NCBI GenBank assembly: GCA_025929805.1
Contig: JAICPP010000002.1
Location: 1 to 34,582 of the forward strand
Origin: Gemmatimonadales bacterium
GTDB taxonomy: Bacteria > Gemmatimonadota > Gemmatimonadetes > Gemmatimonadales > GWC2-71-9
DNA: 34,582 nt
Reading direction: 5' to 3'
Position 1 is the stretch's first letter. Each line of letters starts with the position of its first letter. The position numbers were made by a program, and so were the translations under genes. Under the pieces are notes generated by a model. It was given only the letters and a program-made list of their open reading frames with translations. It had not been told where the DNA came from and made no database searches. Of the stretch, positions 1-34,582 are shown one piece after another.

Positions 1-1
1 A

Positions 2-826
2 AGTATCCTCACACGCACCGCCGTCGTCGGGGTGGCGCTAGCCAGCTGCTGGGGTGCCTCCTCCCTCCCGGCACAAGCAGGGACGGAGCTCAAGGATTCG
101 CGGGCCTGGTCTCTTCAGGGTCTCAGAACCGGTTACTGCGTCCGCTTTCTGATCGATCCGAAGATGGGGTCGGGGATGCTCGAGGACGGCTTTCGGCTCG
201 TACGCGCCGACCGGGATAGCAGCCTTCATCCAGCGCTGCGTCAGACCATCCAACATCAGCCGGAATTTGCCGGATGGTCCCCCTCGAGCCTCTGCTTCTA
301 CTTCACCGAGGCAGTTCGAGTGGGTGAACGGCGCGTGGCCGAGAAGAATCGGCGTAAGTCGCTGATGATCGGAATATGGACCCTGGCAGCGCGGGGACAG
401 AACGCCGGTGCCCGACACGATCTTGCTGTTGACCTGTATGGAAACCAGGGAAGTCTGATCCGTGCTGCTCAGCAGTCGGGTGTCAGGTTGCGCGAGGCGC
501 AAACGTCAGTGGCGGATCGAGCGGACACCACGACCGACATCTACACTGTAAAGCTGCAGAAGGCTCTCCTGACATGGCGAGGTCGCCCGGCAGGAGACAG
601 TACCATGGTCGATCAGCCGATTCAGGAATCTTGGTCAGTTTCTGGTCTTCGCGGCCAAATGTGGAACGCAAGGCTCATCCGAACACCATCCTGGAGCCGC
701 CCGCTGGTTGGCTCTCTAACCGTGGAAGGGAAGGGGGACTTGGCGAAGGCGCTCAAGGCCTCGCCCATTCGCTTCGTGGGTCCGTTGTATATCGGTGGCG
801 GGGGAGAGCTGCACTTCTCTCGCTGA
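2..826 (+). CDS. hypothetical exported protein, 5' end cut by window edge
   Basis: The frame is open from the first bases of the window. The stretch ...TAVVGVALASCWGASSLPAQA before the ORF-track start looks like a signal peptide. No family recognised. Confidence 0.45.
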   Translation, partial: SILTRTAVVGVALASCWGASSLPAQAGTELKDSRAWSLQGLRTGYCVRFLIDPKMGSGMLEDGFRLVRADRDSSLHPALRQTIQHQPEFAGWSPSSLCFYFTEAVRVGERRVAEKNRRKSLMIGIWTLAARGQNAGARHDLAVDLYGNQGSLIRAAQQSGVRLREAQTSVADRADTTTDIYTVKLQKALLTWRGRPAGDSTMVDQPIQESWSVSGLRGQMWNARLIRTPSWSRPLVGSLTVEGKGDLAKALKASPIRFVGPLYIGGGGELHFSR

Positions 827-1209
827 CCGCTTGCGGAGTTCGGTTCGTCAACGCTCCTTTTCCCATCTGAACATCTTCCAACAACTGCTCCCCGCCCCCG
901 TGGAGCTTTCCAGTCGTTTCCCGCCAGACCTGTCCACCTTTGCAACCCACAGGCAGGTCATAGACCTCCCCTTCACCCGAAATAGCCCAGGACCCAACGA
1001 CCCCATGTCGAAGATGTTCATAATTAGAGAGTCTGCATAATTAATTGGCCCGAGGCGACACTGTCATGATCCCCAGGTTTAACATCAACTCAATCAGGTA
1101 AATAATTGAGAATCAGTAAGTTCCAAGGGTAGCCGCGCTGGCTGGTGGAGGCAGACCTTAAGGTTTTTCTGAGGTTTTACACGCAAATAAGATATTAACT
1201 TCGCGGGCT

Positions 1210-1225
1210 TTTCCACATGTGGAAA
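1210..1225. promoter_or_regulatory. perfect 16-bp palindrome TTTCCACATGTGGAAA, candidate operator
   Basis: Read directly from the sequence. It lies at the downstream end of an AT-rich gap, about 110 nt upstream of the amidohydrolase ATG at 1336. Confidence 0.3.
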
Positions 1226-1335
1226 CTGCCTCTACAGGCCTGTCTCATCGGTCCCGAAGGGGCAGGTATCTTCCCCCCATGATTCAGCCAATTCCCCGAA
1301 CCAGTGGACTCCTTCGGGCCAGGAGGGTCGTTACC

Positions 1336-2847
1336 ATGACGGCCACTGACGCGGAGAGTGTTCTGTGGATCGACGGCACCATTCGGACGGTGGGACCGGC
1401 GGTGAAGGTCGAGAGGTCCGCACCCCCGGGCGTGCCTCGGTATGATCTACCTGACACGATGGTGACCCCAGGGTTTGTCGATGGCCACACCCATCTTGGC
1501 CTATGGGCCATGAACCGCCGTAGGGTAGAGCTGAGGGGAGTGCGTACGCGGGAGGAGGTGATAAGGCGGGTGGCTGCTGCGAGGGTGGTGCAGGGGTGGG
1601 TCATTGGCCAGGGCTGGGATGCGAACGGGTGGAACGATGCACCGGATCGCCATAGTCTCGATCGAATTCACTCTTCTCCCGTCTACCTCGACTCCCTGGA
1701 TGTGCATGCCGCATGGGTCAACAGCGCGGCACTCGCGGAGGCGGGCATCACCCGGGAGACCGCGGACCCGCCGGGCGGTCGAATTGTGCGCGATGGAAAC
1801 GGCGAGCCTACCGGTCTCCTTCTGGAGCGAGCCGTGGAGTTGGTGCTCCCCTACCTTCCCCAGCCGTCGGCCTTCACGCTGGATGAGGTGCTTCGCGAAG
1901 CCCAGTCTGAGGCGCACCGCGTGGGAATTACCGGTGTCCATGATGTGGAGTCGATGTCAATCCTCGAGGCGTTTCGGCGGCTCGAATCGTCGGACGAGCT
2001 ACGGCTCCGGGTGCTGTTTCAGCCACCAGTGTCGGCCCTGACACACTTGATCCGTCAGGGCCTCCGCAGCGGACAGGGTAGCGAGTGGCTGAGCCTGGGG
2101 GGAGTAAAGATGTTTCTCGATGGAAGTCTAGGCAGCCGCACTGCCTGGATGCTCGAACCGTATGCGGGCACCCGTGATCGCGGGATGCCCATTACGCCGC
2201 TCGGGGTAGCGCAGGACGCCATGAACACAGCGGCAGCCGCCGGCTGGGCTACCACGGTCCATGCGATAGGGGACGCCGCAGTACGTCAGGCGCTCGACTT
2301 GGTGAGCCGGCTTCCCCGTGTGGCATTACCCCATCGCATCGAACACTTCCAGTGCGTCCATCCTGACGATCTTCGGCGGGGAGCTCAGGCCGGCCTGGTC
2401 CTCTCGATGCAGCCGCCGCATCTCCTCACCGACATCCCGCTGGTTGAGCGTCATTGGGGAGAGCGAGGCTGGGGTGCCTATGCATTCAGGTCTCTCCTTC
2501 AATCCGGTGCCAGTCTGGTTTTCGGCAGCGACGTGCCCGTGGCTTCCATAGATCCTCGAGAGGGGGTGTATTCGGCACTGGAACGGACGACTGGAGATGG
2601 CGCGCCACCCAACGGGTGGCATCCGGGCGAAAAGCTCAATTTCAGGGAAACGGTCCATGCTTATACAGTGGCGCCCGCCCATGCGGCTGGTGCCTGCGCC
2701 CGACGTGGGAAAGTGGCCCCCGGCTATGCTGCCGACCTGGTTGCCTGGTCGGTCGATCCCGCAATCGAGCATGGTGACGGACGCGCGTTTCGCGAGGGCC
2801 GTGCGCTGTTGACTGTTGTCGGAGGAGAAGTCGTGATGCGGGCATGA
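1336..2847 (+). CDS. amidohydrolase family protein (Amidohydro_3 / YtcJ-like metal-dependent hydrolase)
   Basis: Motifs PGFVDGHTHL, VHAIGD and FGSDVPV are typical of this family. AGGAGG at 1321-1326 sits 9 nt before ATG 1336. The ORF-track start at 1219 is a GTG inside the palindrome and adds a non-conserved basic leader. Confidence 0.8.
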   Translation: MTATDAESVLWIDGTIRTVGPAVKVERSAPPGVPRYDLPDTMVTPGFVDGHTHLGLWAMNRRRVELRGVRTREEVIRRVAAARVVQGWVIGQGWDANGWNDAPDRHSLDRIHSSPVYLDSLDVHAAWVNSAALAEAGITRETADPPGGRIVRDGNGEPTGLLLERAVELVLPYLPQPSAFTLDEVLREAQSEAHRVGITGVHDVESMSILEAFRRLESSDELRLRVLFQPPVSALTHLIRQGLRSGQGSEWLSLGGVKMFLDGSLGSRTAWMLEPYAGTRDRGMPITPLGVAQDAMNTAAAAGWATTVHAIGDAAVRQALDLVSRLPRVALPHRIEHFQCVHPDDLRRGAQAGLVLSMQPPHLLTDIPLVERHWGERGWGAYAFRSLLQSGASLVFGSDVPVASIDPREGVYSALERTTGDGAPPNGWHPGEKLNFRETVHAYTVAPAHAAGACARRGKVAPGYAADLVAWSVDPAIEHGDGRAFREGRALLTVVGGEVVMRA

Positions 2848-2869
2848 CCCATCTCAATTAGACTCCTGC

Positions 2870-4333
2870 ATGCCTCGCGTTTCTATCCGGCGTACCAAAA
2901 TTGTTGCGACGCTCGGCCCCGCGTGGGATAATCCTCCCCAGATGACTGCCCTGCTCGATGCTGGTGTCAACGTGGTGCGCATCAATGCGTCCCACGGTAC
3001 TCCCGAAGTTCGGGCTCGTTGGATTCATCAGCTTCGAACTGTGTTCGAGGGAAGACGAGAGGCAGCGGCGGTGTTGCTGGATCTCCAGGGTCCTCGCATT
3101 CGCATCGGGAATCTGCCGGAGCCCATCAGGCTCGAGCCGGGACAGCACGTGGTCTTTGCGCCCGAGCTGTCCGCTCAACCGGGCGAGATACCGACCACCT
3201 ATGACGATCTGGCCAAGGACGTTCGGCTGGGCGCCCGCATCCTGCTGGATGACGGGCTGATAGCGCTGGAGGTGAGAGGGATCCTGGAGGAGAGGGTTCA
3301 AGCGGTGGTCCACTACGGTGGTGAGCTCAAGGCTCATAAGGGGATGAATCTGCCGGGCATCGAGGTGAGTGCACCCGCGCTCACTGACAAGGACAAGGAT
3401 GATGTCAAACAGACCGGATCGCTCGGCGTGGACTACATCGCCCTTTCCTTCGTTCGGCGGCCGGAAGATCTCGAGCAGCTCAGGGCGCTGGTGCCCCGAG
3501 GTGTGAAGCTGGTAGCCAAGATCGAGAAAGACACTGCCATCAAGAATCTCTGCGGCATCCTGGACGCCTCGGACGCCATCATGGTCGCCCGGGGCGATCT
3601 CGGCGTGGAGCTACCCTTCGAGGAAGTGCCGCTCATTCAGAAGCAGATCATCCGGGAGGCCAGTCTGCACGGAAAGCCGGTTATTACCGCCACCCAGATG
3701 CTCGAATCGATGGTGCACGCGCCGCGGCCGACCCGGGCCGAAACGTCAGACGTCGCGAACGCAATCCTCGATGGAACCGACGCGGTGATGTTGTCGGCCG
3801 AGACCGCCGTGGGTGAGTACCCACTGGAAGCGGTGCAGGCGATGGACCGGATCGCCCGGGAGATGGAAAGCCAGCGCCAGACCCGGGGCGTGACCATCGA
3901 CGCGGCGCTCGGTCGTCGTTCCGCTGAACAAGGAGCGCTCCGGCACCATCAGTCGCCACCGGGAGGGCCCATCAGAACGGAGGACGCCATCGCGGTGGCG
4001 GTCTGTGCCGCGGCCGAGATGCTCTCCGCACCGTTGATCGTGTGCTTTACCAGCAGCGGTTTCACCGCTCGTAAGGTGGCCACCTGCCGCCCGACGGTGC
4101 CGGTCTTTGCTTGTACTCCGGAGCCGGAAACCTTCCGCCAACTGTCGCTGGTGTGGGGCGTCACCCCCGCGCTGACAGAGCACTCCACCAACTACGACAC
4201 GATGCTCGCCGGGGCTCGCCAACAGATTTTGGAACGCAAGCTGGCGCAGCCGGGAGAGCGTCTGGTGGTAACGGCGGGCGTACCGTTCGACATGGCCGGC
4301 ACTACCAACCTCCTGAAGGTCGAAGCAGTTTAG
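2870..4333 (+). CDS. pyk: pyruvate kinase
   Basis: N-terminus RRTKIVATLGPA...GVNVVRINASHG, plus MVARGDLGVE and ATQMLESM motifs. About 487 aa, full length including the C-terminal domain. Confidence 0.95.
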   Translation: MPRVSIRRTKIVATLGPAWDNPPQMTALLDAGVNVVRINASHGTPEVRARWIHQLRTVFEGRREAAAVLLDLQGPRIRIGNLPEPIRLEPGQHVVFAPELSAQPGEIPTTYDDLAKDVRLGARILLDDGLIALEVRGILEERVQAVVHYGGELKAHKGMNLPGIEVSAPALTDKDKDDVKQTGSLGVDYIALSFVRRPEDLEQLRALVPRGVKLVAKIEKDTAIKNLCGILDASDAIMVARGDLGVELPFEEVPLIQKQIIREASLHGKPVITATQMLESMVHAPRPTRAETSDVANAILDGTDAVMLSAETAVGEYPLEAVQAMDRIAREMESQRQTRGVTIDAALGRRSAEQGALRHHQSPPGGPIRTEDAIAVAVCAAAEMLSAPLIVCFTSSGFTARKVATCRPTVPVFACTPEPETFRQLSLVWGVTPALTEHSTNYDTMLAGARQQILERKLAQPGERLVVTAGVPFDMAGTTNLLKVEAV

Positions 4334-4336
4334 GAA

Positions 4337-5113
4337 ATGCGCCTCACGTTTCTGGGCACGGGCACCTCGTTCGGCGTGCCCCAGATCGGGTGTGACTGCG
4401 CAGTGTGTCGCTCGAACGATCCCCGGGACAAGCGCACCCGCTCCGGGGCGGTGCTGGAAGTCGGGGGCGCGACCATTCTCATCGATACTCCGCCCGAGCT
4501 TCGCTTGCAGCTCATCTCAGCCGGATTTTCCCGTATCGATGCCGTGGTATACACCCACGAGCATGCGGATCACATCAATGGCATTGACGATCTCCGGGTG
4601 TTTTCGATGCGCGAGCGGAAGCCGCTGCCGCTGTACGGGCCAGCCGAGACCCTCGACCGGCTCCGTGCTTCCTTTAATTACATCTTCGATGAGTCGGTTC
4701 ACCCCTACGAGGGAACCTCCAAGCCTCGTCTCACCCTCCACCGGACCGAGCCCGATCGGGTGATCCGGATCGCGGGCATCGAGGTCCTTCCTCTGGCCTT
4801 TCAGCACGGCCATCTCCGTGTATTCGGTTATCGCTTTGGCAGTCTGGCCTATCTCACCGACATCAAGGAAATCCCTCGGGAAGAGCGGGACCGGTTGCAA
4901 GGACTGGACGTTCTGGTCCTGAATGCTCTCTGGTGGCGTCCCCATCCCACCCATCTGAGCATTTCCGAAGCCATTCGGACCGCACAGGACCTGGGTGCCC
5001 GTCGCACGTATCTAACCCACCTGACCCATGAAACCGGTCATGCCGAGCTGGAGACCCAGCTTCCGGCTGGCGTGTTCCCGGCTTATGACGGACTGACGGT
5101 GGAGGTAGCGTGA
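4337..5113 (+). CDS. MBL-fold metallo-hydrolase (PhnP-like phosphodiesterase family)
   Basis: HEHADH metal motif and N-terminal LGTGTSFGVPQIGCDCAVC cysteine motif. Starts 3 nt after the pyk stop. Confidence 0.8.
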   Translation: MRLTFLGTGTSFGVPQIGCDCAVCRSNDPRDKRTRSGAVLEVGGATILIDTPPELRLQLISAGFSRIDAVVYTHEHADHINGIDDLRVFSMRERKPLPLYGPAETLDRLRASFNYIFDESVHPYEGTSKPRLTLHRTEPDRVIRIAGIEVLPLAFQHGHLRVFGYRFGSLAYLTDIKEIPREERDRLQGLDVLVLNALWWRPHPTHLSISEAIRTAQDLGARRTYLTHLTHETGHAELETQLPAGVFPAYDGLTVEVA

Positions 5114-6501
5114 TCAAACTCCTTTACGGAAGAATGTTTCGGGACGGTTTGGATCAGGAGCACGGGCTGGCGCGAGATCGAGTTCAGGAGTTGGCCCGCC
5201 GCTTTGCCGACGTGCAGGACGAAGTCCGCAGGCGTCGAGCCGCCGGTGAGTACGGGTTCTACAAGCTGGTGGATCAAGGACCGACGGTGAACGCGATTCG
5301 CACCTTTGCCGATGGACTGGGGCAAGCCCACGATCATATTCTCGTTCTTGGTATCGGAGGGTCGGCACTGGGGACCAAGGCACTGTTGAATGCGCTCCGC
5401 CCTCCGGCATGGAATGAACTGGACGATGAGCGGCGAGACTTCTTTCCCCGCCTGACAGTGCTGGAAAACGTCGACCCGACCTCGGTGAAGGCCGCGCTCG
5501 ATCGAATCGACCCCCGCCGCGTGCTGGTCAATGTCATCAGTAAATCGGGCGGAACAGCCGAGACGATGGCTCAGTACCTGGTAGTGCGTGGCTGGCTGGA
5601 GCAGGCACTCGGGGCGGCTGCATATCGTCACCTCGTCTTTACCACCGACCCCACCCGGGGGGCGCTGCGAGAACTGGCACAGCGGGACCGGATAGCAACC
5701 CTGGATGTTCCGCCGGAGGTCGGAGGCAGGTTCAGCGTACTGTCTCCTGTCGGGCTGCTCCCCGCTGCCCTGGTGGGCATAGATATCGAGGGCCTGCTGG
5801 ACGGAGCCAGACGCGCCCTGGAGCGGGCGGAGATCGACGACCTGCTGCAGAATCCACCTGCTCTGTACGCGGCACTCCACTGGGAGGCCGACACCAGCCA
5901 GCGGGCCCGGATCCATGTGCTGATGCCTTACACCGACCGCCTGCGGGAGCTGGCGGAATGGTATCGGCAGCTCTGGGCAGAGAGCCTGGGGAAACGGGTC
6001 AACCGCGCGGGACACCAGGTCCATTCCGGGCCAACCCCAGTGGCCGCCGTGGGAGCCACCGATCAGCACAGTCAGGTCCAGCTATTCATGGAGGGGCCGT
6101 TCGATAAAGTGATCACCTTCTTGACGGTTGAGAGTCTCGGAGTCGACGTGGAGATCCCTCGGCCCTCGTCGGGCTCGGAGCTGCCTGCTGAACTGGCATA
6201 CTTGCCGGGGCACACCTTGGGCGAGCTGCTCCAGGCGGAGTGCGAGGCCACCTCGACAGCGCTGGCCCAAATGGGAAGAATGAACTGCACTCTTCGCTTG
6301 CCGGATCTCACCGCTGCCACAATTGGCGAGGCCATCATGTTCTTTCAACTGGCCACCGGCTACGCAGGAGTCTGGTACGGCATCGATCCGTTCGATCAAC
6401 CCGGCGTCGAACTGGGGAAGCGGCTTACCTACGCGGCAATGGGTCGAGCCGGATACGAGCCCATGGACAGCCACCCCAGCTCGGCCACGGACGAAGCCTG
6501 A
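5110..6501 (+). CDS. pgi: glucose-6-phosphate isomerase
   Basis: GIGGSALG and ISKSGGTAET motifs, short-type PGI of about 460 aa. The GTG start overlaps the upstream stop as GTGA. Confidence 0.9.
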   Translation: MIKLLYGRMFRDGLDQEHGLARDRVQELARRFADVQDEVRRRRAAGEYGFYKLVDQGPTVNAIRTFADGLGQAHDHILVLGIGGSALGTKALLNALRPPAWNELDDERRDFFPRLTVLENVDPTSVKAALDRIDPRRVLVNVISKSGGTAETMAQYLVVRGWLEQALGAAAYRHLVFTTDPTRGALRELAQRDRIATLDVPPEVGGRFSVLSPVGLLPAALVGIDIEGLLDGARRALERAEIDDLLQNPPALYAALHWEADTSQRARIHVLMPYTDRLRELAEWYRQLWAESLGKRVNRAGHQVHSGPTPVAAVGATDQHSQVQLFMEGPFDKVITFLTVESLGVDVEIPRPSSGSELPAELAYLPGHTLGELLQAECEATSTALAQMGRMNCTLRLPDLTAATIGEAIMFFQLATGYAGVWYGIDPFDQPGVELGKRLTYAAMGRAGYEPMDSHPSSATDEA

Positions 6502-6593
6502 TGTCAGGGACGGTCACAACTCGTTGCGGCCCTTCATTTCCCGGCCTACCTTTGGAAGCCTTATGAACACTGCTTTGAAGAGGATAGACGGGC

Positions 6594-8009
6594 ATGGCTG
6601 ATGTTATGCAGCGGGTGCTCGAAGCATATCAGGGAGCCGTGACACTGGTACCGGGCGGGGTCAAGATTCGCGACCAAGCCCAGCTCCGATCCCCGGCCAC
6701 GGATCGGATAGCCTGGCAAGCGGTCTTCGGCAGCGGAGAGGAACGCGAGGCGGCCCGCTGGCTGCTCTGGGAGCTGGGCCAGGTCGTTGGTGCCCGACCC
6801 GCCTCCATCAATGACTTGTACCTGGCGCGTGGTCGGGGTGAATGCGGGGGTTTCACCGTGCCCGCCATCAACGTGCGGATGCTGGCGTACGACACCGCCC
6901 GGGCCGTGTTTCGCGCGGCGCGAGCGGGTAAGGCCGGAGCCATCATTCTCGAGATCGCCCGCTCCGAGATCGCCTACACGGAGCAGCGGCCTGCGGAATA
7001 CGTGTCCGTGATGATCGCAGCCGCTCTCCGGGAGGGCTACGCGTTGCCCCTCTTCATCCAGGGCGACCACTGCCAGGTGAACCACAAGAAGTATCAAGCT
7101 GACCCTGAGGGGGAGGTCGGCGAGGTGAAGAAGCTGATCGCCGAAGAGGTGGGTGCCGGGTTCTACAACATCGACGTGGATACCTCGACGCTGGTCGATC
7201 TGTCCAAGACATCCCTGGCGGAGCAGCAGCGCCTGAACTACGAGCGCGCCGCCGAGATCACCGGGTTCATTCGGCAGCATGAGCCGCAGGGCGTCACCGT
7301 TTCAGTTGGCGCGGAAATTGGCGAAGTCGGAATGAAGAACAGCACGGTGGAGGAGCTCCATGCCTTCATGCAGGGATACAACCGCACGCTGGCCGCACTG
7401 GGAAATCAGGTAGGCATCAGCAAGATCTCGGTCCAAACCGGGACCTCTCACGGCGGCGTGGTGCTGCCCGATGGCACGATCGCCGACGTAAAGCTGGATC
7501 TCCAGGCGTTGGCGGCTTTGTCCAGGGTGGCCCGGGAGGAATATGGGCTTGCCGGCGCGGTGCAACACGGCGCCAGCACGCTTCCATCCAACGCCTTCGG
7601 TAATTTTCCGCGGATCGAGACGGCCGAGATTCATCTGGCGACGAACTTCCAGAATATCGTCTTCGATCATCCTCTACTGCCGGGGGACTTGCGGGAACGG
7701 ATGCGGAGCTGGCTGGACGAAAATGCTGCAAGCGAGCGGAAGAGCGGCGACACCAACGAGCAGTTCTACTACAAGGCTCGCAAGAAGGCCATCGGCCCAT
7801 TCAAGCGGGATCTCTGGTCGCTCCCGGAAGACATCCGCGGAGCCATCGCGGCCGATCTGGAGAAGACTTTCTCGTTCCTCTTCGAGCAACTGAACGTCAA
7901 CGGGACCCAGGATCAGGTGAACCGGTTCATTCATGCTCCCATCCAGCACCACGCCGCGCTCAAGCCGGTGCTAGTCGCGGCCGCTGACGACCCCGACGCC
8001 GGGGAATAG
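6594..8009 (+). CDS. fba: class II fructose-bisphosphate aldolase family protein (long form)
   Basis: Class II aldolase landmarks appear in order: VPAINV, IQGDHC, NIDVDTS, GAEIGEVG, GTSHGG, VQHGAST. Substrate (fructose versus another ketose bisphosphate) cannot be resolved from sequence alone. Confidence 0.7.
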   Translation: MADVMQRVLEAYQGAVTLVPGGVKIRDQAQLRSPATDRIAWQAVFGSGEEREAARWLLWELGQVVGARPASINDLYLARGRGECGGFTVPAINVRMLAYDTARAVFRAARAGKAGAIILEIARSEIAYTEQRPAEYVSVMIAAALREGYALPLFIQGDHCQVNHKKYQADPEGEVGEVKKLIAEEVGAGFYNIDVDTSTLVDLSKTSLAEQQRLNYERAAEITGFIRQHEPQGVTVSVGAEIGEVGMKNSTVEELHAFMQGYNRTLAALGNQVGISKISVQTGTSHGGVVLPDGTIADVKLDLQALAALSRVAREEYGLAGAVQHGASTLPSNAFGNFPRIETAEIHLATNFQNIVFDHPLLPGDLRERMRSWLDENAASERKSGDTNEQFYYKARKKAIGPFKRDLWSLPEDIRGAIAADLEKTFSFLFEQLNVNGTQDQVNRFIHAPIQHHAALKPVLVAAADDPDAGE

Positions 8010-8017
8010 GAGGATTG

Positions 8018-8413
8018 ATGCGACGGAAACAGCGGAGAGAAGTGATATACGTCGAGCGGGGGGACACATCGGCTAAGTGGCTTTTTTGGGGTGCGCTGAT
8101 CGGGGCAGGCGTGGCGCTGCTCTACGCTCCCAGCAGCGGCGAAGAGACCCGCCGCAATCTCCAGCGGAGGCTATGGAAGTTCAGGGCGATGACCGAAGAG
8201 AAGCTGGACGAGATCACCCAGCAGTTCGGCGGAGCGAAGGACTCTCTGCAGGATATGCTGGAGGACGAGGAAGATGAGATCGAGGCTGACGAGTCCCCCG
8301 GCGTCTATGGCCGGAGCACCAAGCCGTCGCCCCGGGAGGAGCTGGAGCGCCGGTTGGCGGAAGCTCGCGCCCGCCGCCGGTCACCCGCTGATCTCGAGGA
8401 GCCGCTCGCCTGA
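8018..8413 (+). CDS. YtxH domain-containing protein
   Basis: WGALIGAGVALLYAPSSGEETRRNL is the YtxH signature. AGGAGG at 8008-8013 is followed by a 4-nt spacer and ATG 8018; the ORF-track TTG at 8015 is one codon earlier. Confidence 0.75.
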   Translation: MRRKQRREVIYVERGDTSAKWLFWGALIGAGVALLYAPSSGEETRRNLQRRLWKFRAMTEEKLDEITQQFGGAKDSLQDMLEDEEDEIEADESPGVYGRSTKPSPREELERRLAEARARRRSPADLEEPLA

Positions 8414-9345
8414 GCGGCTCCGGGCCCGGCGGGTGGCACCGCTCGCCCGCCGGCTTCCTTCGCCGTACCCTCCAAGCCGCTGATGAAGACAACATTCCGT
8501 TTCTCGCCAGCGCCCTGACATTCGACGCGCTGCTGGCAGCGGTTCCCTTCATTCTGTTGTTGCTGATCGGCCTGACGCACCTGGTCCAGAGCGTTACGCA
8601 CGGTCCCGAAGTTGACAGCGTCTCGCTGCTGAACCGTTTTCTCCCGCCTCAGACAGCGCTGCCGGACCGCGATCCGTTCGAGGTTATCGAGCGATTGCTG
8701 GCCGGGATCACGAAGAATCGCGGTCAACTGTCGCTGTACGCGGTCCCGACTTTCCTCTGGTTCAGTACCCGTCTCTTTGCCGGTATTCGGACGGCCCTGA
8801 ATGACATCTACGACGTCTCGCTCCGGCCAGCCCCGCCGCGGGGTTTTATCACCTTGTTTCTTCTGGCCAAGCTACGGGACGCCGCCATGGTGGTGGGAAC
8901 CGTGATCCTGTTTCTGGCCAACACTCTGCTGACCACGGGACTCACCATTCTGCAGGCTCGCGGCGCGGAAACCCTGCCGCAACTCGGCTTCTTCGTGTCG
9001 ACCCTGGGCCGGTACCTCACCGAGTTCCTGGCGTTCAGCTTCTCAGTGTCGCTGTTCTACATCACCTATAGTTATGCCTCGGTCCGCCGGCTGCCCTGGA
9101 AAACCGCGCTCCTTGCCGCAACTTTCACGGCCGTACTCTTCGAGTTTGCCAAGAGGCTTTACGCACTCTATCTGGCGAACTTTACCTCCTTCGAAGCCCT
9201 GGGCGGAGATGCCAACCTCGGAGCCATTGTCCTATTTATTCTCTGGGTGTATTACACGGCCCTGGTATTTCTCTTAGGCGCCGTGGTGGCAGAGACCTGG
9301 GAGCTCAAAAAGATGCTGGATCGACAGCGAGCTATCCTCGGATGA
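8410..9345 (+). CDS. YihY/BrkB family inner-membrane protein; start codon unresolved
   Basis: Polytopic membrane protein. The family N-terminal signature (DEDNIPFLASALTFDALLAAVPF) is in frame at 8482-8550, but no ATG, GTG or TTG lies between the in-frame stop at 8389-8391 and TTG 8557. CTG 8410 overlaps the ytxH stop as CTGA. The minimal canonical ORF is 8557..9345. Confidence 0.7.
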   Translation: MSGSGPGGWHRSPAGFLRRTLQAADEDNIPFLASALTFDALLAAVPFILLLLIGLTHLVQSVTHGPEVDSVSLLNRFLPPQTALPDRDPFEVIERLLAGITKNRGQLSLYAVPTFLWFSTRLFAGIRTALNDIYDVSLRPAPPRGFITLFLLAKLRDAAMVVGTVILFLANTLLTTGLTILQARGAETLPQLGFFVSTLGRYLTEFLAFSFSVSLFYITYSYASVRRLPWKTALLAATFTAVLFEFAKRLYALYLANFTSFEALGGDANLGAIVLFILWVYYTALVFLLGAVVAETWELKKMLDRQRAILG

Positions 9346-9374
9346 TCACATGGCACAAGCTCAAAGGAGGTTTC

Positions 9375-9890
9375 GTGTTCGAGTTCTCCCGTCTTACCGT
9401 CGTGCTGGCGTTGGGAATCGCGATGCTAGGCGCATGCCGCTCAGAAGGGGCGGCATCGGCTGTCTCGAATGCCGCGCCTGCCGAGCTCAGCGCGGCAGAT
9501 CGGGCAGCCATCGAGGCGGCCGACTCGGCGTTCGTTGCGGCGGCCAACGCCGGTGATCTCGACGCGCTGACCAAGGTGTATGCCAGCAACGCGTCGCTTC
9601 TACCGCCCAACCTGCCACCGCAAAAAGGCCTCGGGGCTATCCGCGGGTACTGGGGCGGGTTCCTGAAGGCGTACTCGGTCAAGTTCGAGATCGGCTCGGA
9701 TACGGTCGAGGGACGGGGGGATCTGGCGTATAACGTGGGACACTACCGGTTTACCGCCGTGCCTAAGTCCAGGGATGGCACCGGGGTCGCAGACGAAGGG
9801 AAGTTTGTCGAGATCCTGAAGAAGCAACCGGACGGCAGTTGGAAATATCTGGTTGACATGTACAGCTCCAACCTCGCCCCCCAGAATTGA
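9375..9890 (+). CDS. DUF4440 / SnoaL-like (NTF2 fold) lipoprotein
   Basis: Signal peptide with lipobox LGAC. C-terminal ...GKFVEILKKQPDGSWKYLVDMYSSN is typical of DUF4440. AAGGAGG at 9364-9370 is followed by 4 nt and GTG 9375; the ORF-track ATG is at 9342. Confidence 0.65.
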   Translation: MFEFSRLTVVLALGIAMLGACRSEGAASAVSNAAPAELSAADRAAIEAADSAFVAAANAGDLDALTKVYASNASLLPPNLPPQKGLGAIRGYWGGFLKAYSVKFEIGSDTVEGRGDLAYNVGHYRFTAVPKSRDGTGVADEGKFVEILKKQPDGSWKYLVDMYSSNLAPQN

Positions 9891-9924
9891 TCAAAGGACG
9901 ATTCCCCCGCTGATTCGAGCCGGT

Positions 9925-9930
9925 TATATT
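9925..9930 (+). promoter_or_regulatory. candidate -10 hexamer TATATT for the SRP RNA
   Basis: TATATT ends 6 nt upstream of the first base of the predicted terminal helix (G 9937). The -35 region (TTCCCC, 17-nt spacing) is poor. Confidence 0.35.
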
Positions 9931-9936
9931 TGTTTT

Positions 9937-10033
9937 GCCCCAGGTCCGAAGGGCGCCGGCGCGTGAACCGCGTCAGGACCTCGCCGGTAGCAGCGCTAAG
10001 CGATGTCCGGTGTCGCTTCGGGGTGCCTGGGGC
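9937..10033 (+). ncRNA. ffs: signal recognition particle RNA (small bacterial 4.5S-type)
   Basis: A 97-nt hairpin. Terminal helix is GCCCCAGG / CCUGGGGC, with further helices CCGAAG / CUUCGG and GGCGCCGG / CCGGUGUC. The conserved domain IV symmetric loop is present as GUCAGG...AGCAGC (9972-9994), and ACUUUUCUU follows. The position directly upstream of dnaX-ybaB-recR matches the known ffs/scr synteny in Bacillus and others. Confidence 0.8.
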
Positions 10034-10042
10034 ACTTTTCTT

Positions 10043-11731
10043 ATGACCATCGCTCTCGCCCGCCGCTATCGCCCGAAACGCTTCTCTGATCTCGTGGTTC
10101 AGGATCACGTGGCCGCCGTGCTGCGCGGTGCTGTGTCACGGAGCCGGGTAGGTCACGGCTATCTGCTGACCGGTCCCCGCGGGGTTGGCAAGACCACAGC
10201 AGCCCGCATCCTGGCGATGGCCCTGAATTGCGCTCGCCGTGACCCATCGGGCGAGCCCTGCGGCGAGTGCGAAAACTGCCTCCGGATCTGGAACGGGTCC
10301 GCCAATCTGGATGTCATCGAGATCGATGCTGCCAGCAATCGCGGAGTGGACGACGCCCGGGATCTCCGGGAGCGAGCCATGTACGCCGCCTCGCGCGAAG
10401 GTCATTACAAGGTCTACATCATCGACGAAGCGCACATGCTCACCCGGGAGGCCTGGAATGCGCTTCTGAAGATCCTGGAAGAGCCGCCACCGGGAGTGGT
10501 ATTCGTCTTTGCCACGACCGAGCCTCAGAAGATCGCCACGTCGGCTGCTCCGGTCATGTCCCGGCTGCAGCGCTTCGATTTTCGGCGGATCGGGCCTGGT
10601 GCCATCCGGGATCGCCTGCGGCAGGTGCTGTCCGCGGAGGGCCTCGCGGCCGATGAGGATGCCCTGACGCTGATTGCCCGGCACGCCGATGGTGGCATGC
10701 GTGACGCACTGTCGGTGCTGGATCAGTGCCTGAGCTTCGGTGAGGGGACCGTGACCGCCGAGCTGGTTCGTGAGGTACTGGGTCTGGCTGATGACGAGTT
10801 GTACGACGAATTGCTCCGCCTCGTGGTCGAGCGCCAGCCGGGAGCGGTCTTCAGCCTGGTGGACCGACTCTGTGACGCCGGTGTCGATCTCTCCGAATTC
10901 ATGGCCGGCGCCGCCGAGATGCTGCGAGCGCTGCTCATGCTGCAGCTCGGTGCCGAGCCCGATGGCTTGACCGAGGCCCTTCGCGGTACTCTGGAGTCTT
11001 ACCGTGAGCGGCTCGCCCCCGGAGACGCCCTGCGGATGCTCCGGCTGCTCGCGGAGGACGAGACCAACATCCGCAGAACCGTGAACCCTCGGCTCGCGGT
11101 TGAGACCATGCTGTTGCGCTGGGCCATGCTGGATCGGGTCGTGGATTTGGAACAGGTGCTCGAAGCAGGGAAGCGGGGAAGCCGGCAAGCAGGGAAGCAG
11201 GGTGCTAGTCCCCAGGCTCCAGCAGAAGGGTCGGGAGCCACGTATGCAGAGACAAGCGTGACCCGTTCAAGGCCAAGATCTCCTGAGGCACCTCCCAGCG
11301 TCCCCGCCTCCCCGCCGTCCGCCTCGCCCACGGCCAAGCTGGTTCCATCGATCGAGGCAATCCGGGCCGGCTGGCCGGCCATCGTAGTTGTGGCCCGGGT
11401 GCAGAGCCGCTTTCTTGGCGAACTGCTGGCCGAAGTGGAGCCTGCGGAGCTGGTGTTGCCGTGGCTGAATGTGATGCTGCGTGAGCCCAATCAGCTCTTC
11501 GCCGAGCGGCTCGAGAAGGAGGCTGCCAAGGTCGAAGAGATTCTGAGTCGCAGCTTGGGCCAGCCCGTGCGGCTCCGGCTCGTCTCCGGGTCGCCGTCAG
11601 GGACCCCGGAGCCAAAGCCCCGGCGCATGTCCGACACCAGCATCAAGGCCGACCGGCTGCGGGAGTTCCGGGCCAAGGACCCTGCCCTCGACACCGCCGC
11701 CGATGCGTTAGATTTAGAGATCGTGGATTGA
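10043..11731 (+). CDS. dnaX: DNA polymerase III subunit gamma/tau
   Basis: MTIALARRYRPKRFSDLVVQDHV..., Walker A GPRGVGKTT, zinc module CGECENC, DEAHML. The ORF-track start at 9935 would translate through the SRP RNA, so ATG 10043 is used. Confidence 0.93.
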   Translation: MTIALARRYRPKRFSDLVVQDHVAAVLRGAVSRSRVGHGYLLTGPRGVGKTTAARILAMALNCARRDPSGEPCGECENCLRIWNGSANLDVIEIDAASNRGVDDARDLRERAMYAASREGHYKVYIIDEAHMLTREAWNALLKILEEPPPGVVFVFATTEPQKIATSAAPVMSRLQRFDFRRIGPGAIRDRLRQVLSAEGLAADEDALTLIARHADGGMRDALSVLDQCLSFGEGTVTAELVREVLGLADDELYDELLRLVVERQPGAVFSLVDRLCDAGVDLSEFMAGAAEMLRALLMLQLGAEPDGLTEALRGTLESYRERLAPGDALRMLRLLAEDETNIRRTVNPRLAVETMLLRWAMLDRVVDLEQVLEAGKRGSRQAGKQGASPQAPAEGSGATYAETSVTRSRPRSPEAPPSVPASPPSASPTAKLVPSIEAIRAGWPAIVVVARVQSRFLGELLAEVEPAELVLPWLNVMLREPNQLFAERLEKEAAKVEEILSRSLGQPVRLRLVSGSPSGTPEPKPRRMSDTSIKADRLREFRAKDPALDTAADALDLEIVD

Positions 11732-11742
11732 GGCGATGGCGA

Positions 11743-11829
11743 AAGTCTAGAGTCAAGGGTCTCGGGTCGATACTACAGATGGCTCAAGATCTCTGGACCC
11801 TAGACTTTAGACTCTAGACCCCAGACTTC
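11743..11829. repeat. heptamer-phased inverted repeat element (RRGTCNN x4 / AGACNNN x5)
   Basis: 11743-11770 reads AAGTCTA GAGTCAA GGGTCTC GGGTCGA. 11795-11829 reads GGACCCT AGACTTT AGACTCT AGACCCC AGACTTC. The arms are complementary at about 20/28 Watson-Crick positions, more if G-U pairs are allowed. Confidence 0.75.
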
Positions 11830-11837
11830 TTACGACC

Positions 11838-12167
11838 ATGGCAGGACTACCCGATAGCATGGCAGATCTTCAGCAGCTTTTCCAGCTCGGTCAGCAGGTA
11901 CAGGGCCGGCTCCAGCAGTTGCAAACCGAGTTGGCCAACCGCACCATCGAGACTTCGGCCGGGGGTGGAATGGTCAAGGTCACCGCTGACGGGCGGGGGA
12001 CCGTACGGGCGGTCTGGATCGACCCCGCGGTATTTCAGGGTCATGACGCTGAATTCCTGAGCGATCTCGTGTTGACCGCCGTCGCCGAAGCCCAGCGCCG
12101 CGCGGCGGAGATGCTGCAGACCGAAATGCGCAAGGTGCCGTCACTGCCATTTGCGTCACCCTTCTGA
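11838..12167 (+). CDS. ybaB: YbaB/EbfC family nucleoid-associated protein
   Basis: About 109 aa with a Q-rich N-terminal helix followed by SAGGGMVKVTADGRGTVRAVWIDP. Canonical position between dnaX and recR. Confidence 0.9.
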   Translation: MAGLPDSMADLQQLFQLGQQVQGRLQQLQTELANRTIETSAGGGMVKVTADGRGTVRAVWIDPAVFQGHDAEFLSDLVLTAVAEAQRRAAEMLQTEMRKVPSLPFASPF

Positions 12168-12171
12168 AAAG

Positions 12172-12762
12172 GTGAGCGCAATCGAGGAGCTGATCACCGA
12201 GCTCGCCAGGCTCCCGGGGATCGGCCGAAAGACGGCGCAGCGGCTCACTTTTCATCTGCTACAGCAACCCCCTGAACAGGCCGGGCGGCTCGCCTCCGTT
12301 CTCGCCTCCGTGACCGAGCGGGTGAGGCCGTGCGATCAGTGTGGCAATCTTACGGAAGATCAGCCCTGTGCCATCTGTAGCGACCCTCGGCGCGATCCCG
12401 GCCTGCTGTGCGTGGTGGAGGAGCCCTCGACGGTATCGGTGGTGGAACGGTCTACTGATTTCCGGGGATGCTACCACGTTCTCGGTGGCCATCTTTCGCC
12501 CCTGGATGGAGTCGGGCCGGAGTCGCTGCGGCTCGACGGTCTGGTGCAGCGGGTCCGGCAGGGCGGAATCCGGGAGGTGATCTTGGCGACTAACCCCTCC
12601 ATGGAGGGCGAGGTTACCGCCACCTACATTCAGCAGTTGCTGGCGGGCCTGGGCGTGCGGGTCACTCGCCTGGCACGAGGACTGCCCATGGGAGGAGACC
12701 TCGAGTACATCGATGGAGTCACCTTGGCCCATGCGTTGGTTGCCCGCCAGGACGTCGGCTGA
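12172..12762 (+). CDS. recR: recombination protein RecR
   Basis: LARLPGIGRKTAQRLTFHLL helix-hairpin-helix, CDQCGNLTEDQPCAIC zinc finger and Toprim region. GTG 12172 follows the ybaB stop by 4 nt; the ORF-track TTG at 12151 overlaps ybaB. Confidence 0.92.
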   Translation: MSAIEELITELARLPGIGRKTAQRLTFHLLQQPPEQAGRLASVLASVTERVRPCDQCGNLTEDQPCAICSDPRRDPGLLCVVEEPSTVSVVERSTDFRGCYHVLGGHLSPLDGVGPESLRLDGLVQRVRQGGIREVILATNPSMEGEVTATYIQQLLAGLGVRVTRLARGLPMGGDLEYIDGVTLAHALVARQDVG

Positions 12763-13031
12763 TGCGCTCACGTACTTGGGTCTTCGCCGGCGGGATGATG
12801 TTGGGAATGACGGGCGGCTGGCTGCTGGCGCAGCAGCGACTGACCTATCACCGGCGCGATCTCTTCAGCCCGCGGCCCCTGCGTCGGCTTGCCGCGCTCG
12901 GCTTTCTGGCTGGACAGAACGAGGTCGAGACCGTCCGCCTGCTGCGAGACTACCTAGCCTGGGAGCGACAGCCGATGCTGCGCCGCCGCGCGGAAGCCAT
13001 CGTTCGGCGCATGGAAGCTACTCTCACATGA
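12762..13031 (+). CDS. hypothetical small membrane-anchored protein (one N-terminal TM, HEAT-like C-terminal helices)
   Basis: The ATG overlaps the recR stop (TGATG). The ORF exactly fills the recR-mglB gap. No family recognised. Confidence 0.5.
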   Translation: MRSRTWVFAGGMMLGMTGGWLLAQQRLTYHRRDLFSPRPLRRLAALGFLAGQNEVETVRLLRDYLAWERQPMLRRRAEAIVRRMEATLT

Positions 13032-13038
13032 GACGGGG

Positions 13039-13533
13039 TTGATGAGCGGCGCTTCGAGCTGGTCCTTCCGCGAAGACGATTCCCGGCGAATTCAGTCGAT
13101 CCTCAGTGCTTTCCTCGGCGAGTCCAACGCTCGCACCGCTCTGATCGTCGATCGGACCGGCCAGATGGTTTCGACTGCCGGTGAAACGCCCGCGTTCGAT
13201 GCTACCGCATTCGCCTCGCTCACCGCCGCCGATTTCAGTGCCAACGACCAGCTCGCCCGCATGCTCGGCGAGAACGAGTTCGGTGCCTTGTTCCATCAAG
13301 GCGAGCGGGAGTCGATGTACCTGGCGGATATCGCGCGTCGGGTCATCCTGGTAGTGCTGTTCGACAACCGGACGACCCTGGGGCTGGTCAAGCTCCGGGT
13401 CAAGACGGCGGTGGTTCAACTCAATCAGGTATTCACCGACATGTTCAACCGGGATGGCACCAGTGCGCCTGGCGTGGAATCGGAGTTTCTGGGCGAGGCA
13501 GAAGACGAAATCGACAAACTCTTCGGGTCCTGA
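13039..13533 (+). CDS. mglB: Roadblock/LC7 domain protein, MglB-like GTPase-activating protein
   Basis: About 164 aa, with ALIVDRTGQMVSTAG and the roadblock fold pattern. Lies immediately upstream of an MglA-type GTPase, as in the myxobacterial mglBA operon. Confidence 0.8.
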   Translation: MMSGASSWSFREDDSRRIQSILSAFLGESNARTALIVDRTGQMVSTAGETPAFDATAFASLTAADFSANDQLARMLGENEFGALFHQGERESMYLADIARRVILVVLFDNRTTLGLVKLRVKTAVVQLNQVFTDMFNRDGTSAPGVESEFLGEAEDEIDKLFGS

Positions 13534-13545
13534 GGCAAACACCGC

Positions 13546-14220
13546 ATGTCGATGATCAACTACGCCTCGCGCGAGATCAACTGCAAGCTGGTGTACTATG
13601 GCCCCGGCCTGGGGGGCAAGACCACCAACCTGGAGCACGTGTACAACAAGGTGGCTCCCGCCTCGCGCGGAAAGATGATCTCATTGGCCACCGAGACCGA
13701 GCGAACGCTGTTCTTCGATTTCCTTCCCGTCGATCTGGGCACCATCCGGGGATTCAAGGTCAAGTTCCACCTGTATACCGTACCGGGCCAGGTCTATTAC
13801 AACGCATCACGGAAGCTGATCCTCAAGGGGGTCGACGGCGTGGTGTTTGTGGCGGACAGCCAGATCGAGCGTATGGACGCCAATATCGAGGCCATGCAAA
13901 ATCTCTACGAGAACATGACCCAACATGGCTACGACGTCACCAAGATTCCGTTCGCCATTCAGTACAACAAGCGTGACCTGCCCAATGCCGCACCGATCCC
14001 GGAGCTCCAGACTGCGCTCAACCCGGGCTGGCCGGTAACCGATCCCAGCAAGCAACGGGTCACCCCGGATCCTTACCACGACTCGGAATATCTCGTCCGG
14101 CAGGAAGACGGGCAGTGGGTCGAGCGGGCTCCGTACTTCGAGGCCGTGGCCTTGACCGGCGAAGGTGTGTTCGACACGCTGAAAGCCATCAGCAAGAACG
14201 TGGTCAAGACCTTGGGGTAG
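13546..14220 (+). CDS. mglA: MglA-family Ras-like small GTPase
   Basis: [63 protein letters not shown] and [13 protein letters not shown] are near-identical in pattern to MglA. Carries an extra segment of about 30 aa between NKRD and the G5 region. Confidence 0.9.
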
Positions 14221-14235
14221 GAAGGTGGCGGTACT

Positions 14236-14874
14236 ATGTGGACCCTCCCCAACATCATCACGCTGGTCCGGATCTGCTTCACTCCGGTAATCGCGCTGCT
14301 GCCGTTCATCGAAGGCTACTGGCCCAAGCTGATCGCCTTCATCATCTTTGTCGTTGCCGCCGTCAGCGACATCTACGACGGACATTTGGCTCGCAGTCGC
14401 AACGAAGTCACCGATCTCGGCAAGCTGCTCGATCCCATCGCCGATAAGCTCCTGCTCTTCGCAACGCTCATCCCTATCTACTGGATCTCCCGCCAACGGC
14501 ACGACCTGTACGACATACCCATCTGGGGCAGCATTCCGTTGTGGGTATGCCTGCTACTGATCGGCCGGGAGCTGGCCATGACGGGGTTCCGCTGGTGGGC
14601 CAGCCGACGCGGCGTGGTCATCCCCGCAGCCGGGGCTGGCAAGCTGAAGACCACGATTCAGAACATCTTCGTTGGAGCGGTCATTCTCTGGTTTGCCTTC
14701 CGCGACGCGCGCAAGCCTATGGGCTGGGAGGATAACGAGTTCGCCCAGTACTGGAACCAGTTTCATGGTGGCTTCGTGGCCGTGACTCTGGCCTGCGCCG
14801 CCGCGCTGACGGTGTATTCCTTCGTCCTCTACCTCTACCGAAATCGACGTCTCTTCTCTGACCGAGCACAGTAG
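14236..14874 (+). CDS. pgsA: CDP-diacylglycerol--glycerol-3-phosphate 3-phosphatidyltransferase
   Basis: CDP-alcohol phosphatidyltransferase motif DIYDGHLAR...GKLLDPIADKLL and N-terminal NIITLVRI. Confidence 0.8.
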   Translation: MWTLPNIITLVRICFTPVIALLPFIEGYWPKLIAFIIFVVAAVSDIYDGHLARSRNEVTDLGKLLDPIADKLLLFATLIPIYWISRQRHDLYDIPIWGSIPLWVCLLLIGRELAMTGFRWWASRRGVVIPAAGAGKLKTTIQNIFVGAVILWFAFRDARKPMGWEDNEFAQYWNQFHGGFVAVTLACAAALTVYSFVLYLYRNRRLFSDRAQ

Positions 14875-14970
14875 AGCTGGGAGCGTGGAGTGAGGAGCTA
14901 AGAGCTAATGGTCCCGATCTCCAGCGTCCTCCTCAGCTCCCAGTTCCCATCCCCCAGCTCCTAGCTCCTC
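14873..14970. repeat. heptamer-phased inverted repeat element (GGAGCTN x5 / NAGCTCC x5-7)
   Basis: 14873-14907 reads AGAGCTG GGAGCGT GGAGTGA GGAGCTA AGAGCTA. 14934-14968 reads CAGCTCC CAGTTCC CATCCCC CAGCTCC TAGCTCC. It fills the whole pgsA-cinA spacer from stop codon to ATG. Confidence 0.8.
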
Positions 14971-16218
14971 ATGAACATCGAGTTGGTCACCATCGGCACG
15001 GAACTGCTGCTCGGCATGACGCTGGACAGCAATGGTGCGGAGATCGCGCGGGCGCTCGCGGCTCAGGGAGTGCGGGTTACCCGCCGGACGTCGGTGGCCG
15101 ACCGGCCCGACGAAATCCGGGAGGCCGTCTCCGGCGCACTTCACCGTAGCGGCGCCGTTCTCACCACAGGCGGATTGGGGCCTACCAGAGACGATGTGAC
15201 CAAGAAGGTGATTGCTGACCTGTACCAGGTGCCGCTGGAGTTCGATGCAAGCGTGTGGGCCAACCTGGTCGAGCGGTTTGCCCGTCTGGAGCGGAAACCG
15301 CCCGAGAGCAACCGGAGCCAGGCCGAAGTTCCCCGTGGCGGCCTGGTGCTGCGAAACCGCTGGGGCACGGCGCCCGGATTGTGGTTGGAAGGGCAGCTGG
15401 GGCTCACCATCATGCTCCCAGGCGTCCCCGGGGAGATGCGCAAACTGCTGGAGCATGAAGTGGTTCCCCGGCTGAGGGCAAGAGCATCGGGCGCCGTGAT
15501 ACGATCGCTGCTGGTCAGGACCAGTGGCATTGCCGAGTCGGCGCTGGCCGAGCGGCTCGGCAATATCGAGCAAGAGGTGGATCCCCTCACCGTCGCCTAC
15601 CTGCCGAGTGTGGCGGGGGTCGACCTTCGGCTGAGTGCCTGGGAGCTTGCTCCGGACGAGGCCGATCGTCGGCTCCGGTCGGCGGCCAACCTCGTCCGGA
15701 GCCGGGCGGGCGAGAGTGTGTATGGAGAGGGCGATATCGACCTGGCGTCCCTGGTCTTGGAGGAGGCCCGCTCCCTCGGACTGCGGCTCGCCGTGGCCGA
15801 GTCATGCACCGGTGGGTTGGTCGGTGCACGATTAACCGAGATCCCGGGGAGCTCCGACGTTTTCTTGGGCGGAGTGATTGGCTATGACGATGGAGTCAAG
15901 CGGGAGCTTCTGAATGTGCCGGAACCACTGTTACAGGAGCACGGCGCGGTGAGTGAGGCAGTGGCCCGAGTAATGGCCGAGGGAGTCGCCCGGAGGCTGC
16001 ACGCGGATGTCGCTGTGTCAGTGACCGGCATTGCCGGTCCCGGTGGCGGGAGTGATGCCAAACCCGTGGGAACCATCTGGATCGCCTGCACCCTCCGCAA
16101 TGTCACTGAAGCTCGGCGACTGCGCTTGGCCGGAAACCGCCACGAGATCCGCGCCCGCGCTGCGCAAGCCGCTCTCCACCTCCTGTACCGGCAGCTGCAT
16201 GGCCTGGCTAACAGGTAA
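14971..16218 (+). CDS. cinA: CinA family protein (MoCF-type domain + nicotinamide-nucleotide amidohydrolase PncC domain)
   Basis: MNIELVTIGTELLLG..., TTGGLGPTRDD, and C-terminal AVAESCTGGLVGARLT. Confidence 0.9.
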   Translation: MNIELVTIGTELLLGMTLDSNGAEIARALAAQGVRVTRRTSVADRPDEIREAVSGALHRSGAVLTTGGLGPTRDDVTKKVIADLYQVPLEFDASVWANLVERFARLERKPPESNRSQAEVPRGGLVLRNRWGTAPGLWLEGQLGLTIMLPGVPGEMRKLLEHEVVPRLRARASGAVIRSLLVRTSGIAESALAERLGNIEQEVDPLTVAYLPSVAGVDLRLSAWELAPDEADRRLRSAANLVRSRAGESVYGEGDIDLASLVLEEARSLGLRLAVAESCTGGLVGARLTEIPGSSDVFLGGVIGYDDGVKRELLNVPEPLLQEHGAVSEAVARVMAEGVARRLHADVAVSVTGIAGPGGGSDAKPVGTIWIACTLRNVTEARRLRLAGNRHEIRARAAQAALHLLYRQLHGLANR

Positions 16219-16310
16219 GGCCAGGATATGGAATGTCTTAGCGTTTACTCCCATCTTTTCTCAAATGTACGGCATCAGATGATCGTCGGCGCGGCCGTGA
16301 TGGGGCTCAA

Positions 16311-16355
16311 GTCGAGGCCTTAAATCGTGCTATTATCTTAGGGGAGGCCCTCGAC
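16311..16355 (+). promoter_or_regulatory. inverted repeat GTCGAGGCC / GGCC(C)TCGAC flanking an AT-rich TATTAT box and overlapping the grpE SD
   Basis: A 9-bp stem with one bulge. The 26-nt loop is TTAAATCGTGCTATTATCTTAGGGGA. The 3' arm overlaps GGAGG at 16343-16347, 13 nt before GTG 16361. Confidence 0.3.
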
Positions 16356-16360
16356 AGTGA

Positions 16361-17017
16361 GTGTGGAAAGTGACCAAACATGCTAGTTATAAAGATGATC
16401 TCGATAGAGACGGTGTCCCGATGGACACTCCAGCCGGCATGAACGAACCGGAGAGTGAGTCCGGCCGCAGCGCCGATGCCGGAGATATCGCGTCCACCGA
16501 CATGAGCTCGGAGCCTTCCTCGCGGACCGAGAACACCCAGCCGCTCTTCCGCGGAGGTCAGGAACCCGGGGCTGAGGGCGATCTGGCTGAGTTAAAGGAC
16601 CGGCACCTGCGGCTTGCCGCGGAATTCGATAACTACCGCAAGCGCAGCAGTAGGGAACGGGCCGAGCTTGCCGACCGGGCCCAAGCCAGCTTTGTGGCCA
16701 AGCTGCTCGATGTACTCGACGATCTGGACCGGTTGGTGGCCAGTGATCCCGCCACGCCTCTGGCAGCTCTTCGCCAGGGGCTGAGCGCGGTTGACCGTAA
16801 GCTGTGGAAAGAGCTCCAGGATGCCGGGGTCGAACGGATCGACCCGGTCGGCACCCCCTTTGACCCCGCCTTGCACGAGGCGGTCTCCACGGTTCCGGCA
16901 CCAGATGAGGCGAGCCACCATATGGTGAGCGCAACGTTCCAGCCCGGTTACCTCTTCAAGGGAACCATGGTCCGGCCGGCGCGCGTCCAGGTCTACTCCG
17001 AGCCGGTCCAGCACTAA
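16361..17017 (+). CDS. grpE: nucleotide exchange factor GrpE
   Basis: [22 protein letters not shown] signature and C-terminal beta domain. The start is uncertain: GTG 16361 or ATG 16421. Confidence 0.9.
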
Positions 17018-17018
17018 C

Positions 17019-18122
17019 GTGGCTGCCAAGGACTTTTACCAGGTCCTGGGCGTCCCTGATTCGGCAAGCCAGGACGATATCAAGAAGGCATATCGTCGCC
17101 TGGCCAAGCAGTACCATCCAGACGCCAACCCCAACAATCCCAAGGCTGCTGAGCGCTTCAAGGAGATATCCGAAGCGCACGGCACCCTTTCCGATTCCCA
17201 GAAGCGCAAACAGTACGATCAAATGCGGCGCTACGGCGCCTTCGATGGAATGCCGCGCCGGTCGCAGCGGGCGGGGGCCTCGCGCGGGGGTCGGGCCGAG
17301 CCGGGCGACATGGGGGAACCCGGATTCGACTTTGGGGATCTCGGCGGCCTGGGTGACATTTTCTCTTCCATCTTCGGCCGCGGCAGGCGGGAAGAGGCAC
17401 GAGGCGGTGACACTCTCGAGGCCGTAGTCGAGGTTCCGTTCCGGGTTGCCATGCTGGGCGGAAAAGTGCCGGTGACGCTACCGGTGACCGAGACCTGCGC
17501 TACCTGCAAGGGAAGTGGTGGCGCGCCGGGCGCAACCTGGTCCACCTGCCCGGAGTGCCAGGGGCGAGGAACGATCTCGTTTGGCCAGGGGAACTTCGCA
17601 GTCAATCGGCCCTGTCCCCAGTGCCGCGGGCGCGGCCGGATTCCCTCGGAGCGGTGCCCCACCTGCCGGGGGGCGGGCGAAATCCGCACCGAACGCCGGG
17701 TGAACATTACCGTTCCCTCGGCCACCGAGACCGGCGACCGAGTGTTGCTCCGAGGGCAGGGCCAATCAAACGGACAGGGAACTCCGCCGGGTGACCTGGT
17801 GATCACGTTCCAGGTTCAGCCCGACCGGTTCTTCCGGCGGGAGGGGCTCGATATCGTGGCCGATATTCCCATCAACGTGGCACAGGCCGCTTTGGGGACC
17901 CGTGTCCGGGTACGGACCCTGGACGGCAAGAAGGTATTGCTGCGAATCCCGCCGGGAACCCAGTCCGGCCGCCGCTTCCGGATCAAGGGTCAAGGCCTGG
18001 AGAAGAACGGCCGCCGGGGCGACCAGCTCGTCGGGGTGCAGGTGACCGTCCCTGATGAGCTCACTCCGGAGCAGCAGGAGCTGATGAAGAAGTTTGCCGA
18101 TTCAGCGGGGTTGAAGTATTAG
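17019..18122 (+). CDS. dnaJ: molecular chaperone DnaJ
   Basis: J domain DFYQVLGV...YHPD, G/F-rich linker and four CxxCxGxG zinc motifs. The GTG start is 1 nt after the grpE stop. Confidence 0.95.
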
Positions 18123-18197
18123 GTAGTCGCGAGTCGGGAGTCACCAGTCAGGCCGGTCGGTCCAGGATCGTCTCAGTCCAGTCGCGACTCGCGACTT
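18123..18197. repeat. heptamer-phased repeat with 12-bp perfect inverted repeat (NNAGTCN x4; AGTCGCGAGTCG / CGACTCGCGACT)
   Basis: 18123-18150 reads GTAGTCG CGAGTCG GGAGTCA CCAGTCA. 18125-18136 is the exact reverse complement of 18185-18196. The right arm lies inside the last codons of the DUF360 ORF. Confidence 0.75.
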
Positions 18198-18568
18198 GAA
18201 ACAGGTGACTTTTTCGGCGCCAGCGCTGCAGAGAGAATTAGGCTCATCAGTCCAACCACCAGCCCACCAAAAAACGCGGCCCAGAAACCGCTGACGGCAA
18301 AGCCCAGCCCCCAGCTCTCCGACAGCCAGCCGGTCACCATAAGCATCAGTGCGTTGATCACCAGGGTAAAAAGACCCAGCGTGACGACGATGAGAGGGCA
18401 GGTGAGGATGGTGAGCAGCGGACGCAGCGTGCTGTTGACGATGCCGAAAACGGCGGCTACGAGAAGAAGACTGCCGAGCCCTCCGGTGAAGTCGAGCCCC
18501 GGGATCAAGGCCGCCGCGGCCCAGAGCGCCGCGGCGGTCAGAATCCAGTGCAGCAGCAGAGATCGCAC
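18173..18568 (-). CDS. DUF360 / phage-holin-4_2 family small membrane protein
   Basis: Four hydrophobic helices (LLLHWILTAAALWAAAALIPG..., IVNSTLRPLLTILTCPLIVVTLGLFTLVINALML). GTG 18568 lies 5 nt after the mnmA stop. The ORF-track start at 18748 would overlap mnmA by about 175 nt. Confidence 0.7.
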   Translation of the reverse strand: MRSLLLHWILTAAALWAAAALIPGLDFTGGLGSLLLVAAVFGIVNSTLRPLLTILTCPLIVVTLGLFTLVINALMLMVTGWLSESWGLGFAVSGFWAAFFGGLVVGLMSLILSAALAPKKSPVSSRESRLD

Positions 18569-18573
18569 GGCCG

Positions 18574-19632
18574 TCAGGCGATCACGCCCCCGCCCAGCAC
18601 CCGCTGGGCGGCGTCGAACAGGACTCCGGATTGACCCGGGGTGATCGCCCGCATCGGCACCCCCAGAGCCAGCTTCAACTGATCCGGGCGCTGCTCCAAC
18701 ACGATTGCCGGCACGGCGCGCGCCCGGTGGCGGAGCTGCACTTCGCACCGGTCCCCCGGCTCGAGGGGATCAGCGAGCCAGTTGACTTCGTCGAGGGTCA
18801 CGCGGTGGCCGGCGAGGTCCTCGGCATTACCGACGACCACTTCGCGACGCTCAGGATGGATGGCCACCACATAGCGGGCAGTCGGGGAGCCGCCCGGCAA
18901 TCCCTTCCGTTGTCCGATAGTGTACCGCCCATAGCCTTGGTGTTGGCCGATGATCCTCCCGGCCGTCGTGACCAGCGGCCCCGGCGCGAGGGCAGGAGCA
19001 TCCGCCGGCAGGTGCCGCTCCAGCACCGATACATAATCGTCGTTGGGCACGAAACAGATCTCGACCGATTCCTCCTTGTCGGCGGTGGTGAGTCCCAGTC
19101 GCCGAGCATAACCCCGGGTTTCCGCCTTGCTGAGCTCACCTACCGGCGTCAGCATGCGAGCCACGACCTGACGGTCGATCCCCCAGAGGAAGTAGCTCTG
19201 ATCCTTGGCACGATCTCGGGCCCGATAGAGGCCGCCATTCCGCGCGATGGCATAGTGCCCCGTGGCGATGTAATCGCAATCCAGCGCGTCGGCGTGAGCC
19301 AGGAGGTCGCGAAATTTGGTGAAGGAGTTGCACCGGACGCAGGGAATCGGGGTGCGTCCCCGGCTGTACTCACTTACGAAGTTCTGTATGACGTGGAGGT
19401 TGAACCGGTCCTCGAGATTGAGGACATAGTGCGGAATCCCGATTGCCGCTGCCACATCCCGAGCGTCGTTGATCGAGTCGAGCGAGCAGCAGGGACGATC
19501 GGGGACCTCATCCCCATAGCAGAAAAGCTTCATCGTGGCGCCGACCACGTCGTGACCCTGCTCGACCAGGAGCGCGGCGGCCACGGAGCTATCCACGCCG
19601 CCGGACATGGCGACGAGTACCCTAGGACTCAC
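18574..19632 (-). CDS. mnmA: tRNA 2-thiouridine(34) synthase MnmA
   Basis: [17 protein letters not shown]-loop and conserved catalytic cysteines (CCS...CVRCN). About 352 aa. Confidence 0.93.
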
Positions 19633-20927
19633 TGTGGCGCCCTCCTGGCGGTCGGCCGGTCGGCGGGTCGGCCGGTCGCCATGTTCCCGTCAACTGGATG
19701 ATCGACCGATCGACTGACCGACTGCCCGCCGGACCGCTCGTCCGCCGGACTGCCAGTCCGACCCAGTACTCCTGCCAGCTTGCGTACCTTCGCCACGACA
19801 ACCGGCACCACCTCAGCGGCGCGCTCCACATCTTCGCTGGTGCTCTCCCGTCCGAAGCTGAAGCGAACCGTTCCGAGGGCGAGCTCGCGCGGTACTCCCA
19901 TGGCGACCAGAACGTGAGACGGCTCGACTGCACCGGTGGAACAGGCCGATCCACTGGAGACGGCGACACCGGCGAGGTCCAGGTGCATCAGCAAGGCCTC
20001 GCTATCGGCTCCCTGGATCGCCACACTCAGTAAATGAGGAGCGCGGTCACTCTGCTCGGCATTGATGAAGAGGCCGGGAACGGTTGCCTTAAGGCGGGCG
20101 GCCAGGTCATCGCGCAGCGTGCGGAGTCGCGGGGCCAGCTCGGACTTTTCTGCCGCCGCCAGCTGGGTGGCACGTCCCAGCGCCACTGCACCGGCTACGT
20201 TCTCAGTGCCGGGACGGATGCCGAACTGCTGCCCACCGCCATGCAGAATGGCTTCCACCGCCTTACGGTCGCGCACGATGAGCGCCCCAATCCCCTTTGG
20301 CGCTCCGATCTTATGGCCCGAGATGGTGAGAAGAGTGCAGCATAACTCCTGAACCGATACCGGCACCTTGCCGATCGCCTGAACCGCATCGGTATGGAAC
20401 ACGACATCGGCCTCACGGCAGCGGCTCGCGATGTCGGCGACCGGCTGGATCACGCCCACCTCGTTGTTCACCCACATTACCGACACGACTGCCGGCGCAT
20501 CCCTCAACGCGGTGTCCAGTGCATCCAAGTCCAGCACACCATTGCGGTCCACCGGGAGCAGGACCTCCCGTCCACCCAGGTGGCACACGGCATGAGCGGC
20601 GGCAAGCACCGCCTTGTGCTCGATTGCACTGACCGCCGCACACATCCGGGCTCCGCGGTCCCGTGCCGCCAGCGACGCACCGACGATGCTGAGGTTGTCG
20701 GCCTCGGTTCCACCCGAAGTGAAGATCACCTGACTCGGCTCCGCCCCGAGTGCTTCCGCAATCTGGCGGCGGGCCTGCTCGATGCCCGCGCGTGCGGCGC
20801 GGCCGAACCGGTGGGCGCTCGATGGGTTCCCGAACGACTGGTCGGTGAGGTAGGGCAGCATGGCCTCCAGCACCTCCGGTCGCACCGGCGTGGTGGCGGC
20901 ATGGTCGAGGTAAACGGGAGCGCGCAT
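19629..20927 (-). CDS. cysteine desulfurase (NifS/IscS class V aminotransferase), with low-complexity C-terminal tail
   Basis: [34 protein letters not shown] (PLP lysine) and SSGSACS (catalytic Cys loop). The stop overlaps the mnmA start as GTGA. The start is either ATG 20927 or GTG 20963. Confidence 0.88.
19650..19766. repeat. period-8 tandem/inverted repeat (GGTCGGCS x4 and CGACNGNN-type units) inside the desulfurase 3' tail
   Basis: 19650-19681 reads GGTCGGCC GGTCGGCG GGTCGGCC GGTCGCCA. 19703-19726 reads CGACCGAT CGACTGAC CGACTGCC, and the 8-nt phasing continues to about 19766. The GGTCGG and CCGAC cores are complementary. Confidence 0.6.
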
Positions 20928-20949
20928 TCTGAAAAGATAGTGGCCCGTC

Positions 20950-20998
20950 GACTCCCTCACCACAAAGTGAAGAGTGAAAAGTCAAAAGTGATAGTACT
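20950..20998. repeat. heptamer-phased repeat (AAAGTGA-type x4) with short complementary arm
   Basis: 20964-20991 reads AAAGTGA AGAGTGA AAAGTCA AAAGTGA. 20951-20960 (ACTCCCTCAC) is complementary to part of the array. Lies between the bshB1 stop and the desulfurase start. Confidence 0.65.
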
Positions 20999-21001
20999 TC
21001 G

Positions 21002-21718
21002 TCAGATGCTGCGGACACCGAGCTGGACGACGTCCTCCACTTCCATCGTCTCGTGAGTGAAGAATGGCTCGCCGTACCTCTTGCGTATCAACGAGCCATA
21101 GTGCGCATTCTGGGTCTCAACCAGAGAGTAGAGGTCCTGCCCGGTGGGGAATATCTCGCCGGCGGCTTTCGCCCCGTCGAACTGACTGCCGTAGCACTTG
21201 ATAGCAGCCAGCTTACGCTCGAACTGGGTGGTGATGTCCACCACGAAGCTGGGTTTGACGGGGTCTTCGCGGTAGGAGAGGGCATACAGGAGCTTATGCG
21301 GGCGATGGGCGGTTCCGCCGGCCGGGTAGCGCTCGAGCCCCGCCAGATAGCTTGAATCCCGGCCCAGCTCCGAGGTTACCCGGTGATCGGGGTGCCGTCC
21401 AACGGGGAAGGGTAGTATGAGCACTCGGGGAGCGAAGTGACGAATCTGCTCGACGATAGCCCGCCGAGTCTCATCCGAGTTCTGAAGGTGGGCGTCGGGG
21501 AGGCCGGCATTTCTCCGTTCGGCAACCCCGAGAATCCGTGCGGCCCGTTCGGCCTCTTCCGCTCGCAGTGAGGCACTGCCCCGGGTGCCGGCCTCGCCGG
21601 CAGTGAGATCCAGTATAGCCACCCGATAGCCGGCATCGACTGCCTTGAGCAGGGTACCGGCGCAGGTCAACTCGACATCGTCGCGGTGAGCGGCGATGGC
21701 CAGAATGTCAACGGGCAT
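21002..21718 (-). CDS. bshB1: PIG-L family deacetylase, bacillithiol biosynthesis BshB1-like
   Basis: MPVDILAIAAHRDDVELTCAG..., LDLTAGEAGTRG, HPDH. About 238 aa. The ORF-track start at 21790 would translate through the GTGAACG repeat. Confidence 0.75.
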   Translation of the reverse strand: MPVDILAIAAHRDDVELTCAGTLLKAVDAGYRVAILDLTAGEAGTRGSASLRAEEAERAARILGVAERRNAGLPDAHLQNSDETRRAIVEQIRHFAPRVLILPFPVGRHPDHRVTSELGRDSSYLAGLERYPAGGTAHRPHKLLYALSYREDPVKPSFVVDITTQFERKLAAIKCYGSQFDGAKAAGEIFPTGQDLYSLVETQNAHYGSLIRKRYGEPFFTHETMEVEDVVQLGVRSI

Positions 21719-21732
21719 CGACGAAATAAAGC

Positions 21733-21797
21733 GTGAACGGTGAACGGTGAACAGTGAACGGGAGTGAGGCTTGGCCCGTTTACTGTTCACCCTTCAC
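21733..21797. repeat. heptamer-phased inverted repeat element (GTGAACG x4 plus inverted copy)
   Basis: 21733-21760 reads GTGAACG GTGAACG GTGAACA GTGAACG. 21775-21797 (CCCGTTTACTGTTCACCCTTCAC) is the reverse complement of 21740-21762 at 21 of 23 positions, with a 12-nt loop. Confidence 0.85.
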
Positions 21798-21806
21798 GGA
21801 TACCAT

Positions 21807-22709
21807 TCAGGCAGACGCGGGTTTCCGCCGGTACCTCTTTGCAGCGATCACCCCGCCCCAGCCGAAGATCACGACCGGCACCACAAAGCCAAGTGAGGCA
21901 ATGACGCCGGCAACCACGCCCACGAAGTTCCGCCAGGCGGTCTTGAATGCCTCGCCGATGACGCTGCGGCCGGGGTGAGAGGCCACGATAGGCGCCGGTT
22001 CATACAGGCTCACGGACAGTGTGCTCAACTGAGCACTGGCCTTCAGGAACCGCAACCGGCCCTCCATTCGCTCGATCTCTTCCCGCACTCGCGCGAGCTC
22101 GCGCTCAACGGTGAGCACGTCCTGAAGTTTCCCGGTCCGCGTTCGCAGCAGCTCGATGAGCCTGTCCTCGAGCCGATGTGCGTTCGCCACTCGTGCGGAC
22201 AGATCCACGAACTCTTCGCCGACATCCTCGGCGCCCACGTTGACGTACTGGAGCCGTCCCAGTGGTTCCAGGCTAGTAGTCAACTCATCAAAGCGGGAAG
22301 CCGGCACTTTGAGTTCCAGCGTCGCCGAGCGCAGCTGGTTTCGGCCACTCTGGATGGCGGCGTCGGCCACGAACCCTCCGGCCCGCAGCACGATTTGCCG
22401 GAGCTCGGCCATGGAGCGTTCCAGCGAATCCACCTCGATACTCGCTCGTCCCGTGCGTACGATAAGACGGGAAGCATCATCCACTGGTGGCCGCCGGGAC
22501 CATGGCTGGGTTGCCGGCGCCTGCGCCGATTGCTCGGTGTCGGATGCGACCCCGCCGCCCACAACGCCCAAAGGGACCGGACTCGATGCTTTCGCGTCTT
22601 GCCTGGCATCTCGTCGTTCGCGGACCGGGCTGGAAACCTTGGGGGAACCCTCACATGCCATCAGCAGGACCGCCTGGAGCAGCCCAACTATCATCATCTG
22701 TGCTCGCAC
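21807..22709 (-). CDS. DUF4349 domain-containing lipoprotein
   Basis: The central pattern LIVRTGRASIEVDSLERSMAEL...LELKVPASRFDEL...LEDRLIELL...ERELARVREEIERMEGRLRFL and a C-terminal TM are typical of DUF4349. With GTG 22709 the N-terminus is MRAQMMIVGLLQAVLLMAC (lipobox). AAGGAGG lies 4 nt upstream. The alternative start is ATG 22697. Confidence 0.7.
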   Translation of the reverse strand: MRAQMMIVGLLQAVLLMACEGSPKVSSPVRERRDARQDAKASSPVPLGVVGGGVASDTEQSAQAPATQPWSRRPPVDDASRLIVRTGRASIEVDSLERSMAELRQIVLRAGGFVADAAIQSGRNQLRSATLELKVPASRFDELTTSLEPLGRLQYVNVGAEDVGEEFVDLSARVANAHRLEDRLIELLRTRTGKLQDVLTVERELARVREEIERMEGRLRFLKASAQLSTLSVSLYEPAPIVASHPGRSVIGEAFKTAWRNFVGVVAGVIASLGFVVPVVIFGWGGVIAAKRYRRKPASA

Positions 22710-22762
22710 GTTGCCTCCTTGGGGAGCACAGGAGATGCGTGGTCGTGGACGGTTTGCACAGG

Positions 22763-24004
22763 TCACTCATGTCTCAGCGCCTCGACCGGATCCATTCGCG
22801 CGGCCCGATTCGCCGGATACAGACCAAAAACCAGACCAATTCCTATGCTCACCGCGCAGGCCAGGGCAGCGCTCCACAGCGGCACGTCGGCATCGATGCC
22901 CATCACGGACTTGAGTAGCTCACCCGCCGCCAATCCAACCACGATGCCCAGCAGTCCACCCAGAAGCGTGAGTGTCGCGGCCTCGACCAGGAACTGCCAG
23001 AGGATCTCGCCCCGCGTCGCTCCAATGGCCTTGCGCAATCCGATCTCGCGAGTCCGATCAGTGACCGATACCATCATGATGGCCATGACGCCGATCCCGC
23101 CCACCATCAGGGCTACGCTGGACAGGGTCACCATGGCCAGGAAGAAATAGCCGGTGAACTTGCCGATCACGTCGAGGATTTGATCCTGGGTCACCAGATC
23201 GAAGGTGTTGGGCGTTCCCGGCCTGAGATTCCGCACCCGCCGGAGTGCGGACGTCACGGCGTCCTTGGCCACGGGGATCGCGACACCCTGCTTTGCCTTG
23301 ACCGCGATGAAGAGGTCGTAGCTCTCGTTGTAGCGAAACTTCTCCCGGGCGGTTTGATAGGGCACCGCGCCCGCGTTCTGTTGCCCGGGAGGCTCGAAGA
23401 TATTGGCTGGCTTCTGATAGATCCCGATGACCCGAAGCGGCTGCCCGTTCACTCGCACTGTCTGGCCGATGGGATCGAGCTGACCGAAGAGCCGGTCCGC
23501 CGCTTGTTCCTCGAGGACGATGACGTTCTCTCCGGTGAGCTCGGCTCGAGAGAAAAGCCGGCCCCGGAGCAGGGTGCCGCCCAGAATCTCCATGAATCGC
23601 TCGTCGCCCCCGTAGACGATCATGGTTTGCGTCCGTATTCCCGCCCGGTCCAGCCGGGCAAAGATTTGCAACCAGAGCTGAGCATAGGAGATCTGGGGAA
23701 GCTCCCGCAGGGCAGCGGCATCCCGCGCGTGGAGGATCGGACGGATGCGAAGATGGTAGGGTAGTCGGTCGGGGTCGAGCGGCGTCTGGGAAAAGTAGCG
23801 AAGCACGTAGAAGACCTGAGGCCCTGCTACCTCGATCGCGTTCAGGATCTGCCCCCGGATGCCTTGCACCATCGAGGCAACAGTCATGACCGTGGCCACC
23901 CCGATCACTACGCCCAGGATCGTCAGCGCGGAGCGCAGCTTGTTGGCTCTGATGGCGCCGAGCGCAATGTCCACGACTTCCAGCAGGTTGGGAACCCGGA
24001 CCAC
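22763..24004 (-). CDS. ABC transporter permease, MacB/FtsX type (MacB periplasmic domain + FtsX 4-TM)
   Basis: N-terminus IALGAIRANKLRSALTILGVVIGVATV, a large periplasmic domain and C-terminal REIGLRKAIGA FtsX motif. GTG 24004 lies 1 nt after the upstream stop. Confidence 0.85.
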   Translation of the reverse strand: MVRVPNLLEVVDIALGAIRANKLRSALTILGVVIGVATVMTVASMVQGIRGQILNAIEVAGPQVFYVLRYFSQTPLDPDRLPYHLRIRPILHARDAAALRELPQISYAQLWLQIFARLDRAGIRTQTMIVYGGDERFMEILGGTLLRGRLFSRAELTGENVIVLEEQAADRLFGQLDPIGQTVRVNGQPLRVIGIYQKPANIFEPPGQQNAGAVPYQTAREKFRYNESYDLFIAVKAKQGVAIPVAKDAVTSALRRVRNLRPGTPNTFDLVTQDQILDVIGKFTGYFFLAMVTLSSVALMVGGIGVMAIMMVSVTDRTREIGLRKAIGATRGEILWQFLVEAATLTLLGGLLGIVVGLAAGELLKSVMGIDADVPLWSAALACAVSIGIGLVFGLYPANRAARMDPVEALRHE

Positions 24005-24005
24005 G

Positions 24006-25250
24006 CTATTCGGCTCGCAGCGCGTTGATCGGATCGAGCCGGGCGGCCCGCGCCGCCGGATATACCCCGAAAAGAACGCCTGCGCCGGCACCCAGGAGGA
24101 GCGCGGCTCCGACGGACCATAGCGTGACCCGCGCGGGCAGCGGGCTCGTGCTGGCCACGAGCAGCGCCGACCCCCAGCCCGCGATCACACCGAAGGCGCC
24201 CCCCAGCAGGGCCAGGACCACCGACTCAACCAGGAACTGGCGTCGGATATCCCGCCGGGTTGCCCCCACCGCTTTGCGGATTCCGATCTCATGCACCCGC
24301 TCATTCACCGTCATGAGCATGATGTTCATGATCACGATCCCACCCACGACGATTCCAATGCAGACGACCGCCGGCACCGCGGTAAACAGCACCTGAGTGA
24401 GATTCCGCCAGAAGGCGACCAGCGCCGTTGCCTTGTCCACCGTGAAATCATTGGGCTCTCCCGGTCGGAGCCGGTGGGCCAGGCGCATGGCAGCCTCAGC
24501 GCGATTCATCGCGTCGTCGATGTCCCGGGTCTCAGCCATCTTGACTGACACCACCGTGGTCTTACGGCGCCCGTACATGGACTCGAAGGTGGTGATGGGC
24601 AGGAGCACGAAGGTGTCGAAGGATTGGCCCAGGACCCTGCCTTTCTTGGCAATCACCCCTTTGACCCGCAGTTCGCGTCCTCCCACCCGGACCTTGCGGT
24701 CAACCGCCATGGCGGGATCGTCGAACAGGCGGTCTGCTACATCGAACCCCAGCACCACGACATCCCTACGGTCCCGGACATCAGGCTCCGTCAGCGGGGA
24801 TCCCCAGGCAAACTGGTAGTCCTGCACGGTCTGATAGGGGGGAGTGACACCGAAGACAACCACGTTCTCGACCAAACGGTTTCGGTAGATCACCTGGCTC
24901 ACCGGCGTAGGCCAGCCAGACTGGAGCGAGACCGCGCGGGCGTCGGGAATGGCCCGTCGCACCACCTCCGCGTCCTCCAGGGTGATCAGCGGCCGCTTGC
25001 TGATCGCCCGGATCTCTTCGTCATCCATCAGTCCCACATTGATCGGCGTACGACGGACTTGAAACGCGTTGGTCCCGATCAGCGCGCCGGTGATGTTCTC
25101 GCGGACATAGGCGTTCATTCCCTGGATCACGGCTACTACCATGACCAGGAACGCCACGCTGACGATGATGCCAAGCAGGGTGAAGAAGGAGCGGAGTTTG
25201 CTGCTCCAGATGGACTGGAGTGCCAGGCGTAACGCTTCGCTAAGGGGCAT
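24006..25250 (-). CDS. ABC transporter permease, MacB/FtsX type
   Basis: ALQSIWSSKLRSFFTLLGIIVSVAFLV and C-terminal HEIGIRKAVGA. Paralogous in architecture to the downstream permease. Confidence 0.85.
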   Translation of the reverse strand: MPLSEALRLALQSIWSSKLRSFFTLLGIIVSVAFLVMVVAVIQGMNAYVRENITGALIGTNAFQVRRTPINVGLMDDEEIRAISKRPLITLEDAEVVRRAIPDARAVSLQSGWPTPVSQVIYRNRLVENVVVFGVTPPYQTVQDYQFAWGSPLTEPDVRDRRDVVVLGFDVADRLFDDPAMAVDRKVRVGGRELRVKGVIAKKGRVLGQSFDTFVLLPITTFESMYGRRKTTVVSVKMAETRDIDDAMNRAEAAMRLAHRLRPGEPNDFTVDKATALVAFWRNLTQVLFTAVPAVVCIGIVVGGIVIMNIMLMTVNERVHEIGIRKAVGATRRDIRRQFLVESVVLALLGGAFGVIAGWGSALLVASTSPLPARVTLWSVGAALLLGAGAGVLFGVYPAARAARLDPINALRAE

Positions 25251-25282
25251 ACTGGGAGGGCGTGTCGCAGCCGGATCGCGAG

Positions 25283-26566
25283 CTAGGAGGCCCGCACTTC
25301 ACGGGTTTTCGTGGTGTCGGCGGCCCGCACCTTGGCCCCGTCCTCCAGGTCCCGAATGGCCTGGTAAGTCCCGGCGACGATCGTCTCGCCCTCGCGCAAT
25401 CCGTCCACCACTTCGAAGTACTCGTCTCCAGCGACACCGGTGCGCACCGGCCGGAAGGTGGCAATCCCGTTCCGCACCACGAAGACTCCTTCGGCCTCCT
25501 TCTTCTTGAACCGTGCGCGTAGGGTGTCGGCCGGCGCCGCCTCCTCGGACTCGTTGGGGATCTTCTCGTGATCCCGCACCGTGAGCGCAATGATGGGAAT
25601 GCTCAGCGCCTCGTTCCGGGTATCTGTAATAATGCGCGCGGTGCAGCTCAGGTCCGGTCGGACGTTCGGCGGGGGGTTCCGCAGCGTGACCTCCACATCG
25701 AAGTCCACCGCGCGCTCGGTCGAGCCCGTGGTGGTCTCGGTTCCATTCAGTTTGGCGCTGTGGCTCACCTTGGTCACTCGGCCCCAGAAGCTGGTGTCAG
25801 GATAGGCGTCGATCGTGACCTCGACCGAGTCGCTCTGCTTGAGCCGGACGACATCGGTCTCATCCACCTGCACCTTGGCGAGTATGACAGAGAGATCGGC
25901 AATGGTCATCAGCAAACCGGTCTCCCGAGAGAAGGTGCTCGGTACAGCTACTTCACCCTCCTCCACGGCTAAACGGACCACCCTCCCTGAAATCGGCGCT
26001 GTCAGTTTTGTCTTGCCCAGATTGTCCTTGGCTTCCTGGAGGCTCGCACGCGCCTGTTCCAACTGAGCCCTGGTCGCCTGATAATTGGCTTCGGCCACCT
26101 CATATGCAGTGCGTGACTGCTCGGCGGTTTCCGGAGCTATAAGGTTCTCGCCGAGTTGGGTCAGCTGCCGCGCGCGATTCCAGTCTCGCTGGGCCTGATC
26201 CCGGTTGGCCCTGGTTTGCACCAGCGTGGCCTGAGTGGATGACACAGCCCCCTGAGCTCTGGCGACCGCCGCCTGGTACTGGGCCGGATCGATCTGGAGC
26301 AGGAACTGTCCTCGTTTGACCAGGTCACCTTCCCGAACGGCGATATCGATAATCCGTCCGGTGATGTCGGCGCTGATATCGACCGAGGTCTTAGCTTCGA
26401 TCTTGCCGCTGGCCGTAACCGAGCCGACCAGATCTCGCCGGCTGACCCGCTCCAGCCGCACCTCGGTGCCTGCGTTCTTCCTTTGATTGAGTCGGAACGC
26501 GACCACGCCGCCGACGGCTAGAACCACCAGAGCAGTGATCAGCCAAGTCTTTGTTCTACGCGACAT
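25283..26566 (-). CDS. efflux periplasmic adaptor (HlyD/MacA membrane-fusion family)
   Basis: N-terminal TM, lipoyl-like GKIEAKTSVDISADITGRII, a long coiled-coil hairpin (QAAVARAQ...), and beta-barrel and MP domains. Confidence 0.88.
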   Translation of the reverse strand: MSRRTKTWLITALVVLAVGGVVAFRLNQRKNAGTEVRLERVSRRDLVGSVTASGKIEAKTSVDISADITGRIIDIAVREGDLVKRGQFLLQIDPAQYQAAVARAQGAVSSTQATLVQTRANRDQAQRDWNRARQLTQLGENLIAPETAEQSRTAYEVAEANYQATRAQLEQARASLQEAKDNLGKTKLTAPISGRVVRLAVEEGEVAVPSTFSRETGLLMTIADLSVILAKVQVDETDVVRLKQSDSVEVTIDAYPDTSFWGRVTKVSHSAKLNGTETTTGSTERAVDFDVEVTLRNPPPNVRPDLSCTARIITDTRNEALSIPIIALTVRDHEKIPNESEEAAPADTLRARFKKKEAEGVFVVRNGIATFRPVRTGVAGDEYFEVVDGLREGETIVAGTYQAIRDLEDGAKVRAADTTKTREVRAS

Positions 26567-26575
26567 GTCGGTTCC

Positions 26576-28105
26576 TCATTGGCGGAGCGAGCGGCCCACT
26601 GCCGCCTCGAGCGCCGCGATAGCCTTGTGGTAGTCGTACACCGCCGTGATGTAGTCGCCTTCGGCGCGCTGCACCGCGGTCTGAGCGTCTGAGACTTCGA
26701 GCGCGGTGCCGGCACCCAGGCGATAGCGATCCTGGGCGAGACGCAGTTGATCCCGCGCCGCATCGCGACTCGCCTGCTGCACCCCGATCGCCTGAAACGC
26801 GGTCTGGAGCCCCAGAAAACGCGCGTGCACATCGCTCCGGATGGCGAGCCGCCGCGCGCGCACTTCCTCGTCGGCATCGTCCTGCTGCGCCCGCGCTTGA
26901 GAGAGGCGGAGGGATCGGCCGAATCCGGTAAAGATCGGAAGCGAAACGACCAGATTGGCACTGAACGGCTGCCTGGTGTAGCGGAACGGGAACACGCTGT
27001 TTTGATCCCGGATCTGCGCGGAGACCGGTCCCAGCAGGGTCCCACCACCGTCGGTCAGGCCGAAGGCGGCGTAGCAGTTCGGCACTTCCCCGCCTAGGGA
27101 CAGAGCGGTTCGAACCGAGTTGTTGAACTGGCAATCGGCTGCCAGGGCCTGGGACTCGGCCAGAGTCTGTCCCAGCAACAGATCCTCATTGGTGTACTCC
27201 TGGGTGAAGCCACTCCACCCTGCCCGCAGCGAAAGGGAAGGGAGAAACTCCGTCTTGGCAGCTCTCACATCCAGGTCCGCCGCATGCTCCCGGGCGCGCA
27301 GCGAACGCAATCCCGGATTGTGGCGGTCGGCGAGCACCAGCAGGCTGTCCAGCTGGAATGCCGGCGCTGTCACCGGAAATGAATCGGAAAGGGTGATCTG
27401 ATCGATTGCGACCGGCGGCTCGATGCCCATGCGTCGCAGCAGGTCCAGCTTTGCTTCGGACTCCGCCTGCGTAGCTCGGAGTAGGGAGACATCGGAGGTC
27501 CCCTTGGTGACTTCCGCCTGGCGCACATCCAGGAGGGTTGCCTGACCGACGCGATAGCGGGCCCGGGCCAGTGCCAGGAACTCCTCGTTGCGGCGCACCT
27601 GCTGTCGAGCCACCTCCACCTGGGCGGCGGCCTGCAGCGCGTTCAGGTACTGAGTGGAGATTTCCGCCGTCAGAGCAATTCCAGCAGCGCTGATGTCTTC
27701 GTCGGTGGCTCGCTGCAGCGCCTTCTGCTGGGCGGGGGCGGTGAGACTGCGGCCGCTGAGCTGCCATTCGATGCCCAGGCTGTATCCCGAGGTCAGGAAC
27801 GAGGACGTGGGCAGGATGAGTCCACCGCCAAAGTTGGATTGGCCCGATCCGATGTACCCAAGGTCGCTCGAGGCAGTGAGTGAGGGAAGCAAGCCGCCGT
27901 ACGCGTTGCGAACTCCCCAGCGTGCCGGAGACGCGTCGTTGAGGGTCTGGCGATAGGCGGGACTGTTCGACCTTGCCTGCTGCAGCGCTTCCGCGAGAGA
28001 CAGGCTTACCGTACCGCGGACTCCGGCCTGCGGGATCGAGTCCTGGCCTGACAGCGTGTAGGGTACCATCAGGGCAATCGCGACCAGACTAATCCGGCCA
28101 ATCAT
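26576..28105 (-). CDS. TolC family outer-membrane efflux protein
   Basis: Two repeated halves rich in Y/Q/A with characteristic ...AQQQVRRNEEFLALARARYRVGQATLLDVRQAE... helices. Signal peptide runs from ATG 28105 (MIGRISLVAIALMVPYTLSGQ). Confidence 0.85.
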   Translation of the reverse strand: MIGRISLVAIALMVPYTLSGQDSIPQAGVRGTVSLSLAEALQQARSNSPAYRQTLNDASPARWGVRNAYGGLLPSLTASSDLGYIGSGQSNFGGGLILPTSSFLTSGYSLGIEWQLSGRSLTAPAQQKALQRATDEDISAAGIALTAEISTQYLNALQAAAQVEVARQQVRRNEEFLALARARYRVGQATLLDVRQAEVTKGTSDVSLLRATQAESEAKLDLLRRMGIEPPVAIDQITLSDSFPVTAPAFQLDSLLVLADRHNPGLRSLRAREHAADLDVRAAKTEFLPSLSLRAGWSGFTQEYTNEDLLLGQTLAESQALAADCQFNNSVRTALSLGGEVPNCYAAFGLTDGGGTLLGPVSAQIRDQNSVFPFRYTRQPFSANLVVSLPIFTGFGRSLRLSQARAQQDDADEEVRARRLAIRSDVHARFLGLQTAFQAIGVQQASRDAARDQLRLAQDRYRLGAGTALEVSDAQTAVQRAEGDYITAVYDYHKAIAALEAAVGRSLRQ

Positions 28106-28182
28106 GGATAGTGGCCTCGCATCTTCTCGGGTGCTTTCGTCGACGGGATACGAAATCGGGGTGCCAGACCGCGAAGTCCGGG

Positions 28183-28815
28183 TCAATCCTGTGTCCGAGA
28201 AACCCTGGTGCCGGACTCCGGGAGCACCAGACTTACCAGCCCCCTGGCATCCGTCTCCAGGGATCCCCGGATGCCTCCCGTGAGGTTCACGACGCCCGGG
28301 GATTCCCGCCGCGCGACGAACGAGGCCCGTCGCGCAGTTCGAGGGAAGACGGCCGTGAGTGACCTTCCGCTCGGGGTCGCGAGATCGGCGACCGCCACAT
28401 AGAGGGAGAATACGTTGTCATCGAGAAGGACGACATCGGGACCGCCGGGAAGCTCGCGGCCGGCCTCGGAGCCCTTGGCCACCGTTCGGATTATCAGTCG
28501 CGCGCCGGAGCCCGCAGCGAGTATGACGGTGGGTCCGCCAGGCCCTTCCACATCCAGTTGGAACTTGGCCAGGGCCGATTCTGGTGTGCGCTCGAGCGTG
28601 GCGCCGATGCGGAGCGTGGGATTGTTCGCCGGATACCGGGCGGTCGCCTGAAGAGTGGTGCCAGGGGCTCCGCGCCCCCGTCCTTGCGTCAGCCTGAACT
28701 CCTCACGACCGATCTCCTGCCCACCCTGCCTGACCACCAGCTTCGTACCCGCCGAGTCCTGAGCCAGGAGGGGACCGGCAGGTGCAAGCACGAGCAGAAC
28801 CGCGGCGAGGCGCAT
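28183..28815 (-). CDS. hypothetical exported protein
   Basis: Clear signal peptide MRLAAVLLVLAPAGPLLAQ and beta-rich composition. No family recognised. Heads the efflux gene string. Confidence 0.55.
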   Translation of the reverse strand: MRLAAVLLVLAPAGPLLAQDSAGTKLVVRQGGQEIGREEFRLTQGRGRGAPGTTLQATARYPANNPTLRIGATLERTPESALAKFQLDVEGPGGPTVILAAGSGARLIIRTVAKGSEAGRELPGGPDVVLLDDNVFSLYVAVADLATPSGRSLTAVFPRTARRASFVARRESPGVVNLTGGIRGSLETDARGLVSLVLPESGTRVSRTQD

Positions 28816-28832
28816 GGCATCTCCCGTTCAGG

Positions 28833-29549
28833 TCAGGATCTGGTCAGGCAGCTGGAGACACGGTCGAGGATAAATCTATACAGGCGCTCACCTTTCTGGG
28901 CGGACGCGAGACTGGGGTATCCCACCGAGCCGGGAGATCCCTCGGGCAGGTGCCGGCTGTGCCCGGGTCGATACCGGGTAAGCATAGAGGGCGGTAGGTC
29001 GAAGTCCCGAGCCAGCTCCATCCGTACCAGCTGAGGCGCCAGGAACAGAAGAAGGGACGTGTCGAGCTCTCCTCCGTGGATGGGGGCTGGCCGCTCCAGT
29101 ATCGAGCTGAAGTCGATGCTGAAGATGTCCATCACCTGGACCGTGGCTTCGTCGGTCCGAATGGCGCTCAGCGCTTCGAGATGGGCTTCACTCGACTGGG
29201 CGGTGATGATGAAGAACTCACGAACGCCTGCCCCCTCCTCCCAGGACTCGATAAGTTCGTTCATGACCCGGTGAAGTGTCCGCCGCCTGAGCGTTGCCCC
29301 GCCCGGAAGAGGCCTGGCGGCGGCATGCACTCCGTACTCGACGGTTGGAGTGCGCGGGATGCCGAATGCCTCCGAGAGGTCGTCAGCTAAACGTTCCACG
29401 ATGATCGTATCGCAGCCAAGTGGTAGGTGGGGGCCGTGTTGCTCCGTCGTGCCCACCGGCACGATGAGCGCTGGTCGCTCCTGCAGCCGTTGTCCCACGA
29501 GACCAGGAGTCATTTCCTTCAACCGCCAAAGGCGCCGTTCGTGATTCAT
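28833..29549 (-). CDS. creatininase family amidohydrolase
   Basis: LIVPVGTTEQHGPHLPLGCDT and ...GGELDTS motifs of the creatininase / FAPy deformylase family. Confidence 0.8.
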   Translation of the reverse strand: MNHERRLWRLKEMTPGLVGQRLQERPALIVPVGTTEQHGPHLPLGCDTIIVERLADDLSEAFGIPRTPTVEYGVHAAARPLPGGATLRRRTLHRVMNELIESWEEGAGVREFFIITAQSSEAHLEALSAIRTDEATVQVMDIFSIDFSSILERPAPIHGGELDTSLLLFLAPQLVRMELARDFDLPPSMLTRYRPGHSRHLPEGSPGSVGYPSLASAQKGERLYRFILDRVSSCLTRS

Positions 29550-32500
29550 CGCGGGCGTTTATGGGTGCTGATTGTGGTGGCCGCGGGTGGGGCTGCCGCG
29601 GAGTGGCTGCGGCAGCCTGCCGCCATCTGGCTGTGGATTGCCTGGCTGTGCGTGCTGCTGGAGCTCGCCGCCCTGTGGCCGCTTACCGGCTGGCGCCGTC
29701 GAGGTCTGGTGGTGCTGCTGGGTGGGATGGCCTTGGGGCTCACGCTCAGTCAGCGGCAGCTGAATGGCATCGAGAAACGTTGGCCGGAGGTTCGCGAGAA
29801 GCGGATTACAGCGGCCTCCCAGCATCTCTCGGGCGATCTCCACTCCGCGCTGCATCGGGCCGAGCGGTTGGCCGAGGCCGCCGTCGCCACTTCGACACAG
29901 AGCCGGGGCGGGGCCCTCCGGGTGCTGAATCGCATGGTGCCATCGGCTGGTCCCGAGATGAGTGTGGTGGTGTTCGATCAGCAAGGCCAGCCCTGGGCAT
30001 GGGCCGGCCGCCACCGGCTCCCGCCCCGCATGGAGGGCGACTCCTTTGCCGCGCGGGCGAGTGGATATTACGTGGTGCTGGAGGCGCGGCGCCACTCGGC
30101 CGAGGGGCACAGCGCCGCCGCGGCAGTGTTGATCTGGGCTCATCCAGCGGTGCCCGACCGCGATCGCAGCCTGGCGGAGTTGTTCCGGACCCGTACGGAA
30201 GTCGGGCTTGCCGTGTATCCTGCCGGCACTGCTCCTGACAGCAGGGACGTCTTCGATTACGAGGAGCCAACCACAGCCGGTCCCCGGCTCCTGTTCAGCG
30301 TCCAGCCCATACCGCCGGAACAGGGCTCGGCAAAGGAGTTGCTGTTCCACCGAACCAGCCAGGGAGTGGTGTGGCTGGTTCTTCTGATTTTCATCCTGGC
30401 GCTCACGCTCGCGAGCCGGCCAGTAGAGCGATTTCTGCTTCTTGGGTTGGTACTGTGGCTCGCGGCGCGCGCGCCAATCGGGTCGGCGCTCGGGTTACAG
30501 TCTCTCTTCTCCCCCGCAACCTTCTTTCGATCGCTTCTCGGCCCCCTGTCGGGGTCAGCCGGAGTGTTGGCGCTGGCCGGCATCCTTCTCACCATGGCCG
30601 GCGTCTGGCTCTGGAGACGCAGACTGTCGCGGCGCTGGTACGGGGCTCTGCTCGGGGTGCTCCTGCTGCTGGCTTCTCCTTACCTGATCAGCGACCTGGG
30701 TCGGGGTATCACCCCGCCGGCAGGCGGTGTCTCTATTGGACTCTGGCTTACCTGGCAGCTCACGCTACTGGTCAGTGCGTCCGGGTTGATCGTCCTGGCC
30801 GCCGCCCTCTTTCGCGGCAATGCCGACGAGAGCCCCAATCGGTGGCGGATCCTGGTGGCCGTCGGAATTGCCTTCGCTGCCGCCATCATCGGGGTTCTGG
30901 TCTGGAGTCCCCGGGGTGGGTGGCCCGATTGGTACACCTTTCTCTGGACGCCGGCCCTGCTGCTCGTGGCGCTTCCGGCTAGCCGCTGGGCTACCATCAT
31001 CGGCATCGCACTGGTTGCGGGAAGCTCTGCCGCGCTGCTGACCTGGGGAGCGGAGCTGTCGGGACGAGTTCAGGTTGCCCAACGCGATCTGGCCCGACTG
31101 GGCGAGGAGTCAGACCCGCTGGTGGTGCCGCTCCTGGAGGGGTTCGGCGAGCAGATCCGCCGTGCACCCCCGGCGGCGAACGCCTCCCAGATGTACGCAC
31201 TGTGGCACGGCTCATCCCTGAGCAATCAGCGGTACCCGGCGCATCTGGCGCTCTGGACCAACTCCGGTGCGCCGCGTGCCGAACTGGCTCTGGACTCCCT
31301 GGATCTTCCCCCGGCACTGCTGGGTCGCATGGTCAGGACCTTGCCGGCCGGTGACAGTCTCGAGGTAGCCCAACTCATCCGGCTCCCCGGTGTTCACTAC
31401 GTGCTGATCGTGCGACTAGCCTCGGACGAGATCATGACCGTGTCGATTGGACCCCGGACAGAGCTCATCCCTCCGGAACGCCTCGGTCGCCTGCTGGATC
31501 CAGCGCGCCACAATGCGCCGCTCTATACCTTTACCCTATCTCCGCCCACCGCCAGCAGCGCACTGCAGCAGCCGTCTCGATGGCGTCGAGAGGGCTGGAC
31601 GCTCCGGAGAGAGCACCCTTTGACTCTCGCCGGCACCACCCGAGTGGTGCATGCGACCATAGATCTCCGCGGACCGGTTCCTCTGTTCGTACGTGGAGTG
31701 TTGGTGGTGCTTCTGGACGCAGCCGTGCTGGCCATGCTCTGGTTCGTCGCCGAGCTGGCAGCTGGTGTACGGCTGCGGAAACCTCGGTGGCAGAGTCTCG
31801 CCCGCTCCTTTCGAATCCGCTTGGCGGTCACGCTGGGCGCCTTCTTCATTCTGCCGGCCGTCGTATTCGCTGCGTGGAGCTTTGCCCGGCTTGCGGGTGA
31901 GGCGGAGCGCAGCCGTGACTTGCTGATCGCTCAAACCCTTCGCGACGCCGTCGTAGCCGCTGGAGCAGGCTTTCGTTCCGGAGCTCTGCCACCTGATAGC
32001 CTCCATCAGCTCAGCCGTCAGGTAGATGCCGATCTCGCCTTGTATCGGGGCGGAGTGCTCAGCGGAATCAGCAACGTGGTGCTGGAGGAACTCGGAGTGG
32101 TCGGGCAGCTGATGGATCCGGGTGCCTTCGAAGCACTCGCACTGGAAGGGTCGCTCGAGGTCATCCAGGACGGCTCCATTCCTCAACTGGCAGAGCGGGT
32201 CGGGTATCGGGTAGTACAGCCGGGCACGCCGGCCGACCTCGCCGTGCTCGCGACCCCCCAGCTGGGCGACGATGCTCTGCTCCGTACCAGGCAGCTGGAC
32301 CTCGCATTGCTTTTGTTGCTGGCCACGCTGGTGGGTGTCGCCGCTGCTTTGTCGGGAGCCCAGATTGCGGCCCGCGCGCTATCTCGGCCGGTGGCCGAGT
32401 TGCGGCGGTCGGCGCTCGCGCTGGGCAAGGGCGGTCCGATGCCCCGGCATTCCGAACGGCCTCCACTCGAGTTCGAGCCCGTGTTTGCCGCCTTCGAGCG

Positions 32501-33527
32501 AATGGCTGCCGACATTCAGTCGAGTCAGCGAGCGCTGGAGGAAGCCCGGCGACGCACCGCCACGGTCCTCGCCACCGTGGCTACAGGAGTGGTGGGCGTC
32601 GATCCTGAGGGGAGAGTTCTGATAGCCAACCGCCAGGCCGTCGACCTGCTCGGGATGGAGCTGGCGGAAGGACAGTCATTTCTCGATCGACTGCCGCCGG
32701 AATGGCTTTCTCTGGCCGTTGCAGTGCGCCGCTTCCTGGGTGATCCTGCTGCCGACGGGTCGGCTGAACTGGAGGTCGGTGGCCGCCGGCTCACCTTGCA
32801 GCTTGCCTCGCTCGGACCTCAGCTGCGTGGTGCCGTGCTCGCACTGAATGACGTGACCGATGTGTCGCGCGCCGAGCGCGTGCTGGCCTGGGGGGAGATG
32901 GCCCGGCAGGTTGCTCACGAGATCAAAAATCCGCTCACGCCCATGCGGCTCGGCATGCAACACCTCCGCCGGGTATACCGCGACCGCCGGGAAGACTTCG
33001 ACCGTACGCTGGAGGAGACCGCCAGCCGCATCCTCGCAGAGATCGACCGACTCGACACCATTGCGCGGGCATTCAGCCGGTTCGCGGCACCTGCAGTCGG
33101 GGACCAACCGCTTGACCGAGTCGATCTTGGCTCTGTGGTCGGGGAAGTGGTTCAGCTATATCACCTGGCGGAAGAGGGGTGTGAGGTGCGCCTGATCGCC
33201 GAGTCGCAGGCGGTCGGAGCAGCACGAGCAGACGAGGTGAAAGAAGTCGTCGTCAACCTGCTGGAGAATGCCCGGAATGCCGGAGCGACGCTGGTCAGCG
33301 TCACGCTGGGGCCCGGCTTGATCACCGTGGCCGACAATGGAACCGGGATCCCAGCCGAGCTCCTCCCCTACGTGTTCGAGCCCCGGTTCTCGACCACAAC
33401 CAGTGGTTCTGGTCTGGGTTTGGCGATCGTTCGACGTCTGGTGGAGAGCTGGGGTGGACGGGTGAACGTGGAGAGCGGGGTAGGTCGCGGGACTGTGGTG
33501 AGAATCCAGCTTGCGGCGGCTAGTTAG
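29541..33527 (+). CDS. very large polytopic sensor histidine kinase (multi-TM sensor region, HAMP, PAS, HisKA, HATPase_c; NtrY-like core)
   Basis: C-terminal H-box AHEIKNPLTPM (His codon 32916-32918), N-box LLENARNA, G-boxes DNGTGIP and GSGLGLAIV. PAS-like VATGVVGVDPEGRVLIANRQA. Roughly 14 hydrophobic segments lie upstream. The start is uncertain (GTG 29541 or 29565); the ORF-track start at 29427 overlaps the divergent creatininase gene by 123 nt. Confidence 0.85.
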   Translation: MIHRGRLWVLIVVAAGGAAAEWLRQPAAIWLWIAWLCVLLELAALWPLTGWRRRGLVVLLGGMALGLTLSQRQLNGIEKRWPEVREKRITAASQHLSGDLHSALHRAERLAEAAVATSTQSRGGALRVLNRMVPSAGPEMSVVVFDQQGQPWAWAGRHRLPPRMEGDSFAARASGYYVVLEARRHSAEGHSAAAAVLIWAHPAVPDRDRSLAELFRTRTEVGLAVYPAGTAPDSRDVFDYEEPTTAGPRLLFSVQPIPPEQGSAKELLFHRTSQGVVWLVLLIFILALTLASRPVERFLLLGLVLWLAARAPIGSALGLQSLFSPATFFRSLLGPLSGSAGVLALAGILLTMAGVWLWRRRLSRRWYGALLGVLLLLASPYLISDLGRGITPPAGGVSIGLWLTWQLTLLVSASGLIVLAAALFRGNADESPNRWRILVAVGIAFAAAIIGVLVWSPRGGWPDWYTFLWTPALLLVALPASRWATIIGIALVAGSSAALLTWGAELSGRVQVAQRDLARLGEESDPLVVPLLEGFGEQIRRAPPAANASQMYALWHGSSLSNQRYPAHLALWTNSGAPRAELALDSLDLPPALLGRMVRTLPAGDSLEVAQLIRLPGVHYVLIVRLASDEIMTVSIGPRTELIPPERLGRLLDPARHNAPLYTFTLSPPTASSALQQPSRWRREGWTLRREHPLTLAGTTRVVHATIDLRGPVPLFVRGVLVVLLDAAVLAMLWFVAELAAGVRLRKPRWQSLARSFRIRLAVTLGAFFILPAVVFAAWSFARLAGEAERSRDLLIAQTLRDAVVAAGAGFRSGALPPDSLHQLSRQVDADLALYRGGVLSGISNVVLEELGVVGQLMDPGAFEALALEGSLEVIQDGSIPQLAERVGYRVVQPGTPADLAVLATPQLGDDALLRTRQLDLALLLLLATLVGVAAALSGAQIAARALSRPVAELRRSALALGKGGPMPRHSERPPLEFEPVFAAFERMAADIQSSQRALEEARRRTATVLATVATGVVGVDPEGRVLIANRQAVDLLGMELAEGQSFLDRLPPEWLSLAVAVRRFLGDPAADGSAELEVGGRRLTLQLASLGPQLRGAVLALNDVTDVSRAERVLAWGEMARQVAHEIKNPLTPMRLGMQHLRRVYRDRREDFDRTLEETASRILAEIDRLDTIARAFSRFAAPAVGDQPLDRVDLGSVVGEVVQLYHLAEEGCEVRLIAESQAVGAARADEVKEVVVNLLENARNAGATLVSVTLGPGLITVADNGTGIPAELLPYVFEPRFSTTTSGSGLGLAIVRRLVESWGGRVNVESGVGRGTVVRIQLAAAS

Positions 33528-34582
33528 CGGCTGCTGACCCTCGCTCGTTCGGCCGCGGCAATCATCAGTGCCTCCTCCTGAGTTCGGGCGCGGCGGAGCA
33601 GCCGCACAGCGGCCTGCATCTGCCGATCCGACAGCGCGCGACGCCGCGCTTCCGCCGCCGGGCCGAACAACTCCCGCGTAATCTCATAGCCCAGCTGCTC
33701 ATCGATATAGGCGGAGGCGTTATCAAACGTCGTCCGTGATAACTCCAGGCCGATCTGCTCCAGTCGTGCGAAGACCTCATTCCGCATCTCCCCGGTTACC
33801 CTGAAGGACTCGAATCGGGGTGCTCCGGGAGTCTTGTGAAGGTCCTCTGCGTAATTGGCCAGCACGCTCCGGAAGGGACCGATGTCCTCGCCCAGAGCGC
33901 TCAGCAAGGCACGCTCTGCGTCGGAGCGGGGAGCACCACGTACGGTAAGGTCCGGGAGAATACCGCTTGCATCGGGGATGGCCCGGCCGGCATCGGTATG
34001 GAAGAGACGTGGCGCCAGTGCCGGAGTCCGATTGCCGATCGCTCCCTCCTTATCCGGTCTGGGTCTCTGAACCGTGCGGCCGCTCGGAGTGTACCAGCGT
34101 GCGGTAGTGAGTTTGATCGCGATCTCTTCGCCCAGCGGATATGTCGTCTGGAGCACGCCCTTTCCGAAACTCGGTGCCCCCAGTATCACGGCGCGATCAT
34201 GATCCTGAAGCGCTCCCGCGATCAGCTCGGCAGAGCTGGCCGTTCCGTGATTTACCAAAATTGCGATCCGGAGGTCGTCCCATCCACCCGACTGGCCCGC
34301 GAGGTAGACCTTGGAGTGCTCGGGTGAGCGTCCTTGGGACACAGCCACGGTGTCCCCCGGCTCCAGGAAGAGGCTGGCCACCCGAACACCTTCATTGATG
34401 AGTCCACCCGGATTGCCTCGAAGGTCGAGGACCAGCGAGGTCATTCCGTCTCCGAGCAGACGATCGACTGCCTGGCGGAGCTCAACCGCCGCACCATCGC
34501 TGATTCGGACAACATCATGGTGTCGAGCAGATCGAAAACCGTGGAGCCTTTTTCCTTCCCGGCGCGCGTCGATCCGGTCAGG
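33524..34582 (-). CDS. S41 family C-terminal processing peptidase, 5' end beyond window
   Basis: LVLDLRGNPGG, catalytic region GTASSAELIAGALQD...GAPSFGKG. The frame stays open upstream of the ORF-track Met to the window edge (…VRISDGAAVELRQAVDRLLGDG-MTSLVLDLRGNPGG). Confidence 0.85.
   Translation of the reverse strand, partial: PDRIDARREGKRLHGFRSARHHDVVRISDGAAVELRQAVDRLLGDGMTSLVLDLRGNPGGLINEGVRVASLFLEPGDTVAVSQGRSPEHSKVYLAGQSGGWDDLRIAILVNHGTASSAELIAGALQDHDRAVILGAPSFGKGVLQTTYPLGEEIAIKLTTARWYTPSGRTVQRPRPDKEGAIGNRTPALAPRLFHTDAGRAIPDASGILPDLTVRGAPRSDAERALLSALGEDIGPFRSVLANYAEDLHKTPGAPRFESFRVTGEMRNEVFARLEQIGLELSRTTFDNASAYIDEQLGYEITRELFGPAAEARRRALSDRQMQAAVRLLRRARTQEEALMIAAAERARVSSR

Follow-up and report, generated by a model that had tools for sequence, protein, structure and literature searches.

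A spacer of 88 nt between a DUF4349 gene and a PIG-L/bshB1-like gene of a soil Gemmatimonadales bacterium contains a hairpin built of heptanucleotide repeats, and the question raised by this locus is what such a hairpin is and how it came to be there. The window analyzed here is a stretch of 34,582 nucleotides from this bacterium. It carries the following six elements, which were characterized by a tandem repeat search (TRF), an inverted-repeat finder, and RNA folding:

11742 to 11829, plus strand: element A, in the dnaX-ybaB spacer (TRF and inverted-repeat finder; fold z = -2.3).
14875 to 14971, plus strand: element B, in the pgsA-cinA spacer (TRF and inverted-repeat finder; z = -4.2).
18125 to 18196, no strand assigned: element C, at the convergent dnaJ and holin-like genes (inverted-repeat finder; z = -2.6).
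19633 to 19760, minus strand: element D, a hairpin of period 8 (TRF and inverted-repeat finder; z = -3.0).
20964 to 20991, minus strand: element E, a one-armed array of AAAGTGA x4 in the spacer of the bshB1-like and aminotransferase genes.
21733 to 21797, minus strand: element F, the type element (TRF and inverted-repeat finder; z = -5.0).

All details of element F given in the initial annotation were reproduced, including the array, the arms, the loop, and the distance from the upstream gene. The GTGAACG array comprises 4.1 copies at 21733-21761 with 90% matches, and the arms 21740-21762 and 21775-21797, each of 23 nt, are complementary at 21 of 23 positions (91%) and enclose a 12-nt loop at 21763-21774. 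Both flanking genes are encoded on the minus strand, where the hairpin starts 9 nt after the DUF4349 stop codon (TGA, 21807-21809) and is separated by a gap of 14 nt, containing GCTTTATTTCGTCG, from the ATG of the PIG-L/bshB1-like gene at 21718. The minus-strand RNA folds with -33.6 kcal/mol, and none of 200 shuffled sequences was as stable. The hairpin is followed by the U-rich run GCUUUAUUUCGUCG; such a moderately U-rich tail is found in element F alone. At a strict threshold, two period-7 arrays were observed in the window versus approximately 0.05 in dinucleotide shuffles of the whole window, in excess of the shuffle expectation.

The initial annotation had also proposed the same architecture, a unit repeated in strict 7-nt phase and followed by its inverted complement, for five further loci. 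This description applies to three of them, at 11743, 14873, and 18123 (elements A, B, and C), which have period 7 and inverted partners, but their units are degenerate and the phase is not strict. In element A, the 5' array consists of AGTCTAG, AGTCAAG, GGTCTCG, and GGTCGAT, the 3' array is CTCTAGA x5.3 (11791-11827), and the arms 11745-11768 and 11796-11819 are 83% complementary with a 27-nt loop. Element B occupies the pgsA-cinA spacer all the way from the stop codon to the ATG; its 5' units are GAGCTGG, GAGCGTG, GAGTGAG, GAGCTAA, and GAGCTAA, its gapless arms are 14891-14906 and 14956-14971, and its outer stem is AGCTGG/CCAGCT. Element C, with the units AGTCGCG, AGTCGGG, AGTCACC, and AGTCAGG and arms at 18125-18139 and 18182-18196, is flanked by the dnaJ stop at 18122 and the holin-like stop at 18173-18175, and its 3' arm reaches into the coding sequence of the holin-like gene, where it makes up the final 8 codons.

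The remaining two loci depart from the proposed architecture. The locus at 19650 (element D) has period 8 and lies inside the called aminotransferase ORF. Its arrays are CGGTCGGC x3.8 at 19649-19678 and TGACCGAC x4.8 at 19699-19736, with arms at about 19645-19677 and 19700-19732. Owing to this element, the aminotransferase/mnmA junction is about 120 nt longer, and the aminotransferase ORF reads through it, gaining 42 amino acids and ending in a stop codon, TGA, which shares bases with the GTG start codon of mnmA. The locus at 20950 (element E) is an AAAGTGA x4 array that lacks the inverted arm, and neither an inverted pair (inverted-repeat finder) nor a significant fold (z = -0.8) was detected for it. 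The statement that each locus uses a different unit is literally true, but the GTGAA core is common to the loci at 20950 and 21733, and AGTC to those at 11743 and 18123; at least four units are in use among the six elements. Elements of this kind also disturb ORF calling, with two gene ends affected in the window. In the Rfam scan of the window no family matched any of the elements, the sole match being the SRP RNA at 9937-10036. A separate palindrome of about 75 nt is present in relatives, and Rfam gives no match for it.

Comparison of 67 related Gemmatimonadota MAG loci, 1.03 Mb in total, revealed that period-7 repeat hairpins form a real, non-random family confined to gene spacers, as the initial annotation had supposed. 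In this set, spacers contained 61 period-7 arrays and genes 6, and the densities of 79 vs 0.63 per 100 kb differ approximately 125-fold in favor of spacers. Period 8 is represented by 18 spacer and 7 gene arrays and period 9 by 4 spacer arrays, and periods 5, 6, 10, 11, and 12 by zero or one spacer array each. In 20-kb Gemmatimonadota loci, the density amounts to 39-141 arrays per Mb. Long hairpins were observed in 18% of co-directional and 23% of convergent spacers, in none of the 43 divergent spacers, and in about 0% of shuffled spacers, and the best arm period among 81 long hairpins is 7 in 43 cases and 8 in 12. Per kb, arrays are about tenfold rarer in divergent spacers (p = 6.5e-4).

The placement of these elements within spacers follows a common pattern: (i) the lag-7 match rate is at background at the stop codon and exceeds 0.7 by position +7, the stop codon itself being outside the array, (ii) the periodic hairpins end a median of 19 nt upstream of the next start, and (iii) the G-rich arm precedes its partner in 40 of 49 hairpins, and the same holds for 32 of 39 hairpins from a separate, independent set of metagenomes (p = 7e-5).

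The arrays are present in independent assemblies and hence are not an assembly artefact. A farmland contig of 99.8% identity contains every array of the window without a single indel, and in three more contigs, obtained from different samples and 98-99.6% identical, the hairpin 11745-11819 is unchanged. Among the array-bearing loci of relatives, some sit on contigs of hundreds of kb to more than 1 Mb. No copy-number change was found between the 99.8%-identical contigs; thus, high slippage rates are not demonstrated by this comparison. The GTDB loci compared here represent one genome per species, and an exact look-up of the MglA protein for further strains matched no record.

The comparison of relatives captures births and losses of hairpins, as well as their absorption into a protein C-terminus. 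In many MAGs, the spacer orthologous to that upstream of bshB1 measures 0-20 nt and lacks a hairpin, and in other MAGs it measures 80-184 nt and carries hairpins of different units; the same gain and loss pattern was observed for the pgsA/cinA spacer. Presence or absence of hairpins A and B differs between close relatives: element A has 3 substitutions in relatives of about 90% identity and is missing from a relative (L205) that is itself 99% identical downstream of the spacer, and in place of element B another relative of about 91% identity (L204) has only a 30-nt mini-hairpin, AGCTGG-CTT-CCAGCT. The genomes L020 and L026 (85% nucleotide identity) have retained the same arms around unrelated loops, and at one spacer one arm is missing. 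The suggestion that such arrays are generated locally gained direct support at three junctions: the mini-hairpin of L204; element D, the unit of which resembles the last codons of the gene upstream, with a relative carrying a nascent array of four units at this junction; and the loci L005 and L010, where the units begin in stop-codon context.

The argument for local generation had been drawn from the locus specificity of the units, and this premise was not supported by the comparison. GTGAACG arrays occur at other loci in at least 120 metagenome contigs, with no type-locus orthologue among the matches listed, and some relatives repeat one unit across several spacers, for example GAATGCA at 5 loci in L026. 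Two units agree to within one mismatch in 25% of the pairs taken from a single genome vs 6.9% of those taken from different genomes, and this reuse counts against pure local seeding, which does not predict it. Some cases of reuse are explained by paralogous gene ends ('...YE*', GAATGA). Rotational alignment of the units yielded no common motif beyond composition (information content 3.85, shuffled units 3.62 +/- 0.09). Unit variants follow a mirrored order in the two arms to a modest degree (p = 0.024) under the fair control, in which the register is re-optimised after shuffling; the naive shuffle gave z = 8. Two proposals concerning the units were rejected. If the period, which is not divisible by three, served to place stops in all three frames, stop-bearing units should be in excess, and there are 19 vs 18.4 expected from composition, with TGA mildly raised (13 vs 7.3 expected; uncorrected p = 0.014). 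The start/stop overlap motifs ATGA, GTGA, and TTGA were not enriched as universal seeds.

Element F had been read initially as a possible intrinsic terminator, and the location of the hairpins just 3' of stop codons, together with their enrichment in convergent and co-directional spacers, would suit Rho-independent terminators or attenuators, possibly tail-less and bidirectional. The run GCUUUAUUUCGUCG on the 3' side of element F agrees with such a function, and a pyrimidine-rich 3' arm would make a weak RNA:DNA hybrid. However, the class lacks the short GC-rich stem, the 3-8-nt loop, and the adjoining 3' U-tract of intrinsic terminators: the median loop is 18 nt in periodic hairpins vs 4 nt in non-periodic ones, and periodic hairpins have 2.7 T downstream vs 2.4 A upstream, without the T-run asymmetry of the non-periodic ones (3.4 vs 1.7). 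A promoter does not fit into the approximately 19 nt left before the next start, so that transcription of the downstream gene has to pass through the hairpin, and at element D an ORF is even translated through it. Ordinary terminators with a GC stem, tetraloop, and T-tail are found at other spacers of the same genomes, and a consensus terminator scan picks none of the elements of the window, which makes termination a very unlikely function. A selected function at the RNA level, in which the hairpins, like REP/BIME in E. coli, are intercistronic mRNA stabilisers or processing sites setting operon gene ratios and the repeats are the easiest route to a long stem, is doubtful but deserves more weight. 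It is favored by the exclusively downstream position of the hairpins, by stems long enough for RNase III, by the kept arms and replaced loops of L020 and L026, by the slightly non-random mirror order of unit variants, and by the processing-site stem-loops of Anabaena, as in its nif operons, that are associated with longer half-lives (PMC4284476). G:U pairs outnumber A:C pairs in stems on the sense strand (51 vs 35), but this trend is non-significant (p = 0.10), confounded by transcription-linked C-to-T bias, and thus insufficient to establish selection on the stem at the RNA level. Moreover, many relatives lack a hairpin in the same spacer, the adjacent genes are ordinary housekeeping genes, presence varies among close relatives, and one-armed arrays occur (element E and position 12779 of L026).

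Dispersal of a mobile REP/REPIN- or MITE-like element by a transposase acting in trans would account for the reuse of one arm sequence across many spacers (GAATGCA in L026 and L020, GGCGGGAG in L067), for the GTGAACG arrays elsewhere, and for the resemblance of element D to an insertion of about 120 nt at the junction of otherwise overlapping genes. Copies that share an arm nevertheless differ completely in the loop and also in copy number, and therefore the whole hairpin is not the copied unit. Neighboring spacers of one genome carry different units, local seeds are visible, and neither the terminal inverted repeats and target-site duplication of MITEs (absent around element D in a comparison of five relatives) nor their throughout-conserved copies were found. 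No transposase is encoded among the genes of the 34.6-kb window, a weak argument given that a RAYT gene may lie elsewhere in the genome. On balance, mobility seems rather unlikely. Least probable, to the point of being a marginal candidate, is a role of the arrays as sites bound by a protein that recognizes units of 7 nt, either a cold-shock-domain protein on single-stranded RNA or DNA or an unknown DNA-binding protein. The period of strictly 7 or 8 is in line with it, as is one heptamer bound per domain of CspB from B. subtilis (as cited in PMC4679880), and a binding partner has been speculated for the heptamer repeats of Nostoc (bioRxiv 10.1101/2022.06.06.494920). Against it, the units share no motif apart from composition, vary between spacers and genomes, and are mostly held in duplex with the inverted partner.

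We consider it probable, though well short of certain, that element F represents a class of heptanucleotide simple-sequence-repeat hairpins that occurs in intergenic DNA throughout the genome, is born by slippage, and is read through rather than terminating transcription. The origin of such hairpins, for which some of the steps are seen at the junctions described above, would start from a short stop-adjacent sequence duplicated in 7-nt, sometimes 8-nt, steps by slipped-strand mispairing, after which an inverted copy of the array would arise within the same spacer. The outcome would be an imperfect palindrome of 15-40 bp with an unrelated loop. Turnover between species is rapid and affects the units, their copy numbers, the loops, and even entire arms. 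The pattern of persistence is observed: arrays occur only downstream of genes, begin right past the stop codon, and end 10-20 nt before the next start, almost always with the G/purine-rich arm first. We infer that this pattern reflects differential survival.

Element F presumably belongs to a transcription unit comprising the DUF4349, bshB1-like, aminotransferase, and mnmA genes, and would be read through, not acting as an efficient terminator. In the mRNA, it is predicted to form an imperfect stem of roughly 23-28 bp that would hold about 65 nt of the untranslated spacer in paired form and place the stop codon near the next start. Little harm to operon expression would result because no free C-rich RNA would be exposed to Rho. 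The hairpin may also impede 3' exonucleases or be a target of RNase III, similar to enteric REP sequences, and an RNA-stabilising role of heptamer hairpins is possible. Read-through, folding in vivo, and effects on stability or Rho are all predictions from sequence. A more far-reaching variant appears unlikely; it supposes a single class of self-folding operon inserts across phyla (Gemmatimonadota, Acidobacteriota, Xanthomonas, and cyanobacteria) that is produced by a specific 7-nt slippage or template-switch process and has an invariant design, with the G-rich arm in front and an extent from the stop codon to just ahead of the ribosome-binding region, selected to hide intercistronic RNA from Rho and to keep translational coupling. 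If it were true, the G-first rule would allow Rho surveillance to be read from the sequences of uncultured phyla.

Gemmatimonadota are a major soil phylum that has hardly been cultured, and their heptamer arrays are dense, about 40-140 per Mb. The testable rules suggested by the arrays are a beginning at the stop codon, 10-20 free nt ahead of the next start, a G-rich arm in first position, avoidance of promoter-containing (divergent) spacers, and a design unlike that of neighboring true terminators. For practical purposes, these elements inflate spacers, confuse ORF callers, and could be misannotated by automated pipelines as terminators or small RNAs.

Knowledge of intergenic heptamer repeats goes back to 1990, when Mazel et al. 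reportedly described STRR sequences, heptanucleotides in tandem with several unit families and some 100 or more copies per genome, in heterocystous cyanobacteria. The elements described here resemble them in that several families of heptanucleotide units per genome are arrayed in tandem outside coding sequence, although a number near 100 copies per genome is only extrapolated from 20-kb loci (39-141 per Mb). STRR consist of particular units of heterocystous cyanobacteria, such as the three tandem heptanucleotides of Calothrix PCC7601 (cited in PMC4692102), whereas the units in Gemmatimonadales are other and diverse ones.

The initial annotation recognized no described equivalent in a GC-rich genome, but a predominance of heptanucleotides among long simple-sequence repeats has been reported for numerous bacteria, among them Burkholderia, Actinobacteria, and Xanthomonas (Mrazek, Guo & Shah 2007, cited through PMC4679880 and PMC4692102). 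According to these two papers, such LSSRs are tandem repeats of 5-11-nt units far above chance length, with seven preferred, located in non-coding DNA, with GC-rich genomes among their hosts, and slippage has been proposed for them. The GTGAACG x4.1 array likewise exceeds chance length, and seven is the preferred period, outside coding sequence, in our set. According to the same summaries, the 2007 survey scored direct repeats only and included no hairpins with an inverted partner, no G-first polarity, and no stop-to-RBS placement, and they contain no mention of Gemmatimonadota (PMC4679880, PMC4692102). The GGGAATC repeats of Xanthomonas and the GGGGA(C/T)T repeats of Nostoc share with the present elements the intergenic location, the scarcity between divergent ORFs, the occurrence of some inverted pairs, the variation of length and sequence among close relatives, and the absence of a link to any gene class (PMC4692102). 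They differ by one dominant G4-prone unit, in contrast to many units per genome here, most without G-tracts, and hairpins are usual here and occasional there. The TAACTGA repeats of Beggiatoaceae, cyanobacteria, and Bacteroidetes are also intergenic heptamer arrays near ORF ends with a patchy phylogeny, but they are based on a single unit, are nearly all direct (169 direct sets vs 1 inverted), and lie mostly just upstream of start codons (PMC4679880).

Functionally, the closest analogy is provided by the REP/BIME sequences of enteric bacteria and pseudomonads, which act as exonuclease barriers and confer differential stability on operon segments; these are also extragenic imperfect palindromes, hundreds per genome, that are located in co-directional or convergent spacers and transcribed in operons (PMC2817692). 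Yet REP sequences form a conserved 20-40-nt family per genome and are linked to RAYT (PMC2817692), whereas the elements in our window have at least four units, unrelated loops, and internally periodic stems without a conserved family sequence, and no RAYT is encoded in the 34.6 kb. No literature on such repeats in Gemmatimonadota was found in our search. The elements described here are the same kind of repeat as the cyanobacterial STRR, the LSSRs of Mrazek, and the GGGAATC repeats of Xanthomonas; they number hundreds in soil Gemmatimonadota and change rapidly. Gemmatimonadota, and also Acidobacteriota, are a new lineage for a known class of heptanucleotide repeats.

The type element occupies positions 21733-21797 between two minus-strand genes. 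Its plus strand reads GTGAACG, GTGAACG, GTGAACA and GTGAACG at 21733-21761 (TRF: period 7, 4.1 copies, 90% matches), and a 12-nt loop separates 21740-21762 from its inverted copy at 21775-21797, with 21 of 23 positions complementary. As described in the initial annotation, the hairpin on the mRNA strand begins 9 nt past the DUF4349 stop and is followed by GCUUUAUUUCGUCG and the bshB1-like AUG. The spacer RNA folds with -33.6 kcal/mol, and 200 dinucleotide-shuffled versions fold with -18.4 +/- 3.0, none of them as stably (z = -5.0); because the arms are repeats, alternative pairing registers offset by 7 nt are possible. Five further loci had been assigned the same architecture. Elements A, B and C are indeed period-7 hairpins, whereas element D has period 8 and lies inside an ORF, and element E is one-armed. 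The features are as follows:

21807-21809, minus strand, stop codon TGA of the DUF4349 gene
21718, minus strand, start codon ATG of the PIG-L family deacetylase gene (bshB1-like)
11745-11819, element A, dnaX to ybaB, period-7 hairpin, degenerate units, fold z = -2.3
14875-14971, element B, pgsA to cinA, period-7 hairpin, degenerate units, fold z = -4.2
18125-18196, element C, dnaJ against a holin-like gene, period-7 hairpin, degenerate units, fold z = -2.6
19633-19760, element D, inside the called aminotransferase ORF, period 8, fold z = -3.0
20964-20991, element E, AAAGTGA x4, inverted arm absent, fold z = -0.8

No such arrays were found in the remaining spacers of the window, mostly AT-richer upstream regions and the SRP RNA region. 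Proteins related to the bshB1-like protein come first from MAGs of Gemmatimonadales and Gemmatimonadota, then from Acidobacteriota. The holin-like (Phage_holin_4_2) gene has its last 8 codons (18173-18196, minus strand; SSRESRLD*) in the 3' arm of element C, and the C-terminal tail of its product shows no conservation among relatives. A bacterial small SRP RNA (Rfam RF00169, 45.3 bits, E = 7.6e-07) occupies 9937-10036 (plus strand), just 5' of dnaX; thus, the mechanical ORF 9935-11731 begins too early, and dnaX more likely starts near 10043. Within the dnaX coding region, a period-8 array of GAAGCAGG x5.1 (11162-11202, plus strand), translated as EAGKRGSRQAGKQG, is found near an array of CCTCCCCG x3.2 (11291-11316); these in-gene arrays, with a period that is no multiple of 3, are probably located in the variable linker of tau. 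Between recR and pgsA, a Roadblock/LC7 protein gene adjoins an Arf-like small GTPase gene (13042-14220, plus strand), which looks like an MglB/MglA polarity pair.

The arrays recur in independent assemblies, and the heptamer hairpins are a real and robust finding that the initial annotation described well. A farmland-soil contig matches the window with 99.8% identity over 19.7 kb and contains all six elements; it differs by 39 substitutions, of which just one falls inside an element, and shows no indels. An exact-match look-up of YbaB added six contigs from other samples; in three of them (98-99.6% identity), hairpin A is identical. Arrays in related loci are also found on contigs of hundreds of kb up to more than 1 Mb. 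The arrays are therefore no assembly artefact.

A period scan of 67 Gemmatimonadota loci (1.03 Mb including 77 kb intergenic; at least 19 matches per 24 comparisons), with genes called by a codon-usage model trained on the farmland-soil contig, detected 61 period-7 arrays in spacers (79 per 100 kb) and 6 in genes (0.63 per 100 kb). The corresponding spacer and gene counts are 18 and 7 for period 8, and 4 and 8 for period 9; periods 5, 6, 10, 11 and 12 yielded 0-1 spacer arrays each. Array density ranges from 39 to 141 per Mb, which extrapolates to hundreds per genome. In an outgroup of 13 loci, mostly Acidobacteriota, seven intergenic period-7 arrays were observed.

A gapless palindrome search in 438 spacers of 25-400 nt identified long hairpins (score >= 13) in 18% of co-directional, 23% of convergent and 0/43 divergent spacers; the value in shuffled spacers is ~0%. 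Per kb, divergent spacers hold ~10x fewer arrays (p = 6.5e-4). At score >= 12 there are 81 hairpins, with a best arm period of 7 for 43 of them and 8 for 12; the mean autocorrelation at lag 7 is 0.52 versus ~0.28 for other lags. The 49 periodic hairpins have a median arm of 25 nt and a median loop of 18 nt, and they start at a median of 5 nt past the stop and end 19 nt short of the next start, with few of them within 8 nt of it. The match rate at lag 7 is at background at the stop codon and exceeds 0.7 by position +7. These results show a self-complementary repeat of period 7 that is restricted to the downstream side of genes.

The remaining 32 hairpins are non-periodic and represent ordinary intrinsic terminators, e.g., AACCCCCCGCCGGGC-TCTG-GCCTGGCGGGGGGTT, with a median loop of 4 nt, a downstream T-run (3.4 T) without a matching upstream A-run (1.7 A), and an excess of G:U over A:C on the sense strand (47 vs 22, p = 0.0035). 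The periodic hairpins lack the T-run asymmetry (2.7 T downstream vs 2.4 A upstream) and show only a trend in G:U versus A:C (51 vs 35, p = 0.10); their design is distinct from that of the local terminators. The intrinsic terminator reading put forward for the type element is thus unlikely, given also that the gap to the next start leaves no promoter room; with its long loop and absent asymmetry, the class is not a canonical terminator. A MITE is rejected for lack of terminal repeats and target duplication at element D, and the elements match no Rfam family. Bidirectional-looking canonical terminators in related loci (L024 14183-14251, L033 14473-14542, L021 5063-5131, L023 14251-14316), each with an A-run, a GC-rich 13-16-bp stem, a 3-4-nt loop and a T-run, show that ordinary terminators and heptamer hairpins are both in use in these bacteria. 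A separate conserved palindrome of ~75 nt (…CACGCTAAAGCGTG…TATA…CACACCCTTTAGGGTGTG…) occurs in several Gemmatimonadales MAGs (L020 3297-3437; L026 18351-18539; L033 10718-10838), in two of them in the bshB1/aminotransferase spacer, the site of the AAAGTGA array in the window; a search against Rfam gave no family and only chance miRNA-like matches.

The arms have a polarity: G exceeds C in the 5' arm of 40/49 periodic hairpins, and the 5' arm is purine-rich in 35/49. In an independent metagenome set selected solely by a GTGAACG array, 32/39 hairpins among the matches listed have the G-rich arm first (p = 7e-5). A palindrome has the same sequence on either strand; arm order therefore belongs to the element itself rather than to transcription direction. 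The G-first order is consistent with avoidance of free C-rich RNA, on which Rho loads: as the second arm, the C-rich one would pair once made.

On the G-rich strand, the units contain 44% G and 26% A; no shared motif beyond composition was detected among them (information content 3.85 vs 3.62 +/- 0.09 for shuffled units), and stop codons are no more frequent in them than composition predicts. Two units of one genome agree within one mismatch in 25% of pairs, versus 6.9% for units of different genomes. In L026, GAATGCA/GAATGAT units are found at five spacers, several of which come after paralogous FtsX-type permease genes ending '...YE*'; because these genes all end GAA TGA, the spacers share a seed. 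The claim that each locus has its own unit does not hold for GTGAACG: a 20-nt probe matches at least 120 metagenome contigs, and among the matches listed none encodes bshB1 or DUF4349 and 36% have the inverted partner. In the post-bshB1 spacer of L012, a 1.8-Mb MAG contig, a near-perfect one-unit array of TTCCTGA x15 (10761-10875) shows that arrays can far exceed the usual 3-6 units.

Comparison of orthologous spacers shows fast turnover. The spacer upstream of bshB1 is hairpin-free and 0-20 nt long in many MAGs (L003, L005, L006, L008, L011, L017 and others); in other MAGs it spans 80-184 nt with a hairpin, the unit of which differs from MAG to MAG (GAGAAGT, AGTGAAG, GAATGCA, AACGCGG, TGGTGCG, AACGGGA, ATTGCGG). 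At this spacer, GTGAACG with the 3' flank GCTTTATTTC is common to the window and L010 (85% protein identity) only. The pgsA/cinA spacer varies in a similar pattern. Between L020 and L026 (85% nucleotide identity), arms are near-identical, loops unrelated and unit numbers unequal, and at one spacer L026 has one arm alone. Hairpin A is retained with three substitutions in L203 and L204 (~90% identity). From ybaB onward, L205 and the window share 99.2% identity. The L205 spacer is different, 101 nt long and without hairpin A, and megablast does not align it or the upstream dnaX end, which have diverged too far (comparison of L205 1-440 with window 11400-11860). In L205, a recombination breakpoint appears to coincide with the hairpin-bearing dnaX/ybaB spacer.

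Element D reveals how an array may arise. The C-terminal ending of the class-V aminotransferase is conserved in 12/12 relatives (last residue V, A or G, then stop), and in the closest relatives the stop overlaps the mnmA GTG start by 8 nt. In the window, ~120 extra nt are inserted between GGTCG and TG, and the ORF stays open across them for +42 residues (19629-19757, minus strand; 444 aa vs 391-393 aa in twelve relatives), with a TGA overlapping the mnmA GTG. The GTCG-type 8-mers of the insert resemble the last codons of the aminotransferase, and its junctions compared with the relatives show no terminal repeats and no target duplication. At the same junction, L012 has a nascent one-armed array of four units. 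At the site of element B (96 nt in the window), L204 has only TAG-C-AGCTGG-CTT-CCAGCT-CCTGGCTCTCTCCT-ATG, a mini-hairpin equal to the outer stem of element B minus the heptamer interior. The units of L005 and L010 begin in stop-codon context. Together, elements D and B and the L005 and L010 units support an origin in local sequence, as initially proposed, over the arrival of a preformed element, with local seeding seen in at least three cases.

The type hairpin ends 14 nt from the bshB1 start (~19 nt is typical of the class), which leaves no promoter room for the downstream gene; therefore, we infer that transcription must pass through the hairpin and that the element is an intercistronic mRNA part, not an efficient terminator. 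Folding would keep the inserted RNA double-stranded, draw the stop and the next start together, and make inserts tolerable in operons of originally abutting or overlapping genes. Long perfect palindromes without central asymmetry are unstable, and the long loops of the periodic hairpins fit this instability. The 23-40-bp stems are plausible RNase III substrates or 3'-exonuclease barriers, roles for which REP elements and the Anabaena stem-loops found where nif transcripts are processed (PMC4284476) are precedents. For the 7-nt step, the polymerase-footprint idea of Mrazek et al., as relayed in PMC4679880 and PMC4692102, is the sole proposal found.

The initial annotation recognized no described equivalent in a GC-rich genome; this view has to be revised. 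By definition, the type element counts as a heptanucleotide long simple-sequence repeat, and the Xanthomonas and Nostoc heptamers (PMC4692102) are alike in location, polarity, divergent-gene depletion and variability. A literature search found no description of such repeats in Gemmatimonadota or Acidobacteriota. The element differs from STRR in the strict sense by phylum and units, and from the REP family by having no conserved sequence. It does not represent a new kind of system; a repeat type that is known, though unexplained, is extended to a new phylum, and its rules are sharpened.
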